A stretch of DNA of 64,000 bases from Parcubacteria group bacterium. Its GTDB lineage: Bacteria; Patescibacteriota; Minisyncoccia; UBA6257; UBA11618. The DNA lies in NCBI GenBank assembly GCA_943357895.1, contig CALRGO010000003.1:15389-79388 (forward strand), in the 5' to 3' direction. The position numbers were made by a program, and so were the translations under genes. The notes under the pieces were generated by a model that saw nothing but the letters and a program-made list of their open reading frames with translations, made no database searches and had not been told where the DNA came from. This document shows, in pieces, positions 1 through 64,000 of the stretch (positions within the stretch are counted from its first letter, which is position 1; each line of letters opens with the position of its first letter).

Positions 1-413
1 CCAAAATCGACTTTTGAATTTTCCGGAACGATTTCAGGAAAGGCGGTGTGTTCGCGGATACCGATCGTAAGATTACCGTTCGCGTCGATATTCTTTGTGG
101 GGATGCCACGGAAGTCGCGCACACGAGGAAAGACGATAGCGTTAAGCCGTTCCAAAAAGTCGCGCATACGCTTACCACGCAAGGTCGCGTTCATGCCGAC
201 GACCGTCCCCTGCCGCAATTTAAAACCGGCGATAGACTTTGCCGCGTGGCGCAATGCCGGCTTTTGACCGGTGACCGCCTTGAACTCGGCGATGATTTCC
301 GGAAGCACCTTATCATCGAAGTGGGCATTCGAAGTCGCCATGCGACCGACGCCGGTGTTTACTACTATCTTATGTAATACGCTTTGCGCGGTTATGGTTT
401 GTTTTACTGCCAT
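1..413 (-). CDS. rplE: 50S ribosomal protein L5 (N-terminal part; C-terminus lies beyond window start)
   Basis: Reverse-complement translation from ATG at 413 gives MAVKQTITAQSVLHKIVVNTGVGRMATSNAHFDDKV..., a typical L5 N-terminus. Position directly after rplX in the S10/spc gene order. Confidence 0.8.
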   Translation of the reverse strand, partial: MAVKQTITAQSVLHKIVVNTGVGRMATSNAHFDDKVLPEIIAEFKAVTGQKPALRHAAKSIAGFKLRQGTVVGMNATLRGKRMRDFLERLNAIVFPRVRDFRGIPTKNIDANGNLTIGIREHTAFPEIVPENSKVDF

Positions 414-418
414 ATCTT

Positions 419-724
419 TTAGATTGCTGCCTTGCACTTTTTACACATACGCGCCTTTTTATCCCCCACGAGGGCACTGCCCATGCGCGACGGCTTGCCG
501 CACTTAGGGCAGATAACCATCACATTCGCCGCCGCAACGAAGCGGGGTACGGAAATAATCTCACCCTTACCTCCCTGCGCGCGCGGCTTCTTATTGCGCT
601 TTAGCATGTTCAAACCCTCCACAAGGACCTTGCCGGACGTTTTTTCAACGCGTAAAATTGTAGCCTGTTTTCCGGCATCTTTTCCTACCATCATCTGTAC
701 GAGGTCTCCCTTCCTGATCTTCAT
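419..724 (-). CDS. rplX: 50S ribosomal protein L24 (KOW domain)
   Basis: MKIRKGDLVQMMVGKDAGKQATILRV... is L24-like. Start trimmed to internal Met at 724; the ORF-track start at 787 is an upstream extension. Confidence 0.85.
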   Translation of the reverse strand: MKIRKGDLVQMMVGKDAGKQATILRVEKTSGKVLVEGLNMLKRNKKPRAQGGKGEIISVPRFVAAANVMVICPKCGKPSRMGSALVGDKKARMCKKCKAAI

Positions 725-852
725 GGGTTTAGTGAATAAGAAGAGTATATCCGATGTTGGCACTTTTATCAAGCGGAAAAAACGCAAGAAAAAACTGCGC
801 TTTTGACACAGTATTTCTTTACGCGGTAGGACTTATGAAAAGGGATGCAGTC

Positions 853-1221
853 CTACACGATTTCTTCGGCGAGGGAGAAGATACCGTCGAAGCCCTTTTC
901 CTTAATCTCGCGCGGGATCGGCCCGAAGATGCGAGTTGCGCGCGGCTGCTTCTTTTCGTCTACCAATACGACGGCGTTGTCGTCGAAGCGCACATGCGTG
1001 CCGTCGGCACGGACGAACGCCTTTGCCGTGCGCACAATAAGACACTTCACAATCTCTTTCTTCTTCACGGCCTTGCGAGGTTCGGCGCTCTGCACGGAGG
1101 CGATAACAATTTCACCCAAGCGTGCGTAGCGCTTACGGCTGCCGCCTAAGAGGCGGAAAATGCGCACAAACTTTGCACCCGAGTTATCCGCCACCTTCAT
1201 TATTGAACGTTCCTGTACCAT
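853..1221 (-). CDS. rplN: 50S ribosomal protein L14
   Basis: 122 aa, VADNSGAK motif, operon position between rpsQ and rplX. Confidence 0.9.
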   Translation of the reverse strand: MVQERSIMKVADNSGAKFVRIFRLLGGSRKRYARLGEIVIASVQSAEPRKAVKKKEIVKCLIVRTAKAFVRADGTHVRFDDNAVVLVDEKKQPRATRIFGPIPREIKEKGFDGIFSLAEEIV

Positions 1222-1231
1222 ATATTTTTTA

Positions 1232-1492
1232 TTACGCTCGGCTCACGATTATCCAACGCTTTTCTTTCGACATCGGTCGGGTCGCTTGAATGACTACCTT
1301 ATCCCCTTCTTTATATTCGTTCTTTTCGTCGTGCGCCTTAAAGCGAGAATGCGCGATGTACTGCTTTAAGTACTTCGGGTGGCGCTTCGTTATGGAAACT
1401 TCTACCACGCGCGTCTTTTGCATTTTATCGGAAACAACAACGCCTTCGCGGGTGCGAATTTGGACGGCTTTCTTTTCTATAGTTGTTTTCAT
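1232..1492 (-). CDS. rpsQ: 30S ribosomal protein S17
   Basis: MKTTIEKKAVQIRTREGVVVSDKMQKTRVV... is S17-like. Start set at internal Met (1492), 4 nt after the rpmC stop. Confidence 0.85.
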   Translation of the reverse strand: MKTTIEKKAVQIRTREGVVVSDKMQKTRVVEVSITKRHPKYLKQYIAHSRFKAHDEKNEYKEGDKVVIQATRPMSKEKRWIIVSRA

Positions 1493-1496
1493 TTTT

Positions 1497-1706
1497 TTAT
1501 TTGCCAGCGATCCGCAAACCGGATGCAACGGTAAGGGCGCGGGCGATCGTCTTTTTCGCCGCTTGGATTTCCTTTATGTTCTTCGTTTTACCCGCGGCTA
1601 AATCAATCCTATAATGCCACACTTTTGCGCGAAGTTCTAGGGCGAGCTTTTCGAGCTCGGCTCTTGTCTTCCCTTTAAATTCTGTAAGCTGCTTTTCGTG
1701 TTTCAT
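1497..1706 (-). CDS. rpmC: 50S ribosomal protein L29
   Basis: 69 aa, Lys/Glu-rich coiled-coil-like L29 sequence. Follows rplP. Confidence 0.85.
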   Translation of the reverse strand: MKHEKQLTEFKGKTRAELEKLALELRAKVWHYRIDLAAGKTKNIKEIQAAKKTIARALTVASGLRIAGK

Positions 1707-1714
1707 AGTTCTTA

Positions 1715-2128
1715 TTAGAGCTTACTTATCATCTTCGTCTTTACCGGCAGTTTGTGGCCGGCGAGGCGCAGCGCCGCCTTTGCCATTGTCGGCGTTACAC
1801 CATCCATTTCAAATAAAATCCTTCCCCTGCGGACGGGGCACACAAAATGGTCGGGACTTCCCTTACCACCACCTAAAGTAGTTTCAGGCGGGCGGGAAGT
1901 GATAGGCTTGTCAGGAAAAATACGAATCCAAATCTTGCCTTCACGCTTAATGAAGTTAGTAAGCGCACGGCGCGCAGCTTCGATTTGGCGGGAGGTGATC
2001 CATGCAATGCCTTCGGAGCGAAGGCCGAACGAGCCGTACGATAACGTCGTGCCACGGGTTTCTACCGTGCGCTTGCGCGAACGTCCTTTTTGCCACTTGC
2101 GGTGTTTTACTTTCTTAGGTAAGAGCAT
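1715..2128 (-). CDS. rplP: 50S ribosomal protein L16
   Basis: [19 protein letters not shown]... is the canonical L16 N-terminus. Confidence 0.9.
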
Positions 2129-2132
2129 TTGT

Positions 2133-2816
2133 TTATTTTTTAGCTACTTCCTCAAACACGTCGCCCTTGTAAATCATGACCTTAATACCGATGGTGCCGT
2201 AGGTCGTAAACGCCGTGTTTTCACTGTAATCTATGTTTGCGCGAAGCGTTTGGAGCGGCAGGCGACCCTTTGCAAGCCACTGACGGCGGGCAATTTCCGC
2301 GCCGTCGATGCGGCCCGAAAAGTGCAAGCGCGCACCAAGCACTTCCTTGTTCTGCATTATGAAATCCAAGTGCTTTTTCATCGTGCGGCGAGCGGGTAAA
2401 CGCTTTTCCAAGTCCGCGGCGATCTGCTGGCCAATGTTTACGGCCGAAATCTCGAAGCGGCGCAATTCGTCTATCGTGAGGTTAACGGAAAACTGGGGCA
2501 TCTTGCCGCCGCGCGTTTTAAAAAGCTTCGTAAGAGCCGTTTCCAAAGTCTTATGAAGCGTCTCAATGCCTTTACCGCCACGGCCGATAATAAACCCCGG
2601 CCGCGCCGCCTTAATCACAACGCGGAAGCTGTTGTTCATAGTGCGTTCGATATCAACGCGCACAACTCCTGCCGCCGCCATTTTTTCGTCGATTATATTC
2701 CTAATAAGCGTATCCTCCTCGAGATTATTGCGGAAGCTCGCACGGGCAAACCAGCGCGACTTCCATGTCCCGATAATCCCCAACCGAAATGAATCTGGCC
2801 GTATTTTATTTCCCAT
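2133..2816 (-). CDS. rpsC: 30S ribosomal protein S3
   Basis: 227 aa with KH/S3 C-terminal domain motifs ([11 protein letters not shown]). Operon position. Confidence 0.9.
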
Positions 2817-2822
2817 ATATTT

Positions 2823-3329
2823 TTATTCTCCTGTTTTACGCCTGAATACGCGGCGCATAAAGCCCGGATCCTCGGCCCTCTTCTTATCTTTCGTAATTAT
2901 CTTACCCTTTGCGCCCGCGACCTTCGGCTTTACTTCACGCTTAGAAGCGTCTGCCTTTTTAGCACGGATTACGGTAAAGCGTTGCGTAAAGTCCTTCTCA
3001 GCCTCGGAAAGGATAATAGTCACGTGGCTGCTCTTCTTATGAATAGGTGTTGCCATACCCTTCGCGCGCGGAAGTGAACGCTTTAATGTCGGTCCTTGGT
3101 CTACGCGAATAGTCGCGACTTTCAGCTTTGCACCCACCATATTCTGCGCTTTCGCGGAAGAGATGACTGAGCGGAGCAACTTTAAGATTGCCGGAGCGGC
3201 ACGCTTTTTCATCATCATAAGCTGGGCTTCGGCCTCGAACGCGGACATACCGCGGATTACATCAACGACAAGCCGCACCTTGCGGGGAGCCATACGGAGA
3301 TAATTAAGTTGTGCGGATGCGGTTGTCAT
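2823..3329 (-). CDS. rplV: 50S ribosomal protein L22 with Lys-rich C-terminal extension
   Basis: The L22 core (APRKVRLVVDVIRG...) is followed by a ~50-aa basic tail, giving 168 aa versus ~110 aa typical. Confidence 0.85.
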   Translation of the reverse strand: MTTASAQLNYLRMAPRKVRLVVDVIRGMSAFEAEAQLMMMKKRAAPAILKLLRSVISSAKAQNMVGAKLKVATIRVDQGPTLKRSLPRAKGMATPIHKKSSHVTIILSEAEKDFTQRFTVIRAKKADASKREVKPKVAGAKGKIITKDKKRAEDPGFMRRVFRRKTGE

Positions 3330-3339
3330 ATACTATATA

Positions 3340-3666
3340 TTATTTCTTTTTCGGAGCAGCGCCTGCGGCATCTTTCGTGGCCGCGCCCTTTTCTATATCA
3401 CGCTGGATCTTACCGCCGTGCTTTGTGAACTTACGCGTCGGCGAGAATTCACCTAAGCGATGGCCAACCATTTCTTCTTTAATAGAAACGGGGATGTGCT
3501 GCCTACCGTTGTGTACACCAATCGTGATACCGACCATATCAGGAGAAATTTCAGAATCGCGCGACCACGTCTTAATTCCTTCCGTTTCGCCAGCGGCGCG
3601 TAACTTCATAACCTTCTTCATTAGTTTTGGGTCGATGAACGGCCCTTTTTTAGAACTTCTGGACAT
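3340..3666 (-). CDS. rpsS: 30S ribosomal protein S19
   Basis: [19 protein letters not shown]... is the canonical S19 N-terminus, with a basic C-terminal tail. Confidence 0.9.
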
Positions 3667-3675
3667 ATAGTTGGT

Positions 3676-4518
3676 TTAACGGATCTTAGGACGACGGCGT
3701 ACGATGAGCGGGTTCGACCACTTGTTGCGGTTGCGGGTTTTTTTACCACCCGTAATGTTACCCCAGATGTCTTTCGGCCGACGCGTACCACGCGGCTGGC
3801 GCTGTTCGCCGCCGCCGTACTTGTGGTCGCAGGGGTTCATGGCAGTACCGCGAACAGTCGGCCTGATTCCCATCCACCGCGAGCGACCCGCCTTACCGAA
3901 GTTCGTAAGACCCCAGTCGACGTTCGATACTTGGCCCACGGTCGCTAAGGACGTCCATAAAACGCGGCGTACTTCCTTTGACGGCATCTTGAGCGTGGTA
4001 TAGCCGGCGTCGTGGCCAAGCACTTCGGCGGCCGACCCGGCAGAGCGGATAAGCTTACCACCGCAACCGCGCTGCATTTCGATGTTATGCACCTGCGCGC
4101 CTACCAAGATATTTTTAAGTACCATACGGTTGCCAGACTTAAGTGGCGTTGTTTCGGACGTTACAATAACGTCGCCTTTCTTCATTCCGTGGGGGGCTAA
4201 GACATACCGACGCTCGCCGTCTTTATATACCACAAGCGCGATAAACGCCGTGCGGTACGGGTCGTATTCAATAGTTTCTACACGGCCCGGAATATCAAAC
4301 TTATCCTGCTTAAAGTCCACCATACGGTAGGTTTTCTTATTGCCACCGCCTTGATGACGCACGGTAATAATGCCGCGGTGGTTGCGCGCAGCCTTGTTCT
4401 TTAAGTGCTTCGTGAGCGGCTTATAGGGGTTTGACTTAGAAACGGTCAAAACCGAATAATCCACGGTGGTCATCTGCCTCCGCGAAGCGCTCGTAGGTTT
4501 GTAGGTCTTGACTGCCAT
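3676..4518 (-). CDS. rplB: 50S ribosomal protein L2
   Basis: 280 aa with L2 motifs (GRNHRGIITVRHQGGG, GTAMNPCDHKYGGGE). Confidence 0.92.
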   Translation of the reverse strand: MAVKTYKPTSASRRQMTTVDYSVLTVSKSNPYKPLTKHLKNKAARNHRGIITVRHQGGGNKKTYRMVDFKQDKFDIPGRVETIEYDPYRTAFIALVVYKDGERRYVLAPHGMKKGDVIVTSETTPLKSGNRMVLKNILVGAQVHNIEMQRGCGGKLIRSAGSAAEVLGHDAGYTTLKMPSKEVRRVLWTSLATVGQVSNVDWGLTNFGKAGRSRWMGIRPTVRGTAMNPCDHKYGGGEQRQPRGTRRPKDIWGNITGGKKTRNRNKWSNPLIVRRRPKIR

Positions 4519-4522
4519 GTGA

Positions 4523-4804
4523 TTATTGCGAAAGTATATCGAGTTTCTCGCCTTTCTTCAAGGTAACGGTCGCCTTTTTAAAGCTAGGGCGCATGCCCAT
4601 AACGCGGCCACGGCGACGTTCCTTCGGGCGCGTGTTAATAACGTGTACCTGAGTGACATGTACCTTATATTCCGCCTCGATTGCCTTTTTAACCTCGGAC
4701 TTCGTCGTATCGCCCGCAACCACGAACGTGTACTTGCCTTGCGCAGACATTGCCGCGGTCTTTTCGGTGATAAACGGCTTTTTGATTATAAATAGGTTTG
4801 CCAT
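4523..4804 (-). CDS. rplW: 50S ribosomal protein L23
   Basis: MANLFIIKKPFITEKTA... is L23-like. Start trimmed to internal Met at 4804. Confidence 0.85.
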   Translation of the reverse strand: MANLFIIKKPFITEKTAAMSAQGKYTFVVAGDTTKSEVKKAIEAEYKVHVTQVHVINTRPKERRRGRVMGMRPSFKKATVTLKKGEKLDILSQ

Positions 4805-4811
4805 GTTTTTG

Positions 4812-5405
4812 TTATTTGATTCCGAGGGCAGCCTCACGGTCGATAAGGATGGTCTTAAACTTCAGTAAGTCATGAACGTTCAACGATTGTGGGTCGAGTG
4901 CCTTGACCTTTTGGATGTTTGCCGACGCGCGGAAGATATCCTTATTGCCCGTTGCAGGAATAAGGAGTGTGCCCTTCGGCACCCACTTTAATTCGCGTGT
5001 GCGTGGCTCCTTAATAGCTAACGTGTCGATGACTTTAAACTCGCCGTCGGCAATCTTTTTAGAAAGCGCAACATACACGCCTGCCTTTATCATTTTCTTG
5101 TTTATCTTTTGCGTGTAGTCGCGATCGTTGCGCGGACCGAATGTGGCGCCGCCACCCTTCCATAGTGGTGAGCGAGTCGAACCATGGCGAGCGCGACCCG
5201 TACCTTTTTGGCGCCACGGCTTTTTACCACCACCCGATACTTCGTCGCGTTGCTTTGTGTGCGCTAAAGGCTGGCGGCGGTTTGCAGCTGCGGCGACGAC
5301 GATTTGGTGAATTAAATCAGGGTTCCATGCGCGGCCGAAGATTGCGTCAGATACTTCGACGTCCCCTACCTGTTTCATAGCCCTGTCGTATACGGGAAGT
5401 TTCAT
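4812..5405 (-). CDS. rplD: 50S ribosomal protein L4
   Basis: 197 aa with the L4 motif GTGRARHGS. Confidence 0.9.
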   Translation of the reverse strand: MKLPVYDRAMKQVGDVEVSDAIFGRAWNPDLIHQIVVAAAANRRQPLAHTKQRDEVSGGGKKPWRQKGTGRARHGSTRSPLWKGGGATFGPRNDRDYTQKINKKMIKAGVYVALSKKIADGEFKVIDTLAIKEPRTRELKWVPKGTLLIPATGNKDIFRASANIQKVKALDPQSLNVHDLLKFKTILIDREAALGIK

Positions 5406-5409
5406 GGTT

Positions 5410-5832
5410 TTATGCGCTTATTTCGATACGGCCCTTTTTCGGCCCGGGGACTGCACCGCGCAGGTATACCTCGCGGGATTCAGGCTTTACTTCGACTACT
5501 TTCAAGTTCTTAATAGTCACGCGGATGACGCCCATGTGGCCGGCCATGCGGAGACCCGGAATAACGCGCTGGGCGGCAGTGTTACCAATGGACCCGGGGG
5601 CGCGAAAGCGGTTCTTTTGGCCGTGAGTCTTAGGCCCGCCGTGAAAGTCGTGGCGCTTTACCACACCTGCGAAGCCATGGCCCTTCGTAATGCCCGCGAC
5701 GTTTACCAAGGCGTTTTCGGTAAGGACGGAAAGGTCGCTACCCTCCGCCATCTTTAAGATCGTTACGGGCACCATAATATCGCCCTTCCAGATCTGCGTC
5801 ATATTCGACTTGGTGCCTATCAACTTGAACAT
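5410..5832 (-). CDS. rplC: 50S ribosomal protein L3 (short form, ~140 aa)
   Basis: MFKLIGTKSNMTQIW... and the L3 core motifs GFAGVVKRHDFHGGPKTHGQKNRFRAPGSIG and GLRMAGHMG are present. It lacks the usual internal insertion. Start chosen by alignment to L3 N-termini; 5841 is an alternative. Confidence 0.8.
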   Translation of the reverse strand: MFKLIGTKSNMTQIWKGDIMVPVTILKMAEGSDLSVLTENALVNVAGITKGHGFAGVVKRHDFHGGPKTHGQKNRFRAPGSIGNTAAQRVIPGLRMAGHMGVIRVTIKNLKVVEVKPESREVYLRGAVPGPKKGRIEISA

Positions 5833-5860
5833 AGTATTCATTGGTTGCAACAGTTTTTTA

Positions 5861-5889
5861 ATAGTACACGAAGATGCTTAATTTCGCAA
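5861..5889 (-). promoter_or_regulatory. Candidate sigma70-like promoter for rplC (TTGCGA-N17-TACTAT)
   Basis: The minus-strand sequence reads ttgcgaaattaagcatcttcgtgTACTAT, 19-28 nt upstream of the rplC start. It lies downstream of the rpsJ terminator. Confidence 0.4.
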
Positions 5890-5931
5890 GCCGCATAAAA
5901 GCCCATGGATACTGGGGTTTTGATGTTGTTT

Positions 5932-5963
5932 TTGACAACGTGTAAAAAGTGCATGATTATTAA
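5932..5963 (+). promoter_or_regulatory. Candidate promoter for the divergent small ORF (TTGACA-N17-GATTAT/TATTAA)
   Basis: TTGACA at 5932-5937 with -10-like hexamers 17-20 nt downstream, ~60 nt upstream of an AAGGAG SD. Confidence 0.35.
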
Positions 5964-6025
5964 TACTTAGTAACCTGCAGGGCGTTCCTGCGGGCATCTA
6001 CCACCAAAAACCAAGGAGACTTGGC

Positions 6026-6310
6026 ATGCGAACCAACCGATATAGAGTATTCATCTTTCCTCATGCCGATGATCGGGATACGGAAAACGGCAACCACGCC
6101 CTGCGCCACGCCGGATCAGAAGAAATTGTCACGTTCATCTCTATAAGCGACGCTCTTAAGGAGATGAACGAACGGCAAATTGACTATGGAGTATTCACCG
6201 AGATCATTGACCTCGATACAGGAAATTCCGTACTCGAAACGACCGACAAAGGACGGACATGGCGTACGCTAGCCTGCGCCCACAAGCCCGCTAAGTCCGT
6301 CCCCGCCTGA
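6026..6310 (+). CDS. Hypothetical acidic 94-aa protein, divergent gene between rpsJ and rplC
   Basis: Strong SD AAGGAG 8 nt before the ATG, own candidate promoter, and an intrinsic terminator downstream. I recognise no domain. Confidence 0.55.
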   Translation: MRTNRYRVFIFPHADDRDTENGNHALRHAGSEEIVTFISISDALKEMNERQIDYGVFTEIIDLDTGNSVLETTDKGRTWRTLACAHKPAKSVPA

Positions 6311-6339
6311 GGCGAGTCTACCTCCGCCTTAGGCACTAA

Positions 6340-6372
6340 CCCCGTCGCATAAGGATGTGCGCGGGGTTTTTT
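6340..6372 (+). terminator. Intrinsic terminator after the 94-aa ORF
   Basis: GC hairpin ccccg(t)cgca...tgcgcgggg followed by TTTTTT. Confidence 0.6.
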
Positions 6373-6421
6373 ACACCCGCCTTCGTAAAAACCTCAGGCG
6401 AGGTAAGGTTTTTTAGCTAAC

Positions 6422-6451
6422 AAAAAACCGCATATTATTGCGGTATTTTTT
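6422..6451 (-). terminator. Bidirectional intrinsic terminator immediately downstream of rpsJ
   Basis: AAAAAA-accgca-tattat-tgcggt-TTTTTT lies 15 nt after the rpsJ stop, inside what is normally one continuous S10 operon. Confidence 0.6.
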
Positions 6452-6465
6452 GTTAGAGAAAGCCC

Positions 6466-6792
6466 TTACATCATCTTTATCTCGATATCGACGCCCGCGG
6501 GAAGGCTTATTTTTGAAAGCGCCTCGACGATTGCGGGGTTGATATTCATTATGTCGATGAGGCGCTTGTGCACCCGCAGCTCGAACTGTTCACGTGAATT
6601 CTTATGGACAAAGGTAGAACGGTTAACCGTGTACTTTTGGATCTCCGTCGGCAAGGGAACGGGGCCGATTACTTCAGCATCGAGGCGCCGCGCGGTTTCT
6701 ACTATCTGCCGCGCGGAGCTGTCGATGAGCTTATGGTCGTACGCCTTTATGCGCAGGCGCAACTTTTCCACTTTTTGCTTTTCTTTGACCAT
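6466..6792 (-). CDS. rpsJ: 30S ribosomal protein S10
   Basis: 108 aa, highly conserved S10 sequence ([13 protein letters not shown]...). Confidence 0.92.
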
Positions 6793-6825
6793 ATAATTGT
6801 AAGGAGCTTACGGGTTAGTAGCGCG

Positions 6826-8025
6826 TTATTTTATGATCTTCGTGATGACACCAGCGCCCACCGTCTTACCGCCTTCGCGGATGGCGAAACGCTGCTTGTC
6901 TTCGAGCGCGACCGGCATGATGAGCTTCACGTTAAGCTTAATCGTGTCGCCCGGCATGACCATTTCCGTACCTTCCGGCAAAATGCATTCACCCGTAACA
7001 TCAGTGGTACGCATATAGAACTGAGGCTTATATCCCTTGAAGAATGGGGTGTGGCGACCGCCTTCTTCCTTGCTCAAAACGTAGATTTCTGTTTCGAACT
7101 CGGTGTGCGGCAAAACCGTTCCGGGCTTCGCCAAAACCTGTCCGCGCTCCACGTCTTCTTTCTTCAAACCGCGGAGAAGGATGCCGACGTTATCACCGGC
7201 GCGGCCTTCGTCTAAAAGCTTGTTGAACATTTCGACGCCCGTTACAATCGTCTTTTGGGTCGTACGGAGGCCGACAATCTCGATTTCTTCATTAACCTTA
7301 ATAATACCGCGCTCGATACGGCCGGTTACGACGGTTCCCCTGCCTTCAATCGAGAAAATGTCTTCTACCGGCATAAGGAACGGCTTGTCAATTTCGCGCT
7401 TCGGCTCCGGGATGTATTCGTCGAGCGCTTTCACGAGGTCTAAAATCGGCTGGCAGGCAGGGTCGTTAAGATCCGGCGCATCCAAGGCTTTCAAAGCAGA
7501 GCCACGGATGACGGGAATACTATCGCCAGGGAATTCATACTTTTTCAAGAGTTCGCGGACTTCGGCCTCGACGAGGTCAATAAGCTCCGGATCATCCACC
7601 ATGTCCACCTTGTTCAAAAACACTACAAGGGCAGGGACGCCGACCTGACGGGCAAGCAAAATGTGCTCGCGGGTCTGGGGCATCGGGCCGTCAGCGGCAG
7701 AAACAACAATAACCGCACCGTCCATCTGGGCGGCACCGGTGATCATGTTCTTGATGTAGTCAGCGTGGCCAGGGGCGTCGATGTGCGCGTAGTGGCGCTT
7801 TTCCGACTCGTATTCCGAGTGGTGGATGGAAATGGTGATACCACGGGCCTTTTCTTCAGGGCTCTTGTCGAGCTCGTCAACGGTAACTTCCTTGCCGGCG
7901 AAGCCCTTCATGTGAAGAACGTGCGTAATAGCCGCGGTAAGGGTGGACTTGCCGTGGTCGACGTGACCGATAGTGCCGACGTTAACGTGCGGCTTATTGC
8001 GTTCGAATTTTGCTTTTTCTGCCAT
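6826..8025 (-). CDS. tuf: Elongation factor Tu
   Basis: 399 aa with [10 protein letters not shown]-loop and full EF-Tu domains. Confidence 0.97.
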
Positions 8026-8087
8026 ATGTGCTGTTTTGCTTAATTAGTTATTTATATATGCGTGCTTTTTCGACGAAGTTGAAACTA

Positions 8088-8116
8088 AGCATACCAAGAG
8101 GCTTAAGGGGTGTCAA
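8088..8116 (-). promoter_or_regulatory. Candidate promoter for tuf (TTGACA-N17-TATGCT)
   Basis: The minus strand reads TTGACAccccttaagcctcttggTATGCT, starting 9 nt after the stop of the upstream Hint-domain gene. Confidence 0.5.
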
Positions 8117-8124
8117 TATGATTA

Positions 8125-9036
8125 TTATTTAAGCGTACTGCCCATTACAATGCCGTTTGCCCAGTAATAACCGGTTTCGCCTGCAGGCAAAATGTCGTAT
8201 GTTGCCGAACCTTCGTAAGCCTTCAAAACGACGCTTCTGACTATCGAGCCGTCATATGCTTCGCCCACCTTCAAGTCGCCCACCGTGCGCCCGTCTGCCG
8301 TTGGGTGAGGAGCGGATACGTCGAGCGTGCGGCCGTCTGCTAATACAAGGTGCACGACGCGGTGATTAATGGCTGGAATGCGCGAAACTTTCAAAAGGGT
8401 GCGGACGACACGGTTGCCGGTAGCGTCCGCAGTCCAAATAATATCGCCCACTTTAAGGCTGGTAACAGCTACATCGCCAATAGGAGTAGAAATTTTAGAG
8501 GTAAAAGAGAGACACTTCCAGCATAGTGTTGCTGTATCTGATGCGGAAATACAAATACCACCTGATCCCTGAGCACAGGATCTACATCCCGTAGTAGTAT
8601 TACAATTTCTAGCAGAAACGGTACTGCAGTCTACTGAGACACTACAAGAAGCGATGCAAGCGCCATTACTAAAAGTTGTATTTGATCCGCAACATTCGTC
8701 TCCAGTACAAGACCCGCCTCTTCCAACTGGCCCGCGCGACGTAGGACTTATTCCGTTAGCAGCAGGATCGGCTGACCCCGGTTGAGCGACTGATTCGCGC
8801 TGCACCGGAGCGCTCGTAACGCCCGCACTAGAGGGATAATTATTTACGGGAACCGGATTAGGCGTTCTAAATCCGAGCCAATTTAAAAAATTCACATAAG
8901 TCTGCCCCAATAAAGATTGCCTTTGTATTAAAACCCGCTGAGGATAGACCGTCTGCGCCGAAGCAAAAGGAATACCGACGCATGTAACGACTAATCCCAT
9001 ACTAAAAATACATACTATTTTATTTATTTTTTTCAT
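8125..9036 (-). CDS. Secreted cysteine-rich protein with C-terminal Hint (Hedgehog/intein-type, Hint_2-like) domain
   Basis: N-terminal signal peptide (MKKINKIVCIFSMGLVVTCVGIPFASA). A Cys-dense region follows (GGSCTGDECCGS...NCNTTTGCRSCAQGSGGICIS...LCWKC). The C-terminal ~130 aa begin CLSFTSKISTPIGDVAVTSLKVGDIIWT and end TYDILPAGETGYYWANGIVMGS, matching the Hint_2 pattern. Confidence 0.8.
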   Translation of the reverse strand: MKKINKIVCIFSMGLVVTCVGIPFASAQTVYPQRVLIQRQSLLGQTYVNFLNWLGFRTPNPVPVNNYPSSAGVTSAPVQRESVAQPGSADPAANGISPTSRGPVGRGGSCTGDECCGSNTTFSNGACIASCSVSVDCSTVSARNCNTTTGCRSCAQGSGGICISASDTATLCWKCLSFTSKISTPIGDVAVTSLKVGDIIWTADATGNRVVRTLLKVSRIPAINHRVVHLVLADGRTLDVSAPHPTADGRTVGDLKVGEAYDGSIVRSVVLKAYEGSATYDILPAGETGYYWANGIVMGSTLK

Positions 9037-9074
9037 ACCTTATATACTACTCCTTTATAAAAGCTCTAAGCAAT

Positions 9075-9102
9075 AAAAAACCGCCCCGTAGGGCGATTTT
9101 TT
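9075..9102 (-). terminator. Bidirectional intrinsic terminator downstream of fusA
   Basis: AAAAAA-cgccc-cgta-gggcg-TTTTTT, 5 nt after the fusA stop. Confidence 0.65.
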
Positions 9103-9106
9103 AAGA

Positions 9107-11212
9107 TTATTTCTTCCGGCCTTCGATGATAGCTAAGGCAACATTAGCAGGAACCTCATCATAATGATCGAATTCCATAGTAAATGAGGCTCTTCCCTGC
9201 GTTATAGAGCGGAGGGTTGTCGCGTACCCGAACATTTCGGAAAGCGGCACCTGCGAGTCAATAACCTTCGTGTTAAAGCGGTCGTTCATCGCCTCGATGC
9301 GGCCACGCTTGGAGCTGATGTCGCCTGTGATATCGCCCAAGAATTCCGTGGGCGCAATGACTTGGATTTTCATAATAGGCTCGAGTAAAATCGGCTTGGA
9401 GTTCTTAACACCCTCTTGGAAGCCCATAGAAGCGGCGATTTTGAAGGCAGCTTCAGACGAGTCCACATCGTGGTACGAGCCGTCGTAGAGCGTAACCTTC
9501 AAGTCCACAAGCGGGAAGCCGGCAACAACGCCACGCGTAACAGCCTCGTTAACGCCTTTCTCGACCGCTGGAATGAATTCGTTGGGGATCGATCCACCCT
9601 TGATTGCGTTCACGAAGAGGAAGCCCGCGCCGCGCTCCTGCGACTCAATCTTAAGCCGTACGTGGCCGTACTGGCCGCGACCGCCGGACTGCTTGATATA
9701 CTTACCCTCTGCTTCCGCGGAACCCTTAATAGTTTCCTTATAGGCTACCTGCGGGCGACCCATTTTTGCATCCACGTTAAATTCGCGGCGCATACGGTCT
9801 ACCAAAACGTCTAAGTGCAGTTCGCCCATGCCGGAGATAATAGTATCGCCGGTGTCAGGGTCGCCTGATACGCGGAACGTTGGGTCTTCTTCCGCCAAGC
9901 GGTGCAAGGCCATACCCATTCTTTCTTGGTCGGCTTTCGTTTTAGGCTCAACACGTGCGGAGATAACAGGCTCAGGGAAGTCGATCTTTTCTAATATCAA
10001 CGGCTTTTCAGGGTCGCAAAGCGTGTCGCCAGTCGAAGTATCTTTCAAGCCCACTAAACCGCCAATTTCTCCGGCGAAGATTTCGTCTATTTCTTCACGA
10101 TGGTTGGCGTGCAAGCGAATAATACGGCCAATGCGCTCCTGATGGCCTTTAGTGGAATTCAATACGTACGTACCTTTCTTGAGCGTGCCGGAATACACGC
10201 GGAAAAAGGTGAGCGCGCCCACGAACGGGTCGGCGGCGACTTTGAAAGCCAATGAGGCAAACGGCTCATCTTCTTTCGGATAGCGGAGTATTTCTGCGCC
10301 TGTTTCCATATCAATACCCTTTGTCGGCGGCAAGTCCTTTGGCGACGGCAAGTAATCAACGACGGCGTCGAGCACAAACTGCACACCCTTATTCTTTAAG
10401 GCGGAGCCGGTAACAACAGGGATTATTTTAAGCGCTAAAGTCGCTTTACGAAGTGCGGCTTTTAACTCAGCTACGGTTATTTCCTTCTTCTCAAAGAATT
10501 TGTTGAGCAATACGTCGTCTGTCTCAACAATCTTTTCGAGAAGCGCGTCATGCGCCATCTTAGCCTCTTCCTTCATGTTTTCGGGAATCTCGTGTTCCGT
10601 AATTATCTCCCCTTTCTCGCCCTCAAAATGGAAGGCTTTCATACGCAAAAGGTCGATTAAGCCCACGAAGTCGGCTTCGGCGCCGATCGGCAGCTGAATA
10701 GGAATTGCGTGCGGGTTAAGGCGGTCGCGGATAGACGCTAAGCTGTTTTCGAAGCTCGCGCCCATACGGTCGAGTTTGTTTAAAAAGCAGATGCGCGGCA
10801 CACCGTAGTCGTCAGCATAGTGCCAGTTCGTCTCCGTCTGCGGCTCTACACCAGAAACGGAGTCGAATACCACAACCGCACCGTCCAAAACGCGCAAAGA
10901 GCGCTTTACCTCAACGGTAAAGTCGATGTGGCCAGGGGTGTCGATGAGGTTTATGCGGTGTTCCGCCGTTTTATCGTCTTTGGCATATGTCGGCGTCCAA
11001 AAGCAGGTTGTTGCGGCGGCGGTAATGGTAATACCGCGCTCACGCTCTTGCTCCATCCAGTCCATTACCGTGGTGCCGTCGTGCACTTCACCAATTTTAT
11101 GCGAAACTCCCGTGTAAAATAAAATACGCTCGGAAACGGTTGTTTTTCCGGCGTCAATATGGGCAACGATGCCAATATCACGCACCTTTTCAATTGGGTA
11201 CTGCCGTGCCAT
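9107..11212 (-). CDS. fusA: Elongation factor G
   Basis: 701 aa with AHIDAGKTT P-loop and EF-G domains II-V. Confidence 0.97.
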   Translation of the reverse strand: MARQYPIEKVRDIGIVAHIDAGKTTVSERILFYTGVSHKIGEVHDGTTVMDWMEQERERGITITAAATTCFWTPTYAKDDKTAEHRINLIDTPGHIDFTVEVKRSLRVLDGAVVVFDSVSGVEPQTETNWHYADDYGVPRICFLNKLDRMGASFENSLASIRDRLNPHAIPIQLPIGAEADFVGLIDLLRMKAFHFEGEKGEIITEHEIPENMKEEAKMAHDALLEKIVETDDVLLNKFFEKKEITVAELKAALRKATLALKIIPVVTGSALKNKGVQFVLDAVVDYLPSPKDLPPTKGIDMETGAEILRYPKEDEPFASLAFKVAADPFVGALTFFRVYSGTLKKGTYVLNSTKGHQERIGRIIRLHANHREEIDEIFAGEIGGLVGLKDTSTGDTLCDPEKPLILEKIDFPEPVISARVEPKTKADQERMGMALHRLAEEDPTFRVSGDPDTGDTIISGMGELHLDVLVDRMRREFNVDAKMGRPQVAYKETIKGSAEAEGKYIKQSGGRGQYGHVRLKIESQERGAGFLFVNAIKGGSIPNEFIPAVEKGVNEAVTRGVVAGFPLVDLKVTLYDGSYHDVDSSEAAFKIAASMGFQEGVKNSKPILLEPIMKIQVIAPTEFLGDITGDISSKRGRIEAMNDRFNTKVIDSQVPLSEMFGYATTLRSITQGRASFTMEFDHYDEVPANVALAIIEGRKK

Positions 11213-11224
11213 GTATTCTTAAAC

Positions 11225-11692
11225 TTACCAGCCGAAGTGAGCAAATGCGCGATTCGCCTCTGCCATACGGTGCATGTCGAGCTTCTTTTTTACTGCCGTG
11301 CCTTCGTTGTTCGAGGCTGCAAAAAGTTCGTCCGCAAGCTTTTCAGCCATCGGCTTGCCCTTCTTGGCTGCTGCGGTAGCGATAATCCAACGGGCAGCTA
11401 ACATGTACTGCCGTTCGGGGCGCACGGGGCGCGGCACTTGGTAGTTAGCACCACCCACACGGCGACTTGCAACTTCAACAGCCGGCGAAATGTTCTCAAA
11501 AGCCTTTTCAAAAACCTCTACGGCGTTGCCCTTATGCTTCTTTTCGATGCGGTCAAACGCGTCGTACATAATCTTTTCGGCAACGGCTTTCTTACCGCCC
11601 TCCATTAAGTAGTTGATAAACCGGCCCACAGCAACATTCTGGTACTTGAGGTCTCCGGTATGTTCGCGTTTGTAATTACGTTTCTTTCTCAT
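11225..11692 (-). CDS. rpsG: 30S ribosomal protein S7
   Basis: 155 aa, conserved S7 sequence. Between rpsL and fusA. Confidence 0.92.
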   Translation of the reverse strand: MRKKRNYKREHTGDLKYQNVAVGRFINYLMEGGKKAVAEKIMYDAFDRIEKKHKGNAVEVFEKAFENISPAVEVASRRVGGANYQVPRPVRPERQYMLAARWIIATAAAKKGKPMAEKLADELFAASNNEGTAVKKKLDMHRMAEANRAFAHFGW

Positions 11693-11704
11693 GATATTTT
11701 AGGA

Positions 11705-12130
11705 TTATGCTGCTTTCTTGGCAGACGGGCGCTTTGCGCCGTACTTCGAGCGCTGTTGCTTACGATCCTTTACGCCGCTTGTGTCGAGTACGCCGCGGAT
11801 GATGTGGTAGCGCACACCTGGCAAGTCTTTAACCTTACCGCCACGGATAACGACTACGGAGTGTTCTTGCAAGTTATGGCCTTCGCCCGGAATGTAGGCG
11901 GTGACTTCGGTACCATTTGTAAGGCGGATACGCGCGACTTTACGGATAGCCGAGTTCGGCTTCTTAGGCGTCACCGTAAACACCTTCACGCATACGCCGC
12001 GTTTAAAAGGCGATACGGAATGAACCGGCTTGTTTAAGATGTTGTTGAAATACCGCAAAAGCGCGGGTGACTTAGACTTCACCTTTACGGACTTGCGTCC
12101 CTTGCGAACTAATTGTCGTGTCGTCGGCAT
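11705..12130 (-). CDS. rpsL: 30S ribosomal protein S12
   Basis: [13 protein letters not shown]... with the PNSA..K motif. A TTGCAA-N17-TACTAT promoter-like sequence ends 10 nt before the ATG. Confidence 0.92.
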
Positions 12131-12177
12131 GTAGGGTTTTATAGTAGCAAAGGACTAGCGGAATTGCAATATCAATT

Positions 12178-12870
12178 TTATGACGGGCAGGCGTATGCTT
12201 GGGCGGAGAGCTGTTTTACCTGCCCCACTGCATCACGGATGGAAAGAGGTATCCTCGTCGCCTCATAGCGCGGCGTCGCGACCCGTATTCCCCAGTACGA
12301 AGCATTACCCTCTACGCGCCTGAATTCAGAAACGTATCCGGGCGTCGTTATGGAATACGGCGGCTGACCGTCGGAAACCTTAACGACAATATAATCGTTT
12401 TTTAAATCAGCCTCGGCAGAATCCGCCGGGCAATTCCTAAAAACTATCCCAAAAAGTTCGGCTTTGAGCGTAAGCACGTACGCGGAAGAGCCACTCGGCC
12501 TGAAAACGGGCGTATTCGCGGCACCAATCTGCCTACCGAGCGCCCTAAGCCCGGCTAAGTATTGAGGAGTGCGCCAATTTAATTGCGAAGGAGTTGGCAC
12601 GATCGGCACTACCGGAGAAACAGGCGCGCCGTTTTGGGAATCACATTTCGTCGCCATGCAACGGTCTTTTGAAATAGCTTTAGAAACACATTCGTGATAA
12701 CGCGGATCGCTGCCGTCGTTAACGAAGTGACTTACAATACACTGCCCCGAATTCAACGGAAACGGATCCTGATTAAAAACGCGAGTCGTATTCATTTCTG
12801 GATAATCTATATGCGCGAACGCAATACCGAACGACCCTAATAATAAAACCAAAACAATTATTTTTTTCAT
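12178..12870 (-). CDS. Secreted hypothetical protein (signal peptide, Pro-rich linker)
   Basis: N-terminal signal peptide MKKIIVLVLLLGSFGIAFA. I recognise no domain. Confidence 0.6.
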   Translation of the reverse strand: MKKIIVLVLLLGSFGIAFAHIDYPEMNTTRVFNQDPFPLNSGQCIVSHFVNDGSDPRYHECVSKAISKDRCMATKCDSQNGAPVSPVVPIVPTPSQLNWRTPQYLAGLRALGRQIGAANTPVFRPSGSSAYVLTLKAELFGIVFRNCPADSAEADLKNDYIVVKVSDGQPPYSITTPGYVSEFRRVEGNASYWGIRVATPRYEATRIPLSIRDAVGQVKQLSAQAYACPS

Positions 12871-12896
12871 AGCATTATCAGTATAGCATTACCGCC

Positions 12897-13502
12897 CTAC
12901 GGCACGAGCACGCCATAAAGAATACCTACCACCATCTGCACCGCAGAAAGCCCGAAAAAGAGGAATGCTAAGAGTAAAACCATACTATTGCGCTCTATAA
13001 AGGAAATGATGGGCGAATAATGCGGTAAAAAAGCTGCAAGGATTTTTGAGCCGTCCAAGGGCGGAATAGGGACAAGGTTAAATATGGCGAGCATAAGGTT
13101 GATGAGGACTACGTATTGGAATGCCCCTGCCATCTGCGCGCCAATGGGGAGGGATGCAAGCATCCCCGCGAAAACGCAGGCTATAAGGATATTACTCGCC
13201 GGCCCTGCCCACGCGATAAGCCCCGCGCCGCTTTTAGGGTTCTTTAAGTTATTGGGATTGTACGGCACGGGCTTTGCCCAACCGATTATCACGGGCTGTA
13301 CACCAAAAAGGAGCGGGATCGAAAGCAGTAACGGCAGGACTACCGACCCCACGGGGTCGATATGACTTATCGGGTTCATCGTGAGCCGGCCCATGCGGTA
13401 CGCCGTCTCATCCCCTAACCAATAGGCAACCGCCCCGTGCGAAATCTCGTGCACGATTACAGAAACAATGAAAACCGCAAATTGGAAAATGATTATAGCC
13501 AT
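12897..13502 (-). CDS. Site-2 protease family (peptidase M50) membrane metalloprotease
   Basis: HEISHG (HExxH) inside the first TM helix and multiple TM segments. Confidence 0.75.
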   Translation of the reverse strand: MAIIIFQFAVFIVSVIVHEISHGAVAYWLGDETAYRMGRLTMNPISHIDPVGSVVLPLLLSIPLLFGVQPVIIGWAKPVPYNPNNLKNPKSGAGLIAWAGPASNILIACVFAGMLASLPIGAQMAGAFQYVVLINLMLAIFNLVPIPPLDGSKILAAFLPHYSPIISFIERNSMVLLLAFLFFGLSAVQMVVGILYGVLVP

Positions 13503-13524
13503 ATACTATCCAGTCTAACCTAAA

Positions 13525-13553
13525 TTGATTTTTAGAGCTTATATCAGTACTAT
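13525..13553 (+). promoter_or_regulatory. Candidate promoter TTGATT-N17-TACTAT for the small basic ORF
   Basis: Hexamers with a 17-nt spacer lie 55 nt upstream of the ATG at 13608. Confidence 0.4.
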
Positions 13554-13607
13554 TATGGCAGTACAATCAATATTTTCTCCTTTTTCGAAATAGAAGGCGA
13601 GATTTAC

Positions 13608-13772
13608 ATGGAAGGCACTGATTCTGCAGACATTCTTTCAAGACGGTACGAACAAGGAAAAATCGGAATCAAAGGAGATCTACAATCGAAGAAAAAACGA
13701 CGCGTAGCGAAACGAAAAAGAAATGCAAAGAAAAAGTCCGGGCGCTACCAATTGGCGCGCGCTAATTGGTAA
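13608..13772 (+). CDS. Candidate small highly basic protein (54 aa; MEGTDSADILSRRYEQGKIGIKGDLQSKKKRRVAKRKRNAKKKSGRYQLARANW)
   Basis: Below the ORF-track cutoff. GAAGG 10 nt upstream of the ATG, a promoter-like sequence upstream and a strong terminator directly downstream. Confidence 0.4.
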   Translation: MEGTDSADILSRRYEQGKIGIKGDLQSKKKRRVAKRKRNAKKKSGRYQLARANW

Positions 13773-13788
13773 TTATCCGTCATAAAAA

Positions 13789-13829
13789 GGCCGCTCCGAG
13801 AGATATCTCAGAGCGGCTCTTCTTTTTTT
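13789..13829. terminator. Bidirectional intrinsic terminator (shared by the small basic ORF and the livJ-like gene)
   Basis: AAAAA-ggccgctccgagag-atatc-tcagagcggc-TCTTCTTTTTTT. Confidence 0.65.
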
Positions 13830-13837
13830 ATATTCTA

Positions 13838-15052
13838 CTACTCCCTCACAGTCGTCGTTGCCGCATCCACTGCAACAGGCATCGCGTACAATTCCACTAT
13901 ACCGCCCTTAATGACTTTCAGTACATGGCCGCCTACGCGGTCGCCGTCGGCGCTAATCGTCACAGATCCGGAAGCGCCCTCCCAGTTAGTAACAGTCTTT
14001 AACCAATCGGCGATTTTTGCGCCGTCATTGCCCACGGCCATAAGCGCATCGCGGACAATATACACCGCGTCGTATTCCGTTTGTCCATAGCTCTGGAACG
14101 GCATATCGATACCATATTTTACCTTGTACGACGCGAGTAGATTCTGAAATTTCGCGTTATTTATGTCAGTTCCAAATTCAGCCACAAATGCACCCTCAAG
14201 AATTACTTTATTTGTCTCTAAGGTCTTTACATCACGAGCAACCACGTCATTCACAATAATACCCACCTTCCATTTAAGATCGCTGATCTGCTTTAAAATA
14301 CGATCTGCTGCGGCAGGCGTCTGCGCATTAACAAAAATCGCATCGGGCTTCATAGCCTTAAGCTTTGAAAGCATAGAACGGAAATTCGTCGTCGAAGTCG
14401 GGAATGATTCCTTTACGACTTTCTTGCCTCCCAACTGCTCAAATGCCGCTGAAAACGCGTTAAAAATACCAAGCGGGTAATCCAATTGCTCTTGAATCAT
14501 TACGACATTCTTCCATTTTTTGATAGTGTATGCGGCGTCAGCCAGCACTTTACCCTGCGCGGCATCGCTCGGGTAATTACGGCTAAAGAAACGGCTCTTA
14601 CCAGTTAAATCAGGCGAGCTAGAGGCCGGAGAAAAAAGCGCAACCTGACCGGCTTCAGCAACCGGAATTGCCGCAAGCGATTCGCTACTGCAAAAACCAC
14701 CGAGAATGACTTTTACTCCGTCTATAGTAACGAGTTTCTGCGCCGCGGCAGTCGCATCCTTGTCGTTACACTTCGCGTCTTCGTAAATCGGGATAAGTTG
14801 TGCGCCGTTCACACCGCCTGCGGCGTTAATTTCGCTAATAGCGAGATCCATAATGTTACGCATCGGCTCACCGTATGCGGCACTATCACCCGAAAGCGGC
14901 CCCATAAAACCGATCTTAATCGGCTCAGCGGGGACCACCGCCGCCGCTTCCTCTATTGGCATCGCCGGTTGGGATCCTAAGAGCGCGTACCCCGCCCACG
15001 CAACAACACCTAACACAACAACCCAAATAATCGCCTTAACGGTGGTATTCAT
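13838..15052 (-). CDS. ABC-transporter substrate-binding protein, branched-chain amino acid (LivJ/LivK-like, periplasmic binding protein type I)
   Basis: 404 aa with an N-terminal TM/signal anchor and type-I periplasmic binding protein fold motifs. No permease or ATPase partner genes nearby. Confidence 0.75.
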   Translation of the reverse strand: MNTTVKAIIWVVVLGVVAWAGYALLGSQPAMPIEEAAAVVPAEPIKIGFMGPLSGDSAAYGEPMRNIMDLAISEINAAGGVNGAQLIPIYEDAKCNDKDATAAAQKLVTIDGVKVILGGFCSSESLAAIPVAEAGQVALFSPASSSPDLTGKSRFFSRNYPSDAAQGKVLADAAYTIKKWKNVVMIQEQLDYPLGIFNAFSAAFEQLGGKKVVKESFPTSTTNFRSMLSKLKAMKPDAIFVNAQTPAAADRILKQISDLKWKVGIIVNDVVARDVKTLETNKVILEGAFVAEFGTDINNAKFQNLLASYKVKYGIDMPFQSYGQTEYDAVYIVRDALMAVGNDGAKIADWLKTVTNWEGASGSVTISADGDRVGGHVLKVIKGGIVELYAMPVAVDAATTTVRE

Positions 15053-15134
15053 ATGTATATTTTATAGTACAAGCGGAACCATAACCGTCAAGACTAGACG
15101 AAAGCAGAAAACAGTTTTAAATTAGGGACTTCCA

Positions 15135-15163
15135 TTGAAAGGAGGGCATAAAACGCATATACT
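15135..15163 (+). promoter_or_regulatory. Promoter for tRNA-Ser (TTGAAA-N17-TATACT)
   Basis: Near-consensus hexamers with an exact 17-nt spacer. The -10 ends 10 nt before the tRNA 5' end. Confidence 0.55.
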
Positions 15164-15173
15164 GTGAAAACAC

Positions 15174-15258
15174 GGAAGGGTCGCATAGAGGCCTAGTGCA
15201 CCATCTTGGAAAGGTGGCATACCGAAAGGTATCGAGAGTTCGAATCTCTCCCCTTCCG
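15174..15258 (+). tRNA. tRNA-Ser (anticodon GGA), class II with long variable arm
   Basis: Hand-folded. Perfect 7-bp acceptor stem GGAAGGG/CCCTTCC and a 3-bp D stem. Anticodon loop TTGGAAA (anticodon GGA). Variable-arm hairpin ATACC-GAAA-GGTAT. T arm GAGAG-TTCGAAT-CTCTC with discriminator G. No CCA is encoded. Confidence 0.85.
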
Positions 15259-15266
15259 CAAATAAT

Positions 15267-15299
15267 AAAACCCCTAGGAAAAGGGGTTTTATTATTTTT
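15267..15299 (+). terminator. Intrinsic terminator after tRNA-Ser
   Basis: cccct-aggaaa-agggg followed by TTTTATTATTTTT. Confidence 0.6.
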
Positions 15300-15372
15300 G
15301 GAGGAGAGATTCGAAATCGAGACTCGAAGAGCGAGACGACGTTGGAATTATCCCGCAGCGAAGCGAGGTTTG

Positions 15373-15449
15373 ATTTAAAAACTATCCCGAATGAAATGAG
15401 GTTTAAGTTTTTCAATCACGTCAGAAGGAAGTGAAACGATGATGACGAT
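15373..15449 (+). repeat. Conserved intergenic element, copy 1 (core GATTTAAAA..ATCCCGA..GAGGTTTAA..TTTTCAAT..GGAAG.GAA.CGA.GATGACGA); candidate sRNA or repeat
   Basis: ~75% identical over 77-78 nt to 32853-32930 in the same orientation. Bracketed by the tRNA terminator upstream and a plus-oriented terminator at 15639-15668. Confidence 0.5.
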
Positions 15450-15638
15450 TCAGCTTCGTTTACTCTCCCCTTCCGCTCATTTTTAATTACCCCCCGACCA
15501 GCAAGCTGGTTGGAATCAGCTAATTGAAAAAAATAAGCACGCATGATAACTTGTAATCAGTACCCATAAATATGGGGGGTGAGACCAGGAAGATTAGCTC
15601 CCCACACGTGCCACTACGTGATAGATCTTCCACCAACC

Positions 15639-15668
15639 CCGCCGAATTAATCGGCGGGTCTTTTTTTA
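15639..15668 (+). terminator. Plus-strand intrinsic terminator (cccgccga-attaa-tcggcggg + TCTTTTTTT)
   Basis: The U-tract is on the plus side only. The reverse complement lacks a T-run, so it does not look like the htpX terminator. Confidence 0.6.
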
Positions 15669-15674
15669 AATAAG

Positions 15675-16589
15675 TTACTTCCCCCGAAGCGCAGCAACCC
15701 GCTCCGCTACCGGCGGGTGGGTTAGGAAGAGCTTGGTGAACCACGGTATGCCTTTTTTGCCGTGACCTACGGCGTCGGCTTTGAACGGATTTTCGAACCA
15801 TAAGTGCGCTGTTGTGTTGCTTGCGGACTGGACTGCGTGCGGATCGGTAGAGATTTTTAATAATGCACTTGCGAGACCTTCGGGATAACGGGTAAGCAAG
15901 GCGCCCGAGGCGTCTGCTAAAAATTCCCGCTTGCGGGAAACTGCTAATTGGATAAGGGTTGCCGCTATGGGCAACAGGATGACGCCGACAATTGCCAAGA
16001 CGGCGACGATGCCATTCTTGGCGCCGTCCCGATCGCCCCTGCCACGCATACCACCCCACATAAACGAACGCATCGCCATATTACCGGCAATGGAAATAAT
16101 ACCCACAAGCACCACAACGACGGTCGAGACAAGCATGTCCCAGTTACCAATATGCGAAAGCTCGTGCGCGATAACGCCCTCGAGTTCTGTTTTAGTAAGC
16201 CGCTCTAAAAGGCCGGTAGTCACCGCAACCACTGCGTTTTTGGGGTTACGGCCCGTCGCAAAAGCATTAGGCGCGCTATCTTGCACGATATAAATCTTCG
16301 GCACCGGAAGCCCCGCGGTAATCGCCAAGTTTTCCACTATCGCATACAAGTCAGGCGCGGAACGGCGTTCTATAGGGCGCGCATTCGCCATGCTAAGCAC
16401 GATACGATCTGAATACCAATAACTTACAAAGCTCGTACCGACGCTCATCACAACCGCAATAACAAGAATCGCGGGATTATCAAAATAGATATTCAAGGCG
16501 TAGCCAAAGCCGATAACGATAACGAAAAAGACCGTGAGCAAACCCCACGTCTTTCGTATATTTGCGTCCTTATGCCCGTAGATGTCCAC
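15675..16589 (-). CDS. htpX: Protease HtpX (peptidase M48)
   Basis: HELSHI zinc motif, 4 TM segments, pairing with lemA. Confidence 0.85.
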   Translation of the reverse strand: MDIYGHKDANIRKTWGLLTVFFVIVIGFGYALNIYFDNPAILVIAVVMSVGTSFVSYWYSDRIVLSMANARPIERRSAPDLYAIVENLAITAGLPVPKIYIVQDSAPNAFATGRNPKNAVVAVTTGLLERLTKTELEGVIAHELSHIGNWDMLVSTVVVVLVGIISIAGNMAMRSFMWGGMRGRGDRDGAKNGIVAVLAIVGVILLPIAATLIQLAVSRKREFLADASGALLTRYPEGLASALLKISTDPHAVQSASNTTAHLWFENPFKADAVGHGKKGIPWFTKLFLTHPPVAERVAALRGK

Positions 16590-16590
16590 G

Positions 16591-17211
16591 TTAGAACTTC
16601 ACCGCTACCGGTGCGCGCTCCGCTTCGCTCAACCCTTCGAAAAATTTTCCTTCTTTAAAGCCGAATATGCCAGCAAGAATATTCGTAGGGAACGCGTGCA
16701 CCGCGCTATTTATTTCGAGCACCATTGAATTATAGAAACGGCGCGCGGCTTGGATCTTATTTTCAGTATCCGAAAGCTCGCGCTGGAGTTCGATAAAAGT
16801 CGTATTCGCTTTCAAGTCGGGATAATTTTCCGCGACTGCAAACAAAGACTTAAGCGTACCTGAAAGGGCGTTTTCGGCGCCTGCACGTTCTATGACATTA
16901 CCGCCTTGCGCAACACGCGCCCGCGCTTCCGTCACTTTTTCAAGCAAACTCGCTTCGTGCGATGCATAACCTTTTACCGTCGAAACGAAGTTAGGGATAA
17001 GGTCGAACCGGCGCTTCAACTGCACGTCGATATCCGACAACGCCTCGCGCACGCGGTTACGCAACCGCACGAGCGCGTTATACGACGTGACGCACCACAA
17101 AGCCGCCACAACTACAAGAATCGGGATATTAACGCTCCAGCTAATAGCGTCAAATAAACCACTTGCAACCAAAAGCACTACGACGACACCCCAAATAAAG
17201 TTCCAGATCAT
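16591..17211 (-). CDS. lemA: LemA family protein
   Basis: 206 aa with an N-terminal TM segment and a LemA-like sequence. Immediately upstream of htpX (conserved pair). Confidence 0.8.
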   Translation of the reverse strand: MIWNFIWGVVVVLLVASGLFDAISWSVNIPILVVVAALWCVTSYNALVRLRNRVREALSDIDVQLKRRFDLIPNFVSTVKGYASHEASLLEKVTEARARVAQGGNVIERAGAENALSGTLKSLFAVAENYPDLKANTTFIELQRELSDTENKIQAARRFYNSMVLEINSAVHAFPTNILAGIFGFKEGKFFEGLSEAERAPVAVKF

Positions 17212-18864
<1,653 letters not shown>

Positions 18865-18892
18865 TTAGTGGGTAGTGAATAGATACGACGAG

Positions 18893-19189
18893 TTACGATT
18901 CGAGAATTGCTAAAATATCGCTTTCTTCGGCGACTAAATATTTTTTACCTTCAAGCTCAATTTCGTCCGGCCCGTATTTTTTAAATAAAACGATGTCGCC
19001 AACTTTTACGGACACGTGCATAATATCCCCCCGATCATTACGTTTACCGGCACCCACAGCATATACGCGCCCTTTTATTGGCCGCTCCTTTTCGGCGGAA
19101 TCAGGCAGGACAATACCCGACTTAGTCATGCGATCCTCCTCCATAGCCTCAAGAAAAACGCGATCTGATAGGGGTTTTATGTTGCTCAT
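18893..19189 (-). CDS. groS: Co-chaperonin GroES
   Basis: MSNIKPLSDRVFLEAMEEDRMTKSGIVLPDSA... Start trimmed to the internal Met at 19189; the ORF-track N-terminal extension is non-coding. Confidence 0.9.
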   Translation of the reverse strand: MSNIKPLSDRVFLEAMEEDRMTKSGIVLPDSAEKERPIKGRVYAVGAGKRNDRGDIMHVSVKVGDIVLFKKYGPDEIELEGKKYLVAEESDILAILES

Positions 19190-19404
19190 AGTACCCACTA
19201 TTGTATGCGGTTTAGCACTCGTGTCAATTGCTTGCGAGCGAATAAGCAGTATTTTCTTATCCCAACAAAGCGGATACCAGGGAGCAACCACATATACTAC
19301 AATGCGGACGAATGAAAGCGGGAATCGAGAAGTAATAAAAATAAGGTCAAAGTCACTGCTTTCATCACCCCTCCGAACGGATTCAATAAATGGCGGGAGG
19401 CGCA

Positions 19405-20490
19405 TTACGCGCCATCATGCTCCCCTTCGTGCGGTTTTTCAAGCAAATTAACCTCAATACTCATGGCTGCGCCGCCAATCTTCAAAACGTCGCGATCAAT
19501 TTTCCCTAGCTCTTTTGCCGCCGCGTTCCACGCGTTTACCGTAGTCCCTAAGTGGCCACCCACTTTGCCAAAGTAACTTTCGTATGCCTTTAAGTGCCGG
19601 CCTAAGTCCTGCACGCGTTTGATGATGACCTCCACTTCCTTATGAAAATGCTCGCGGCGAATGCCTTGTATTACCGTCTGCAGATACGCAAGAAATGACG
19701 TAGGTGAAACGATTACCACCTTCTTATCTTTCATTGCGTACTCTATTAAATCCTGCGCGGCGCCGGCGCCTACGCGATTAACGAGTAAGTCATAATAAAT
19801 GGCCTCGGCGGGGATAAACATAAACGCAAAGTCCATAGTACCTTCTTGCGGGCGTACATATTTAGCCGTTTCGTCGATGCGATTTTTTAAATCCGCGCGG
19901 AACGCCTTTTCGAGTTGGCTGCGCTCTACGTCAGTCTTTGCCTCCACTAAGCGGTTATAGTTTTCCAAACTAAACTTAGAATCTATCGGGATAATCTTTC
20001 GATCCTCGCCCGCGCCATAAAAAACCACGGCGTCCACTATCTCGCCGTCTTTAAACGCGTACTGCATTTGGTACTGGCTGGGAGCAAAGACATTCTTTAG
20101 AAGCGTTTCTAAAAGATATTCGCCAAGTATTCCGCGCTGCTTCGGGTTCTTCAAAATATCCTCCAAGCCACGGATTTGCTCCATACCGAGCGCGACCTGC
20201 TTATTCGTCGCATCAAGCTTCACGAGTTTTTCAGTTACTTCTTTCATCATCGTCGCGCTCGATGCAAACTGCATATGAGACTGCTTATTAACATCCTGTA
20301 ATTTTTCATCAAGCGACTTACGGAGTAGCTCATTTGCGCGCGTAATTTCCGCTATCTGGTTTTGGAGCATTAAAAAGCCTTGCTCGGCGGACCGGTCGCG
20401 CGGCACGTCAAACTTAGACTTGATGAATAAAAAAAGTGCTATAAATCCAGCGATGATAATAACGGCTAGGGTGATGAGCGTATAATCCAT
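19405..20490 (-). CDS. rmuC: DNA recombination protein RmuC
   Basis: 361 aa with an N-terminal TM segment, coiled coil and RmuC C-terminal region. Confidence 0.8.
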   Translation of the reverse strand: MDYTLITLAVIIIAGFIALFLFIKSKFDVPRDRSAEQGFLMLQNQIAEITRANELLRKSLDEKLQDVNKQSHMQFASSATMMKEVTEKLVKLDATNKQVALGMEQIRGLEDILKNPKQRGILGEYLLETLLKNVFAPSQYQMQYAFKDGEIVDAVVFYGAGEDRKIIPIDSKFSLENYNRLVEAKTDVERSQLEKAFRADLKNRIDETAKYVRPQEGTMDFAFMFIPAEAIYYDLLVNRVGAGAAQDLIEYAMKDKKVVIVSPTSFLAYLQTVIQGIRREHFHKEVEVIIKRVQDLGRHLKAYESYFGKVGGHLGTTVNAWNAAAKELGKIDRDVLKIGGAAMSIEVNLLEKPHEGEHDGA

Positions 20491-20518
20491 AAGAAAATAT
20501 AGTACCGTTTTCCTCCTA

Positions 20519-21244
20519 CTACTCGCAACTCGGGTCCGCGGGGTTTATCTCACACAACTGAGACTTAACCACCTCCACTTTTTTTGAAATATCAACGGAC
20601 TGTCCGCCATCATTTTCACAATGAAGCGTGTATGTCGTCGTTGACTTAGGCGCTACGGTTATACCGCCGCCGGAGGCGGGCGTTACCGTACCTACGCCCG
20701 ATATTCTGCACCGCTCAGCATCATTACAACTCCACGTAAGGCGTGCAGTTTTTTGCGGTGCCACGAGCACACGCGGGCCGGCATTGAAGCTGCACAACAA
20801 GTCGTACGTCTTCGGTGGTTCCGGCGGCACGATACACCGCTCTAAATTTACGCCGTAATTTGCGCCCTTCATTTTAAGCCAGCCAACTACGTCTGACCCC
20901 CATGCGTAACCCGTAAGTGAACAGCCAGTTTCCGCCGTTCCCGTTATTTCCGTCTTATACGTAGCGCCCGCTAGCTTTATAATGCCATCCCAACCGGAAA
21001 CATTACTGCTAATTACATTCGAGCAATCCCCGCCCTCGGTAGCGGAACATACGCGCGCGCGATCACCGGCGAACTTAACCCAGCCGATATGCGAAGACCA
21101 TGCGTAGCCGCCATAGGCGCCCGTTTCGTCGTTAATAGTCACTTGGTGCGCCGGTCCCTGGAACGAAAGCCAGCCAATATTCTCGGACCATGCGTAGCCG
21201 TTAAGACCTATGAGAGCTACGACTGGAAGGAAAAAAAACCCCAT
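20519..21244 (-). CDS. Secreted repeat protein with three GYAWS-x-(N/H)IGW repeats and a Cys-containing C-terminal domain
   Basis: Repeats GYAWSENIGWLSF, GYAWSSHIGWVKF and GYAWGSDVVGWLKM, with an N-terminal hydrophobic anchor. Confidence 0.65.
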   Translation of the reverse strand: MGFFFLPVVALIGLNGYAWSENIGWLSFQGPAHQVTINDETGAYGGYAWSSHIGWVKFAGDRARVCSATEGGDCSNVISSNVSGWDGIIKLAGATYKTEITGTAETGCSLTGYAWGSDVVGWLKMKGANYGVNLERCIVPPEPPKTYDLLCSFNAGPRVLVAPQKTARLTWSCNDAERCRISGVGTVTPASGGGITVAPKSTTTYTLHCENDGGQSVDISKKVEVVKSQLCEINPADPSCE

Positions 21245-21247
21245 ACA

Positions 21248-21751
21248 TTAATAAAACCAAGAAACAGGGTTATACCAAACGTCGCTACTACTGCCGCTGC
21301 CACCGCTTACTATGTTCTTATAGGTATATAACGAGGCTGTGCATCCAGAAGGAGCTTTTGATCCACATGTTTTACCTTTAGAACTGATTTGTAAGTCCAT
21401 AATCCGCATATCACGCAACTGCCCACCAGAACAGTGGGCGCCATTCGTAATAGCAATCGAGGCAAAACTACTTCCATCGCTCCGGCAGTCGCACTTCCAC
21501 CCCTCCCAATTACACGCCGAGCCGGCATCGAGCCATGATGTGCGCGTGCTCTCACCGAGCGTTATGCTTGCAGACTTCATAGTCTGCATAACGAGGCCGC
21601 CGCTTTTTTCCTGCACACCCGCGCCGACGTTAAGCGGCGCCGCAACGTTTTTAGTGGGCGGCGTGCCCGTCGGTTCGGTAAACGCAAATGCCGTACTTAT
21701 AATGAGCGCGGATAATGCCGTCGCCGCAACGCACGAAAGAATTTGTTTCAT
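21248..21751 (-). CDS. Secreted hypothetical protein (signal peptide; FTEPTGTPPTKNVAAPLNVG N-terminal motif; Cys-rich)
   Basis: Signal peptide MKQILSCVAATALSALIISTAFA. 4-nt gap to the downstream GYAWS-repeat gene, so a likely operon. Confidence 0.6.
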   Translation of the reverse strand: MKQILSCVAATALSALIISTAFAFTEPTGTPPTKNVAAPLNVGAGVQEKSGGLVMQTMKSASITLGESTRTSWLDAGSACNWEGWKCDCRSDGSSFASIAITNGAHCSGGQLRDMRIMDLQISSKGKTCGSKAPSGCTASLYTYKNIVSGGSGSSSDVWYNPVSWFY

Positions 21752-21859
21752 ACCATAAGTATATCATATAAACCTTATTGACTGATTACATTACAAGGAG
21801 CATTCTAATCCCCAGCAATCTCCCAACTGAAAAATACCCCCTATTCAAGGAATCAAACC

Positions 21860-22543
21860 ATGGACTTGCCACTCTTATTCGTTGTCTACATCACAACTAA
21901 CAATAAAGAAATCGTTTGTATAAATCACAACGGACTACTCATCTTACCCCGCTACGAACCCGAAAGAATATACAGCAAGGAGGCAATCACGAGTGCTCTC
22001 ATGCGACAAATACAAGAGAGTATGCGGATAAATGGAAAGGTGAATCTTGTGGATGCGGAGCGGCATCGCGTACATGAGCCGAAAAAAAATACACTTACCA
22101 ACCTTCCTGCCGATGACAATGAAAATTGCGAAGATGACGATTATTTTGAAGGATTGTTACATGGAATCGATCCGCGGACGACCCCCGAAGAGATTGCGAT
22201 GAAGGATGACTCCCCCTTTCGTGTCTGCGTTGCCTACGATTGCATCCCCTGCGCAGAAGAGCCGAAAAATCCACGTACTTCACCGTACGGGCAATGGGCG
22301 AGTGAACTATTCACGTATCAAAAATTTGAGGAATGGGATGCGAATAGGAAGGCGCGTAAAGCGCAAGAAAAAAAGATTGTGCGCATGCCCGTCGAAGAAT
22401 GGAATACGAGGATCTCCTTAGGCACCATCAAAGACAAAATAAGCGTCATGGCAACGGAAATTGCCCAAGAGTGGATCGCCATGATCAAGCCCCCGTCATT
22501 CCCCCGCAAAACCAAAAAAAAGGCCATGGGGAAGAAAAAATGA
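21860..22543 (+). CDS. Hypothetical protein (227 aa, acidic patch DDNENCEDDDYFEG, Lys-rich C-terminus)
   Basis: AAGGAA SD 8 nt upstream and a terminator directly downstream. I recognise no domain. Confidence 0.55.
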   Translation: MDLPLLFVVYITTNNKEIVCINHNGLLILPRYEPERIYSKEAITSALMRQIQESMRINGKVNLVDAERHRVHEPKKNTLTNLPADDNENCEDDDYFEGLLHGIDPRTTPEEIAMKDDSPFRVCVAYDCIPCAEEPKNPRTSPYGQWASELFTYQKFEEWDANRKARKAQEKKIVRMPVEEWNTRISLGTIKDKISVMATEIAQEWIAMIKPPSFPRKTKKKAMGKKK

Positions 22544-22584
22544 AAAAAGCCGCTGCGCAGGATGCACAGCGGCTTTTCTTATTT
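22543..22584. terminator. Bidirectional terminator shared by convergent genes
   Basis: AAAAAA-gccgctg-cgcaggatgca-cagcggc-TTTTCTTATTTTT. Confidence 0.65.
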
Positions 22585-23229
22585 TTGTATGCTCATGGGG
22601 AACGAATACACCTTCTTACCGGACTCGGTGCCGGTTGTTTCTACGGTGATTAAATAATCGCCAGCCGCCGTCCACGCATGACTTAATGTTTTTTCGCTTT
22701 TCTGCGGCACTGTACCCGACGTCGTTTGCTTATCACCCCAATCAACCGTATATAAAATATCTTCGGTATCCGCGCCGACAACGAAGGACATCATCTGCCC
22801 CGCAGGCCTTACAATAGACACATTCGATGGTAAGGCGCTCACACCTGTTGCCGAAATGCCAAATATTTGTGTCGCTTCCTTACGGGCAGTATCAACCGCC
22901 GTCTTTGAAATATCTTTTATGAAATCCGTTACCGCCTCCTTTGGCTTTTCAAGCACCGTCTCGACTGCCGAATCAACGAGCTTTTTTCCCTTCTCCTGCA
23001 ACGTCTCACCCTCTTTTAACGTTGATGTTGCGGTAGTAAAAGAAACTTTACCGAACGAAGAAAAATCCCCCTTAAAAATCTTCTTAGTATTCGCCGCACT
23101 AAAATCCCCGCCCCATGCATAATAGATTCCACCAATCACGACTATGAACAAAAAAAGATACATGAGGGAATTACCACCCCCACCGGAACGCCGTTTTTGC
23201 CGGCGCGGAAAATCGTCGTCTTCGTACAT
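22579..23229 (-). CDS. Membrane-anchored protein with C-terminal PKD-like domain
   Basis: N-terminal TM segment. The C-terminus (YTVDWGDKQTTSG...HAWTAAGDYLITVETTG) matches the PKD pattern. Confidence 0.6.
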   Translation of the reverse strand: MYEDDDFPRRQKRRSGGGGNSLMYLFLFIVVIGGIYYAWGGDFSAANTKKIFKGDFSSFGKVSFTTATSTLKEGETLQEKGKKLVDSAVETVLEKPKEAVTDFIKDISKTAVDTARKEATQIFGISATGVSALPSNVSIVRPAGQMMSFVVGADTEDILYTVDWGDKQTTSGTVPQKSEKTLSHAWTAAGDYLITVETTGTESGKKVYSFPMSIQK

Positions 23230-23241
23230 AACTACAGTGTA

Positions 23242-24402
23242 CTAGTTTTTTAAAACAACCGCATCGCCTGCATCCATAAAGATAGCTTCGCGGTATTTGT
23301 TACGCGGGTTCCATATGAGCCACTGGCTCTTTAGCCCTGCGTCTGCAATAGCCCGCATCTGCTCGCGCACCATAAAGGGGGTATATACTGCACCCATATC
23401 AAAGTCCTGCACCCACGGGCGGATATTCGTAAACGGCACGCCCGCATCTGCAAAAATCTCCTTACCCTTCGCGAGCGTCTGTGCCATTACTTCGTACGGG
23501 TGCTCTGCGGGGTTCTTAAAATTAAAATTACCAGTGCTGTAATGTGACGGGTAGATCATGGGGCACACGTCATCAAGCACGGCTGCTAAAGCAGGCGCAG
23601 ACTGACCAATACCCATATCGTACTTGCGCATGAACGTGTAACCGAAAATATCTGCTGTAAGGCGCACGTCGGGATATTCACCCTTTAGGGTCTGCTTGAG
23701 GTATTTTGCTACGGAAACTATCACATCCGGCTTCGTACCGACAGCCTCGCTCCAAAAAGGATATACGGCGTTCGCTACCCCCTCGGATGGAAAACGGAAA
23801 TAATCGAGGTTAATTTCCGCAAAGCCCGCCTTAATAGCGTCGCGCGAAATCCCCGCCACGTATTCCCATGCCTTCTTATTGCTCGCGTCAAGCCAATACC
23901 GGCCGCCGTTATCGCGCCAAAGAGCGCCACTTGCAAGCTGTATCGCCCATGACGGGTTCGCTTTCGCCACCGCATTGTTTTGGAAGGCGACGACGCGCGC
24001 TATGGGGAAAATCTTCAAAAAACGCAGTTGGCGGACAAGCATACGCATCTCATCGTCCATCACCACACGGCCAGTCGCGTCCTGTATGTCTATTACGACT
24101 GCGTTCGGGGCGTAATCACCTTCTGAGGCCTTAATAAGCCGCACAATATCTTCCATGCGCGGGCTGTACGCAGTTGAAGCGGTAATATAGAGCGCACGAA
24201 CCTCTTCGGGATACGTTACGGGCGGCATCGGACTCGCAAGGGACACGGGGTGCGGCCCGCGGGCTATGTGGCGCGGCAGGCGGTACATGCCGTTCCACAC
24301 AACACACAAATAAATACAAAAAAGACCAAAGGCAAGAATAAGCGTAAGGGCGCACGCAAACGCACAATGCTTTTTTATGTGATGCTTAATTTTAATTGCC
24401 AT
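23242..24402 (-). CDS. Putative glycoside-hydrolase-like protein (GHL10/DUF4015-type TIM-barrel), membrane-anchored
   Basis: Start placed at the internal Met before the TM segment. An alternative start at 24438 would overlap cdaA by 47 nt. Confidence 0.6.
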   Translation of the reverse strand: MAIKIKHHIKKHCAFACALTLILAFGLFCIYLCVVWNGMYRLPRHIARGPHPVSLASPMPPVTYPEEVRALYITASTAYSPRMEDIVRLIKASEGDYAPNAVVIDIQDATGRVVMDDEMRMLVRQLRFLKIFPIARVVAFQNNAVAKANPSWAIQLASGALWRDNGGRYWLDASNKKAWEYVAGISRDAIKAGFAEINLDYFRFPSEGVANAVYPFWSEAVGTKPDVIVSVAKYLKQTLKGEYPDVRLTADIFGYTFMRKYDMGIGQSAPALAAVLDDVCPMIYPSHYSTGNFNFKNPAEHPYEVMAQTLAKGKEIFADAGVPFTNIRPWVQDFDMGAVYTPFMVREQMRAIADAGLKSQWLIWNPRNKYREAIFMDAGDAVVLKN

Positions 24403-25261
24403 GCGGGAAAACCAGAATAAACCACGCGACAACCGCAAGAAGCACCGCTAAGACCTTTTCGGGAATATTTTTAACCGCTCCAGAAAGCGGAAAAAATATC
24501 TTTTTTGCATGCTTTTCGCGCAAAAAACCGCTGATTGTAGTACGCAGATCCGCCCCTGACTTTACGGCCTTAAGCGTGCCATCCCGTGCGACGGAAATTG
24601 TCCCCTTTTCCTCCGAAACGATTACCGCGAGGGCGTCGGATACCTCGGCAATACCCAAGCCCGCGCTATGGCGCGTGCCATATATCTCGATCTGCCCGAA
24701 GTCCTGCGATAACGGCAAATGCACGCCGAACTTCGTAATCGTCTTACCCTCGATAATAAGCGCGCCGTCATGCCCTGGACTCGACGCGTCAAAAATGCTT
24801 TCGAGAAGCGGTTCGGAGATCTTCCCATACAGGTCAAAACCGCCCGAAAGGTGTCGCCCGAGCGATTCGCGGCCAGCGAATACCACAAGCATGCCAGTTT
24901 TTTCCTTAGCAAACCGTTCGGCGACGCGCACGACGCGGTCAATGTCTTCCGTCACCGGTTTTTTGCCTATATTTTTAGCCGTCGGGGAAAGGATAATAGC
25001 GATAATCTCAAAATAGCGACGCAGTTCAGACTGAAAGAGTATTACGATACCGATAAGGAAGACGCTAAAAAAAAGATTGAGCGCCTGCGCCGTAAGAGGA
25101 AAATCAAATATTTTTGCCGCGCCGTATACGAAAGAAACGATAATTATTCCGTAGACGATGAAAAGCGCGCGCGTCTGCTTTAAAAGCATAATAAGCCCAT
25201 ACACGAAAAAGGAAAAAATAAAGATATCGAATAACGCAGTGATGCTCATTGCATACATCAT
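24392..25261 (-). CDS. cdaA: Diadenylate cyclase CdaA (DisA_N domain)
   Basis: Three N-terminal TM helices plus the DAC motifs DGALII and GTRHSAGLG. Confidence 0.85.
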   Translation of the reverse strand: MMYAMSITALFDIFIFSFFVYGLIMLLKQTRALFIVYGIIIVSFVYGAAKIFDFPLTAQALNLFFSVFLIGIVILFQSELRRYFEIIAIILSPTAKNIGKKPVTEDIDRVVRVAERFAKEKTGMLVVFAGRESLGRHLSGGFDLYGKISEPLLESIFDASSPGHDGALIIEGKTITKFGVHLPLSQDFGQIEIYGTRHSAGLGIAEVSDALAVIVSEEKGTISVARDGTLKAVKSGADLRTTISGFLREKHAKKIFFPLSGAVKNIPEKVLAVLLAVVAWFILVFPHGN

Positions 25262-25272
25262 ACGGAATTGCG

Positions 25273-25301
25273 CAAAAAAAACACAGCCTTGTCGGCTGTG
25301 T
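25273..25301 (-). terminator. Intrinsic terminator downstream of the 25317-25907 gene
   Basis: The minus strand reads acacagcc-gacaa-ggctgtgt followed by TTTTTTTT. Confidence 0.6.
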
Positions 25302-25316
25302 TTCTCTGGATTCGCT

Positions 25317-25907
25317 TTATATTTCTATTGTGATAAGCGATTTCTCGTTTGCCATTACCGTTATCGGCATCATTTTCACGACTTCGTCGGGAATGCCCGA
25401 GGAGACGTTTAATGTCCTCACCCTTACCTCGTCGTACTGCATCGCCGAAAGCGATACGGTAAATACGAGCGTCGACTGACCTGCTGGTACCGCACGATAG
25501 CCATCGTAGACTTGAATCCACGCCGCATCTCCCTCGCTTGCGCGCGCCGGGTTATGTACGTATATCGCGCGTACCGCAACCGCATCCTTCGCGAGCACCG
25601 AAAACGCCACCTCGCCCTTACCCGCTGGCATAGGCGTAGTCACACTTCCTACCACTACTTCCGGCATTACATCTTCCTCTATCACGGGCATTACACCAGA
25701 CTCTTCCACACCCAATTCTTCTGCGTCTGCTACCGTCGAAGTTGCCTCCTCCGTCGCTGTTTCGCTTTCGGGGGCGATTGCCGAATTAGACGACATTAAA
25801 AGCTTTACGCCCGCAACCACGATAACGAGCACTAAAATTACGATGACGAGATTAGTCCCCGCCTGACTCTTTTCCGCATCATTCTGCGGCATATTTTTCA
25901 TATCCAT
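25317..25907 (-). CDS. Membrane-anchored hypothetical protein (196 aa)
   Basis: N-terminal TM helix, acidic linker, beta-rich C-terminal region. No motif recognised. Confidence 0.55.
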   Translation of the reverse strand: MDMKNMPQNDAEKSQAGTNLVIVILVLVIVVAGVKLLMSSNSAIAPESETATEEATSTVADAEELGVEESGVMPVIEEDVMPEVVVGSVTTPMPAGKGEVAFSVLAKDAVAVRAIYVHNPARASEGDAAWIQVYDGYRAVPAGQSTLVFTVSLSAMQYDEVRVRTLNVSSGIPDEVVKMMPITVMANEKSLITIEI

Positions 25908-25960
25908 ATGGGAAGTATCGTATGCCCCCTAAAAAATAGTGTCAATCTGTACAAACTATG

Positions 25961-25987
25961 AAAAAAGCGGGGATTTAGAATCCCCGC
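25961..25987 (-). terminator. Intrinsic terminator downstream of the 26014-26529 gene
   Basis: gcgggga-ttctaaa-tccccgc followed by TTTTTT on the minus strand. Confidence 0.65.
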
Positions 25988-26013
25988 CTTGAAAGACAGT
26001 GTACGACACAGCA

Positions 26014-26529
26014 CTACAATTGGGCGAACGCGAGGCAATCCGTATTAGGATAATAATCGCATGCAGGAATGAGTCGCGTGAGCCACTGGTCGGTATCGCT
26101 CTTACGCACCATCACGGGACGCAATTCTCCACCAGAAGATTCATACACAGAAAGCCCGTAAAACCAAATGCGGTGAATTTTTAGCAAACGCAAAAATGGA
26201 ATTTCATACTGATTGCGACACAGTTCCCACGCATGCTGAATTCCCAAAAGGGATGGCTGAAAGTAATTAAAGCGATCGTCGATAACCTGCGAAATAGCTC
26301 TATCCCCCCTTCTTGTCTTTTCCCCGATGATGGGCGCCCCGATATAGAGGGAGCATACAAGCGTCACCGAAGAATCGGGCCCAATACAATCGATCCAAGG
26401 AAATGTTGCCTGCAAAACCCCAAGCGATGGCCGATTAATAGCCTGAATAGCGACTGGCTCCGGCGGATGGACGAATGCCATAAAATGCTTACGGCTGACA
26501 TGCATCGACCTATCTAAAAGCGCGTTCAT
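26014..26529 (-). CDS. Hypothetical protein (171 aa)
   Basis: AGGAGA SD 7 nt before the ATG, and a terminator downstream. No recognisable domain. Confidence 0.55.
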   Translation of the reverse strand: MNALLDRSMHVSRKHFMAFVHPPEPVAIQAINRPSLGVLQATFPWIDCIGPDSSVTLVCSLYIGAPIIGEKTRRGDRAISQVIDDRFNYFQPSLLGIQHAWELCRNQYEIPFLRLLKIHRIWFYGLSVYESSGGELRPVMVRKSDTDQWLTRLIPACDYYPNTDCLAFAQL

Positions 26530-26606
26530 TCAGTTTCTCCTGTGAATGAGATGAAAAGGATTGTATCCCCATAAACGATCAAATAGCTAAATATATAATA
26601 TACCGT

Positions 26607-27623
26607 TTACTTTAATACGGCAATACCCGCTTCGCTTGCGAACCGCGCAAGCGGAAAAATGGCGGATAGAGTGCTATTACGCGAATAATCTTCTTTAGCG
26701 CTGACCACACCTATGACGTACCCGTGCCAAAATACCGGCGAGCCAGACCGGCCGCCGATTATCTCCATAACCGCCGTCATCCCCACGGGCTGATTCTTAA
26801 AAAGCTTATCACCACCCACAATATCCTTAATTTCCCCCATACTCCCCTGCAAATAAAAGTTATTTCCATACGACGGCACGCCGCTCGGGAAGCCAAAACT
26901 TACGACTTCGTCGCCCGTAACAGGAAGTTCGAAAATTTTCATAGGACTCGCGATAAACGAACGTGGCATTGTGCCGCTCACAGCCGAGGTAATACGCATA
27001 AGAGCGCTATCCGCGAAATCGTACTCCCCGTCGCTCATACCGCTTACCGTCGGCTCCGGCGACACGAACGCTACGTGGGCGACGTATGCGAATTCGGTAA
27101 CCGGCGTGAAAGAGTTAAGTCTACGGATATCTTCAACCGTCGGGGTTTTTATACCATCGGGCGGCACGGCGATGCGGCACGAATCCAAAGAATAATTCTG
27201 TAATCCCTGCTTGCCACCGGTTATCCCATATGTGTATTTTATATCGACGACATGACGCGCCGTCAGCACGTATCCTTCCGCGCCAACCATGACGCCCGAT
27301 CCGTACGTAGTCGTCTGATCACCCGCCGCGTTTTTAAAAAGGCATTTAACGACGACTACCGACCGGAGGTCTATGGGGATATCCGTAACGGTTTTTTGAA
27401 CGGGCGGAGTAGGCGCTTCGATAACGGTAGGCGGAGGCGAACTAGGTTGCGCAGAAACCTTAGGCGCAGACTGCTTTTTTTCGACCGGAATAACCTGCTT
27501 TTTTTCCATGACAGGCAAGGCGCGCTTCGGCACAGGAAAAGAAAATTGCGCTGTATGCGGGGGCGCCATGAGAATAGCCGTAACAAAGACACCAAACGCG
27601 ATACCGTACGGGATGTACTTCAT
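26607..27623 (-). CDS. Secreted trypsin-like serine protease (S1 family)
   Basis: Signal anchor. Catalytic His context TARHVV and Ser context GGRSGSPVF (GDSGGP-like). Confidence 0.75.
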   Translation of the reverse strand: MKYIPYGIAFGVFVTAILMAPPHTAQFSFPVPKRALPVMEKKQVIPVEKKQSAPKVSAQPSSPPPTVIEAPTPPVQKTVTDIPIDLRSVVVVKCLFKNAAGDQTTTYGSGVMVGAEGYVLTARHVVDIKYTYGITGGKQGLQNYSLDSCRIAVPPDGIKTPTVEDIRRLNSFTPVTEFAYVAHVAFVSPEPTVSGMSDGEYDFADSALMRITSAVSGTMPRSFIASPMKIFELPVTGDEVVSFGFPSGVPSYGNNFYLQGSMGEIKDIVGGDKLFKNQPVGMTAVMEIIGGRSGSPVFWHGYVIGVVSAKEDYSRNSTLSAIFPLARFASEAGIAVLK

Positions 27624-29212
27624 TCAGTGCGGATATGCGTGAACGCGTATTCTTTCGTACCGCCGACTTTTTTATTCGGATTAAAAATATTTTTAGGATC
27701 GAAGATATGCTTCGCTTTCGCAAATAAGGCGCAGATTTCTTTGCCGTACATCTGCTCTAAATAAGGCGTACGAATAATGCCGTCGTTATGCTCCGCCGTA
27801 ATCGAACCCTTATACCGCATGACAAGCGCATAGACGGCGTCCATAAGAACGGGAATAATCTGCCGCACGCGCGCGCTCGATAAATCCATAAGCGGTATGA
27901 TGTGGAAATTGCCGTCACCCGCATGGCCGGCAATCGTATACGTCATGTCGGCCATATATGGCGTGAAAAGGGCATTAAGTTCGGGTAAAAACGTTGGTAG
28001 GTATTCCGGTAAAACGATAATGTCGTCAACGAAGGGGGCCGTTTGTCGACCCCGTATTTTTGTGCGAAGTAAATTAAAACTCTCGCGCCGTATAGCCCAA
28101 TATTTTTCTGCGTCGCGGACAGTATTCGTAATACGCATAGTGCAACCGAAACGGCGTATGTCACGCATAGCCTGCCGCGCGCGCGCAAGCGTTTCTTCCT
28201 CCGAATCGCCAGTAAATTCGGCGAGCAATACGAGCTTGGGTAAGCCGCCATTACGCACCGCCATCCACATCTCGGGCAAAAACCGCAAACCGAACCGAAA
28301 AAGCATATAGCGCATTCCAAGCCACAACGTATTATTATCGTACGACTCGAAACTCTCGGGTTTAAAAGCGAGTATGCCATGCACAATATCCCCTAAACGC
28401 TTCGTGTCGTTTAAAAATATAATGAGCAGGCGCGAATACTTCTTCGGCCTAATAGTCCTAAACTCTATTTCGGTAATTATGCCGAGCGTCCCTTGCGAGC
28501 CGCTGAAAAGCCGCGTAAGGTCAAATATTTTTCCGTCATATACGTCCCACAACGCATAACCGGCGGAGTTTTTACTGACGCGCGGCTTTGCGGCTGCGAG
28601 TATGGCGGTATTGTCCGTAATAAGCTGATACATATCGCGATAGATACCACCCTCGAAATCTGCCTGCCGGAGCTTGGCACGTAATTGCATTGAATTAAGA
28701 GGCTGTAAAATATATTCCTTGCCGTCGGAAAGAACAACATTCAGACGCCGCACATAATCTGCGGTCTTTCCGTAGCGCAACGTTTTTTCCCCACCCGAAT
28801 TATTTGCCACCATACCGCCCACGGCGCACAAAGCTTTTGACGCGGTATAACTCGGCAATAAAAAATCCTGCGCTGCAATCGCCTTTTCGAAATCGCGGTA
28901 ATAAACGCCGGGCTCCGCAACCGCCATGCCGTACCGCACTTCGCGGATGGCGTTCATGTGCCGCGTGAAGTCTACGACGACAGACTCGGTTAAGGGACCG
29001 CCCGACATGTCCGTGCCCGCCGCGCGCGCGGTAAGAGAAATACCGAGATGCGCGTTAGCATTCGCAAACGCCACGAGCGCCGTAACGTCGCTTGCGTTGC
29101 GTGGAAACACAACCGCCTGCGGCATAACTTTAAACAAGCTTGCGTCGCGGCTGTATTTCGCGCGCGTCGCGCCGTCGCTCTCAACCTCCCCCTTAAAATT
29201 AGGAATAATCAT
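27620..29212 (-). CDS. FAD-linked oxidase (GlcD-like FAD-binding dehydrogenase)
   Basis: 530 aa with an FAD_binding_4-type N-terminal domain (GAGTDMSGG) and a C-terminal oxidase domain. Confidence 0.8.
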   Translation of the reverse strand: MIIPNFKGEVESDGATRAKYSRDASLFKVMPQAVVFPRNASDVTALVAFANANAHLGISLTARAAGTDMSGGPLTESVVVDFTRHMNAIREVRYGMAVAEPGVYYRDFEKAIAAQDFLLPSYTASKALCAVGGMVANNSGGEKTLRYGKTADYVRRLNVVLSDGKEYILQPLNSMQLRAKLRQADFEGGIYRDMYQLITDNTAILAAAKPRVSKNSAGYALWDVYDGKIFDLTRLFSGSQGTLGIITEIEFRTIRPKKYSRLLIIFLNDTKRLGDIVHGILAFKPESFESYDNNTLWLGMRYMLFRFGLRFLPEMWMAVRNGGLPKLVLLAEFTGDSEEETLARARQAMRDIRRFGCTMRITNTVRDAEKYWAIRRESFNLLRTKIRGRQTAPFVDDIIVLPEYLPTFLPELNALFTPYMADMTYTIAGHAGDGNFHIIPLMDLSSARVRQIIPVLMDAVYALVMRYKGSITAEHNDGIIRTPYLEQMYGKEICALFAKAKHIFDPKNIFNPNKKVGGTKEYAFTHIRTE

Positions 29213-29366
29213 TCCCCCTTAGTATACAGCACTGACTTATTACTTACATATAGGGTGATTAGCATGAACCGCCAGGTTTGAGAGCCGCCTCATATTCTAT
29301 TCTGCATTTTTTTATTTCTTTTCTTCTATTATATTCATCCATAGGAGATAAAATATACAGAATTAA

Positions 29367-30203
29367 TTAAATGATTCGGAATGTATATCCATCCTTTTTT
29401 ATAAGGCCATCACGCATGAGGCCGCCCAAAGCAGTTTTGATTTTATCTATAGGCTCAGACGCACGTTTTGCAAGTGCCGTTTCCGTAAACGAGCTGTTCG
29501 TGAGCAGCCTTACGATCTTCCCGCGCGTTTCGCGTACGGATCCTTCGAACTTTGATTGCTTTACATAGTGCGCTGAGGCGCGACTCGGGTTCTTATTAAC
29601 CTTCTTAAGCATCGTGCCGTAATCCATAAGCGCGTAGTACCACTCGCGCGCTTGCCCGCCGGAGCCTTGGCGAAGGCTGGGGAGTGGTAATGCCTTTTTG
29701 ACTAATGGGAGTATATCGCCATCCTTCACGCCTGACCTGCCGGCAAAAAAGTGATGTAAAAATACGGCACGGACGTTCGTTTCTATAAAAAATTCGGGGC
29801 TGTTCCAGGCAAAGACCGCGATAGACCGTGCAGTCGCAGGGCCGATACCGGCTAATTTTTCGAGCTCTTCCGGACTTTGCGGCAAGCGGCCGCGGTAGTC
29901 ACGCATTACTACTTCAGCCGCCTTCTTTAAATACAACGCGCGGCGGTTATAACCCATGCCCTGCCACGCACTAAGCAGTTCGTTAAGAGGTGCTTCCGCG
30001 AGCGCTTTGAAATTTGGAAATAGCTTTATAAATTGCGGGAATTTTTCCATAACGCGCGCAACCTGTGTTTGCTGGAGCATAACCTCCGAAACGAACACAT
30101 AGTATGGCGTTATTTTCTCCCGCCACGGCATAGCCCGCTTGTTTACGGCATAATAACCCCACACGGTTTTTTGAAACTCTTTTATTTCCACGCCTAGAAG
30201 CAT
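29367..30203 (-). CDS. MutY-like HhH-GPD adenine DNA glycosylase lacking the 4Fe-4S cysteine motif
   Basis: VSEVMLQQTQVARV... with HhH motif LAGIGPATARSIA. No Cys residues where the Cys4 cluster motif normally sits. Confidence 0.7.
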   Translation of the reverse strand: MLLGVEIKEFQKTVWGYYAVNKRAMPWREKITPYYVFVSEVMLQQTQVARVMEKFPQFIKLFPNFKALAEAPLNELLSAWQGMGYNRRALYLKKAAEVVMRDYRGRLPQSPEELEKLAGIGPATARSIAVFAWNSPEFFIETNVRAVFLHHFFAGRSGVKDGDILPLVKKALPLPSLRQGSGGQAREWYYALMDYGTMLKKVNKNPSRASAHYVKQSKFEGSVRETRGKIVRLLTNSSFTETALAKRASEPIDKIKTALGGLMRDGLIKKDGYTFRII

Positions 30204-30270
30204 AACAAAACCGCCACAAAGGGAAATCCTTATGGCGGTTTTGTCTATCCACTACTCACTACCCACTCCG

Positions 30271-30408
30271 TTAACCGAGGAACCACTCTACTATGTCGCT
30301 TAACGCCGCGAAGTGCATATCATCCTTCTTGCGGATATAGTGCACGATGCCGTACCCAAGATAGCCAACGAGAAATGGGGACGCGGCAACCAAAAGAACC
30401 TTTTTCAT
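30271..30408 (-). CDS. Candidate 45-aa single-TM peptide (MKKVLLVAASPFLVGYLGYGIVHYIRKKDDMHFAALSDIVEWFLG)
   Basis: Its ATG lies 3 nt after the stop of the upstream Cys-rich mini-ORF, and a terminator-like hairpin follows. Not in the ORF track (<60 aa). Confidence 0.2.
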   Translation of the reverse strand: MKKVLLVAASPFLVGYLGYGIVHYIRKKDDMHFAALSDIVEWFLG

Positions 30409-30411
30409 TCG

Positions 30412-30573
30412 CTACTTCTTAGCGCATTCGCAACCCACGCAGTTAGTGCCACAAGTCTTCCCACAGCACGCTTTACACCGCATGCAATCCGGACTGCCGC
30501 ACTTTCCGCATCCACACGTATCAGTACCCGCTACGCACGTTTCGCACTTATTTGCTTCTTGTATTTCATCCAT
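30412..30573 (-). CDS. Candidate 53-aa cysteine-rich metallothionein-like peptide (13 Cys)
   Basis: Reverse-complement translation gives MDEIQEANKCETCVAGTDTCGCGKCGSPDCMRCKACCGKTCGTNCVGCECAKK. It sits 42 nt downstream of truB with no obvious SD. Confidence 0.3.
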   Translation of the reverse strand: MDEIQEANKCETCVAGTDTCGCGKCGSPDCMRCKACCGKTCGTNCVGCECAKK

Positions 30574-30615
30574 TTGTAAAGCATACCACGTATGAAATTA
30601 AAAAACGCAATGATA

Positions 30616-31251
30616 TCATTGAATACACTGACTTTTCGTATATTCCCCGACGCGTGTACGCTCTAAGTCCACCATATAGGCGCCCGTACCGAGTGCCACG
30701 CCGATATCGCGGGCTAAGGAGCGGATATATACGCCCGCACCCGTTACTGCACGCACGCGGATAGCGGGATAGTCATACGACAATACTTCGATTTCCTTAA
30801 TGACAACCGGCCGCGCCTGCATCACCACATCCTTCCCTTCGCGCGCATACGCATACGCCGGTTTTCCTTTAATTTTTAGTGCGCTATATATCGGCGGAAC
30901 CTGCATTATTTCGCCCACGAACTTTTGCACAGCAGCATCCACCGCCTCACGCGAAGGAATATCCGCAACTTCATGCGGCGTTTTTTCGCCTTCTTCGTCG
31001 TCCGTAGAGCTCGTTGCACCTAAGCGTACCGTTGTTACGTATTCCTTTTCTTTTTGTACTTCTGCCGCAAGCCCGCGCGTGGCTGTGCGGCCAACGCCAA
31101 TAACTAAAACTCCTCGCGCTAAGGGGTCGAGCGTGCCCGCATGCCCTACAGTGCGGATACCAGACGCCCTGCGGACGCGGTTAATAACGTCATGCGACGA
31201 CATGCCCGCTGGCTTCCATACGGCTATGATCCCTTCTCGAATACAATCCAT
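30616..31251 (-). CDS. truB: tRNA pseudouridine(55) synthase TruB
   Basis: AVWKPAGMSSHDV and GHAGTLDP motifs. Start trimmed to Met 31251; the ORF-track extension overlaps a 36-nt palindrome. Confidence 0.8.
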   Translation of the reverse strand: MDCIREGIIAVWKPAGMSSHDVINRVRRASGIRTVGHAGTLDPLARGVLVIGVGRTATRGLAAEVQKEKEYVTTVRLGATSSTDDEEGEKTPHEVADIPSREAVDAAVQKFVGEIMQVPPIYSALKIKGKPAYAYAREGKDVVMQARPVVIKEIEVLSYDYPAIRVRAVTGAGVYIRSLARDIGVALGTGAYMVDLERTRVGEYTKSQCIQ

Positions 31252-31263
31252 TATTTTTTGAAT

Positions 31264-31299
31264 ATGTACTATTTTATGCGGTCGCATAGAATAGTACAT
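31264..31299. repeat. 36-nt near-perfect palindrome (family member P4; core TATGCGGTCGCATA)
   Basis: atgtactatt-ttatgcggtcgcatag-aatagtacat, with one mismatch. It lies 16 nt after the hpf stop. Confidence 0.75.
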
Positions 31300-31314
31300 A
31301 ATATCCAGAAACGC

Positions 31315-31674
31315 TTATTCCCCTTTAATTAATTTCTTTATCGCCCTCCCACCGGTCTTTACGCTATCTACGCTCTTTTCCTTAAGACGTTCTAATTCCG
31401 TACGCATATCTTCCTGCGCCTTATCCATAGCCTCAAGCACCGTTTTGCCCGTTGCCTCGGCACGCAAATCCCCACCCTTTACATGCACCATGATTTCCAC
31501 GCGGAACACGTCGCCCGTGCGGTGATGGCGCGTCGTGCGCCCCGCCTCTACCTGTGCAGTAACCGCACCTTCAAAATGGGCAGCAATCTTATCCAAGGCC
31601 GCCATCTTTTTACCGATATACTCCTGTACGGAAACCGACAATTCTATATCCGTTGCTTTCGTGGTGTATTTCAT
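31315..31674 (-). CDS. hpf: Ribosome hibernation promoting factor / RaiA
   Basis: 119 aa with an S30AE/HPF-like sequence (ELSVSVQEYIGKKMAALDK...). Confidence 0.8.
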   Translation of the reverse strand: MKYTTKATDIELSVSVQEYIGKKMAALDKIAAHFEGAVTAQVEAGRTTRHHRTGDVFRVEIMVHVKGGDLRAEATGKTVLEAMDKAQEDMRTELERLKEKSVDSVKTGGRAIKKLIKGE

Positions 31675-31702
31675 ATCTGTTACTACGATAAACCCGTTTT
31701 TC

Positions 31703-32332
31703 TTATTTCGAAAGTGCTACGGTCAAGGGGCAATCCGCATGGGCATGCGGCCGCGCCACGCAGTACGCGCGGCCGTAATCTATTAGCCGGTACGTGAATG
31801 AGAACCATTCTTTCTTGGGGATAGCAGCCATTAAGTCACGCTCAATTTTTATCGGATCTTTATATTTCGTAAGCCCGAGCTTTTGCGCCAAACGCATTAC
31901 GTGCGTATCGACTGCAATACCCTCCACTACGCCATAAGCGTTACCAAGGACGACGTTCGCCGTTTTCCGCGCCACCCCCGGAAGCGTAAGAATCTCTTTC
32001 ATGGTGCGCGGAATCTCGCCATGAAACTTTTCCTTGATAATCTTTGCCGCCGCCAAAATATTCTTCGTCTTATTCCTAAAAAATCCTGTTGAATGAATAT
32101 CCTTTTCGAACTCGGCGGGACTCGCCGCGCAATAATCTTCGAGCTTCGGATATTTTTTAAAAAGCACAGGGGTCACGATATTTACCCGCTTGTCGGTGCA
32201 TTGGGCGGATAGCTGTACGGCAACCATCAACTCCCAATTATTCGAATACGTCAAAGCAATTTCTGGCTTAGGAAACAGCCTTTTTAACTCCCGCAAAATA
32301 ATTTTTACACGCAAATCAAAACCGCTTTCCAT
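31703..32332 (-). CDS. nth: Endonuclease III (Nth), HhH-GPD; C-terminal Cys4 Fe-S motif incomplete (2 Cys)
   Basis: LPGVARKTANVVL HhH-GPD motif. 209 aa ending AYCVARPHAHADCP. Confidence 0.8.
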   Translation of the reverse strand: MESGFDLRVKIILRELKRLFPKPEIALTYSNNWELMVAVQLSAQCTDKRVNIVTPVLFKKYPKLEDYCAASPAEFEKDIHSTGFFRNKTKNILAAAKIIKEKFHGEIPRTMKEILTLPGVARKTANVVLGNAYGVVEGIAVDTHVMRLAQKLGLTKYKDPIKIERDLMAAIPKKEWFSFTYRLIDYGRAYCVARPHAHADCPLTVALSK

Positions 32333-32366
32333 ATCCCGAAAGGATAGCGGAAAGCGGCTTTGAAAA

Positions 32367-32753
32367 CTAATTACCTTTCTTTAACGCATAAATCGTTGCC
32401 GTTCCTGGCCCCGTAAACGCAATACCAAGTGCGACAAGGAGAAGTATGAGCGGGAATTCGTAGCCGCCTGTGAACCCGTTACCCCACGTGAAGTAAACGG
32501 CGCCCGCCATGATAATGGCGATACCAAACCCTGCCCACTTGATCCAAAGACCGAGAATCATCGCGATGCCAAAGGCGAATTCGCCGAGCGAAACGAGGTA
32601 TGCAACAAATGCCGGAAGTCCCACCGTTACGAAGAAATCGATTGTTTCCTGCAAGTGCGAAAGCTTTTCCCAGCCGTGCGCGATGAAAACGAGACCGAGC
32701 CCTAAACGAATAAGGAACATACCGGTGTTCGTGCAGATTATCTTGTCACGCAT
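32367..32753 (-). CDS. DoxX family membrane protein
   Basis: 128 aa with four TM helices, DoxX-like. Confidence 0.65.
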   Translation of the reverse strand: MRDKIICTNTGMFLIRLGLGLVFIAHGWEKLSHLQETIDFFVTVGLPAFVAYLVSLGEFAFGIAMILGLWIKWAGFGIAIIMAGAVYFTWGNGFTGGYEFPLILLLVALGIAFTGPGTATIYALKKGN

Positions 32754-32852
32754 ATATTTTTACAATTGAAAAAATCAAAATTAACAGCGACCCTTTTGTT
32801 ATTTTACTACCTATGCTCGCATGAGGCGAACCGTATTCGCTATTGCAACGCT

Positions 32853-32930
32853 GATTTAAAAGGTATCCCGAGTAGGACGAGGTTTAAACTTTTCAATACA
32901 TGTGAGGGGGAAGCGAAGCGACGATGACGA
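32853..32930 (+). repeat. Conserved intergenic element, copy 2 (paralog of 15373-15449)
   Basis: Same orientation. Followed by a plus-strand terminator-like hairpin ccccgcg-ttaaaat-gcggggagg-TTTTT at ~32975-33001. Confidence 0.5.
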
Positions 32931-33001
32931 ACTATTGTCTTGCCAGCACATCTCTGGAGCAAAAACCCCCTAATTCCCCGCGTTAAAATGCGGGGAGGTT
33001 T

Positions 33002-33457
33002 TTACGGTATCAGGGGAACTGACTCCATTGGAACAGGCGGATACAAGTCCTCATCCACCGCGCGCCTAAAGCAGAAAGAGCCCGCGGGATGATCCCAATT
33101 ATCCTGCTTATATACGGGGTCGCCCGCGCCACGATTTTCCATGCTGAAATCCGCACACAGGGAAAATACTGGCCCGTCGGAAGGAGCCTCTATCGCGTAA
33201 CCGTATTCCACACCCGTCGCGGGATCCGTCGGCACCCTAAAACCCCGCACGTCGTCACGTAACGCTTCGAGCCCAGATGGCAACTCGTATTTCTTTTGCC
33301 AATAATTGATTACCTCCCACTGAATTGTCTGCAAATCACTAACGCGCCGCTCGTCGAACCGGCGCACGCGCTCGGTGGTGGGCGAACCAACAACGAAAAA
33401 GCCAGCGACGACCGAAACCACCACTACCCCTATTACGATACTCGGAAGAATTTTCAT
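33002..33457 (-). CDS. Membrane-anchored hypothetical protein
   Basis: N-terminal TM helix. No motif recognised. Confidence 0.5.
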   Translation of the reverse strand: MKILPSIVIGVVVVSVVAGFFVVGSPTTERVRRFDERRVSDLQTIQWEVINYWQKKYELPSGLEALRDDVRGFRVPTDPATGVEYGYAIEAPSDGPVFSLCADFSMENRGAGDPVYKQDNWDHPAGSFCFRRAVDEDLYPPVPMESVPLIP

Positions 33458-33470
33458 ATGCGTAGTAACG

Positions 33471-33974
33471 TTACGCCACACCCCCGATACGGGGAGCTCC
33501 GCCCGCGCGTGGCGAGTAATGCCCGAAAACTGCCCCCGACACGAGGAATACCGTGACGGCTTTAAGCGCGAAGCGCGTGGTAAGGTCGCCGTTCAAAAGC
33601 GAATACACGAGCGACACCACGTCGCCGGCAATAATTACGGCCGCGAGGAAGAGCGTAAAGTATATAAGCCACTTGCGCGTTTTTATTTCGCGCATGGCGG
33701 GATTAGCCACGTATCCCCGCTCCAAAAGCAATGAACTGTAAATATAAGCGGGGAAAACCACCACAAGCGACGCAATCGCAAAGCGAATAGAACCGTATGC
33801 CGCCTGCGCTTCGTACGTATTGAGCGCGTCCGGCAAATAAATATTTATATAATCGAATATCAGCGAAACAAAAGCGCCGGCGGAAATATAGAGAGCGACT
33901 ATCGAAAATAGGTGCAAAAATACGTCTTTGGGCGAAGCTTGGTTTGTTTGTTCCATATGCATAAACCGTATCAC
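33471..33974 (-). CDS. Integral membrane hypothetical protein (4 TM)
   Basis: Hydrophobic helices. No motif recognised. Confidence 0.5.
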   Translation of the reverse strand: MIRFMHMEQTNQASPKDVFLHLFSIVALYISAGAFVSLIFDYINIYLPDALNTYEAQAAYGSIRFAIASLVVVFPAYIYSSLLLERGYVANPAMREIKTRKWLIYFTLFLAAVIIAGDVVSLVYSLLNGDLTTRFALKAVTVFLVSGAVFGHYSPRAGGAPRIGGVA

Positions 33975-34061
33975 GGTTGAAAACCATCAAGCAATATGAC
34001 ACTCTAAAAAAAGCCCTTCGGCACTATCGCACATCACCCCTCTTTTTTTGGAGCAATAGCC

Positions 34062-34748
34062 ATGAGCAGTGGACGCCTTATCACCATCGAAGGCATCGAC
34101 GGTGCCGGAAAAGGAACTCAAGTAGCATTACTTGTCACCCGCCTCGAATTAGAAGGGCATGCCATCGCCCTATTCGATTTTCCCCAATACAAAAAACCCC
34201 CGGCATGGTATGTTGAGCAATATCTAAATGGGAAATACGGTTCACTCGAAACCATTGGACCACATCTCGGATCGTTCTTCTTTATGCTCGATCGCCATGC
34301 GGCGGCAGTGAATATTCGCGATGCTCTCCATTGCGGGAAAATGGTGGTATGTAATCGATATGTGGGCTCTAATTTAGCGCATCAAGGCGGAAAAATCGCC
34401 GACAGCGGCAAACGCCACGCGTTCTTTAAATGGAATGACATAGTGGAATACCAAACGCATGGTATTCCCGTGCCCGACATCAATCCCGTGCTCTTTATCC
34501 CACCCGAAGCGAGCCGTACACTCGTCCTTCAAAAAGCCCGGCGAGCGCACCTCGAAGGGAAGGATCTTGACTTGCACGAAGCCGACATCAACCATCTGCG
34601 ACAGACATACACAGTCTATCGCGAACTCGTGGATATGTTTCCCGATAAATACGTTCCGGTGGAATGTTTCGAAGATGGACGGCATTTATCACCCCAAGAA
34701 ATCCACGAAAAGATTTGGGCAATCGTCGCCCCTGTCGTCGGGTATTGA
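34062..34748 (+). CDS. tmk: Thymidylate kinase
   Basis: IEGIDGAGKGTQ P-loop, a Tmk-like LID region, and GGAG SD. Confidence 0.85.
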   Translation: MSSGRLITIEGIDGAGKGTQVALLVTRLELEGHAIALFDFPQYKKPPAWYVEQYLNGKYGSLETIGPHLGSFFFMLDRHAAAVNIRDALHCGKMVVCNRYVGSNLAHQGGKIADSGKRHAFFKWNDIVEYQTHGIPVPDINPVLFIPPEASRTLVLQKARRAHLEGKDLDLHEADINHLRQTYTVYRELVDMFPDKYVPVECFEDGRHLSPQEIHEKIWAIVAPVVGY

Positions 34749-34899
34749 CGCCCTATCCGCAAAAAAAACCCTGAACGCTACACGAGCGCGTTCGGGGCTT
34801 TCTCTTGCCAAAAAATACCTTTCGCCGTATGCTGACCTCGGTTTTGTTGACAACTTTACGGCACTTTTGCCATCCGTCCCAACCCGAGGAGATAGACCA

Positions 34900-36618
34900 A
34901 TGTTTCAGCTTCCCGAAGATCGCAAGCAGGATCTGCTTGCCCACGCCGACGAATATATCGGCGCGAAAGTCAACTACAGCTTCACTCCTAAAGAAATGTA
35001 CGTATTGGAGCAATTTTTTACTAATTGCGACCAAAAGATTTTCTTCGTCCACGGACTGCCAGCAAATGTACTCGCCACGTTTGCCGCGATGTATTCGCGC
35101 ATGGCGAACCCCCGCGGCATCCGCGGGGTATTTGTTGACACCTACCTCATCTCGCTCATCGCTGGCACGTTACCGGAAGTCGAAACGGAGTATGGCGGCA
35201 AGATCGCTGATTTTCTTAAGGCGAGCGATATCACGTCGCTCGACGGCTTTTACGCCCACAGCGAAGCTACGCGCGCTTGTTACGAAAATTTTACGAGAAG
35301 CATCGTGATGGATCCCGACTACATCCAATCCATCACGAACACGAAGCGGACGAAAGGATTCTTAAGCACGTGGCTTGACGCCTACGGGCACAATTCCATC
35401 GCTCGCGTGGCATCCGTCACGATCTGCTTCGAAGGCATCTCTATCCTCGCGGCAAAGTCGCTTGAATGGTCACGCCCCGGAGCCGGATTCATAGAACGGT
35501 CCACGCGGTATGTCAACATGACAGATCCGCAATGGTACCCAATTGAAAACGAAATCAGAATTTTGGGAGATAGTCTGTTTTTTGCAGAAAGAACGATTAA
35601 ACGGGCCTTTGAGTTATACGCGGAGCTTCTTGGTGCTGATGTGGACGGTGCGTTTCCGCGCTATTTGTTCGACAAGTACGGCAATGATTACTCTAGCAAC
35701 GAAGCCGCGCTCAAGCTCGGCGTCATGGGAGAATCATTCGACGTGCTCGGTAACTTTCTACCAGCCGCCACGCTCACTTCGGTGTGCGCGACGGTCAGCG
35801 GCGAAGCCCTGCCAAGCGTCTTGCGGCACTTACTGCTCGACGGCACGCCCGAAAACAACGCTATCGTGCAAATGATCCTGAAAGAAGCTGCAAAAATCGG
35901 CGCGAACCAATTCTGTCGGCATTACGAGCCGACAATATCGGAACATGCCGGCTGGAGCTACCTTTCGACGGCGGCGTTCAAAAACTGCCGTCTGCCAATT
36001 TATTTAGAAGGAGATTACCCGACGCGGAACTTACTCGATATGTTCTGTATGAAAGAAGGATTCGCAAACGTTGCGAGCATGGAGGAAGTGCATACGCTCC
36101 TCTACGGTGCGGGGCGTGCGGACCACGACAAGCTACCAAACGAATTCGAGGCAGTCGGCGTCCGCTTGAAAGGCATGATGTCGTTCCGTGGATGGCGCGA
36201 TTTACACCGGCAAGGGTTTTCGACCCACCGGCGCACGCTACTCACGCCTGAACTCGGCTTTTATGTTTACGACAAGCCGCACCCCGTAGAATTAGATATC
36301 GGCTTCGCCGTTATCGAAGAATTCGCGCGAGAAGAATGGCAACGCCTGCTGAATACGCCCGTATTCATGCGGCAGTACATGCTACCGATCGGCTTCAACG
36401 TAGGTTTCACCTTTGGGTGCAACGCGCGCCAAGCCGAATTCTGTAATTGGCAAAGGACGGACTACAGCGTAAACCACGAAGTGCGTCAAGTGTTCCTCGC
36501 TATGGAAAATGCTCTTCGCGGGCGCTACAAATGGTGGGCGCAATTCTCACGGGCGGATATGACGCCAAAATACGTCTTCGCCCGCGGCAAACCGAAACGT
36601 GAGCTGATTGCCGAATAA
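34900..36618 (+). CDS. Large (572 aa) protein with two divergent Thy1/ThyX-like segments; putative flavin-dependent thymidylate synthase-like enzyme
   Basis: GAGGAG SD 9 nt before ATG 34900. The track ORF starting at 34459 overlaps tmk and is rejected. Segment 1 reads CFEGISILAAKSLEWSRPGAGFIERSTRYV...DPQWYPIENEIR, resembling the ThyX motifs FEIEGVS...LVRHRHFSFSQQSQRYV...HAQWEIR. Segment 2 has LHRQGFS...NARQAEF...HEVRQ. It sits between tmk and dcd. Confidence 0.45.
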   Translation: MFQLPEDRKQDLLAHADEYIGAKVNYSFTPKEMYVLEQFFTNCDQKIFFVHGLPANVLATFAAMYSRMANPRGIRGVFVDTYLISLIAGTLPEVETEYGGKIADFLKASDITSLDGFYAHSEATRACYENFTRSIVMDPDYIQSITNTKRTKGFLSTWLDAYGHNSIARVASVTICFEGISILAAKSLEWSRPGAGFIERSTRYVNMTDPQWYPIENEIRILGDSLFFAERTIKRAFELYAELLGADVDGAFPRYLFDKYGNDYSSNEAALKLGVMGESFDVLGNFLPAATLTSVCATVSGEALPSVLRHLLLDGTPENNAIVQMILKEAAKIGANQFCRHYEPTISEHAGWSYLSTAAFKNCRLPIYLEGDYPTRNLLDMFCMKEGFANVASMEEVHTLLYGAGRADHDKLPNEFEAVGVRLKGMMSFRGWRDLHRQGFSTHRRTLLTPELGFYVYDKPHPVELDIGFAVIEEFAREEWQRLLNTPVFMRQYMLPIGFNVGFTFGCNARQAEFCNWQRTDYSVNHEVRQVFLAMENALRGRYKWWAQFSRADMTPKYVFARGKPKRELIAE

Positions 36619-36649
36619 GCAAGTATTGCCGAAGCAGAAAACCAACCGA

Positions 36650-36687
36650 CCCCGACCGCGCGCTTGACGTGCGGTCGGGGTTTTCTT
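36650..36687 (+). terminator. Intrinsic terminator after the ThyX-like gene
   Basis: A 10-bp stem ccccgaccgc/gcggtcgggg followed by TTTTCTT. A TTGACG...TATGCT promoter-like pair is embedded in it. Confidence 0.7.
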
Positions 36688-36698
36688 ATGCTCGCACT

Positions 36699-37370
36699 AT
36701 GTTACTATCAGCACCCGCAATTGTACGGCATATCAAAAAAGGAACTATAACGATCGACGCGTATAATGAGAAAAACCTCGGTAACGCGAGCTACGACGTA
36801 ACGCTCGGCGCGCACTACTACCGCGAGCAAGCACCCACAGGAGGCAACGCGGTTTTTAATTTATATAACGAAGAAGACACCTACCGCGTATGGGGTAAAA
36901 AACATGCCGTGGCCGAAAAGTTCGGCAAGGATGGCGTAGCGGGCATTAAGAAAGACGATATGGTGATATGGCTTGCGCCGATGGAGACCGTCTTAGCGCA
37001 CACCGAAGAATTTATTGGCGGCACGGAAGTGGTAGACACGATGCTTAAAGCGCGATCATCGACCGCGCGCAACTTCATAAGCGTATGCAAGTGCGCTGGC
37101 TGGGGAGATGTTGGCTATGTTAACCGCTGGACGATGCAGATAACAAACCACAGCAGGTACTACCACATACCGCTCGTTGTGGGCCGCCGCATCGCGCAAA
37201 TTGTATTTTTCGAAGTAGAGCCGCTTCACGAAGTAGGCAATGCGGCATCATATGGCAAAAAAGATGACAGCAAGTACCAATCATCTGCGAACCTGAAGAA
37301 AATCAAAAAGGAATGGAAGCCGAGGGATATGCTGCCTAAGATGTGGAAGGACCGCGATGTTACGAAATAA
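36699..37370 (+). CDS. dcd: dCTP deaminase (dUTPase superfamily)
   Basis: MLLSAPAIVRHIKKGTITIDAYNEKNLGNASYDVTLG... is Dcd-like. Start at ATG 36699; the track's GTG start at 36669 lies inside the terminator hairpin. Confidence 0.75.
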   Translation: MLLSAPAIVRHIKKGTITIDAYNEKNLGNASYDVTLGAHYYREQAPTGGNAVFNLYNEEDTYRVWGKKHAVAEKFGKDGVAGIKKDDMVIWLAPMETVLAHTEEFIGGTEVVDTMLKARSSTARNFISVCKCAGWGDVGYVNRWTMQITNHSRYYHIPLVVGRRIAQIVFFEVEPLHEVGNAASYGKKDDSKYQSSANLKKIKKEWKPRDMLPKMWKDRDVTK

Positions 37371-37824
37371 TTTTCGATTTTCGAGTTTTAGATAGGGGGT
37401 GTAAGCGAGCCGCCACTGAAAGCGCAAGCGCAATAATAATCAAGTTCTTAATTATGTACTGGCCGGTAAAGGTGGGTACGAGGATGCTCGCCCACGTTTC
37501 GTTGGGCAATAGAACGAGCGGTAAGAATGCAGCGAGCATATGCGGTAATAAGAGCGCTATTGCAAGCCGTTCTGCGCCGGCAATAAGAAATGCTAACCCA
37601 ATAACCATTTCGTACGAACCGAAGAATATGCGAAATGCTTCGAAAGAAACGAATGGCAATGTATTTTCTAAAAGCGCTGCAACAAGCGGTTCGGCGGGGC
37701 TAATATCTAAAACTTTAAGCAGGCCGAACCAGAAAAATATTATAAAAAGCGCCCCGCGCGCGGCAGGCTCTGCGATTTTTTTAATGCGGTGGACGACGAG
37801 AGCGTCGAAACGAGCGAACTGCAT
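37360..37824 (-). CDS. Integral membrane hypothetical protein (154 aa)
   Basis: Four hydrophobic helices. TATGAT sits 11 nt before the ATG. Confidence 0.55.
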   Translation of the reverse strand: MQFARFDALVVHRIKKIAEPAARGALFIIFFWFGLLKVLDISPAEPLVAALLENTLPFVSFEAFRIFFGSYEMVIGLAFLIAGAERLAIALLLPHMLAAFLPLVLLPNETWASILVPTFTGQYIIKNLIIIALALSVAARLHPLSKTRKSKIIS

Positions 37825-37911
37825 AGTATGATGATATCATACGCCATTTTATGGACAGTAATCCTCTGCCATGCTATGCTCTAGGCAACGAAGATTTAAC
37901 GAACAAATAGG

Positions 37912-37977
37912 CGAATGCCGTTTGTCTTTAGTCTCGGAAAGTCGTTTATAAAGCAAAAAAGACACTAATGGCATTCG
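37912..37977 (+). promoter_or_regulatory. Long imperfect inverted repeat (8+7 bp arms, 28-nt loop) enclosing the start codon of the zinc-ribbon ORF
   Basis: cgaatgccgtttgtcttt...aaagacactaatggcattcg. The ATG at 37968 lies inside the right arm. A TGGACA-N17-TATGCT promoter-like sequence sits at 37852-37880. Confidence 0.4.
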
Positions 37978-38168
37978 AACGCAACAATGGCGGCATGGGA
38001 GGCGGTAACTTCCAGCGTCAGATGTTCTCGGGAGATTGGAAGTGCTCGAAGTGCGCCGGCCCGATAAAGGAACTTCCTTTTCAGCCCGACCCAGCTCGGC
38101 TCGACCAGCTTCTCTGCAGGGACTGTCACCGTCAGAACGCCCCTCGCAGGGATTTCGGCGGTAGATAA
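37968..38168 (+). CDS. Candidate small zinc-ribbon protein (66 aa; CSKC...CRDC)
   Basis: C-x2-C-x24-C-x2-C pattern with a strong terminator immediately downstream. The antisense 107-aa ORF is low-complexity. Confidence 0.4.
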   Translation: MAFERNNGGMGGGNFQRQMFSGDWKCSKCAGPIKELPFQPDPARLDQLLCRDCHRQNAPRRDFGGR

Positions 38169-38173
38169 ACAAT

Positions 38174-38210
38174 AAAAAACACCCCCGACGGTATGTCGGG
38201 GGTGTTTTTT
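38174..38210. terminator. Strong bidirectional intrinsic terminator
   Basis: AAAAAA-cacccccgac-ggtat-gtcgggggtg-TTTTTT. Confidence 0.75.
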
Positions 38211-38225
38211 GTTTGCCCGTAAAAA

Positions 38226-38693
38226 TTATGTATGCCGGTCGAGACGGCGCAAAATCTCCAAGATCATCTTATTCTGGTTTTCTAAGTGCTGGAGCACAAC
38301 CTCTATTTCGAATTCCGCCTTAGTATTTATTTCAAAGTCAGCCTCGGCACGCGCGTCCGAATGCCTGCCGTTTAAATTCTGACTAATCATTAAAAGCGGC
38401 ATCATCATAAGCTGAAAAATATTAACGATAAAAAGCCATAGCACGAACGCCGGATACGGGTCGAACCGCATCGGGGTGGGGGCAAGTATATTCCACCCAA
38501 GCCACAAAACGGTAACACATATAAGTGTCACAAAAAAACTCGCAGAGCCGATACAGCGCGCAATAGCAACTGCCACGCGATCAAGAAAAGAAAGCCGCTC
38601 CTTGTGCTCGATGTCCGTACGGCGCATCCTCTTACGTAAATGCTTCAGTTCGTTGAGCGTCGGCGGATTATGTAAAGAATATTCCATATACAT
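38226..38693 (-). CDS. DUF1003-like small membrane protein
   Basis: 155 aa with two TM helices and a charged C-terminal coiled region. Confidence 0.55.
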   Translation of the reverse strand: MYMEYSLHNPPTLNELKHLRKRMRRTDIEHKERLSFLDRVAVAIARCIGSASFFVTLICVTVLWLGWNILAPTPMRFDPYPAFVLWLFIVNIFQLMMMPLLMISQNLNGRHSDARAEADFEINTKAEFEIEVVLQHLENQNKMILEILRRLDRHT

Positions 38694-38752
38694 AAAATAA
38701 TATCACAAAATCAAAACAGTATAATAAAACTAAACTCACGTCTTATCCCCAC

Positions 38753-38788
38753 ATTATCGTCATATGCCGGTCGGCATATGACGATAAT
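38753..38788. repeat. 36-nt perfect palindrome P1: ATTATCGTCATATGCCGGTCGGCATATGACGATAAT
   Basis: Exact reverse-complement symmetry. 6 nt after the typA stop, and not followed by a T-run. Confidence 0.9.
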
Positions 38789-38793
38789 AGACC

Positions 38794-40587
38794 CTAGACT
38801 TTACGGCCGGCGCCCTTTAACTCACGCTTCCTGATGCGGATTGATTTTGGGGTCACCTCTACAAGCTCGTCGTCGCCGATGTATTCAAGTGACTGCTCCA
38901 AGGACATTACGCGCGGCGGAATTAAGTCGTCACTTACGGCTTCCGTCTTTGCACGGAAGTTATTTAACTGCTTTTCGCGGCAGACGTTCACAGATAAATC
39001 ATTATCCTTAGCGTGTTCGCCGCATACCTGCCCTGCGTAGACTTCTACCCCCGGCCCGATAAAGAGCACGCCGCGGTCGCGCGAGTTAAGTAAGCCATAG
39101 GCCGTCGTCGAGCCCGATTCATGTACTACGAGCGAACCATGCTTACCCGCCTCTATGGTTTCCCACTTAGGGAAGTAGCCGGCGAAGAGCGAGTTGATAA
39201 TCCCCTTACCTTTCGTGTCTATTATAAATTCGTTACGGAAGCCGATGAGTCCGCGCGTCGGCACGAAAAAGTGAAAATTAACGATGCCATTATCTACGCT
39301 CATATTGCGCATTTCGCCCTTACGGTTCGAAAGGCGTTCGATAACAATACCCGAATACGTTTCGGGTGCCTCGATCCACACGTCTTCCGCCGGCTCACAC
39401 ATCTTTCCGTCTTCAATCTTCATAATAACCTCGGGGCGCGAAACCTGCAGCTCAAAGCCGTCGCGACGCATTTTTTCTATCAAAATTGCTAAATGTAGTT
39501 CGCCGCGGCCGGAAACCACAAACTGATCCGGCGTGTCGCCCTCGTCAACGCGGAGCGCTACGTCACCATCGAGTTCGCGCATTAGGCGCTCACTGATGTT
39601 GCGCGACGTGCAGTACTGGCCTTCGCGGCCGGCAAACGGCGAATCGTTAACGCTGAAAATCATCTTCACCGTCGGCTTTTCTATGGTGATTGCCGGCAAC
39701 GCTTCAGGATTATCAATATCCGTCACCGTATCACCGATCGTAATGTCGGGAATACCCGAAAGCACGGCTATGTCGCCTGCCACGACCTCCGTGGCATCTA
39801 TCTTACCAAGACCAGAAAACATCATAAGCGAAGTGATCTTCGACTTACGTACCGTGCCGTCGTTTGCGACGATTGCCACCGGCTGAGTTGCCATAATTTT
39901 ACCGCGCGTCACGCGGCCAATACCGATCTTACCCTTATAATTATCGTACGATAAAGAAACTACCATCATCTGGAGCGGACCTTCCGACTGCGCCTTAGGG
40001 GCAGGAATATATTTCATGACCGCGTCGAAAAGCGGTACAAAGTCCGTCATTTTTTCCATCTCTGGCTCAAGGCCCGCCTTACCTAAACGGCCTGCAGCAT
40101 ATACTACGGGGAAATCGAGCTGCTCGTTTGTAGCGCCTAATTCTATAAAAAGCTCTAAAACCTTATCTAACGTGTAGTCGATGCGGGCGTTAACTTTATC
40201 TATTTTATTTACGACGACGATAATTTTATGTCCGATAGCGAGCGCCTTCTTAAGCACGAAGCGCGTTTGTGGCATCGGGCCTTCCTGCGCATCAACTAAT
40301 AAGAGCGATCCGTCTGCCATGTTCAAAACGCGCTCTACCTCGCCGCCGAAGTCGGCGTGGCCGGGAGTATCGATAATATTAATTTTCGCGTCTTTATACT
40401 GCACAGCCGCATTTTTAGAGAAAATGGTAATACCACGCTCACGCTCGATGTCGTTAGAATCCATTATCATTTCCACACCCGCCGACTTCCCTAAATCCGT
40501 ATTCGTCTGCTTTAAAAGACCGTCGACAAGAGTGGTCTTGCCGTGGTCGACGTGGGCGATAATAGCGATATTCCGTATGTCTGCCAT
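38794..40587 (-). CDS. typA: Translational GTPase TypA/BipA
   Basis: 597 aa, [10 protein letters not shown]-loop, EF-G-like domain organisation with the BipA C-terminal domain. Confidence 0.9.
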
Positions 40588-40640
40588 AAAAATAAAAGAG
40601 GGCGTGGCCCTGATTCGTAAATCAGAATACCACGCCCTCT
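40588..40640 (-). terminator. Intrinsic terminator downstream of the FKBP gene
   Basis: An 11-bp stem agagggcgtgg/ccacgccctct followed on the minus strand by TTTATTTTTAT. Confidence 0.6.
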
Positions 40641-40655
40641 AGTATTATTCAACTG

Positions 40656-41126
40656 CTATTCAACCTTCAATAATTCTATCTCGAACTTCAATGTCGCGTT
40701 CGGGGGAATTTGGCCTCCGGGCGTGCCCGTTTCGCCATAGCCGAGCTCCGAGGGAATAACGAGCGTTCGCTTACCGCCAACTTTCATGCCGGCTACGCCT
40801 TCGTCCCATCCTTTGATTACTTGACCCTCGCCGAGCGTAAAGGAAAACGGCTGGCCGCGGTCCTTCGACGCGTCGAACTTTGTGCCATCCGTAAGCGTTC
40901 CTACGTAATGCACCGTCACTTTCTTGCCCAAAACCGCTTCGGCTCCGGTACCTACTACAACATCCGTCGATTGTAATTCGTTTATCATATCTAACGTTGA
41001 GGTTGCCACAGAATCGTTACCACCCGCAAACGGAAGCGAAGCGGGCGTTCCCGTAAAGCCCAAATATGCGACATATCCCACGAATGCGACGAGTGCCACG
41101 AGCGCGATGCTTAACAGTATTTTCAT
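40656..41126 (-). CDS. FKBP-type peptidyl-prolyl cis-trans isomerase (secreted or membrane-anchored)
   Basis: N-terminal TM/signal segment. FKBP motifs VHYVGTLTDGTKFDAS and GWDEGVAGMKVGGKR. Confidence 0.8.
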   Translation of the reverse strand: MKILLSIALVALVAFVGYVAYLGFTGTPASLPFAGGNDSVATSTLDMINELQSTDVVVGTGAEAVLGKKVTVHYVGTLTDGTKFDASKDRGQPFSFTLGEGQVIKGWDEGVAGMKVGGKRTLVIPSELGYGETGTPGGQIPPNATLKFEIELLKVE

Positions 41127-41165
41127 AATTCATTAATGCTATCCGAAGATCGTTAAAATATCAAA

Positions 41166-41198
41166 AAGAAAAACAGCGGGGATATCCCTGCTGTTTTT
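41166..41198. terminator. Bidirectional intrinsic terminator downstream of the DEAD-box helicase gene
   Basis: AAAAAAA-cagcggg-gatat-ccctgctg-TTTTT. Confidence 0.65.
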
Positions 41199-41216
41199 CT
41201 AATATGCAATTCAGTC

Positions 41217-42590
41217 TTAGCGATGATTGCGCGATACTGCAGATCCACCGGAGCGCGGACGCGGGCTTGCGAAGCGGCTTGTACCGCCGAATCCCGGTTT
41301 AGATACGGCCCCACGGCCGAAGCCCGCCCCACGCGGCGCATACGCTGCGCGCGGCGCAGTAGAAGCAAAGCGCGAAGAAGGGCGGCTCGAGCCGAAGCGC
41401 GAACGGCCACCTACCTGCGGCTCGTCGTCTGCCACATATACCGGCGTACGGTATGCGGGTAATACTGCCGGCAACTTAGAAACCGCAATCGGCATACGGA
41501 TAAGCCGCTCGATAATCTTTACCTTGTAATACTGGTCGGCAGTGACCAAAGAAACGGCTTTGCCGGCCAAACCTGCGCGGCCGGTGCGGCCGATGCGGTG
41601 CACGTAGTCCTCCGCTTGTTCCGGTAAGTCGTAGTTTACGACAAGCTCAATACCCGTTACGTCGATGCCACGGGCGGCAATATCTGTCGCTACAAGCACG
41701 CGCTTAGCGCCGGACTTAAAGCTATCGAGCGCCTCGCGACGCTGACCGAGCGAACGATTGGAATGAATTTCTGAAGCACCGTGACCCATAACGCGAATAT
41801 TCGCGCACAACTTCTTTGCGCCATGCTTAGTACGGCAAAAGATAAGCACGGGGCCTTTATATTCCATAAGAAGATGCTCGAGTAAACGGTTTTTCTGGTC
41901 TTTCGTGACCACGAAGATTTCTTGATCCATACGGTCGGCAATGGTACCGGCGCGTGCGATTTCGATACGCAAGGGCGTCTGCATATGGCGCGACGCTAGC
42001 GTAAAGATTTCTTGCGGCATGGTTGCCGAGAATAACAACGTTTGGCGCTCGCTAGGCAACGTAGAAATAATATCCTTGATCTGCGGCAAGAAGCCCATGT
42101 CGAACATATGGTCTGCCTCGTCTAAAACTAAGATCGCAACCGTATCGCCCTTAAACGTACCCTGCGATAAGTGGTCGTTAATGCGCCCTGGCGTACCGAT
42201 AATAACGTGCGGGCCGCGGCGGATAGAACCGAGCTGCGGGCCCATGGCCGCGCCGCCGATAAGAAGCGCCGTGCGCACGCCCAAAGGACCACCAACCTTA
42301 ATAAAGGTCTCTTCGACCTGCGCCGCGAGTTCGCGGGTAGGCACGACGACGAGCCCAATTTTGCCTTTCATCTCCATAAGGCGCTGCAACATCGGCACGG
42401 CGAACGCGAGCGTTTTACCCGTACCGGTCTGGGCTATTCCCACGACATCCTTTCCCTCGATCGACGGCAAGATAGCCTTCTGCTGAATCAGCGTAGGCGT
42501 CGTGTAATGCAACTTTTTAAGCACCTCTAAAATCTCGGACGAAATGCCGAGATTTTCAAATATAACTCCCCCTTCTTGTGTGTTTTCCAT
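41217..42590 (-). CDS. DEAD-box ATP-dependent RNA helicase with RG-rich C-terminal tail
   Basis: Q motif, AQTGTGKT, DEAD, SAT and HRIGRTGRAG motifs. The C-terminus is Arg/Gly/Ser-rich. Confidence 0.9.
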   Translation of the reverse strand: MENTQEGGVIFENLGISSEILEVLKKLHYTTPTLIQQKAILPSIEGKDVVGIAQTGTGKTLAFAVPMLQRLMEMKGKIGLVVVPTRELAAQVEETFIKVGGPLGVRTALLIGGAAMGPQLGSIRRGPHVIIGTPGRINDHLSQGTFKGDTVAILVLDEADHMFDMGFLPQIKDIISTLPSERQTLLFSATMPQEIFTLASRHMQTPLRIEIARAGTIADRMDQEIFVVTKDQKNRLLEHLLMEYKGPVLIFCRTKHGAKKLCANIRVMGHGASEIHSNRSLGQRREALDSFKSGAKRVLVATDIAARGIDVTGIELVVNYDLPEQAEDYVHRIGRTGRAGLAGKAVSLVTADQYYKVKIIERLIRMPIAVSKLPAVLPAYRTPVYVADDEPQVGGRSRFGSSRPSSRFASTAPRAAYAPRGAGFGRGAVSKPGFGGTSRFASPRPRSGGSAVSRNHR

Positions 42591-42679
42591 AACAATTCCT
42601 ACCTAGTCGTCACAAAAACATATGCTTTTGCAAGATAAGCCGCCTTCCCTTTAATTAATTCGTTAGGGGCGAGCTCTAT

Positions 42680-42713
42680 ACGACATGTGACCCGATACCG
42701 GTCGGCATGTCGT
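42680..42713. repeat. Degenerate palindrome P3 (acgacatg...ccgataccggtcgg...catgtcgt)
   Basis: 8-bp outer arms around a core that shares CCGGTCGGCAT with P1. 64 nt after the bcp stop. Confidence 0.6.
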
Positions 42714-42776
42714 TACGTGAACGAAAGCGCGGTCCAAGTCCTTAGTAGTGGGTGTACTATATAACGGAAGCCTACC

Positions 42777-43235
42777 TTATGTCAAGTCAGTTATGATATC
42801 CGCGGCGTGCGTTTCAGGCTTCACGTTTTCGTAAATCTTTTCGATAACGCCTTCAGGGCTTATTAAAAACGACGTGCGGAGCGTGCCCATATACTCTCGC
42901 CCCATAAACTTTTTCTTCGCCCATACGCCATATTTCCCCACAACCTCCTTGTTTTCATCAGATAAGAGCGTGAAGGATAGTCCATATTTTTGAGCGAACT
43001 TAACGTGGCTTTTAACAGGATCGACGCTTACGCCGAGCACTACTACACCGAGCGTGCCAAAATCTGGCAACATCTCCTCTATACCGCACGCCTGCTTCGT
43101 GCAACCTTCCGTATCGTCCTTGGGGTAGAAATATAAAAGTACGCGTTTACCCGCGTAATCCGCGAGATTATGAATAGCGCTGTTTTGGTCCGGCAGCGAA
43201 AATAACGGGGCTTTTTCTCCTATGGAAAGTTTCAT
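42777..43235 (-). CDS. bcp: Peroxiredoxin Bcp (thiol peroxidase)
   Basis: FYPKDDTEGCTKQAC peroxidatic Cys motif. 152 aa. Confidence 0.85.
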   Translation of the reverse strand: MKLSIGEKAPLFSLPDQNSAIHNLADYAGKRVLLYFYPKDDTEGCTKQACGIEEMLPDFGTLGVVVLGVSVDPVKSHVKFAQKYGLSFTLLSDENKEVVGKYGVWAKKKFMGREYMGTLRTSFLISPEGVIEKIYENVKPETHAADIITDLT

Positions 43236-43259
43236 ACCGTAATAGTACTATAAGCACAT

Positions 43260-44480
43260 ATGAATTACCTCCTACACATGCGCACCCGCACGTGGATTAT
43301 CATCCTCGTTATCGCCATCGCCCCACTCTACGGCGAATACCGGTATATCGGCGCTAAAAATACAACTGTGACGCCAACCGAAACCGCCACGAGCACCGTT
43401 ACACAAATAGAAAACTCTATCACGGCGGTCGGGTCCGTTGTCCCCTTAAAAAGGGCGGATACCGGCTTTAAGCGCGCGGGTATTGTGGTATCACTCCCCT
43501 ATGCTATAGGGGCACGCGTTACGGAGGGCGCTGTCATTGGCACGCTCGACGCAAGCGAAGCACAGGCTGACCTCACAAAAGCTAAAAGCGATGTCCTTGC
43601 CGCGCGCGCTGAATTAACCAAAGCCGAAACTATTCTCGCTAATTACGAAAGCCAAAAAGGCACGGTAACGAGCCAAGCGTACGCAAAGGCGGAAGATGCC
43701 GTGCGTAAGCAACTCGACCCATTATTTATGGACGACGATACTACCCCCCGCCTTACCTTCCAAGCCAAGGACTCGCAGGTAGAAAATGATATCTATACCG
43801 CCCGCGGCGCGGCAGGTCGCTCGATTACCGCATGGCAAAAAATTCTTGCAAGCGGAGACCTCATAGACACAACGAAGCGTCTGACTGATATCCGCGCCCT
43901 GCTCTACCTCGCACAGAATGCCCTTACCGCACAGGCAAGCCTCGACGCAACGACGCTCGCCGCTTACAAAGCCGCCGTTACCGCAGGCCTCGACGAAACG
44001 AACGCAGCGATAGCCTCCGTGAGCGACCTTACGCAAAAACTACGCGCGCAGGCGGCGGATATACAAACGCAAGAGGCACGTATCGTAAGTGCCGACGCTT
44101 CTGTGGCGCAATCATATGCACGTCTTGACCAATCATATCTCCGCGCACCCTTTGCGGGAATAATTACCGACAAGAAAACCGAAATCGGCCAGTTTATCGG
44201 CGCAGGGCAAGCGGCATTCTCGCTTTCGGGGACCGCGTTCGAAATACAGTCTGATATTCCGGAGGCCTATATCGGTAAAATCCGTTCGGGCATGCCGGTA
44301 ACCATCCTCCTCGACGCCTACGCAGACGAAACTATTAAAGGGACTATAACATCCGTCGAGCCCGCCGGCCGCCTGATTAACGACGTCATCTACTACCGTA
44401 TTACAATTTCCGTAAGCAACGGAAAGTATGGCGCATTCTTAAAAAATGGACTCACCGCGAATATTACTATCACACCATGA
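43260..44480 (+). CDS. HlyD-family periplasmic adaptor (membrane fusion protein, MacA-like)
   Basis: N-terminal TM segment, long coiled-coil, beta-barrel and MP domains. First gene of a three-gene efflux operon. Confidence 0.75.
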   Translation: MNYLLHMRTRTWIIILVIAIAPLYGEYRYIGAKNTTVTPTETATSTVTQIENSITAVGSVVPLKRADTGFKRAGIVVSLPYAIGARVTEGAVIGTLDASEAQADLTKAKSDVLAARAELTKAETILANYESQKGTVTSQAYAKAEDAVRKQLDPLFMDDDTTPRLTFQAKDSQVENDIYTARGAAGRSITAWQKILASGDLIDTTKRLTDIRALLYLAQNALTAQASLDATTLAAYKAAVTAGLDETNAAIASVSDLTQKLRAQAADIQTQEARIVSADASVAQSYARLDQSYLRAPFAGIITDKKTEIGQFIGAGQAAFSLSGTAFEIQSDIPEAYIGKIRSGMPVTILLDAYADETIKGTITSVEPAGRLINDVIYYRITISVSNGKYGAFLKNGLTANITITP

Positions 44481-45730
44481 GCTTAGGACCCGTTTTCCGC
44501 GTAGCGTTTTTTATAGCGCTCCGTGACACCGTGCGCGGCAACCGCTGGGCGTCCGCACTCACAATACTTCTTATAACGCTCACGTTCGTGAACCTCGTTA
44601 TCGTAGGCGGCGTTCTCGTAGGCCTTATCGAAAGCTCGAGCCTTGCAAACCGCGTGCGCCATTCTTCAGACATCTTGCTTTCCACCCCCGCCTCGAAATC
44701 GTATATAGAACAAAGCGCCGCTATTATATCGCTCATCGAACGAACTGACGGCGTTGTAAAATATTCCGCTCGCTATGCCGAGCCGGCAACCATAACCGCC
44801 GGATATAAAACGAAGCTCAACCCGAAAGACGTCGAAGACTACGCGCGCGCCGTCGTCGCAGGTATCGACCCTGTGCGCGAAAATGACTTAACAGGAATTG
44901 CGGAAAAAGTCGTCGAAGGACGCTTTTTAAAACCCAACGAATTCGGCGCTATCGTGCTCGGCTCGAACCTCCTCTATAAATATATCCCTATCGACTCGCC
45001 GGGATTGCAGACGCTCGACATAAAAGGCGTGGGAGAGAAAGTACGCTTAACGGTAGGTGGTAATAATAAAGAACTCACAGTCGTCGGCATCATAAAAAGC
45101 AAGGTGGGCGAGATAGACCAGCGTATGTTTATGAACGGGGCAGAACTACGCCCTTTGATACGCCGAAACGACCTGAACGTAGACGAGATAGCCGTACAAG
45201 TTACGGACGACGCGGCTATTGCAAGCGTTAAGGCTGCGCTTATTGCAGGAGGCGCCGGAAAATTCGCCCGTATACAAACATGGGAAGAAGCCCAGCCGAA
45301 ATTTATACAAGACATTAAGAACACCTTCGCGATACTCGGCAACATCATCGGCTCGGTGGGCGTCGTCGCTTCGTCCATTACCATTTTTATTATCGTTTTC
45401 GTCTCCGCTATCGTCCGCCGTAAACAGATCGGCATCTTAAAGGCTATTGGCATCAACTCGAACGCCATCGAGCTCGCGTACGCCATGCAATCGGTCTTCT
45501 ACGGCATTGTGGGCATTACCCTCGGCATGGTTATTAGCTTTCTCGTCATCAAGCCGTACGTCGATTTGCACCCCATCAACTTCCCGTTTAGTGACGGCAT
45601 TATAGCCACTACGTGGCCCTCGACTATCGCGCGCATCGTAGCGCTCTTTGCCGCAACGTTATTTGCCGGCTACATTCCCGCAAAACTTATTGTGCGCAAA
45701 AATACTATTGATGCCATTTTAGGCAGATAA
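44477..45730 (+). CDS. ABC transporter permease (FtsX/MacB-type)
   Basis: 417 aa with an N-terminal TM segment, a large periplasmic domain and a C-terminal 3-TM FtsX domain. It overlaps the adaptor gene by 4 nt. Confidence 0.8.
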   Translation: MSLGPVFRVAFFIALRDTVRGNRWASALTILLITLTFVNLVIVGGVLVGLIESSSLANRVRHSSDILLSTPASKSYIEQSAAIISLIERTDGVVKYSARYAEPATITAGYKTKLNPKDVEDYARAVVAGIDPVRENDLTGIAEKVVEGRFLKPNEFGAIVLGSNLLYKYIPIDSPGLQTLDIKGVGEKVRLTVGGNNKELTVVGIIKSKVGEIDQRMFMNGAELRPLIRRNDLNVDEIAVQVTDDAAIASVKAALIAGGAGKFARIQTWEEAQPKFIQDIKNTFAILGNIIGSVGVVASSITIFIIVFVSAIVRRKQIGILKAIGINSNAIELAYAMQSVFYGIVGITLGMVISFLVIKPYVDLHPINFPFSDGIIATTWPSTIARIVALFAATLFAGYIPAKLIVRKNTIDAILGR

Positions 45731-45734
45731 AACT

Positions 45735-46415
45735 ATGGCGCTTATACAGGCAGAGCAACTGACTAAAAAATACCAAGACGGCGAGACGGTTATTACCGCG
45801 CTCGGCGGCGTATCGCTGTCTATCGAGCACGGCGAATTCGTCGCGATTACCGGCCGCTCAGGGTCAGGTAAGAGTACGCTCTTTCACCAACTAGGACTCA
45901 TCGACAACCCCACGAGCGGCTCGCTTATGGTAGATGGCACGGATGCCTTGCGACTTACCGAAAAACAAAAGACGGGCTTTCGCCTTAAACACATCGGCTA
46001 TATCTTCCAAGACTTCGCTTTAATCCCCACGCTTACGGCGCTTGAAAACGTAGTGCTCCCGCTTTTAATGGCAGGCGTACCGCATGCGAAAGCCAATGAA
46101 ATTGCCGCCGCTACTTTAGCATCTGTCGGCCTCGAAGGCCGCGGCAAACACTTACCGAGCGAACTCTCGGGTGGTCAACAGCAACGCGTATCTATTGCCC
46201 GCGCCATAAGCCACAACCCAGCTTTGATATTAGCTGACGAGCCGACGGCAAACTTAGATCACGAATCATCCATACGCATCATGGGCATATTCAAAGCGCT
46301 CCGCGACCGCGGTATTACGGTAGTGATGATCACGCACGAAAACGAATACGCTAAAATGACGGACCGCGTCATCACCTTATTCGACGGCGTGATAGAAAAA
46401 GAAGAACGGAATTAA
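45735..46415 (+). CDS. ABC transporter ATP-binding protein (MacB/LolD-like)
   Basis: Walker A GRSGSGKST, signature LSGGQQQRVSIARA and Walker B ILADEPT. Confidence 0.9.
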   Translation: MALIQAEQLTKKYQDGETVITALGGVSLSIEHGEFVAITGRSGSGKSTLFHQLGLIDNPTSGSLMVDGTDALRLTEKQKTGFRLKHIGYIFQDFALIPTLTALENVVLPLLMAGVPHAKANEIAAATLASVGLEGRGKHLPSELSGGQQQRVSIARAISHNPALILADEPTANLDHESSIRIMGIFKALRDRGITVVMITHENEYAKMTDRVITLFDGVIEKEERN

Positions 46416-46690
46416 TTCCCCCTCTTACTTTTCCAGTTATAAATTGAAGCGAGTACACGGCCGATAGCATAGCCCACACAAAAACCTAAAACGACGAGCG
46501 CTACGGCACCGCCGAACGAAAACGGCTGAACTACCACGTCCATCTTTATGAAATGGAGCGCGAGACGAAAATTGACGAGCGCCTGCATCACGTCGGGCAT
46601 AAGCCACATCCCTAACGCCAAAAGAGTATGTAGTGTCGCTACTACCGTACCGACGGCGAACCCCGCCGCATTTTTATTTAATGTATGCAT
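46412..46690 (-). CDS. Small hydrophobic hypothetical protein (92 aa)
   Basis: Two or three TM helices. Convergent with the ABC ATPase gene, with a 4-nt overlap. Confidence 0.4.
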   Translation of the reverse strand: MHTLNKNAAGFAVGTVVATLHTLLALGMWLMPDVMQALVNFRLALHFIKMDVVVQPFSFGGAVALVVLGFCVGYAIGRVLASIYNWKSKRGN

Positions 46691-46710
46691 GATTAGAGTA
46701 TAGCAAGACG

Positions 46711-47667
46711 CTACACCGTAATCGAGTTCAAAAGCTTCTTGATATCCGCAAGCGACGCGTCGTCAAGCACGGAAATAGGAAGGATCTCCCGCTTAAGCGA
46801 CTTCAATGATTTAATAATTTCTTTAAGACGCTTTTCGTCAACATTATCCGTACGGGAAATAATTATGAATTCCGGCTTTTCGAGAAGTCCGGCGCTATGC
46901 GCACCAAGTTCCGCACGGATCACCTTATAGTCGGCTAACGGGTCGACAGCTGCCGCATCGATAAAGTGAAATAAAATACGCGTGCGCTCTATGTGCCGCA
47001 AAAACTTAATACCAAGCCCTTTGCCGGTCGAGGCGCCTTCGATGATACCCGGAATATCCGCAATCACCACGCCGTAATACATACCGAGGTGTGGCTCGAG
47101 CGTAGTAAACGCATAATCCGCAACCGGACTTTGCGCATTCGTAACCGCGTTCAAAAAGCTCGACTTGCCGACGTTCGGCAAACCGACGAGCCCCACGTCT
47201 GCAATAAGCTTAAGCTCGAGTTCGAGCGTAGACCCTTCGCCCACTAAACCTGCTTCCGCCCCCTTGGGCGTTGTATTAGTTGGCGAACGGAAGTGGAAGT
47301 TGCCTCTACCACCTACGCCGCCTTTCGCGACTAAGAGCCGCTGGCCGACGGTCGCGAGTTCGCACCACGTATTAGTGATTAAGTTCTTTACAAACGTACC
47401 GCGCGGCACAACAAGGGTAAGTTCTTTACCACGGTGCCCGTCGCGAAAGGACGAGCGCCCTGGCCGGCCATCGTCTGCCTTAAATGACTTTATGCGACGG
47501 TATTTACGAAGCGCACCTAAATCCGCCACCGCCTCCAAATAAATATCGCCCCCGTTGCCGCCACTGCCGCCGGTGGGCCCGAGCATCATCTTTACGCCAT
47601 TGAACGCAACAACACCGTCACCACCACGGCCCGCCTTCACCTTGATTATCGCGGTATCTATAAACAT
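46711..47667 (-). CDS. obg: GTPase Obg (short form without C-terminal OCT domain)
   Basis: Obg fold with Gly-rich GGDGG repeats plus G1 GLPNVGKSS and G3 DIPG. Confidence 0.85.
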   Translation of the reverse strand: MFIDTAIIKVKAGRGGDGVVAFNGVKMMLGPTGGSGGNGGDIYLEAVADLGALRKYRRIKSFKADDGRPGRSSFRDGHRGKELTLVVPRGTFVKNLITNTWCELATVGQRLLVAKGGVGGRGNFHFRSPTNTTPKGAEAGLVGEGSTLELELKLIADVGLVGLPNVGKSSFLNAVTNAQSPVADYAFTTLEPHLGMYYGVVIADIPGIIEGASTGKGLGIKFLRHIERTRILFHFIDAAAVDPLADYKVIRAELGAHSAGLLEKPEFIIISRTDNVDEKRLKEIIKSLKSLKREILPISVLDDASLADIKKLLNSITV

Positions 47668-47676
47668 GGCTTCGTA

Positions 47677-49143
47677 TTAAAAGGCGCCCAAGTCGAGCGT
47701 TTCGTCGAATTTTATTTGCTCGGTAAACTCGGCCATGTGGCTTACGACGATAAGCGCGCCCTGATATTCATCGAGCGCCTTAGCAATAATCGGTAAATGG
47801 CGGAAGTTGATGTGGTTTGTGGGCTCGTCTAAAATCAACAAGCTCGGCTGCTGCGCCATAAAGCGCGCGAAGCATAAAAGGCCTTTTTGCCCTTCTGATA
47901 AGGAACCGACGTGATTACGGAGTAATGCGTCGTCGAATAAGAAGCGCGATGCGCACGAGCGAAGCTCTTCTTCACTACCCTGCTTCATTACCGACAAGAG
48001 AGATTCGAATACCGTTTTCGATTCGTCGAGTGCCGAAAAGTCCTGTGCGTAGTAGCCAAGCGTTACGCCGTCGCCAAATTCCACGTCTTTAGCTTCACCC
48101 GCCGCAAGCTTTTTCAAGAAGGTAGTCTTACCCACGCCATTCGGGCCGCTGATTAAAAGTGCCTGACCTTTCTTAAGCGTCACATTCGTCTTCTTCGAAA
48201 CCGATTTGCCGTTCTTTACAATAGAAACAGCGCCGAGCTTCACGATAGGCCCCACAATATCGGGCGACGGAATGCGGAACTGCGCGATAGTCTTGTCTTC
48301 GTGCCGCATCTCCACCAACTGCTCTTCAAGCTCTTCAATTGCCTCGCGCATTTTACGCGCCACGTCACGCATATGGCCGCCCTTCTGCGCAAAAAAGTTC
48401 ATCTGGTCTTTGCGGTTAGAAATATCACGTTCTAAACGGGCGTTCTCACGGCGCTCACGGTCGATCTGCAAACGAATTTCCTCGACCACCTTCAAGTAGT
48501 CGCCTACGTACTGCTCGATTTTTTGCTTATAAATATCTAAATACAAAACGCCTTGCGTAAACGCGTTCAAAAACTGGGCATCGTGCGAAATAACGATAAC
48601 CGTCTTTTCATATTCCACGAGGAACTTTGTAAGGTGGGCAATACCCGCCTTGTCGAGGTTGTTCGTCGGCTCGTCGAGTAATAAAATATCGGGGTTTTGG
48701 ATAAGGGCGAAGGCTAAAAGCAAACGCGCCTGTTCGCCGCCCGAAAACTGACTGACTTTCTTTTCGATGGGCGCCGTAAGGTTAACGGCATCAAGTGCCT
48801 TTTTGGCGCGCGGCTCTATGTCATACACTTTCTGCTTAAAGGCGCCCTGAAAGAAATCGAGTACGGTCTTTTCCAAATCCTCGCGAGCGACCACCTGCGC
48901 GGCAATGGCGATTGAGGCGCCTTTGCGGATGTTCACCGCGCCTTCGTTCAACTTCAACTGCCCTAAGACCATTTCGAAGATGGTGGACTTGCCGGAGCCG
49001 TTTTGCCCCATAAGGGCGACTTTTGCCCGCTCACGCACGGCAAAATTAACCTCATCGAGTATCGGCCGGCGCTCGTTGTACGCAAACGACGCATCGCTAA
49101 AGCGAAGTATTACGTCGCCGTGGTTGTATTGTATCTGCGCCAT
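47677..49143 (-). CDS. ABC-F family ATPase (two tandem ABC domains, no TM domain)
   Basis: Two Walker A motifs (GQNGSGKST, GPNGVGKTT), two signatures (LSGGEQARL, LSEGQKGLL), and an inter-domain linker. Confidence 0.85.
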   Translation of the reverse strand: MAQIQYNHGDVILRFSDASFAYNERRPILDEVNFAVRERAKVALMGQNGSGKSTIFEMVLGQLKLNEGAVNIRKGASIAIAAQVVAREDLEKTVLDFFQGAFKQKVYDIEPRAKKALDAVNLTAPIEKKVSQFSGGEQARLLLAFALIQNPDILLLDEPTNNLDKAGIAHLTKFLVEYEKTVIVISHDAQFLNAFTQGVLYLDIYKQKIEQYVGDYLKVVEEIRLQIDRERRENARLERDISNRKDQMNFFAQKGGHMRDVARKMREAIEELEEQLVEMRHEDKTIAQFRIPSPDIVGPIVKLGAVSIVKNGKSVSKKTNVTLKKGQALLISGPNGVGKTTFLKKLAAGEAKDVEFGDGVTLGYYAQDFSALDESKTVFESLLSVMKQGSEEELRSCASRFLFDDALLRNHVGSLSEGQKGLLCFARFMAQQPSLLILDEPTNHINFRHLPIIAKALDEYQGALIVVSHMAEFTEQIKFDETLDLGAF

Positions 49144-49245
49144 ACTATGAGAAAATTATAATAACACGATTTTCTGCATAAAAAAAGCCTCGGGCGTACA
49201 TGATACACACCAAAGGCTAAAAGCACGTCCATTAAAAAACAACGT

Positions 49246-49815
49246 CTATACTTGAGCACCCTTAAAGAATTGCGCGTTGATGAAAATGGCAGATGCCACC
49301 ATAATCGCCTGCTGCGTAACATCCTCACGGGTTACTGCATTATTCGTTACAACGCCAACATAGCCCTCTTTTTGAGCAACGTCGTCCCGAGAAAGAAGAT
49401 CGTTCATAATACAACCCAAGCCGCTTTTGTCTTTCACAATCCGATCAACGATGTACTGAGGGGTAAGGCAGCCGGCGCTCGAGGCAAGTCCCTCCTCACG
49501 GCTATCCTTATTAAGGATAGCCACCCATGTGCGATCAAACCAACGCCCACCGCCATATGAAATACGACATAGACCCGCTTCCACACCAATGGAATAATCG
49601 GCATCAGGCACTAATCGCAATGCAGTTGCGGCACGATTAATTGCCCCCTGAACACATTCATTGTCGCTCATCGGTTGAGGCGCAATACCAGAATTGCACG
49701 CAAAGCCAAGAACCTGCAATTCGCAAAAAACACCGAACAGTCGCTGAAATGCAGCTTGCACGGCATCAATCTTTACGGGATTAGAAGACCCAACGACTAT
49801 CTTTATACGCTTCAC
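49246..49815 (-). CDS. Inosine/xanthosine triphosphatase (YjjX/Maf-Ham1-like non-canonical NTPase)
   Basis: 189 aa with the N-terminal motif VVGSSNPVKIDAV. Confidence 0.7.
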   Translation of the reverse strand: MKRIKIVVGSSNPVKIDAVQAAFQRLFGVFCELQVLGFACNSGIAPQPMSDNECVQGAINRAATALRLVPDADYSIGVEAGLCRISYGGGRWFDRTWVAILNKDSREEGLASSAGCLTPQYIVDRIVKDKSGLGCIMNDLLSRDDVAQKEGYVGVVTNNAVTREDVTQQAIMVASAIFINAQFFKGAQV

Positions 49816-49893
49816 GAAACACCTCCGTTTCTGGGTGAAAAAATTTCAATGAGCCACGCGTATAACCTACTCCCCTTTCTTTTTCAGTTCAAG

Positions 49894-50427
49894 TTAGATG
49901 GCGGCGAGCAGACTTTTGAATTTTTCTTTAAGGAGGGCGAGCTTCGGATTGATTACGATTTCGCAGTACGGGGCTGTTTTATTATTTTCGTAATAGTCCT
50001 GATGATAATCCTCCGCGTCGTAGAAGTCAGTAAGTGGCTTTAATTCCGTGACGATCTTGCCGCTCGCACTATCAGCGTTTAACTTCGCGATGAATGCTTC
50101 GGCCGCCGCCTTTTGCGCATCGTCCGTGTAAAGGATTATCGAGCGGTATTGTGTACCTACGTCACTACCCTGCTTATTAAGCGAAGTTGCGTCGTGCATG
50201 GCAAAAAATACCGTAAGGAGGTCGCTGTACGAAATATGCGCGGAGTCATAAATGACTTTCACGACTTCCGCGTGACCCGTGTCGCCAACACTAATACGCT
50301 CGTACGTGGGGTTAACAGTCGCACCGCCGGCATAACCAGAGATAACGCCCATGACGCCCTTCAATTCCTTGAATGCGGCTTCGATACACCAGAAGCATCC
50401 TCCGCCGAATACTGCTATCTCAGGCAT
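49894..50427 (-). CDS. msrA: Peptide methionine sulfoxide reductase MsrA
   Basis: GGGCFWC active-site motif. 177 aa. Confidence 0.9.
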   Translation of the reverse strand: MPEIAVFGGGCFWCIEAAFKELKGVMGVISGYAGGATVNPTYERISVGDTGHAEVVKVIYDSAHISYSDLLTVFFAMHDATSLNKQGSDVGTQYRSIILYTDDAQKAAAEAFIAKLNADSASGKIVTELKPLTDFYDAEDYHQDYYENNKTAPYCEIVINPKLALLKEKFKSLLAAI

Positions 50428-50436
50428 TAGTTTTTG

Positions 50437-51456
50437 CTAGAGAAGGTTAGGACGGTTAAAGAAGGAATTCTCTGCCTCTTTCGTGATGCGGATCAACATC
50501 TGTAATGCCTCGAGCGGGTAATTACCTGCCGCCGTTTCGTCTGAAAGCATAACAGCGTCCGTGCCGTCCCATACCGCGTTTGCGATATCCGAAACTTCGG
50601 CGCGCGTCGGGTACGGGCTATTCATCATCGACGAAAGCATCTGCGTGGCGGTAATAGAACCCTTGCCGTACCATGCGGCGGTGCGGATAAGGTGCTTTTG
50701 TACGTACGGTACTTTTTCGAGGGTTATTTCCGTACCCAAGTCGCCGCGGGCAACCATAACGGAATCAGACGCCTGCATGATAGCGTCGAGGTTCTTTAAG
50801 GCTAATGCCATTTCGATCTTCGCAACGATCTTCACCTTAGGGCCCACGAGCTCGCGCAGGCGGATGACGTCGTTAACATCCTGCACAAAGGAAAGCGCCA
50901 CGTAATCAACACCTTCAGCTACCGCAAACTTTACGTCCTCGATGTCCTTGTCCGTAAGGCCAGATGTCGTAAGTTTAGTATTAGGCACATTAACGCCCTT
51001 ATTGGAGAATAAGCGGCCGCCGCGGACAACCTTCGCGGTAAAGCGGTCGCCCGTAACGCCCGTAACGACTAATTCCATTTCGCCGGACGAAAGGTAGAGC
51101 GGGTCGTTAACCTTGATATCCTCGTGAATGCACGGGTCGCTGATATAAATTTCTTCGGGCTTACAACCTTCTTTATCGGTAGTGAATGTTATTACTTCGC
51201 CGTTCTTCAGCTCACGGCCTTCTGCGGGCATCGTGCCCACGCGCAGGCGCGGGCCCTTTAAGTCCTGCTGGATATAAACTGTCTTCCCGAGCGCCTTACA
51301 GGCTTCGGTAATGAGAGCCTTACGACTCCGGTACTCGTCGTACGTGCAGTGCGAAAAGTTCATACGGGCGATATCCAAGCCCGACTCGACGAATTTATAG
51401 ATCATCTCCTTCGACTCCGACTTCGGCCCGATTGTAGCAATAATTTTTGTACGCAT
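50437..51456 (-). CDS. pyk: Pyruvate kinase (339 aa; lacks the C-terminal allosteric domain)
   Basis: PK barrel motifs (IIATIGP, MVARGDLG). It ends after the A domain. Confidence 0.85.
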   Translation of the reverse strand: MRTKIIATIGPKSESKEMIYKFVESGLDIARMNFSHCTYDEYRSRKALITEACKALGKTVYIQQDLKGPRLRVGTMPAEGRELKNGEVITFTTDKEGCKPEEIYISDPCIHEDIKVNDPLYLSSGEMELVVTGVTGDRFTAKVVRGGRLFSNKGVNVPNTKLTTSGLTDKDIEDVKFAVAEGVDYVALSFVQDVNDVIRLRELVGPKVKIVAKIEMALALKNLDAIMQASDSVMVARGDLGTEITLEKVPYVQKHLIRTAAWYGKGSITATQMLSSMMNSPYPTRAEVSDIANAVWDGTDAVMLSDETAAGNYPLEALQMLIRITKEAENSFFNRPNLL

Positions 51457-51498
51457 AGGAAAATAAGCTTAGCACGGCGCATTAAAATAAACAAAAAA

Positions 51499-51530
51499 CC
51501 GCCGCACACGAAGTGTACGACGGCTAAAAA
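51499..51530 (-). terminator. Candidate intrinsic terminator downstream of pgeF
   Basis: The minus strand reads agccgtcgtacacttcgtgtgcggcgg followed by TTTTTTG. Confidence 0.45.
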
Positions 51531-51534
51531 AATG

Positions 51535-52290
51535 CTACTTTCGCGGTTGCATCCACGCAAGCACGAGATTTCGTCCGACTGACTCCCGATTATACAGATT
51601 CGAATGGTATGCCGGCTCGCCATTGATCGTGGCGCATGCCGTACAGAGCGGCTTCGTCTCCCGAAGAATTTGGCTATGTTTCAAGCCAAGCTCTAAAAGT
51701 TGGGAACGCATTAATGAAAAGAGATCGATTGATTTCTTCCCCACCGCCGGACCATTAGTTGCCGCAGCAGTCGGAAATTGACTGATGAGTGCATTTATAT
51801 GGCACTCTGGCAACCAATCAAGCCCGTAACAGCACGGACCGATGCCGTACGCAAGCCGCACCTTAACGGTTTTTCCATTAAACTCATGACGCTCGAAAAA
51901 CGTTTGCAAGATCCCCAAACCGCCATCCGGCTGGACAAGGCACTTCAGCCCGCAATGTAGAAGAGCGAGTCGATGCTCATCTTCATCGTAAACAATTGCC
52001 GCCGGACAATCGCCGTTTGTCATGCCGAGCGCCACGTTTGACTGGTTCGTCATTACACCATCAGAACATTCTTCTGACTGGAAAACTTTAGGCATAAGCT
52101 CTTTCCAACCAGCCGACGCCACAGACAAGCACTGCGTCGTAAAATTAGGACGCATGAGATGCATACGATCAAACGTATGCCCCGTGATCACTGATTTTTG
52201 CATCAGCTCCTGCCATACTGGCATTTCTTCGGCTTTCTTCGGCACACGGAAATTACCCTGCATCTTCCCATAAAGGGTATGGAATAACAC
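51535..52290 (-). CDS. pgeF: YfiH/PgeF family protein (Cu-oxidase_4 / peptidoglycan editing factor)
   Basis: Conserved motifs LLHCGLKC and GIGPCCYG. GTG start with a GAGGAG SD 6 nt upstream. Confidence 0.7.
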   Translation of the reverse strand: MLFHTLYGKMQGNFRVPKKAEEMPVWQELMQKSVITGHTFDRMHLMRPNFTTQCLSVASAGWKELMPKVFQSEECSDGVMTNQSNVALGMTNGDCPAAIVYDEDEHRLALLHCGLKCLVQPDGGLGILQTFFERHEFNGKTVKVRLAYGIGPCCYGLDWLPECHINALISQFPTAAATNGPAVGKKSIDLFSLMRSQLLELGLKHSQILRETKPLCTACATINGEPAYHSNLYNRESVGRNLVLAWMQPRK

Positions 52291-52397
52291 GACATTCTCC
52301 TCTCAAAAAAAGGGTTCTGAAAGTTGGAAACTTGTAAGTTTTCAAAGATACTCACGCAAATATATTATGGCATTAATATCTATATACGTCAACTTTT

Positions 52398-53591
52398 TTA
52401 CGGCAGAAAATCTTTCGCGCGGCGGCGGATGTGGCGAGCGCGGCTCACGCGGTGCGCCTCGTCGCGGACGCGGATCATGATTTCTTTCGTGCCGCACTTT
52501 GGCATAGTGCCTATAAATACGTTGTTTTTTCTCTCTGCTCCTTTTGCGATACCCACCACGGGGATTTTTAAATTAAATTCATTAAGGACAACCCGTGCCA
52601 TATTCACTTGGCCTAATCCACCGTCTACCAAAATACCGTCTGGTAACGGCCACGCCTTGTTTTCGAACCGGCGCGTTAAAACTTCGCGCATCATACCTAC
52701 GTCGTTTGGCCCCGTAACGGTACGGATATTAAACGTACGATATTCGGCTAAATCCCTAACGCCGTCCGTAAACACAACCATCGCGCCCACCGCGTTTGTA
52801 CCTGATATATTCGATATGTCGTATCCTTCGATACGACCTATAGGACCACCCAGATCTTCGTCTTTACCGATAAGGGCGGTTTCTTGGATGTGCTGTAGGG
52901 CAAAGAGTTTGCGTTTTATGGACTCCGCTTTCTCAAACTGCAAGGACTTTGCGTACTTTTGCATATCCGCCTCGAGCCCACAAATTATTTTTTTCTTTTC
53001 GCCACGGAAGAATAATTTAAGATTACGGATGTTCTTCGCATAATCAGTTTTGGTTATACCGCCCGTGCAAACGGCGGGGCATAACCCCAACTGGCAATTA
53101 AAGCAGGGCTTATCCCCCCTTTTACCTTCTTTTAAGTGATCGCTCCACGGAAAAATATTACGGATTATGCGGAGTGCCGCGCGGGCAGATGAGGCGGAGA
53201 CAAACGGACCATATAATTCACCTTCGTCGCCCGCCAAATCTTTACCCCGCACAAGAAGCACTCGCGGAAAGATATCTTTAGTAAAAACGACGTATAAAAA
53301 ACTTTTATCGTCCTTCTCGCGGATGTTGTAGGGCGGCATATGCCGCTTAATGAGCTGGCTTTCAAGAATCAACGCCTCGATAGAGGTATCCGTATCCTCG
53401 TGGTCGATGGTAACTATTTCAGAAACTAAGCTTTCTATACGACTGTCATGTGGGCGCAAAAAATAACTCGAAACCCTGCGATGCAGGTTTGCCGCCTTAC
53501 CAACGTATAAAATGCCGCCCGCGGCGTTTTTCATGATATAGACGCCTGCTGTTGTCGGCAGGTTTTTATATAAGTTCTCGCGCGAGCTCAT
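52398..53591 (-). CDS. uvrC: Excinuclease ABC subunit C (compact 397-aa form without C-terminal HhH2)
   Basis: GIY-YIG domain (YIMKNAAGGILYVGKA), Cys-rich plus UVR motif, and RNase-H-like domain. It ends before the (HhH)2 region. Confidence 0.85.
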   Translation of the reverse strand: MSSRENLYKNLPTTAGVYIMKNAAGGILYVGKAANLHRRVSSYFLRPHDSRIESLVSEIVTIDHEDTDTSIEALILESQLIKRHMPPYNIREKDDKSFLYVVFTKDIFPRVLLVRGKDLAGDEGELYGPFVSASSARAALRIIRNIFPWSDHLKEGKRGDKPCFNCQLGLCPAVCTGGITKTDYAKNIRNLKLFFRGEKKKIICGLEADMQKYAKSLQFEKAESIKRKLFALQHIQETALIGKDEDLGGPIGRIEGYDISNISGTNAVGAMVVFTDGVRDLAEYRTFNIRTVTGPNDVGMMREVLTRRFENKAWPLPDGILVDGGLGQVNMARVVLNEFNLKIPVVGIAKGAERKNNVFIGTMPKCGTKEIMIRVRDEAHRVSRARHIRRRAKDFLP

Positions 53592-53592
53592 A

Positions 53593-56127
53593 TTATTTCA
53601 TCACCCGCTTCAAATATTCCCCCGTGTGACTTTTGGGGGAATTCGCTATCGCTTCGGGGGTACCGACAGCGACGACTGCCCCACCGCCAATACCACCTTC
53701 TGGCCCCATGTCTATCACCCAGTCCGCGGTTTTTATAACGTCCAAGTTATGCTCAATAACGACTACGGTATTGCCGCGGTCGACGAGGCGGTTTAAAACC
53801 GTAAGCAAATTTTTAATGTCCGAAAAGTGTAAGCCCGTCGTCGGCTCGTCGAGCAAGTACAACGTCTTCCGCGTATCACGTTTACCGAGCTCCGCCGCGA
53901 GCTTTATGCGCTGAGCTTCGCCGCCCGAAAGCGTCGTAGCCGACTGACCGAGCGTTATATAGCCCAAACCGACTTCGTTTAAAATCTTTAACTGGTCGTG
54001 CAACCATGGAATTTCTTTAAAAAATTCTTCGGCTTCTTCGACAGTAGTTTGAAGCACATCGTAAATATTTTTGCCTTGGTATTCCACCTCGAGCGTTTCA
54101 CGGTCGAACCGCTTGCCTTTACATACTTCACAGGTCACATGTATTGTGGGCAAAAAATGCATCTCGATGGCTATTTCGCCATGACCTTCGCAGTTTTCGC
54201 ACCGGCCGCCTTTTACGTTAAAGCTAAAACGGCCGACCTTGTACCCACGTACCCGCGCATCGGGCGTTGCGGCAAAGAGCTCGCGGATGTGCGTCCATGC
54301 GCCCACATAGGTGGCGGGGTTAGACCGCGGGGTACGGCCAATAGAGCCCTGGTCGACGTTTATCACGCGCGTAAGGTATTCCCCGCCGAATATCTCTTGA
54401 TCGGGAATCAATTTATGATTCGCACCGTTAAACGAATTAGCAAACTTTTTATACAGCACGTCGTACACTAAGGAGCTTTTGCCGCTGCCAGAAACGCCCG
54501 TTACAGCAACGAACCTACCAAGTGGAATATCAACGCTAATATTGCGCAAATTGTTCATATGCGCATTGCGGATTTTTAACACCGGCGCGTTTTTTACCAC
54601 TTTGCGACGTTCGGGGATCTCGATCTTTACGTCGCCGCGCAAATAATCGAGCGTAAGGGATTTTTGCTTAGCGTCCTTGAGAATAGCCGGTATCGGGCCT
54701 TCTGCTACGACCATTCCCCCATGCACGCCTGCCGCAGGGCCGATATCTACCAACCAATCTGACGCGCGAATAGTATCCTCGTCGTGCTCCACAATGATTA
54801 TGCTATTGCCCAAGTCGCGCAGTTCTTTAAGCGTAGCTATCAGCCGGTCGTTATCTCGCTGGTGCAACCCAATAGTAGGCTCATCTAAAATATATAACGT
54901 GCCGACGAGCCGCGAGCCGATTTGGGACGCCAAGCGAATGCGTTGGCTTTCGCCGCCGGACAAGGTGCCCGACTTACGCTCGAGCGCTAAGTAATCGAGG
55001 CCGACGTTTATCATGAATTTAAGACGGTTCCTAATTTCCTTAATCGGCAGTTCCGCCACTTCATACACCGTGTTTTCTTTTTTCTCCGCCTGCTCGAATA
55101 ATATAACGTCGAGCTCGTCAAAAAATGCGTACGCGTCTTTTATCGACATGTTGACGACAGTCGAAATATTTTTGCCGTTTATTAAAACCGAAAGCGCTTC
55201 TTCCTTAAGACGTTTACCTAAACAAACTTTACACGGGTCTTCGCTCCATACGCTCTCCGTCCCCAACCCATGGCATTCGGCACAGGCGCCGTACGGACTG
55301 TTGAACGAAAATAAGCGCGGCTCAATTTCGGGGAAGGAAAAGCCGTCACGCGGGCACGTAAACTTTGCCGACAAGGCGACCTCTTCGTCCGTAATTATCG
55401 TTACTACGTCCTGCCCGTATTTAAGCGCCGCACCGATGGCCTCTGATAGACGTAGGCGATTATCTTTTTCACTGAAGTCGAGCGATGTGGGGATGCGGTC
55501 TACCACTAAATCAATGGTATGCGCCTTATTACGGTCGAGCACTACCCGCTCGCGGAGCGACCGCAACTCGCCGTTAATACGCGCTTCGGAATAGCCGGCG
55601 TTTAAAAAGTTATAAAACATTTGGTAGTACTCGCCTTTACGCCCCCGTACCACCGGCGCCATAATCACCATATTCCGTTTGCCCTCGGCTTTCTTTGCGA
55701 TATTCACGGCTACATCCACTATCTGCTCGTTCGTCATCTTCCGTATTTCCGACCCGCACTTGGGGCAAAACGGCGTGCCGACGCGCGCGTAGAGCACGCG
55801 CAAGTAATCGTAAATTTCGGTAATGGTTGCGACTGTGGAGCGCGGATTACCCGAATGACTCTTTTGGTCAATCGAAATTGCGGGCGACAAACCCTCAATT
55901 TCATCTACATCCGGCTTATCGAGCGAACCTAAAAACTGCCGCGCATATGCGGAAAGCGATTCGATATACCGGCGCTGGCCTTCGGCAAAGATTGTGTCAT
56001 ACGCCAAGGACGATTTGCCGGACCCCGAAGGGCCAGTAAAAACCACAATCTTATTGCGCGGAATAATAAGCGAAACGTTTTTAAGGTTATGCTCTCGTGC
56101 GCCTTTTATACTAATTACGTCTTTCAT
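53593..56127 (-). CDS. uvrA: Excinuclease ABC subunit A (844 aa)
   Basis: Two ABC modules ([18 protein letters not shown]), zinc-finger Cys pairs and signature motifs. It overlaps uvrB by 4 nt. Confidence 0.92.
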
Positions 56128-58112
56128 TGTTTTATTTTTTCCAGTTCTTTCTTAAGTTCTTTTATCTCTTCGCGTAATAGTGTTGCAAGTTCGAAGTTAA
56201 GCTCACCTGCCGCTTCGCGCATATCACGCTCTTTTTCTTTGATAAACTTCGCTAAGCCAGTCTTCGAGCCCATTAAAGGCGCGGCTTCGAGGGATGCGAC
56301 CGCGGCCGGCATCATATCACGAATCGCACGCACCACCGTACGCGGGATTATGCCATGTTCCTTATTGTACGCAAGCTGGATTTCTCTGCGGCGCGCGGTT
56401 TCCGAAAGCGCGCGTTCGAGCGAACCCGTCATAGTATCGGCATAGAGGAGTACCTCGCCGTCCACATGGCGGGCGGCGCGGCCAATGGTCTGGATAAGAG
56501 ACGTTTCACTGCGCAAAAAGCCCTCCTTGTCGGCATCTAAAATAGCGACAAGTGAAACTTCCGGCAAGTCCAACCCTTCGCGGAGCAGGTTAACGCCCAC
56601 TAATACGTCGTACTCGCCCCTACGGAGCGCAGTCAAAATCCGCACGCGGTCTAAAGTCTTTATGTCGCTGTGCAAGTACGCCGCCTTGTAATTCTTTTCT
56701 TCCAGATACATCGACAAGTCCTCCGCCATCTTTTTGGTAAGGGTAGTGACCAAGATACGCTCTTTCTTTTTAATGCGTGCGTCGATGCGCGGAATAAGGT
56801 CCTCAATCTGCCCGCGCGCAGGCAATACCGTCGTCTTCGGGTCTACCAAGCCCGTGGGGCGGATAATTTGCTCCACAATTTTATCACTCACTTCGTATTC
56901 GTATTTGGACGGTGTGGCGGATGTGAATATCACTTGGCCGACGCGTTCTTTAAACTCTTCGAATGTCAGTGGGCGATTGTCTGCGGCGGAGGGTAAACGA
57001 AAGCCGTAGTCGATAAGCGTTTTTTTGCGTGCCGCATCCCCCGCATACATTCCCCCTATTTGCGACACGGCAACATGCGATTCGTCGATAACCGTCAAAA
57101 AATCTTTAGGGAAATATTCAAGCAGAGTCTCCGGTGGCGCGCCCGCATCGCGGCCAGACAATACGCGCGAATAGTTTTCAATACCATTGCAATAGCCGAT
57201 TTCGCGCATCATCGCTATATCAAAATTAGTGCGCCGCTCTAAACGCTCGGCTTCTAAAAACTTCTTTTCTTTCTCGAATATCGTAAGTTGCGCCTTTAAT
57301 TCTTTTTGGATTTCTAAAATTGCCCGCGCACGGTCGGGGGCGCTTGTCACATAGTGCTTAGCGGGCGCTATCACCGCTTCTTCGACTTCCGGTGTCTTCC
57401 CCGCCATAAAACCCTCGACGGGGTTCACCTCGTAAATCTTTTTGATTATTCCTTTCTCCGTTTCTATTACGTAGATAAGCTCGCGGTCTGGCGGCATTAT
57501 CTCCCACTGGTCGCCAATAAGGCGAAAGGTACCGCGCTTCAAGTCGGCCGTCGTGCGGGTAAAGTGCAATGATATAAGCTTGCGCGACAACGCCGCGCGG
57601 TCGAGCGGCGTATCTTTTTTAAAATGCAAAATATTCGCGGCATATTCCGCGGGCGCACCTAAACCGTAAATGCACGAAACGGAGGCGACCACTATCACGT
57701 CCTTGCGCGTTAAAAGAGCTGTTGTTGCCGCATGGCGCAAGCGGTCTATCTCGTCGTTTATCATCGCCTCCTTCGCAATATAGGTATCAGAGGTGGGCAT
57801 ATACGCCTCCGGCTGGTAGTAGTCGTAATACGAAACAAAGTAATGCACGGCATTATCGGGGAATAATTCGCGGAACTCGTTACAGAGCTGAGCCGCTAAC
57901 GTCTTGTTGTGCGCTATCACGAGCGTGGGCCGCTGTACGGCTTGAATGACGTTTGCAATAGTAAACGTCTTGCCGGACCCCGTAACGCCCAAAAGCGTCT
58001 GTCTATCCAAGCCTTTTTCAAGGCCTTCTACTAATGATAAAATAGCAGCCGGCTGGTCGCCCGCGGGTTTATTATCTGACTTAATCTTGAATAATTGAGC
58101 CATATGAAACAT
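56124..58112 (-). CDS. uvrB: Excinuclease ABC subunit B
   Basis: GVTGSGKT Walker A, helicase motifs, the beta-hairpin region and a C-terminal UVR domain. Confidence 0.95.
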
Positions 58113-58174
58113 TTAAGTATGCCATATATGGCAAAGATTACCAATATGCCACATCAATTAAACTCAAGCGTTGC

Positions 58175-58204
58175 TTGACAAATATTCAATTACCATGGTA
58201 TATT
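58175..58204 (+). promoter_or_regulatory. Candidate promoter TTGACA-N17/18-GTATAT/TATATT for the 93-aa gene
   Basis: Hexamers ~55 nt upstream of the AAAGGA SD. Confidence 0.5.
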
Positions 58205-58260
58205 ATATATCGAGTAAGTAACCCGCTCGTTCCCATTTCACGTTTAGTAAAGGACAGAAA

Positions 58261-58542
58261 ATGCGCTTGTTTCAATGGCTCGGAAATTTATTGAATCCTC
58301 TTACCTCACAATCCCCACATTCGATGGTCTACGTCGTGCATAAACTGCCGGCAGGGACGCCGTGGACGCGTGAAGAGGTCGACCATTTCCGCGGAAAAAA
58401 TCTTCGCGGATCGGGCGACGGAATGATCGCGCTCTATCACAATCCCGGTGCCGCGATCCTATCCGACTTGCTTGGACACAGCCACTTTGCTATCCGGGAA
58501 GCTCCGATGCACGGATGGCATCGCATCGCGCTCAAAGCTTGA
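58261..58542 (+). CDS. Hypothetical protein (93 aa)
   Basis: Own promoter-like sequence, SD AAAGGA 7 nt upstream, and a strong terminator downstream. No domain recognised. Confidence 0.55.
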   Translation: MRLFQWLGNLLNPLTSQSPHSMVYVVHKLPAGTPWTREEVDHFRGKNLRGSGDGMIALYHNPGAAILSDLLGHSHFAIREAPMHGWHRIALKA

Positions 58543-58573
58543 GCACTTCCCGCACGAAGTAAACTGCGAAAAC

Positions 58574-58604
58574 TCCGGCCGACCAGCTCGACCGGAGTTT
58601 TTTT
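58574..58604. terminator. Strong bidirectional intrinsic terminator
   Basis: AAAA-ctccgg-ccgaccagctcga-ccggag-TTTTTTT. Confidence 0.75.
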
Positions 58605-59334
58605 ATTTAAAGAACTCGCGTTTTATCTGCCGGACTTCGCGCATGAAGGGCAGGGCGTGCTCATGGCGCGGGCGCGGCAAGTCGATATCAAACACTTTCT
58701 TTACGGCATAATCCTTTACGAGAATTACCATAGTACTAAGCGCAACAGCTTCTTCAATAGAGTGAGACACCATTACGATAGTCTTCCCCGTCTCCTTCCA
58801 GATTTTAATAATGTCTTTATGCAGTTCGTCCGTCATCTGTGGATCGAGCGCCGAAAACGGCTCATCGAGTAAAAGCACGTGAGGGTTTACCGCTAAGGCG
58901 CGCGCAATACCCACCCGCCCGCGCTGCCCCCCCGACAAATCGCGCGGCAATTTACCCTCAAGTCCTTGTAAGTCCAGCATCTTGAAATATTTAAGCGCTG
59001 TGGAACGGATGCGGCTCATAGATAACCCCTTACCGTGCAACCCAAAGGCGATATTTTCCATTACTGTGAGCCACGGCATCAAGGCGCCCGTTTGGAACAC
59101 CATCGAAACGAGCTTGGGTTTTACAACAACACCCGAAGAAGCGTCTGTAATACCCGCAATTATTTTAAGTACCGTGGACTTTCCGCCACCCGAAGGGCCT
59201 ATGACGCACGCGAATGCCCCCTGCGGTACGGCAAAGCTTGCGCCCACGAGGGCAATATCTTTACCATCATACGTCTTTGAGACATTTTCAAATGAGATAA
59301 TCATAGGGTTATTCAAAGCGGTATTTTTCGGCAT
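58603..59334 (-). CDS. ABC transporter ATP-binding protein (NitT/TauT family, SsuB/TauB-like)
   Basis: Walker A GPSGGGKST and signature LSGGQRGRVGIARAL. Confidence 0.85.
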   Translation of the reverse strand: MPKNTALNNPMIISFENVSKTYDGKDIALVGASFAVPQGAFACVIGPSGGGKSTVLKIIAGITDASSGVVVKPKLVSMVFQTGALMPWLTVMENIAFGLHGKGLSMSRIRSTALKYFKMLDLQGLEGKLPRDLSGGQRGRVGIARALAVNPHVLLLDEPFSALDPQMTDELHKDIIKIWKETGKTIVMVSHSIEEAVALSTMVILVKDYAVKKVFDIDLPRPRHEHALPFMREVRQIKREFFK

Positions 59335-60103
59335 GATTTAATAGCCTCTGCCACACGAAGAAATTAATAAGGGCTATCGAGCCGACCAAAAAGACGACAG
59401 CGGTTATGAACGTGCCAACTTCCCCCGCTACTACGGAATCGACGAGTATGCTCCCTATACCGTACAAATCGTCCGCGCCCGTGCCGAACGGAATATAGGT
59501 ATGTAAAACTTCCGCAACGATGATGATGTTCCACCCCTGCGCCCACGCAAGAAGCGACCCCGTAACCAAGGACGGCGTAACGGCGGGTAAAAGCACGCGC
59601 CGGCCGTATGCCCACCCCCGTACACCAAATACCTTTGCCGCCCACGAAATGTCGCGCGGGATCGCCTTTAGCCCCGCAACGAGACTGAAGACGATATTCC
59701 AAAGCATGGAAAGGAAAATAACGAATACCGCCGCCGCATCCGTTAGCCCGAACCGCAAGAATATCCCCGCAATAAGCGGAAAAAAGGCGAGTACAGGAAT
59801 AGACTGCATGACGTCGAAAAACGGCAGAAATATATTCTCAGCGAGCGGGCTACGGCGCGAAAGAGCAACCAACGGAACGGCGGCGGCAAGTGCTAAAATA
59901 TACGCAATAAAAAGACGCGTCAGCGTGGCGAAAAAAGCGCCGGCAACGTACGACGCAGGCAAAGAAACGCTAGACCCAAACGGAAAAAGTGAAACGGCGC
60001 GAAGCGCGACCAAAAGCACGAGCACCGAAACAACGGGAATAAGCGCAGAATGAACGCGCGCAAAAAAAGTTTTAGGCGTAGGTGCGTTGCCATGAATAAC
60101 CAT
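59309..60103 (-). CDS. ABC transporter permease (NitT/TauT family, SsuC/TauC-like)
   Basis: Six TM helices and a BPD_transp_1 pattern. Start placed at ATG 60103, which has TATACT 6 nt upstream. The track's TTG start is at 60121. Confidence 0.8.
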   Translation of the reverse strand: MVIHGNAPTPKTFFARVHSALIPVVSVLVLLVALRAVSLFPFGSSVSLPASYVAGAFFATLTRLFIAYILALAAAVPLVALSRRSPLAENIFLPFFDVMQSIPVLAFFPLIAGIFLRFGLTDAAAVFVIFLSMLWNIVFSLVAGLKAIPRDISWAAKVFGVRGWAYGRRVLLPAVTPSLVTGSLLAWAQGWNIIIVAEVLHTYIPFGTGADDLYGIGSILVDSVVAGEVGTFITAVVFLVGSIALINFFVWQRLLNHAEKYRFE

Positions 60104-60194
60104 AGATATAGTATACACCAAGAAAAATAACCCCCACTATCCACTGTTTTCTGAATCCAACTCGCCTACCCCGAAAAACAAAAGTTATCCACAG

Positions 60195-60230
60195 ATTATC
60201 GTTATATGCCGACCGGCATATAACGATAAT
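60195..60230. repeat. 36-nt perfect palindrome P2: ATTATCGTTATATGCCGACCGGCATATAACGATAAT
   Basis: Differs from P1 only at symmetric positions (C/T plus partner; centre GA-CC vs GG-TC). 36 nt after the dsbB-like stop. Confidence 0.9.
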
Positions 60231-60265
60231 GAATTATTTTATCACTCTTATGCATCCCGTATTTA

Positions 60266-60805
60266 TTAGTTTTTATGCCTATGCACTCTGCCCGCAGCGA
60301 GGGTCGCCGCGATAAGCGCGAATGCGGTTAAAGACATTACGGGGATCGTCACGTAGCCAAACATGATAAAAAATATGCGAGCGCATGATTCACCCGAGGT
60401 GGGGCAGGGAATGAATGTGTTACCACCCAACTGGACGAACCAGTTGTACGCGGCGACACCAGAACCGATTATTGCGGCGAGAAGCGCAACGCCCTCGGTG
60501 CGCCGACTACCCCCGAGCCATGCGTAAAGTAAAATAAACGGCAATGGAAACATGAATACGCGTTGAACTACGCACAAAGAACATGGCGGAAAACCAGCGA
60601 CTTCGGAATAAAAAAGACTCGCGAGCACGGCGAAGAGGGATATAAAAAAGGCAACGGCGGGGGCATGCATACGGAGTATCCGGTGTACTATCCACTCACC
60701 TTTTTTATGAAATATAACGGACAAAGCAATTACAATAATCCCCGCTTCGGCAACTATTGTAAGCGCCGAAAGCGCATATGTAAGAAATTCGACGGACGGT
60801 GTCAT
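60266..60805 (-). CDS. Disulfide bond formation protein B family (DsbB/BdbC-like)
   Basis: Four TM helices with Cys pairs in the predicted outer loops (PPCSLC, IPCPTSGESC). Confidence 0.7.
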   Translation of the reverse strand: MTPSVEFLTYALSALTIVAEAGIIVIALSVIFHKKGEWIVHRILRMHAPAVAFFISLFAVLASLFYSEVAGFPPCSLCVVQRVFMFPLPFILLYAWLGGSRRTEGVALLAAIIGSGVAAYNWFVQLGGNTFIPCPTSGESCARIFFIMFGYVTIPVMSLTAFALIAATLAAGRVHRHKN

Positions 60806-60808
60806 ACC

Positions 60809-61192
60809 TTAATTATCCGCCGGCAAAACGCAACCAGTTTTTTCTGCCAACTTTTCAAGGCTTAATAAACCGCTTTCGCGCGTGCCGTCTGCGAAATGCC
60901 ATACAGGATAACCCTCCACTTTCTTTTCTGCGCATACGGGGCGCTGGCTTTTGCCGTCGGGCGTAGAACATTCCACGTACGGCAATAACCGCTTAGCCGT
61001 GCCGAAGAGCTTCTTTTGATCCTGACAGTGCGGGCACCAGAACGCGCCGTAGAAGGTCGCACCCTTATCTTTCAAGCACTGCGCAAACCCATCGAGCTTA
61101 GAGGGTTTCGATTGCTGAATTACCGCCCATGCAACGAGCATGACTATGGCGACTAAGAGCAATGCGAGAATAAATATGGTTTTAATCTTCAT
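60809..61192 (-). CDS. Membrane-anchored thioredoxin-fold protein (WCPHC active site)
   Basis: N-terminal TM anchor and the motif FYGAFWCPHCQDQK. Confidence 0.7.
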   Translation of the reverse strand: MKIKTIFILALLLVAIVMLVAWAVIQQSKPSKLDGFAQCLKDKGATFYGAFWCPHCQDQKKLFGTAKRLLPYVECSTPDGKSQRPVCAEKKVEGYPVWHFADGTRESGLLSLEKLAEKTGCVLPADN

Positions 61193-61203
61193 GTATATGA
61201 CTA

Positions 61204-61452
61204 TTACTTTCTTGCGTAATCATCTTCGTAGCGGATAATGTCTTCTTCGCGCGGTTTTCCTATCGCGATTTCGAGAAAAAGACCGTGCTGAAGACGGTGT
61301 TTCTCCCCCGGCAGTACCTTATAAAAACCGAAGTGATATTCGGTACGGTCCGCGTGCGACTGGAGACTTAACCGCCCCTTTGCCCAAATTATTTTAACCC
61401 AGAACGTGGGCGTAGCTATTAACTTCCACATCCTCCCCCACGGGCGTTTCAT
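61204..61452 (-). CDS. Small cupin-domain protein (82 aa)
   Basis: Cupin-like His motifs (SLQSHADRTEYHF...GEKHRLQHG). Confidence 0.5.
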   Translation of the reverse strand: MKRPWGRMWKLIATPTFWVKIIWAKGRLSLQSHADRTEYHFGFYKVLPGEKHRLQHGLFLEIAIGKPREEDIIRYEDDYARK

Positions 61453-61499
61453 ACATCCATAGAGTAGCTAAAACTATTGAAAATTACTACTCTTAGTAT

Positions 61500-61871
61500 A
61501 TGAATACACTAAAAGAATTGTTACGGATTTCGGGGATCCCTGTCGTCGTGGCATCGCTCTGCTGCCTTACGCCCGTCGTGCTTGTTGCGCTCGGGCTCGC
61601 CTCGGCATCCTTTGCCACGTCGCTCGCAACCACGCTCTATGGCACGTATAAATGGTACTTCCGCGGTGCGGGCGTGATACTACTCGCCATAAGCCTTATC
61701 ACGTACTTCCGCCGGCAAAAGGGCATCTGCACAATAGACGAAGTCGTGCGGCGCAAAAACGAAATTATAAACACCGTGGCACTCGCGCTGATTGCGGGCA
61801 TCCTCGGCTACTTTTTCTTCCTCTATGTCGTCGTCGAATACGCCGGCATTATTCTTAAGATATGGGAGTAA
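61500..61871 (+). CDS. Small integral membrane protein with intramembrane CC motif (CcdA/MerT-like?)
   Basis: Three TM helices with SLCCLTP in TM1. It overlaps the msrAB start by 10 nt. Confidence 0.5.
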
Positions 61872-63052
61872 AAATAAAAGTAGTCGTAGGTTTAGCTATA
61901 ATCACCTCAAGCGCGTGGGGATATTCGGCATTTAATGCCATGCGCTCGCACCCCACGGAACTGGCGCCGGAAATAGCTGCCATTGAAGAATCGCCTGAAG
62001 TTCTACCTACAGAGGCAGCTGCCACATTCGCCGGCGGATGCTTTTGGTGCACGGAAAACGATTTTGAAAAATTAGACGGTGTGCTCTATGCCGTATCCGG
62101 CTATACGGGCGGCACGGTCTCAAACCCTTCGTACAAACAGGTGTCCGGCGAAAATACGGGGCACCGTGAGGCCGTTAAAGTACATTATGACCCTCGGGTA
62201 GTTTCATACGACGAATTACTTGATTACTTTTGGCGGCACATCGACCCCACGGACCCAAACGGCCAGTTCGTCGATCAAGGGTCGTCGTACCGGAGCGGTA
62301 TTTTTTACCGAACTGAAACGGAGCGACTAAAAGCTGAGAAATCGAAGGCGACACTTACCGCAAGCGGTATATTCACTAAACCCATCGTAACGGAAATTAT
62401 ACCCGCCGGTGCGTTTTACGAAGCCGAAGACTATCATCAGGATTATTACAAGAAAAATCCCGTGCGCTACACCTATTACCGATCTGCGAGCGGGCGCGAT
62501 GCGTTCTTGGAAAAGAATTTTACGCCCGAATCAGTTGCAAAATACCAGGCGCTGCGGGAGAATGCGGTTATGGAACAATCAGCGAAACGGAAAGACGGAT
62601 ACTGCGGACCGTGCTTTGTAAAGTCAACGGACGCAGAGCTTAAAGCGAAACTGACGGACATCCAATATACCGTAACGCAAAAAGAAGGTACGGAATCGCC
62701 GTTTAAAAACGAATACGATAAAAATTATACGGACGGCATCTATGTGGATATCGTCTCCGGCGAACCCTTATTTTCCTCCAAAGATAAATTTGACTCCGGC
62801 ACCGGCTGGCCGAGCTTTGTGAAGCCATTAGCACCAGAAAATATCGTCGAAAAAACCGACTACTATCTCCTCTATCCGCGTACAGAAATACGAAGTCGGT
62901 GGGCAAATTCGCACTTAGGTCACCGCTTTAATGACGGCCCCGCCGCCCGCGGCGGCAAAAGATACTGCATGAATTCTGCCGCGCTGCGCTTTATTCCCAA
63001 AGCTGACTTAGAAAAAGAGGGATACGGGGAGTTTTCAGTGCTATTCCAATAA
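61862..63052 (+). CDS. msrAB: Exported bifunctional methionine sulfoxide reductase MsrA-MsrB fusion
   Basis: N-terminal TM/signal segment. MsrA domain (GGCFWC) followed by an MsrB domain (CGPCF...GWPSF...[10 protein letters not shown]...RYCMNSAAL). Confidence 0.85.
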
Positions 63053-63064
63053 AAATAAAAAATA

Positions 63065-63100
63065 CCCCGTCAAATGACGGGGTATTTTTTATAGTACCTA
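63065..63100. terminator. Strong bidirectional intrinsic terminator
   Basis: AAAAAA-taccccgtc-aaat-gacggggta-TTTTTT. Confidence 0.75.
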
Positions 63101-63607
63101 TTCCGTGACGGTTACCGTGCCGCCGAAGCTTTCGCCTACGTGATTGTGGTATTTCCAAACACCCACCTTGTTGAAAGTGAACGACCACTGACTACCGGCA
63201 GCCGAAGCTACGCACTGGTCGAACGATGCCGTAGAACCCGCAGCGCAATGCGTTTTGCGATCCGTACCGTCGTAGCCCGCGTGCGTCGGATGCTCGTTAC
63301 CCGCAACCCACATACCGCCTGAGCTTATGTTCGTCCACATGACAGCCTCGCCCTCTTTTACCGTAACGTTCGCGGGCGAAAAACCCGCCAAGGAATACGT
63401 AACCGAAGCCGGACCCGTTACTTCTATTTTCTGCGCAGGATCCGCAGGCGCGCCACCCGTAACGGAATCAAGGGCGCTTACCGTACCTATCTGCCCCGCC
63501 GTGCTCGTTTGCGACTGCATCTCCCCTGCGCGTGGCCTGAAAAATTCCCACCCGAGGTAGATAACCACTACTACGATAACCACATACCAAAGTTTTTTCA
63601 TATGCAT
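63098..63607 (-). CDS. Membrane-anchored hypothetical protein with possible cupredoxin-like C-terminal domain
   Basis: N-terminal TM helix. His/Cys/His spacing (HPTHAGY...THC...YHNHVG) is suggestive only. Confidence 0.45.
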   Translation of the reverse strand: MHMKKLWYVVIVVVVIYLGWEFFRPRAGEMQSQTSTAGQIGTVSALDSVTGGAPADPAQKIEVTGPASVTYSLAGFSPANVTVKEGEAVMWTNISSGGMWVAGNEHPTHAGYDGTDRKTHCAAGSTASFDQCVASAAGSQWSFTFNKVGVWKYHNHVGESFGGTVTVTE

Positions 63608-63613
63608 AGTATA

Positions 63614-64000
63614 TTATTCGCGAATGGCGTTTGCAACTGCGGGGACGACGGCCTTATTAAACGGATCAGGGAGAATATTTTCTGGGGTTGGGTTAGGCAC
63701 AAGCCCTGCTAAGGCTATAGCAGCATTTATAAGCATCGCGTCTGTAATTACACTGACTTTATTATCGAGCGCGCCACGAAAGACCCCCGGAAACACCAAA
63801 ACGTTATTTATTTGGTTGGGGAAGTCGCTACGGCCGGTTGCAACCACAAGCGCGCCCACTTCTTTTGCTACGTCGGGCATTATTTCGGGCACAGGGTTCG
63901 CGAGGCCGAAAACTATTGGCCGGTCTGCCATGCTTTTTACCATATCCCCCGTTACAATATCCGGTGCGCTCACGCCAACGAACACGTCCGATCCCTTCAT
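63614..64000 (-). CDS. NAD(P)-dependent malic enzyme, C-terminal part (N-terminus beyond window end)
   Basis: The motif VATGRSDFPNQINNVLVFPGVFRGALD is characteristic of the malic-enzyme NAD-binding domain C-terminus. The ORF is truncated by the window edge. Confidence 0.75.
   Translation of the reverse strand: MKGSDVFVGVSAPDIVTGDMVKSMADRPIVFGLANPVPEIMPDVAKEVGALVVATGRSDFPNQINNVLVFPGVFRGALDNKVSVITDAMLINAAIALAGLVPNPTPENILPDPFNKAVVPAVANAIRE

Follow-up and report, generated by a model that had tools for sequence, protein, structure and literature searches.

The locus lies in a 64-kb stretch of Parcubacteria DNA (hereafter the window) and carries three open reading frames, tmk, a ThyX-like gene and dcd, each located where an earlier sequence-only note had placed it (Table 1). 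The mechanical reading frame of the central gene (34459-36618, 719 aa) is over-extended at its 5' end and does overlap tmk, as that note had claimed. The ATG at 34900 coincides with the common start methionine of the homologs, which do not share the upstream extension, and a 572-aa product is thereby supported. The proposed start with its GAGGAG Shine-Dalgarno-like sequence is supported both by the 8-nt spacing and by the homolog starts.

Table 1. Features of the tmk-thyX-dcd locus. Coordinates are positions in the window; residue numbers for ThyX features are those of the 572-aa protein.
Feature	Coordinates	Strand	Basis
tmk, divergent dTMP kinase, 228 aa, P-loop GIDGAGKGT	34062..34748	+	Pfam, nearest structure
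Shine-Dalgarno-like GAGGAG, 8 nt upstream of ATG 34900	34886..34891	+	direct reading
Tandem two-domain ThyX-family protein, 572 aa + stop	34900..36618	+	translation, Pfam Thy1, homologs, AlphaFold
ThyX domain 1, residues about 35-340	35002..35919	+	Pfam Thy1, hhalign, alignment to DPANN tandem ThyX
Half-1 ThyX motif EWSRPGAGFIERSTRY, residues 189-204	35464..35511	+	conservation in tandem homologs
ThyX domain 2, residues 341-572	35920..36615	+	AlphaFold, Foldseek, hhalign, HMMER; unseen by Pfam
Half-2 degenerate ThyX motif RGWRDLHRQGFSTHRRT, residues 430-446	36187..36237	+	alignment to DPANN 'YRDLHRHRILTQERQ' and T. maritima ThyX
Half-2 NARQAEFCNWQR, residues 508-519	36421..36456	+	HMMER alignment to 1kq4
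Intrinsic-terminator-like hairpin, 15 pairs (11 G-C), then TTTTCTT	36648..36682	+	terminator scan and direct reading
dcd, dCTP deaminase family protein, 223 aa, revised start ATG 36699	36699..37370	+	Pfam DCD

Conservation extends along the entire protein: in 36 sequences sharing 43-80% identity with the query, the mean column identity is 52%. The full-length AlphaFold model is confident (pLDDT 90.7, pTM 0.90) and matches only ThyX structures in the PDB. All of the strings from which a relationship to ThyX had originally been argued are present, namely CFEGISILAAKSLEWSRPGAGFIERSTRYV (residues 176-205), DPQWYPIENEIR (209-220), LHRQGFS (435-441) and NARQAEFCNWQRTDYSVNHEVRQ (508-530).

The first domain is recognized by Pfam as Thy1 (PF02511; residues 122-331, 62.2 bits, E 7.4e-17, gathering cut-off 24.8 bits) and is aligned by hhalign with residues 8-179 of T. 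maritima ThyX (E 0.002). The FFTN...YSR block at the N terminus of the domain can be aligned with DPANN tandem ThyX, and compared with these the domain contains a lineage-specific helical insertion of ~45 aa at residues about 85-135. The replacement of the canonical RHR by SRP that had been reported is real: this half reads W-S-R-P-G...E-R-S-T-R-Y, so that the triad is cut down to R192 (equivalent to R80), its sole remaining arginine, and the E-x-S-x-R-Y loop is intact. Within this loop E199, S201, R203 and Y204 correspond to T. maritima E86, S88, R90 and Y91, and further upstream H164 and S166 are the counterparts of H53 and T55. Across all three groups of tandem ThyX sequences R192, S201 and R203 are 100% conserved, E199 is 94-100% conserved and Y204 86-100% (Phe otherwise). 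DPQWYPIENEIR had been wrongly matched with the C-terminal 'HAQWEIR' helix; this segment sits in the loop past S-x-R-Y, and its only conserved residues are Y213 and P214. The true counterparts of the helix are residues about 316-330 in the first half and SVNHEVRQ (523-530) in the second.

The second domain has no match in a Pfam Thy1 search and shows no significant similarity to the first half by hhalign, and was detected only through structure prediction and profile methods. Modelled alone by AlphaFold (pLDDT 91.3), it matches ThyX structures in a Foldseek search of the PDB (1o25_B, E 1.2e-8, TMq 0.63, TMt 0.67, 210 columns), and it is aligned with residues 16-203 of T. maritima ThyX by hhalign (E 1.1e-4) and with 1kq4 by a HMMER profile (E 0.0017). 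The suggestion in the earlier note that Pfam Thy1 be sought in both halves was thus borne out for the first half and not for the second, whereas the comparison of AlphaFold models with ThyX structures recovered the fold in both. The second ThyX-like segment is therefore genuine, and 'fused pseudo-dimeric FDTS' is a correct description because both halves adopt the ThyX fold. In RGWRDLHRQGFSTHRRT, R433 is equivalent to R74, R437 to R78, Q438 to H79, G439 to R80, H443 to S88 and R445 to R90; in NARQAEFCNWQR, N508, R510 and R519 are equivalent to N163, R165 and R174. Of these three, N508 and R519 never vary within the Patescibacteria family, and the conservation of R510 is 80%. This half lacks the Ser/Tyr loop (Ser88, Tyr91) and reads R-Q-G-F-S-T-H-R-R-T.

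Members of the family occur widely among Patescibacteria. Independent assemblies have yielded more than 250 full-length homologs (550-615 aa), which align collinearly with 94-100% of the query, and NCBI and JGI already annotate homologs as FAD-dependent thymidylate synthase. At E<=1e-30 there are 179 representative clusters (50% identity), other tandem ThyX included, and 42 loci occur in species-representative genomes, all of them MAGs labelled as Patescibacteria lineages or unclassified. Other proteins of about 480-570 aa are found by hmmsearch (E 1e-46 to 1e-32), and a full-length hhalign comparison with DPANN tandem ThyX spans 482 columns (Prob 99.9, E 4.9e-37). The named tandem relatives belong to DPANN archaea (Micrarchaeota, Woesearchaeota), Tectomicrobia, Dependentiae and Curtissbacteria, and all ten tandem relatives tested contain two Pfam Thy1 stretches. 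Most named tandem members come from lineages with reduced genomes (Patescibacteria, DPANN archaea and Dependentiae), a distribution suggestive of either ancient inheritance or transfer among them. In the literature searched, tandem ThyX is mentioned solely in a 2009 paper, which noted duplicated ThyX in Chloroflexi and 'a few other species' as uncharacterised (PMC3224940), and the PDB contains no solved structure of any tandem ThyX. The tandem architecture itself is thus already known, both from that paper and from the two Pfam Thy1 matches in relatives; what is unusual is the reshuffling of active-site residues in this branch.

Neither half has the unbroken signature RHRxxSxxxxSxRY, whose elements are divided between the two. 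In 131 tandem homologs the canonical ThyX residues are retained in one half or the other, a pattern of conservation that backs the complementary motifs proposed previously. In all tandem forms the first half retains the E-x-S-x-R-Y substrate loop and one RHR arginine, and the second retains the equivalents of R78, N163 and R174 (R437, N508, R519). Eight of the ten flavin/dUMP-binding residues (R78, H79, R80, S88, R90, Y91, R147, N163, R165 and R174) appear to be represented in one or both halves, R165 by the 80% conserved R510, with a register uncertain by about one residue, near loops in particular. H79 and R147 have a counterpart in neither half, the R147 positions being occupied by G284 and Q492. 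The branch has undergone the changes R147 to G284, N163 to S300, R165 to E302 and K/R174 to H310 in the first half, and H79 to Q/M438 and R80 to G439 in the second, all six positions being fixed at 97-100% in the 36 Patescibacteria sequences. In addition, R72, R169, R430, H443 and R551 are invariant gains of this branch, and H164 occurs where most other tandem ThyX have Asp. With the TIGR02170 thyX equivalog model the protein scores 18.2 bits, far below the cut-off of 87.9.

Both neighbouring genes are confirmed as tmk and dcd by Pfam and by matches to solved structures. Pfam Thymidylate_kin matches only the N-terminal half of the tmk product (E 4.8e-16), and the solved structure closest to this product is that of M. 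tuberculosis Tmk (1g3u, E 4.9e-17, residues 6-190); the cut-offs of the NCBIfam equivalogs are not reached (PRK07933, 106.6 bits against 193). The dcd reading frame as listed starts at a GTG at 36669, within the hairpin, and its start is more likely ATG 36699 because the hairpin overlaps the GTG. Its product matches Pfam DCD (E 2.8e-28) and scores 72.3 bits with TIGR02274, under the cut-off of 92.8. The closest structures are those of the M. jannaschii dUMP-forming bifunctional dCTP deaminase/dUTPase (3gf0, 1ogh), at an E of only about 1e-8 over residues 1-193.

The hairpin and T-run following the thyX stop confirm the strong terminator described between this gene and dcd, and promoter-like sites lie upstream of both thyX and dcd. 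Because of these elements the three genes are probably not carried on one transcript. The operon context put forward in the earlier note therefore holds only in part: a role in thymidylate synthesis fits, as tmk and dcd recur beside the gene in other Patescibacteria, but a single transcript is unlikely. Of ~42 related loci, tmk adjoins the tandem thyX in seven and dcd in two, this neighbourhood being absent from most relatives. A separate thyA or canonical thyX, which that note had recommended looking for, was found neither in the 64-kb window nor in 44 related loci.

The reading that we favour, with rather better than even confidence, is that the 572-aa protein is a tandem ThyX/FDTS which would act as a homodimer, in effect a pseudo-tetramer in which two composite sites are catalytic, and would make dTMP. 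In a published description of ThyX sites (PMC6514825), subunit A contributes RHR and R174, subunit B contributes R165 and a Ser, and S-x-R-Y belongs to subunit C, so asymmetric halves can still form a complete site. We infer dimerisation, the number of active sites, the role of each half and the chemistry as follows. Two chains would pair and rebuild the four-domain, 222-like assembly of the canonical homotetramer. Given the asymmetric divergence of the halves, catalysis would be expected at two of the four inter-domain sites only. To these two sites the second half would supply the flavin/dUMP-binding residues R437 (R78), N508 (N163), R510 (R165) and R519 (R174), and the first half the substrate loop of E199, S201, R203 and Y204 together with H164 and S166. 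The enzyme would methylate dUMP, probably provided by the neighbouring dUMP-forming-like Dcd, to dTMP, which the adjacent Tmk would then phosphorylate.

A ThyX-fold flavoenzyme with changed chemistry or ligands, acting on another pyrimidine nucleotide, one-carbon donor or reductant, is unlikely, though the most probable of the alternatives. The substitutions would then mark a remodelled site, not decay, which is consistent with branch-specific changes that are near-fixed and include charge reversals and relocations (R165 to E302, among others, and the gains R169, R430, H443 and R551), with the wide margin by which TIGR02170 is missed, and with the use of free formaldehyde by ThyX in vitro, as reported in PMC8316439. 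However, the dUMP-contacting loop, R437, R519 and the H53-like H164 are all kept, the recurring neighbours tmk and dcd belong to the dTMP pathway, and no alternative thymidylate synthase was found nearby. A related and slightly less probable idea is that the substitutions of the Parcubacteria-type branch represent re-engineered composite sites, in which one pair of sites now binds a reductant, an effector or an alternative one-carbon donor, or the catalytic pair binds flavin differently. The supply of folate and NADPH is thought to be limited in such organisms, which would fit. If true, the protein would be a half-of-sites ThyX of natural origin whose second site differs in mechanism.

It is considerably less probable that the protein is a degenerate ThyX relic without catalytic function, kept perhaps as a regulator or nucleotide-binding protein by bacteria with reduced genomes that obtain thymidine by salvage. 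Patescibacteria are heavily dependent on salvage, neither half has an intact signature and several canonical arginines are gone. Against this, very strong purifying selection acts along the 572 residues, the remaining canonical catalytic positions included, the family is widespread and the adjacency of tmk and dcd indicates a metabolic role. An artefact, whether two adjacent thyX genes wrongly joined through a frameshift or a misassembly or, as the 719-aa mechanical frame might suggest, an over-extended ORF, is rejected as scarcely credible given the numerous collinear homologs from independent assemblies, the confidence of the AlphaFold model across the domain junction and the agreement of the 34900 start with the homologs.

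ThyX is an antibiotic target with a flexible, three-subunit active site that has resisted dissection. When an asymmetric ThyX is fused by nature, the domain that gives each residue is fixed, and mutagenesis of one site at a time would be possible without subunit mixing. The protein also bears on annotation: Pfam does not see the second domain and the protein fails the thyX equivalog model, yet it is probably the thymidylate synthase of the cell.

Each half has the same fold as canonical ThyX (T. maritima TM0449, 1o26; M. tuberculosis Rv2754c, 2af6/3gwc), and the reaction and cofactors would be expected to be the same. Counterparts of canonical H53, T55, R80, E86, S88, R90 and Y91 lie in the first half and those of R74, R78, N163, R165 and R174 in the second. 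A canonical chain is a single domain of ~220-250 aa, every subunit carries an intact RHRxxSxxxxSxRY, and the four composite sites are identical; in the 572-aa protein, each chain contains two domains that differ from each other and share the split motif between them.

With the tandem ThyX of DPANN archaea, Tectomicrobia, Dependentiae and Curtissbacteria it shares a single collinear chain of about 500-590 aa with two ThyX domains, an N-terminal F(F/C)TN...YSR block and the same asymmetry, E-x-S-x-R-Y and one RHR arginine being found in the first half and R74, R78, N163 and R174, without Ser88/Tyr91, in the second. In contrast, Pfam sees both Thy1 domains in these relatives and only the first here. 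Most of them also keep RHR intact in the second half and R147, N163, R165 and K/R174 in the first, all lacking in the Patescibacteria branch, which for its part has the insertion near residues 85-135 that DPANN tandem ThyX do not. The ThyX of Chlamydia trachomatis, in work attributed to Griffin et al. in 2005, is reportedly long (about 529 aa) and an active FDTS; should it prove to be tandem, it alone among the relatives with this architecture would have been characterised biochemically, although no chlamydial proteins are among the named tandem relatives retrieved. Finally, ThyX heterotetramers have been engineered from complementing inactive mutants (Leduc et al. 2004, PNAS 101:7252, as cited in PMC3498832). 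Both these and the 572-aa protein rest on three-subunit sites to which each subunit gives a part, but the engineered heterotetramers are a laboratory construct of separate chains, whereas the asymmetry described here is natural, fused and evolutionarily fixed.

Two ThyX domains lie within the single chain of the 572-aa protein encoded between tmk and dcd, as the earlier note had proposed, and this reading is borne out by Pfam for the first half, by AlphaFold and Foldseek, and by profile alignments. The region contains three plus-strand ORFs (34062-34748, 34459-36618 and 36669-37370), the long second ORF overlapping the first. Within it, an ATG at 34900, with GAGGAG 8 nt before it, gives the 572-aa product. 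Homologous proteins start at the equivalent methionine and lack the extra N-terminal stretch of the long ORF, which bears out 34900 as the true start; all of the peptide strings quoted previously are present in the translation. Pfam Thy1 (PF02511), sought on both halves, matches residues 122-331 of half 1 only (62.2 bits against a cut-off of 24.8, E 7.4e-17), half 2 (residues 341-572) going undetected. The NCBIfam thyX equivalog TIGR02170 is far from being reached (18 bits against 87.9), and phmmer searches of PDB sequences with either this protein or P0348, a DPANN relative, returned no match.

A single-chain AlphaFold model based on a 36-sequence alignment (pLDDT 90.7, pTM 0.90) retrieves only ThyX structures when compared at full length with the PDB by Foldseek, each spanning approximately one domain. 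The order of secondary structure elements across residues 172-330 of this model (strand, helix, strand, long helix, helix, strand, helix, helix) recurs at residues 420-542. Modelled alone from trimmed homologs (pLDDT 91.3), residues 341-572 gave 156 Foldseek matches at E<=1e-3, of which the best 50 listed were all ThyX structures; the match to Thermotoga maritima ThyX (1o25_B) extends over 210 columns with E 1.2e-8 (TMq 0.63, TMt 0.67). By hhalign, residues 369-548 of half 2 align with residues 16-203 of T. maritima ThyX (E 1.1e-4) and residues 126-317 of half 1 with residues 8-179 (E 0.002), whilst positions 463-548 of the HMMER family profile align to 1kq4 (E 0.0017). Direct hhalign comparison of the two halves is not significant (E ~0.5), so the duplication is old and a ThyX profile or structure is needed as a bridge to demonstrate it. 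A fusion or assembly artefact is ruled out by the collinear full-length homologs, their shared start and the confident single-chain model.

Active-site residues were numbered according to T. maritima ThyX, using a sequence 100% identical to the PDB construct. Equivalences were drawn from hhalign and HMMER alignments and from an alignment that combines 36 Patescibacteria sequences with 71 from the second tier (more distant tandem ThyX) and 24 from DPANN; around the loops, the register may be off by about one position. The residues common to all tandem forms (see table) are fixed at about 95-100% in every group, with the exception of Y204, which is found in 86% of the Patescibacteria set and is otherwise Phe. 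In all tandem forms, the substrate-loop Ser and Tyr are absent from half 2, and only the second Arg of the RHR motif remains in half 1. Complementary motifs, suspected earlier for the two halves of this protein, are thus a general property of tandem ThyX, as the residue distribution over 131 sequences attests. The likening of DPQWYPIENEIR to the C-terminal HAQWEIR helix did not survive, as the family alignment and hhalign to T. maritima ThyX place the counterpart of that helix elsewhere. Two further equivalences were dropped: D314 as the half-1 counterpart of R174, in favour of H310 (DPANN, T. maritima and combined alignments), and R437 as R80, from the initial hhalign, in favour of R78 (DPANN and T. 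maritima alignments).

Active-site residues of the tandem ThyX protein and transcription signals before dcd (residue equivalents in T. maritima ThyX numbering; signals in window coordinates)
Location	Feature	Position	Equivalent or replaced residue	Occurrence or context
Half 1	Shared residue	S66	S30	Fixed in all three groups
Half 1	Shared residue	S166	T55	Fixed in all three groups
Half 1	Shared residue	R192	R80	Fixed in all three groups
Half 1	Shared residues	E199, S201, R203, Y204	E86, S88, R90, Y91	
Half 2	Shared residue	R433	R74	Fixed in all three groups
Half 2	Shared residue	R437	R78	Fixed in all three groups
Half 2	Shared residue	N508	N163	Fixed in all three groups
Half 2	Shared residue	R519	R174	Fixed in all three groups
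Half 1	Substitution	G284	R147	Parcubacteria-type branch
Half 1	Substitution	S300	N163	Parcubacteria-type branch
Half 1	Substitution	E302	R165	Parcubacteria-type branch
Half 1	Substitution	H310	K/R174	Parcubacteria-type branch
Half 1	Substitution	R169	E58	Parcubacteria-type branch
Half 1	Branch residue	H164	H53	Parcubacteria-type branch
Half 2	Substitution	Q/M438 (Q 58%, M 41%)	H79	Parcubacteria-type branch
Half 2	Substitution	G439	R80	Parcubacteria-type branch
Half 2	Substitution	R430	Gly	Parcubacteria-type branch
Half 2	Substitution	H443	Gln	Parcubacteria-type branch
Half 2	Substitution	R551	Phe	Parcubacteria-type branch
Window	Hairpin, 15 pairs + T-run	36648-36682		3' of thyX stop; overlaps GTG 36669
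Window	Promoter-like TTGACG-17-TATGCT	36664-36692		Inside terminator hairpin

Three subunits together form each site of canonical ThyX, with RHR and R174 contributed by subunit A, R165 and a Ser by subunit B, and S-x-R-Y by subunit C (PMC6514825; PMC3498832). If two chains of the 572-aa protein rebuild the four-domain assembly, half 2 can fill role A and half 1 role C in one pair of sites, which could consequently be complete. In the other pair the roles would be exchanged, with half 1 as A and half 2 as C; this combination offers no R78, S88 or Y91 in any tandem form and, in the Parcubacteria-type branch (the query and its Patescibacteria family), additionally no R147, R165 or K/R174. As one pair can be complete and the other is deficient, the favoured arrangement, by inference, is a dimer in which two sites are catalytic and the other two degenerate or repurposed.

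The changes specific to the Parcubacteria-type branch are each fixed at 88-100%, position 438 excepted. At the H53 position, most other tandem ThyX proteins carry Asp, whereas this branch carries His. R510, the equivalent of R165, is 80% conserved within the branch. Where H79 and R80 have disappeared from half 2, R430 has appeared seven residues upstream, which looks like the relocation of a positive charge rather than a simple loss, and the invariant substitutions suggest that the sites have been re-modelled.

The genes on either side match Pfam Thymidylate_kin (34062-34748, E 4.8e-16) and DCD (E 2.8e-28). The former is closest to Mycobacterium tuberculosis Tmk (E 4.9e-17) and the latter to the dUMP-forming bifunctional dCTP deaminase/dUTPase of Methanocaldococcus jannaschii (E ~1e-8, residues 1-193); if the product of the predicted Dcd is dUMP, it would feed directly into ThyX. 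The strong terminator previously noted between thyX and dcd is present as a hairpin with a T-run. Its overlap with GTG 36669 argues against that codon as the dcd start, which is probably ATG 36699. Promoter-like sites precede both thyX and dcd, and the three genes, although clustered, are probably not one transcript. Across the ~42 related loci, tmk adjoins the tandem thyX in seven and dcd in two, and in the genome encoding the homolog P0074 the neighbours are unrelated; these counts rule out a universally conserved tmk-thyX-dcd operon. The operon context invoked earlier therefore stands as a three-gene cluster with recurring neighbours, but probably not as a single transcription unit. The 64-kb window and 44 related loci yielded neither a ThyA-like nor a canonical ThyX sequence, and a Pfam scan of the 40 larger window ORFs showed no folate genes.

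The remainder of the window is, by Pfam scan, ordinary chromosome, encoding ribosomal proteins, EF-Tu, EF-G, BipA, Obg, GroEL, RmuC, a DAC-domain protein, TruB, pyruvate kinase, UvrABC and two endonuclease III-like proteins. Strand bias is strong across 1-64000, with nearly all long ORFs on the minus strand and a steadily falling cumulative GC skew; the tmk-thyX-dcd cluster belongs to a handful of plus-strand islands. Directly upstream of tmk, on the opposite strand, lie ORFs for a DUF5671 membrane protein (33471-33974) and a small protein without family assignment (33002-33481), which overlap each other by 11 nt. Between annotated-looking genes, a 66-aa plus-strand ORF (37968-38168) resembles a zinc ribbon in having two CxxC pairs (CSKC...CRDC), and the minus-strand 107-aa ORF overlapping it (37849-38172) looks spurious. 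The endonuclease III-like (HhH-GPD + HhH) genes (29367-30203 and 31703-32332, minus strand) are less than 3 kb apart, separated by truB and a small ORF. The DAC gene (DisA_N, c-di-AMP synthase-type; 24392-25261, minus strand) immediately precedes a gene for a DUF4015 putative glycosyl hydrolase (23242-24438, minus strand), with a slight overlap between the two.

Matches spanning 94-100% of the query come from over 250 proteins, each 550-615 aa long, with sources named Yanofsky-, Taylor-, Giovannoni-, Azam-, Niyogi- and Komeilibacteria or 'Patescibacteria group', and many are already named 'FAD-dependent thymidylate synthase' or 'ThyX'. Among species-representative genomes, a pattern scan located 42 loci, all in MAGs labelled as Patescibacteria lineages or unclassified. 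An exhaustive profile search of 1.84 billion representatives returned 2184 matches at E<=1e-3, of which 980 reached E<=1e-10 and 179 reached E<=1e-30. In it, ~60 close family members are followed by the second tier (E 1e-46 to 1e-32), where most full-length proteins have 480-570 aa and their alignments cover profile positions ~140-550. Few of these have names in cluster look-ups; the named sources comprise Micrarchaeota and other DPANN archaea, Woesearchaeota, Tectomicrobia, Curtissbacteria and Dependentiae. Two Pfam Thy1 stretches occur in all 10 second-tier proteins tested, and the tandem architecture is therefore already existing and widespread. Patescibacteria and DPANN alignments match at Prob 99.9 and E 4.9e-37 over 482 columns (24-563 to 1-513; hhalign), the Patescibacteria proteins differing by an insertion of ~45 aa. 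Most named sources of tandem ThyX (Micrarchaeota, Woesearchaeota, Dependentiae, Patescibacteria) are reduced-genome or symbiotic lineages, Tectomicrobia excepted, and either common descent or gene transfer might account for this pattern. Five relatives, P0313 (657 aa), P0316 (702), P0326 (741), P0349 (684) and P0374 (692), have 110-270 extra N-terminal residues and may be further fusions; the extra N-termini of P0313 and P0316, the two scanned, gave no Pfam match.

A long (~529 aa) ThyX from Chlamydia trachomatis was reportedly shown to be active by Griffin et al. in 2005. No solved tandem ThyX structure was present among the PDB entries searched. The literature search found no paper on tandem ThyX later than the 2009 report of this arrangement, as uncharacterised, in Chloroflexi and some other species (PMC3224940), and nothing relevant on ThyX in Patescibacteria or DPANN. 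The original observation is confirmed and its interpretation was essentially right. Since such proteins are already annotated as FAD-dependent thymidylate synthases and the duplication had been noted before, the find does not amount to a new type of system; the novelty lies in describing a strongly diverged Patescibacteria branch, in which the second domain escapes Pfam, the signature motif is split and the substitutions are invariant.

Follow-up and report, generated by a model that had tools for sequence, protein, structure and literature searches.

The closest known kind of element to the palindromes considered here is represented by the REP/BIME/REPIN repeats of E. coli, Pseudomonas and Stenotrophomonas (SMAG), which are short (~35 nt), strictly extragenic palindromes usually located just after genes. 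Classical REPs are imperfectly palindromic, have a 5′ GTAG (GT[AG]G) head and number tens to hundreds of copies per genome. They are mobilised by a cognate RAYT (a Y1 HUH transposase), whose gene is typically REP-flanked, and have a secondary role as mRNA 3′ stabilisers or weak terminators. The element analysed here resembles REPs in size and placement, in the combination of a hairpin with a short single-stranded motif that is conserved, and in that copies are similar within a genome and different between related genomes, with some positions persisting. Unlike REPs, it is perfect including the loop, carries its conserved motif as a 3′ tail (GTGGATAA) with no 5′ GTAG head, is apparently low in copy number, has no RAYT in the sequence covered and resides in Saccharibacteria (CPR).

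Intrinsic terminators are likewise stable stem-loops found shortly after stop codons, and U-less “I-shaped” terminator hairpins have been described in Actinobacteria. The elements alternate with canonical terminators in the spacer downstream of typA; unlike terminators, they have no U-tract, their unlinked copies are conserved, the loop is self-complementary and there is a conserved tail, and some copies adjoin a canonical terminator or occupy a divergent spacer. The substrates of HUH/Y1 enzymes (RAYT, IS200/IS605 TnpA, relaxases) usually consist of a hairpin and a conserved single-stranded tail, and our element shares with oriT nic regions and IS200/IS605 ends a hairpin followed by ~8-11 nt conserved on one strand; no enzyme accompanies it, and its context is that of neither a plasmid nor an IS. 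The R6K “A site” is a hairpin with a DnaA box that assembles a primosome; a DnaA box is present here too, but beside the stem rather than inside it.

Several other classes were considered and rejected. Integron attC sites, too, are palindromic structures found where genes end, the outer ends being conserved and the inner arms variable but complementary, and some copies of our element, like attC sites, border variable genes. However, the R''/R' boxes (RYYYAAC/GTTRRRY) are absent, ATTTACT/AGTAAAT ends being found instead, pairing is perfect with no extrahelical bases, there are no cassette arrays and no integrase, and copies lie 7-21 kb apart. DNA uptake sequences (DUS/USS pairs) do not match either, as the half-sites are not over-represented (ATATGCCG 3 and CGGCATAT 7 times in 64 kb), nor do CRISPR repeats, as there are isolated single copies only and no tandem array with ~30-nt spacers. 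The genomes of Saccharibacteria and other CPR are very small, and few regulatory or mobile elements are known from them; a search of the full-text literature on Saccharibacteria/Patescibacteria retrieved nothing relevant on such repeats or on hairpin terminators.

The window and its host lineage

The window, that is, the whole stretch of 64,000 nucleotides analysed here, is core genome: it contains str/S10 ribosomal-protein genes, tuf, fusA, groES-groEL, rmuC and uvrABC, nearly all genes being on the minus strand. DUF5671, DUF5676 and short housekeeping proteins point to Saccharibacteria as the host lineage; the same sequence is also matched by several MAGs, GCA_943359565.1 among them. The genes next to the elements had been named in a first-pass annotation made from the sequence alone, and Pfam agrees with these names (TypA/BipA, DUF1003, DsbB, BPD_transp_1, AhpC/TSA, DEAD, S30AE and TruB). 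Classical hairpin-plus-U terminators, which the same annotation had noted elsewhere in the window, are indeed present (Table 1). They are often bidirectional (A-run, GC stem, 3-6 nt loop, T-run) and form a class clearly separate from the loop-less palindromes. The whole window gave no match to Rfam 15 at gathering thresholds.

Table 1. Features discussed in the text, with their positions and contents.
Feature	Sequence	Position	Strand	Description
P1	window	38753-38788	-	perfect 17-2-17 palindrome ATTATCGTCATATGCCGGTCGGCATATGACGATAAT; spacer between typA stop (38794) and DUF1003 gene
P1 tail	window	38743-38751	-	TGGGGATAA; one mismatch vs DnaA-box 9-mer TGTGGATAA (TTATCCACA)
P2	window	60195-60230	-	perfect 17-2-17 palindrome; spacer between DsbB-like stop (60266) and ABC permease gene
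P2 tail	window	60185-60193	-	TGTGGATAA, perfect DnaA-box consensus
Second, weaker box-like 9-mer	window	60137-60145	-	AGTGGATAG; 3′ of P2, over permease promoter -35; read from sequence
P4	window	31264-31299	-	17-2-17 palindrome, one mismatch; gene-strand centre CGACCG; outer arms ATGTACTAT (B-type-like)
TGGAT(A/T)T flanks of P4	window	31252-31263 and 31300-31314		
DEAD-box promoter and leader	window	42591-42790	-	promoter conserved; sequence kept in relatives
typA (TypA/BipA)	window	38794-40587	-	stop codon 38794-38796
Canonical terminators	window	9074-9103, 15260-15297, 25277-25305, 25964-25990, 38171-38213, 41167-41200, 63055-63092		
Extended -10 promoter sites	window, L210, L216	window 38693-38707, about 60103-60115; L210 9975-10001; L216 9981-10001		
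Gene-content hot spots	L206, window	L206 9378-9531, 5887-6052; window 40588-41216		
Centre flip	L011 vs L114; likewise P1 vs P2	L011 7409-7414 vs L114 2310-2315		only asymmetric bases of the palindrome
typA-DUF1003 spacer	window			P1
typA-DUF1003 spacer	L208/L209			different palindrome of the class, with tail (DUF1003 83% identity)
typA-DUF1003 spacer	L211/L212			different palindrome of the class (DUF1003 80% identity)
typA-DUF1003 spacer	L206			different palindrome of the class (DUF1003 80% identity)
typA-DUF1003 spacer	L210			canonical hairpin+T terminator (DUF1003 83% identity)
typA-DUF1003 spacer	L216			canonical hairpin+T terminator (DUF1003 74% identity)
typA-DUF1003 spacer	L207			29 nt only, without element (DUF1003 81% identity)

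Two near-identical palindromes in unrelated loci

The first-pass annotation had proposed a family of four palindromes (P1-P4) with a common core, each placed just after a stop codon. P1 is the exact palindrome that it was said to be, and P2 is a true relative. On the gene strand, P1 consists of A-type arms ATTATCGTC with the core ATATGCCG-AC-CGGCATAT, and P2 of A-type arms ATTATCGTT with the centre GT. The two are identical at 32 of 36 nucleotides, though they lie 21 kb apart in unrelated loci; the four differences are one compensated pair (C9/G28 vs T9/A28) and the centre, GT vs AC. The P1 transcript would fold into a hairpin of 16-17 bp (region MFE -37 kcal/mol, z -4.4). P2, which is followed by an ABC permease and ATPase gene pair, is unchanged in three other assemblies of the species (L213-L215).

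The core, ATATGCCGNNCGGCATAT, has exactly two matches in the 64-kb window. Since ~1.5e-5 exact matches to its 16 specified bases are expected in 64 kb, two copies are far beyond chance. When the search of the window was relaxed, no third copy appeared at up to 3 mismatches, and no k-mers from the element are enriched in the window. At 53334-53345 there is a CGGCATATGCCG stretch in which the half-sites stand in reverse order with no visible flanking palindrome; it has no assignment to an intergenic spacer and is probably due to chance.

P1 begins 5 nt after the typA stop codon (6 nt had been given), and the corresponding distances are 35 nt for P2, 15 nt for P4 and 63 nt for P3. None of the stems has a T-run within 2 nt, in line with the earlier reading that no copy is directly followed by a U-tract, and a terminator scan retrieved neither P1 nor P4; the nearest T-rich run to P2 begins 11 nt past the stem. 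In permissive Rfam searches with P1, P2 and P3, generic hairpin matches far below threshold were the only ones obtained.

Both P1 and P2 are followed on the gene strand by one base and then by a 9-mer tail, at the same offset of 19 nt from the dyad centre. The P2 tail is the sole TTATCCACA in the 64-kb window. The second, weaker box-like 9-mer possibly belongs to the P2 locus only.

Relatives of P1 and P2 in other genomes

GTDB species genomes and JGI metagenomes were scanned with the core, and true relatives were recognised by a palindrome that reaches 9-17 nt past the core on either side. Most of the ~200 loci that the scans yielded (loci and contigs are numbered with the prefix L here) were isolated matches due to chance, in organisms unrelated to the host, or ordinary terminators in which the core happens to be present. 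In the GTDB scan, there were 1-2 exact-core matches per MAG among the matches listed. The true relatives are all in Saccharibacteria-like contigs. Because the scans required an exact core and members with other cores were met incidentally, the apparent conservation of the core is in part an effect of the search.

Two kinds of arms were found in this way. A-type copies (L011 and L114) read ATTCTCGTT, where a compensated A->C/T->G change sets them apart from P2, and then AAGTGGATAAG. B-type copies (L111, L035, L169 and L144) have ATTTACT[A/C]T.. arms and palindromes of 40-52 nt. Further contigs, obtained through homologues of the DUF1003 protein, carry palindromes with other arms and the same centre: one of 40 nt in L208/L209, directly followed by GTGGATAAC, a perfect one of 42 nt in L211/L212, and two perfect ones of 38 and 46 nt in L206. 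All 13 copies (36-52 nt) are intergenic. The density is 3 copies in ~74 kb of this genome, and ~1 per 70 kb when the typA spacer is left aside.

The core had no match among IMG/VR viral contigs. A phage or mobile origin was also considered with the B-type pattern, and rejected: the two IMG/VR matches are non-palindromic and due to chance. Some of the public records carry unexpected labels. L114 (JBASWO010000030.1) is labelled as an Alphaproteobacteria MAG and L111 as a Harrisonbacteria MAG, and both are 86-92% identical in DNA to the Saccharibacteria MAG contig L011; L035 and L111 (JAHFLO01...) come from the same Harrisonbacteria-labelled MAG and carry the same B-type element. This suggests that the records of L114, L111 and L035 are mis-binned or mislabelled.

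Anatomy of the element and strictness of pairing

The centre, CGGYCG, is constant in all copies and, in the hairpin form, gives a C-G-closed GGYC/GRCC tetraloop. The loop is self-complementary (GGCC) when Y is C, and is otherwise one transition away from this (GGTC/GACC). The outer ends are of the ATT.. / ..TACT[A/C]T type in all copies, and arm length varies from 17 to 25 nt. A one-sided tail, (T)G-N-GGATAA, is seen in about half of the copies, and it starts 19 nt from the dyad in A-type and B-type copies alike. The DnaA-box 9-mer TTATNCACA is perfect in P2 and L208 and has one mismatch in P1, L114/L011 and L169, and no recognisable box is present in L035, L206a/b, L211 and P4 (about half of the copies).

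Pairing between the arms is strict. At 311 CGGYCG centres surveyed in 193 kb of Saccharibacteria-like sequence, the number of matches between arms was bimodal, either 0-8 (background) or 11-12 (members) of 12; since nothing falls between 8 and 11, there are no decayed copies. When 11 distinct copies are aligned on their centres, 97.7% of cells prove to be paired and double changes are seen at 15 of the 16 pairs (66 compensatory cells), with no pair showing one-sided changes of the G-U type. In hairpins of the same loci that are followed by T-runs, 6.5% of pairs (31/479) are G-U, and the bidirectional ones among them have none. The predicted hairpins of the elements comprise 16-25 bp, with a region MFE of -34 to -40 kcal/mol and z of -3.5 to -4.4.

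Three further properties were checked and discarded as general features. Extension of the stem by pairing of the tail with the left flank holds in L169 only. The orientation of the tail relative to replication is not constant, the tail being on the G-rich strand in the window and in L208 and L144, and not so in L114/L011. Arms cannot be read as promoters throughout, as some contain -10-like hexamers (GATAAT, TAAAAT), with no consistent -35, and B-type arms contain none. The apparent DUF1003 and permease promoters lie 45-90 nt 3′ of the elements, directly before the ATG.

Turnover at orthologous spacers

The spacer between the glmM-like gene and the PIF1-like helicase gene is orthologous in L114/L011, L111 and L169 (helicase 89-94% identical in protein). 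It houses an A-type element in L114/L011 and a B-type element in L111/L169, and the spacers are unalignable. L011 and L114 are 92.4% identical over 1.8 kb, and from -44 to +54 of the core start their only difference is a flip of the centre, AC<->GT. Such near identity of the spacer indicates strong constraint or very recent homogenisation. The flip itself could have arisen by inversion of the loop through template switching, or by two transitions through CGGCCG (e.g. by deamination of loop cytosines).

A similar exchange of contents is found after typA, where close relatives have different palindromes, a canonical terminator or no element at all (Table 1); elements of this series begin 5-62 nt after the stop codon. 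Copies are homogeneous within a genome and divergent between genomes: P1 resembles P2 in the window, and L035 resembles L111 in MAG nzgw435. As to gene orientation, P1, P2, P4 and L206a are in spacers of tandem genes, L114, L111 and L035 are in convergent spacers, and the L144 element is probably between divergent genes, an assignment that depends on a 231-aa ORF with no annotation. Neither target-site duplications nor signatures of empty sites could be clearly recognised, the only candidates being weak and unconvincing repeats of TGGAT (P4) and GTG(G)ATAA (P2).

P4 is a diverged member and P3 is unrelated

The family had been drawn too wide: P1 and P2 do share a core, P4 has another one, and P3 drops out. 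P4 has the core TATGCG-GT-CGCATA and has in common with P1 and P2 only the architecture, the CGGTCG centre and outer arms of the TACTAT type. It is a diverged member of the family.

P4 is located between hpf and truB, 12 nt ahead of the likely truB start, an ATG at 31251, which leaves no space there for a new promoter. The called truB start (ATG at 31299-31297, 227 aa) falls within P4 (window 31249-31299); alignment with TruB of relatives, which is 197-212 aa long, suggests that the true start is the ATG at 31251. P4 is specific to the species of the window, being present in L003 (same species) and absent from the hpf-truB junction of L208, L206 and L211, the two genes abutting each other in L208. 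TGGAT(A/T)T flanks P4 on both sides, as CTGGATATT upstream and ATGGATTG at the truB start, and relatives that have no P4 have a single TAATGGATATGG at the junction. The pair may be a target duplication. TGGAT(A/T)T also resembles the GGATAA tail of other copies.

P3 (42680-42713) is not a palindrome of the P1 kind: its outer stem comprises 8 bp and its interior is irregular. It is a stem within a leader of ~160 nt that lies 5′ of the DEAD-box helicase gene and 3′ of a strong TTGACA-18-TATAGT promoter. Its sequence is kept in L208 and L210 and in part in L206 and L212. The leader has no Rfam match and may have a regulatory role not described before, perhaps in autoregulation or in the response to cold. 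An 11-nt string, ATGCCGACCGG, is common to this leader and P1.

What the element may be

We tentatively regard P1, P2 and, more distantly, P4 as copies of a clade-specific, low-copy, REP-like intergenic hairpin repeat that is copied and maintained as a perfect palindrome at the DNA level and would also give a stable hairpin in the transcript, and put the probability of this reading at roughly 45%. Of the possibilities named in the first-pass annotation, a REP-like family is the best fit, the elements being dispersed, intergenic, gained and lost, and made of a hairpin with a tail. What is missing from the picture is the mobilising enzyme, and membership in the REP class is for this reason unproven. 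Genes for RAYT, Y1 or other HUH proteins, transposases and recombinases were found neither in the window nor in ~150 kb of annotated neighbouring loci, and a scan of ~250 kb for the HUH...Y motif was negative, with <10% of any one genome covered.

The repeated unit consists of two parts, a 36-52 nt perfect DNA palindrome with the tip C(GGYC)G and ATT-/TACT-type outer ends, and a tail, G-N-GGATAA, present on one side only and always equally far from the dyad. In single-stranded DNA, the palindrome would fold into a hairpin (or be extruded as a cruciform), and this folded form may be the one copied into new intergenic sites. The arms would stay identical because either could serve as the template for the other or for its correction. 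An enzyme of the HUH/Y1 type could use the hairpin and the tail as a substrate; a unit of 36 bp is too short for a conventional transposon with terminal inverted repeats, which would favour a single-strand hairpin mechanism. Once transcribed, the element would form a 16-25 bp hairpin at the 3′ end of a gene or between cistrons, and this hairpin might terminate transcription weakly in the absence of a U-tract or block 3′ exonucleases. Weak termination or 3′-end protection of this sort would fit the alternation with canonical terminators after typA.

Some observations count against a REP-like repeat. The apparent copy number is low, and classical REPs are far more abundant. The absence of G-U pairs could reflect selection for folding of transcripts of both strands, and conservation of the L011/L114 spacer suggests a host function over a purely selfish element.

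An element that acts in RNA only, as a U-less bidirectional intrinsic terminator or as an RNase III or 3′-exonuclease-barrier hairpin between cistrons, is the strongest competitor, though we consider it unlikely. Such a role is suggested by the position of most copies shortly after a stop codon, by the very high stability of the hairpins and by the typA spacer of L210 and L216, where a canonical terminator looks interchangeable with the element. The tail, when present, is always on the side of the palindrome away from the gene that ends there (P1, P2, L208, L114 and L169), and exclusive Watson-Crick pairing is expected if sense and antisense RNA must both fold. However, no stem is abutted by a U-tract, folding of RNA does not require a palindromic loop, and structure leaves the constant tip and outer ends, the conserved tail and the identity of unlinked copies unexplained: a purely structural terminator would not be as similar in two unlinked loci as P1 and P2 are (32/36 and the tail). 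Most copies do stand at the 3′ end of a transcription unit, but some do not fit this pattern. The L035 and L206a elements are not simply the terminators of their genes, since a canonical one is located 24-30 nt away, the L144 element lies between apparently divergent genes, and at P4 a terminator would leave truB with no room for a new promoter. A U-less terminator or processing site, which the first-pass annotation had also proposed, may be a by-product of transcription through the element, with the self-complementary loop and the contexts of L035, L206 and L144 still unaccounted for.

A site for a protein that binds double-stranded DNA is improbable. The candidates are an operator bound by a regulator in dimeric or tetrameric form, a site for a nucleoid or segregation protein, and a DnaA site formed by the TGTGGATAA tail. 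Dyad symmetry is perfect through the centre, and the conserved CGGYCG centre together with a 9-mer at a fixed 19 nt suggests a fixed protein geometry. In P2 and L208 the tail is the strongest DnaA-box consensus, with one mismatch in P1, L114 and L169; P1, P2 and L144 lie 60-130 nt upstream of start codons, the copy number is as low as that of a regulon, and the L011/L114 spacer is strongly constrained. An operator, the third of the earlier proposals, is nevertheless poorly supported. L114, L111 and L035 are in convergent spacers with no promoter, distances to promoters and starts are inconsistent (~60 to 130 nt to the start), arms vary from 17 to 25 nt, and variable, presumably uncontacted segments of the arms remain perfectly palindromic. 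Moreover, whole arms have been exchanged between genomes in which the flanking proteins are 94% identical, and about half of the copies have no recognisable box.

By analogy with the ABC-primosome signal of the R6K A site, the hairpin with its DnaA box could be a dispersed chromosomal replication signal, at which DnaA would load helicase and primase on folded single-stranded DNA, or a DnaA titration site; we give this little credence. If it were true, sites of DnaA-dependent restart or control would be dispersed over these reduced genomes. An alternative, of as little weight, is that the palindromes perfect themselves through template switching, with no enzyme of their own.

A site for site-specific recombination, either lox/dif-like (with CGGTCG as the 6-bp overlap) or hix-like (with GT/AC as the 2-bp core), that mediates inversion or cassette gain and loss is hardly probable: the 17-2-17 or arm-6-arm layout with an asymmetric centre does match the core sites of recombinases, both orientations of the centre are represented (P1 vs P2; L011 vs L114), and several copies adjoin spacers of variable gene content (an inserted LMWPc gene following the palindrome of L206, small PF1765-like genes following L206a, and genes of defence type in L144, namely a PycTM effector and a PD-(D/E)XK nuclease), but no recombinase gene was found close to any copy, active sites across a core region (ribosomal-protein genes, groESL, uvrABC) would cause deleterious deletions and inversions, gene order from P1 to P2 is the same as in relatives, and two transitions through the palindromic CGGCCG could also flip the centre.

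As a REP-like repeat, the element extends a known phenomenon to a new phylum and overturns nothing; the interest lies mainly in the host lineage, the strict perfection and the DnaA-box tail. A structured repeat that turns over between close relatives and is yet perfectly symmetric and locally conserved would be a useful marker of genome dynamics in CPR. It may help explain how transcripts end or are processed in Saccharibacteria without U-tracts, and it is a candidate safe or targeted insertion site for emerging CPR genetic tools. Should the DnaA-box tail be functional, a dispersed repeat would be linked to replication control.

Additional features of the window

An RmuC-family gene adjoins groES-groEL at 19405-20490 on the minus strand. 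E. coli RmuC is reported to limit inversions at short inverted repeats, and the RmuC of the window may bear on how palindromes are tolerated in this host.

Apparent extended -10 promoters (TGTGATATT, TATACT and TGATATAAT) are found before the DUF1003 and ABC-permease genes. They end 5-9 nt ahead of the ATG, and there is no Shine-Dalgarno sequence, which suggests that mRNAs in this lineage are leaderless. The DUF1003 start may be the ATG at 38693 or that at 38687, and the permease probably starts with the ATG at 60103 and not with the TTG at 60121.

The spacers that follow typA and the DEAD-box helicase gene are hot spots at which gene content changes among relatives. In L206, an LMWPc phosphatase gene is inserted, and 1-3 small genes, a PF1765-like one included, are present or absent. 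Two borders of these hot spots are occupied by palindromes of the P1/P2 class.

Follow-up and report, generated by a model that had tools for sequence, protein, structure and literature searches.

The stretch of Parcubacteria DNA analysed in our study (the window, 64,000 nucleotides) carries the palindromic sequence ATTATCGTTATATGCCGACCGGCATATAACGATAAT at positions 60195-60230 (P2), together with a second, near-identical copy at 38753-38788 (P1). All the genes neighbouring the two copies lie on the minus strand. P1 begins 5 nt past the typA stop codon (38794-38796, minus strand) and is located ~60 nt upstream of a DUF1003 gene; P2 begins 35 nt past the stop codon of a DsbB-like gene and is located ~90 nt upstream of an ABC permease gene. 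P2 was found where a preliminary description of this DNA had placed it, and the two copies are not due to chance, as shuffled windows gave 0 comparable matches (0.00 expected). The features of the two spacers, in order of position, are the following:

38694-38793, minus strand: spacer between typA and the DUF1003 gene, 100 nt, which contains P1
38743-38752, minus strand: tail of P1, GTGGGGATAA in gene sense and TTATCCCCAC on the plus strand, with 8 of 9 positions of the DnaA-box consensus
38753-38788, no strand assigned: palindrome P1, perfect 17-nt arms, with the centre GT on the plus strand
60106-60265, minus strand: spacer between the DsbB-like gene and the permease gene, ~160 nt, which contains P2 (stop codon at 60266-60268, likely permease ATG at 60103-60101)
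60137-60145, minus strand: weaker box-like motif AGTGGATAG (gene sense) in the P2 spacer, whose membership in the element is uncertain
60185-60194, minus strand: tail of P2, CTGTGGATAA in gene sense and TTATCCACAG on the plus strand
60195-60230, no strand assigned: palindrome P2, perfect 17-nt arms at 60195-60211 and 60214-60230
60212-60213: centre of P2, AC on the plus strand and GT on the gene-sense minus strand, asymmetric

The arms of P1 and of P2 are complementary at 17 of 17 positions, with 2 nt between them. The preliminary description had presented both copies as perfect 36-nt palindromes with a self-complementary centre, a statement that has to be corrected: each copy consists of 17-nt arms around two asymmetric nucleotides, P2 and its reverse complement disagree at 2 positions, and the central sequences GGTC (P1) and GACC (P2) are reverse complements of each other and not of themselves, the central GT being inverted to AC. 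The same description had attributed all differences between the copies to compensatory substitutions. This is accurate for position 9, where the change from C to T is mirrored by a change from G to A at position 28, so that a C:G pair has become a compensated T:A pair, but not for the centre, which is an inverted asymmetric dinucleotide. If substitutions were independent, the chance that a second arm change would fall on the partner position with the complementary base would be ~0.01, and the chance that all four changed sites would form two mirror pairs with matching bases would be ~3e-4, both figures being post hoc and based on one compensated pair and one inversion.

The region alignment shows that the shared repeat reaches 10 nt further to the left on the plus strand, after which the similarity stops. 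The plus strand of this tail reads TTATCC(C/A)CA(C/G) in the two copies. Read in gene sense, the 17-2-17 palindrome is followed, with no gap, by the 10-nt tail (G/C)TG(G/T)GGATAA, in which the complement of a DnaA box, TG(G/T)GGATAA, begins 1 nt past the palindrome. The repeat unit is asymmetric and ~46 nt long, and the conserved one-sided tail that makes it so had been absent from the preliminary description. Over this unit P1 and P2 are identical at 42 of 46 positions, with unrelated flanks, and the orientation of the centre relative to the tail is opposite in the two copies. As RNA, the predicted hairpins have energies of -23.6 kcal/mol for P1 (z = -7.6) and -21.3 kcal/mol for P2 (z = -7.1); the predicted DNA hairpin of P2 has an energy of -14.6 kcal/mol. 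Further along the P2 spacer, the AGTGGATAG motif ends 21 nt upstream of a TATACT -10 hexamer at 60110-60115.

In ~81 kb of genome the unit occurs twice, both copies being extragenic, single and 21 kb apart. No third copy was identified when the window, a further 20 kb of flank and 266 kb of related sequence were examined by mismatch search, nhmmer and our covariance model (R1). Scanning species-representative genomes for the half-site, a short pattern, returned 117 chance or coding matches, none of them palindromic, among which a conserved coding stretch of Saccharibacteria was taken to be gatB. Two metagenome scans of the JGI set, with the core and with the tail plus arm, gave 0 matches, and the species that hosts P1 and P2 appears to be absent from that set. 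Three scans of viral contigs produced chance matches only, and BLAST against plasmids and phages returned nothing relevant. Rfam assigned P1 and P2 to no family at either gathering or permissive thresholds; the only matches were sub-threshold ones to generic hairpins (miRNA). It is worth recording for this window that ARAGORN identifies a tRNA-Ser(GGA) at 15174-15259 and that the Rfam scan of the whole window at the gathering threshold returned no match, not even to the tRNA model.

The gene content of the surroundings was inspected as well. Genes for a transposase, a RAYT, another HUH enzyme or a recombinase are absent from the window and the fetched flanks (~81 kb), and around P1 and P2 there is no relaxase or Rep gene and there are no paired left and right ends enclosing such a gene. 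No target-site duplication and no conserved target sequence are visible at either copy. The GC skew is negative across the whole window, with no origin-like switch, on which ground an origin (oriC) or replication terminus at P1 or P2 was rejected; judging from this skew, the strand that carries the hairpin followed by the tail would lie on the lagging-strand template.

Both sites were compared with those of related genomes. The window itself matches ~108.7-172.7 kb of a 206-kb ENA contig. MAGs such as those of Harrisonbacteria and Liptonbacteria share ~70% identity with the TypA encoded in the window, and closer relatives are available for both spacers. Between the DsbB-like and permease genes, four relatives whose permeases are 83-89% identical to that of the window (L143, L144, L146 and L157) have a spacer of 24 nt, versus ~160 nt here, that is, ~136 nt less. 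Their short spacer corresponds approximately to a TGGTATACT promoter followed by a leaderless start, and the long P2 spacer retains the same -10 element at its 3' end. The DNA inserted at P2 (~136 nt) is far longer than the 46 nt shared with P1. At the site between typA and the DUF1003 gene, L138 and L139 (TypA 95%) have a 51-nt spacer with a canonical terminator, L141 (TypA 96%) has 29 nt, and L140 has an extra gene. As a separate observation, the promoters of this clade resemble an extended -10 (TGnTATACT), the ATG comes 6-7 nt later and there is no Shine-Dalgarno sequence (60110-60115 and 60101-60103 in the window; also L143, L146 and L141), a layout that suggests leaderless mRNAs.

Presence also varies among strains. 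P1 is identical in L118, L119, L120 and L122 and is missing from L121 and L124. These last two are 99.8% and 99.6% identical to the window through typA, over the aligned stretch, and their DNA homology is gone exactly at the typA stop codon, which is the edge of P1; their DUF1003 protein is only 83% identical. Comparing 38693-38794 with L121 7812-8032 thus reveals a sharp recombination breakpoint between strains; downstream of it there is no DNA homology, and L121, L138 and L141 have other genes there, of 130, 156 and 253 aa, together with a T2SS-like cluster. Two contigs from one sample (L123 and L127, ERZ27280192) end precisely at the edges of P1 and P2. P2 is identical in 10 contigs from independent assemblies; strain SNPs in its spacer number 4 in the other 114 nt and 0 in the 46-nt unit, a contrast that is not significant, and with P2 invariant in these 10 strain contigs there is no within-species variation for testing the model. 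An assembly artefact was rejected, since the palindromes lie within contigs and more than 10 independent assemblies have them in identical form. Past the end of the window, directly after the malic-enzyme gene (L125 1-8000, ~65.6-73.6 kb in window coordinates), there is a series of hypothetical genes with no Pfam hits, including one for a lysine-rich 257-aa protein; the relatives examined have other genes there, and the region could represent an island specific to the strain.

Between this lineage and its relatives, identity at the four-fold degenerate sites of typA is 56-59%. Because P1 and P2 are identical at 42 of 46 positions, against that neutral level, the palindromes are recent and copy-pasted. 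These results show that both copies sit in lineage-specific insertions and that the unit has been copied between two unrelated intergenic sites.

In a sister lineage (L165; TypA 92%), the place between typA and the DUF1003 gene holds a different palindrome with the same centre and tail, TTTTCTTTTTTTAGCG-GT-CGCTAAAAAAAGAAAA, followed by CG and then by TGTGGATAA. This sequence, P1 and P2 align gap-free in a common 17-2-17-plus-tail register. The arms of L165 are 53-59% identical to those of P1 and P2 (9-10 of 17 positions), about the level of the typA four-fold sites (56%), so that arm identity alone lies at the neutral level. In the aligned register, even so, 16 of the 17 pairs of L165 are Watson-Crick, the outermost pair being unpaired, and across the three sequences 9 of the 17 pairs are invariant, 7 have changed on both sides and 0 on one side only. 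There is no G·U pair in the 50 paired cells of L165, P1 and P2. This level of covariation was reached by 0 of 500 shuffles, and the pairing was destroyed when the partner columns were slid. The CG-GT-CG core is kept in L165, and the tail is identical at 9 of 10 positions, versus 56% at neutral sites.

Two control sets support the association of the palindrome with the tail. Among 916 kb of unrelated loci there were 290 box matches, 0 of which adjoin a palindrome with arms of at least 10 nt; in viral contigs, core and tail co-occurred by chance at the same spacing 42 times, with at most 8 of 17 pairs. On the basis of its architecture, centre, tail and position, we infer that the L165 element is homologous to P1 and P2. 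The preliminary description had argued that drift alone would break the symmetry, which holds and is strengthened by L165 with its seven pairs changed on both sides and none on one. It had also set covariation in aligned copies, as in a hairpin, against half-site conservation, as in a dimeric binding site: in the three-sequence alignment the covariation goes beyond every shuffle, while 7 of the 17 half-site positions vary. The family members found are these three only, and function is inferred throughout for them.

Our preferred reading, to which we give a probability of roughly 45%, is that P1 and P2 are copies of a low-copy dispersed element with a REP-like architecture, that is, a DNA hairpin with a tag on one side, which is copied between intergenic sites and remains palindromic through DNA-level processes. 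What is recognised or maintained would be the DNA itself, folded into a hairpin or cruciform, together with the adjacent sequence tag, a combination that is the architecture of REP elements and of the substrates of other hairpin-binding HUH enzymes. The differences between P1 and P2 would have arisen by intrastrand or interstrand template switching: a single C-to-T change may have been copied onto the opposite arm (arm homogenisation), and the 2-nt centre may have been inverted (spacer inversion). Template switching between the arms of inverted repeats has been reported to make the arms uniform and to invert the spacer, each in a single mutational event (PMC8604942, PMC8794818). Selection is not required, since template switching yields both of the signatures observed. 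What the preliminary description had read as selection for symmetry must consequently be divided: some force does keep the arms complementary, but template switching suffices for this without selection. Neither G·U pairs nor half-compensated pairs occur at all, which is easier to reconcile with maintenance of the DNA than with selection for pairing in an RNA helix.

It is important to consider that, because the copies lie 5-35 nt past stop codons, they are transcribed, each as a probable 3' hairpin. The transcribed copies could have a secondary role in which the mRNA is stabilised, or in which there is weak attenuation or insulation between the tandem genes. From this position, the P1 and P2 hairpins probably act secondarily as 3'UTR hairpins, as REPs of E. 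coli do; REPs have been described as 3'UTR terminator-stabilisers that vary between strains (bioRxiv 10.64898/2026.03.23.713779). Several observations count against the preferred reading. A high-copy family lacks support, with 2 copies in ~81 kb and none in 266 kb of related sequence; there is no gene for a transposase, RAYT, other HUH enzyme or recombinase in the window and no target-site duplication; and the insert of ~136 nt compares with a unit of 46 nt. The neutral level of arm identity in L165, the polarity of the tag, which is unlike that of REPs, and the invariance of P2 among strains count against it too.

A second reading places the function in duplex DNA. According to it, the unit is a regulatory or chromosome-organising site in which the tail would be a genuine DnaA box and the dyad would be bound by partners of DnaA or by a dimeric regulator, and the module would control the downstream promoters (those of the DUF1003 and ABC permease genes) or block transcription from the upstream genes. 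We consider this unlikely. The tail speaks for it: TTATCCACA is matched at 9 of 9 positions in P2 (60185-60193) and in L165 and at 8 of 9 in P1, the P2 tail is the sole perfect DnaA-box 9-mer in the window, and the tail is conserved at 9 of 10 positions against a neutral background of 56%. The perfect dyad symmetry with no G·U pairs is also what a duplex site would present, as is the invariance of P2 in the 10 strain contigs next to 4 SNPs in the surrounding 114 nt, although the difference between 0 in 46 nt and 4 in 114 nt is not significant. GTGGATAR motifs, moreover, are biased to intergenic regions and to the gene-sense strand. The window contains four of them (5' bases at 60192, 60144, 30252 and 60695); every one is on the gene-sense minus strand, three are intergenic, and their total is not above expectation (4 observed, 3.8 expected); the one at 30245-30253 directly precedes a canonical terminator.

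Several observations count against a duplex site. The orthologous spacers of all close relatives (L138, L139, L140, L141, L143, L144, L146 and L157) lack the unit, which rules it out as a conserved regulon site. Family members disagree at 7 of the 17 half-site positions. The tail is 19 nt from the -10 element in P1 and ~68 nt from it in P2, so this spacing is not constant. The window shows no enrichment of boxes with at most one mismatch (11 found, 10.4 expected), and no origin-like switch in GC skew accompanies the copies. The symmetric sequence-specific protein site that the preliminary description had offered as one of two functions fits poorly for the first two of these reasons. Similarly, the dyad symmetry expected of an operator for a dimeric transcription factor is present in P1 and P2, but neither the half-site nor the orthologous sites are conserved. 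A resemblance of the flanks to a Fur box or an IHF site, noticed by eye, is not common to both copies and was rejected.

The tails of P1, P2 and L165 do resemble a DnaA box in their match to the consensus; here, there is a single putative box, with no cluster and no oriC context, and its position beyond the stem would leave it single-stranded upon extrusion of the hairpin. DnaA boxes can occur in transposon ends or act as transcription roadblocks. The identity of the tail with this putative box is the most intriguing unexplained feature of the unit. A bolder possibility, which we hold to be rather improbable, is that a perfect hairpin with a freely varying stem, single-stranded or cruciform on the lagging-strand template and joined to a genuine DnaA box, represents an undescribed class of DNA element in CPR/Parcubacteria. 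Such a module might be mobilised by a hairpin-binding enzyme that uses DnaA as a host factor, or it might couple replication (DnaA) status to transcription at gene boundaries.

That the unit is an RNA element under selection is likewise quite improbable. In this explanation, the 3' hairpin of the typA and dsbB transcripts would terminate transcription in a non-canonical way, stop 3' exonucleases or be a site for RNase III, and the compensatory change would reflect selection on RNA pairing. The copies are indeed placed 5 nt and 35 nt past stop codons, their predicted hairpins are very stable (-21 to -24 kcal/mol, z near -7), and L138 has a canonical terminator at the position of P1. A change from C:G to U:A could also pass via a tolerated G·U intermediate; nevertheless, none of the 50 paired cells holds a G·U pair. 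No U-tract follows the hairpin on the gene strand, whereas the other terminators of this genome are canonical hairpins with an A-run, a GC stem and a T-run, and the L165 stem has its U-run on the 5' side and its A-run on the 3' side, the reverse of a terminator. In addition, the loop is flipped between the copies (GACC versus GGUC), no Rfam family was matched, and the conserved single-stranded tail has no obvious role in an RNA. Terminator scans of the minus (gene) strand reported neither P1 nor P2, and P2 scores on the antisense strand only, with a weak tail. An intrinsic terminator has a GC-rich hairpin with a U-tract 0-2 nt behind it on the transcribed strand; P1 and P2 are like one in having a stable hairpin directly downstream of a stop codon, and they differ from one in the AT-rich base of the stem and the missing gene-strand U-tract. 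The RNA hairpin function suggested in the preliminary description fits poorly with the absence of G·U pairs and of a gene-strand U-tract and with the flipped loop.

The copies might also be a neutral by-product, namely one spacer duplication by illegitimate recombination, with template switching keeping the palindrome and the match to the DnaA box being a coincidence. The low copy number agrees with this, as does the fact that no partner protein was found, and template switching alone can create and maintain perfect stems (PMC8604942, PMC8794818). On the other side, the tail and the CG-GT-CG centre have been kept in L165 even though the arms have diverged to the neutral level, the same architecture is present at two loci and in two lineages, and no variation is seen in the fixed element across at least 10 assemblies. 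We judge a neutral origin to be distinctly doubtful.

Very unlikely, finally, is a recombination site or hotspot, in which the palindrome would be the core site of a recombinase or a fragile cruciform and would explain the strain differences that start there: strain homology ends at the edge of P1, the ERZ27280192 contigs end at the edges of P1 and P2, a third palindrome (31263-31300) marks a drop in strain identity from 99.1% to 95.5%, and the asymmetric centre is inverted between the copies, but no recombinase gene lies nearby, the geometry is 17-2-17, whereas arms of 11-13 nt flanking a spacer of 6-8 nt would be expected, the housekeeping genes that fill the 21 kb from P1 to P2 keep the order they have in relatives without the sites, and breakpoints at gene ends are expected anyway because homologous recombination stops where divergent spacers begin. 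The core sites of tyrosine recombinases (lox/dif) have inverted arms of 11-13 bp, an asymmetric spacer of 6-8 bp and a cognate recombinase, whereas only 2 nt are asymmetric in P1 and P2. The possibility that the copies are attL and attR of an island at 38.8-60.2 kb was rejected, given that the intervening genes are housekeeping genes and are syntenic in relatives without the sites.

Other palindromes were noted in the window. The one at 31263-31300 is not a terminator and has an 18-2-18 arrangement with one mismatch and the centre GT; its inner core, TATGCG-CGCATA, resembles that of P1 and P2. It is flanked by the stop codon of S30AE (31315) and by what is likely the true start of truB (31252), at a place where strain L119 has an 11-nt Shine-Dalgarno spacer instead, and the drop in identity between L118 and L119 mentioned above falls exactly there. 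It was rejected as a member of the family, as model R1 gave no match. At 13746-13778 there is a 26-nt palindrome, TACCAATTGGCGCGCGCTAATTGGTA (plus strand), with one mismatched pair, and a GGATAA (13773-13778) is placed one base 5' of that palindrome on the gene-sense strand, just downstream of a canonical terminator; the order of box and then palindrome is the reverse of that in P1 and P2. The window also encodes a protein of the RmuC family (19405-20490). A role in restraining rearrangements at short inverted repeats has been connected with this family, and the gene is noteworthy in a genome where perfect palindromes accumulate.

Much is known about dispersed palindromic repeats and their enzymes in Proteobacteria; our literature searches found no description of such repeats in the reduced genomes of Patescibacteria. 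The hairpin-plus-tag inserts have expanded minimal spacers (from 24 nt to ~160 nt), which indicates that streamlined genomes still gain non-coding DNA, and the element marks places of recombination between strains. Our study also provides a caution for the discovery of RNAs by covariation: a compensated stem free of G·U pairs, with a flipped loop, is an output of template switching at the DNA level, and since this process produces such stem changes they are not proof of selection on RNA. If the tail that matches a DnaA box were functional, binding of the replication initiator would be linked to hairpins at gene boundaries, which would be new.

Regarding known systems, a CRISPR repeat or a TIGR stem-loop array was rejected: such repeats form tandem arrays interleaved with spacers beside cas or tas genes, whereas the copies here are isolated, and no array, cas gene, tas gene, Cas protein or Nop-domain protein is present. 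The subterminal hairpins of IS200/IS605 elements and the oriT or dso hairpins on which HUH relaxases and Rep proteins act are similar to our unit in combining a hairpin with an adjacent conserved single-strand sequence, in leaving no target-site duplication, and in the placement of the hairpin-then-tail strand on what would be the lagging-strand template; they differ in that the 21 kb between P1 and P2 is filled with housekeeping genes. The family of REP, BIME and REPIN elements offers more points of likeness: these are short extragenic hairpin repeats with a conserved tag on one side of the hairpin foot, REPs occur directly after stop codons between tandem genes, their presence varies between close strains, and a 3'UTR hairpin is an expected side effect of them. 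Nevertheless, REPs are imperfect palindromes that need a mismatch bulge for RAYT binding and carry a GTAG 5' of the hairpin (PMC3479197). They are mobilised by RAYT Y1-HUH transposases, whose gene usually has REPs on its flanks, and a genome holds many extragenic REPs, frequently arranged as inverted doublets. The arms of our elements are paired at 17 of 17 positions in P1 and P2 and at 16 of 17 in L165, with no such bulge, and their gene-sense 5' flanks (GTCT, ATTC and GTTG) show no conservation and do not carry GT[AG]G. The polarity is also different, the 10-nt tag of P1 and P2 lying 3' of the hairpin on the GTGG-bearing strand, and the copies are single, two in 81 kb, with no inverted doublets and no RAYT gene seen in those 81 kb. 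Given a perfect, unbulged stem, the missing 5' GTAG and the lack of a RAYT gene in the 81 kb, we describe P1 and P2 as having a REP-like architecture and not as REPs. Template-switch inverted repeats, for their part, are the result of a mutational process and not a class of element, and template switching leaves unexplained the copying to a second locus and the conservation of the tail; both of its hallmark outcomes, a mirrored arm substitution and an exact spacer inversion, are nonetheless present in P1 and P2.
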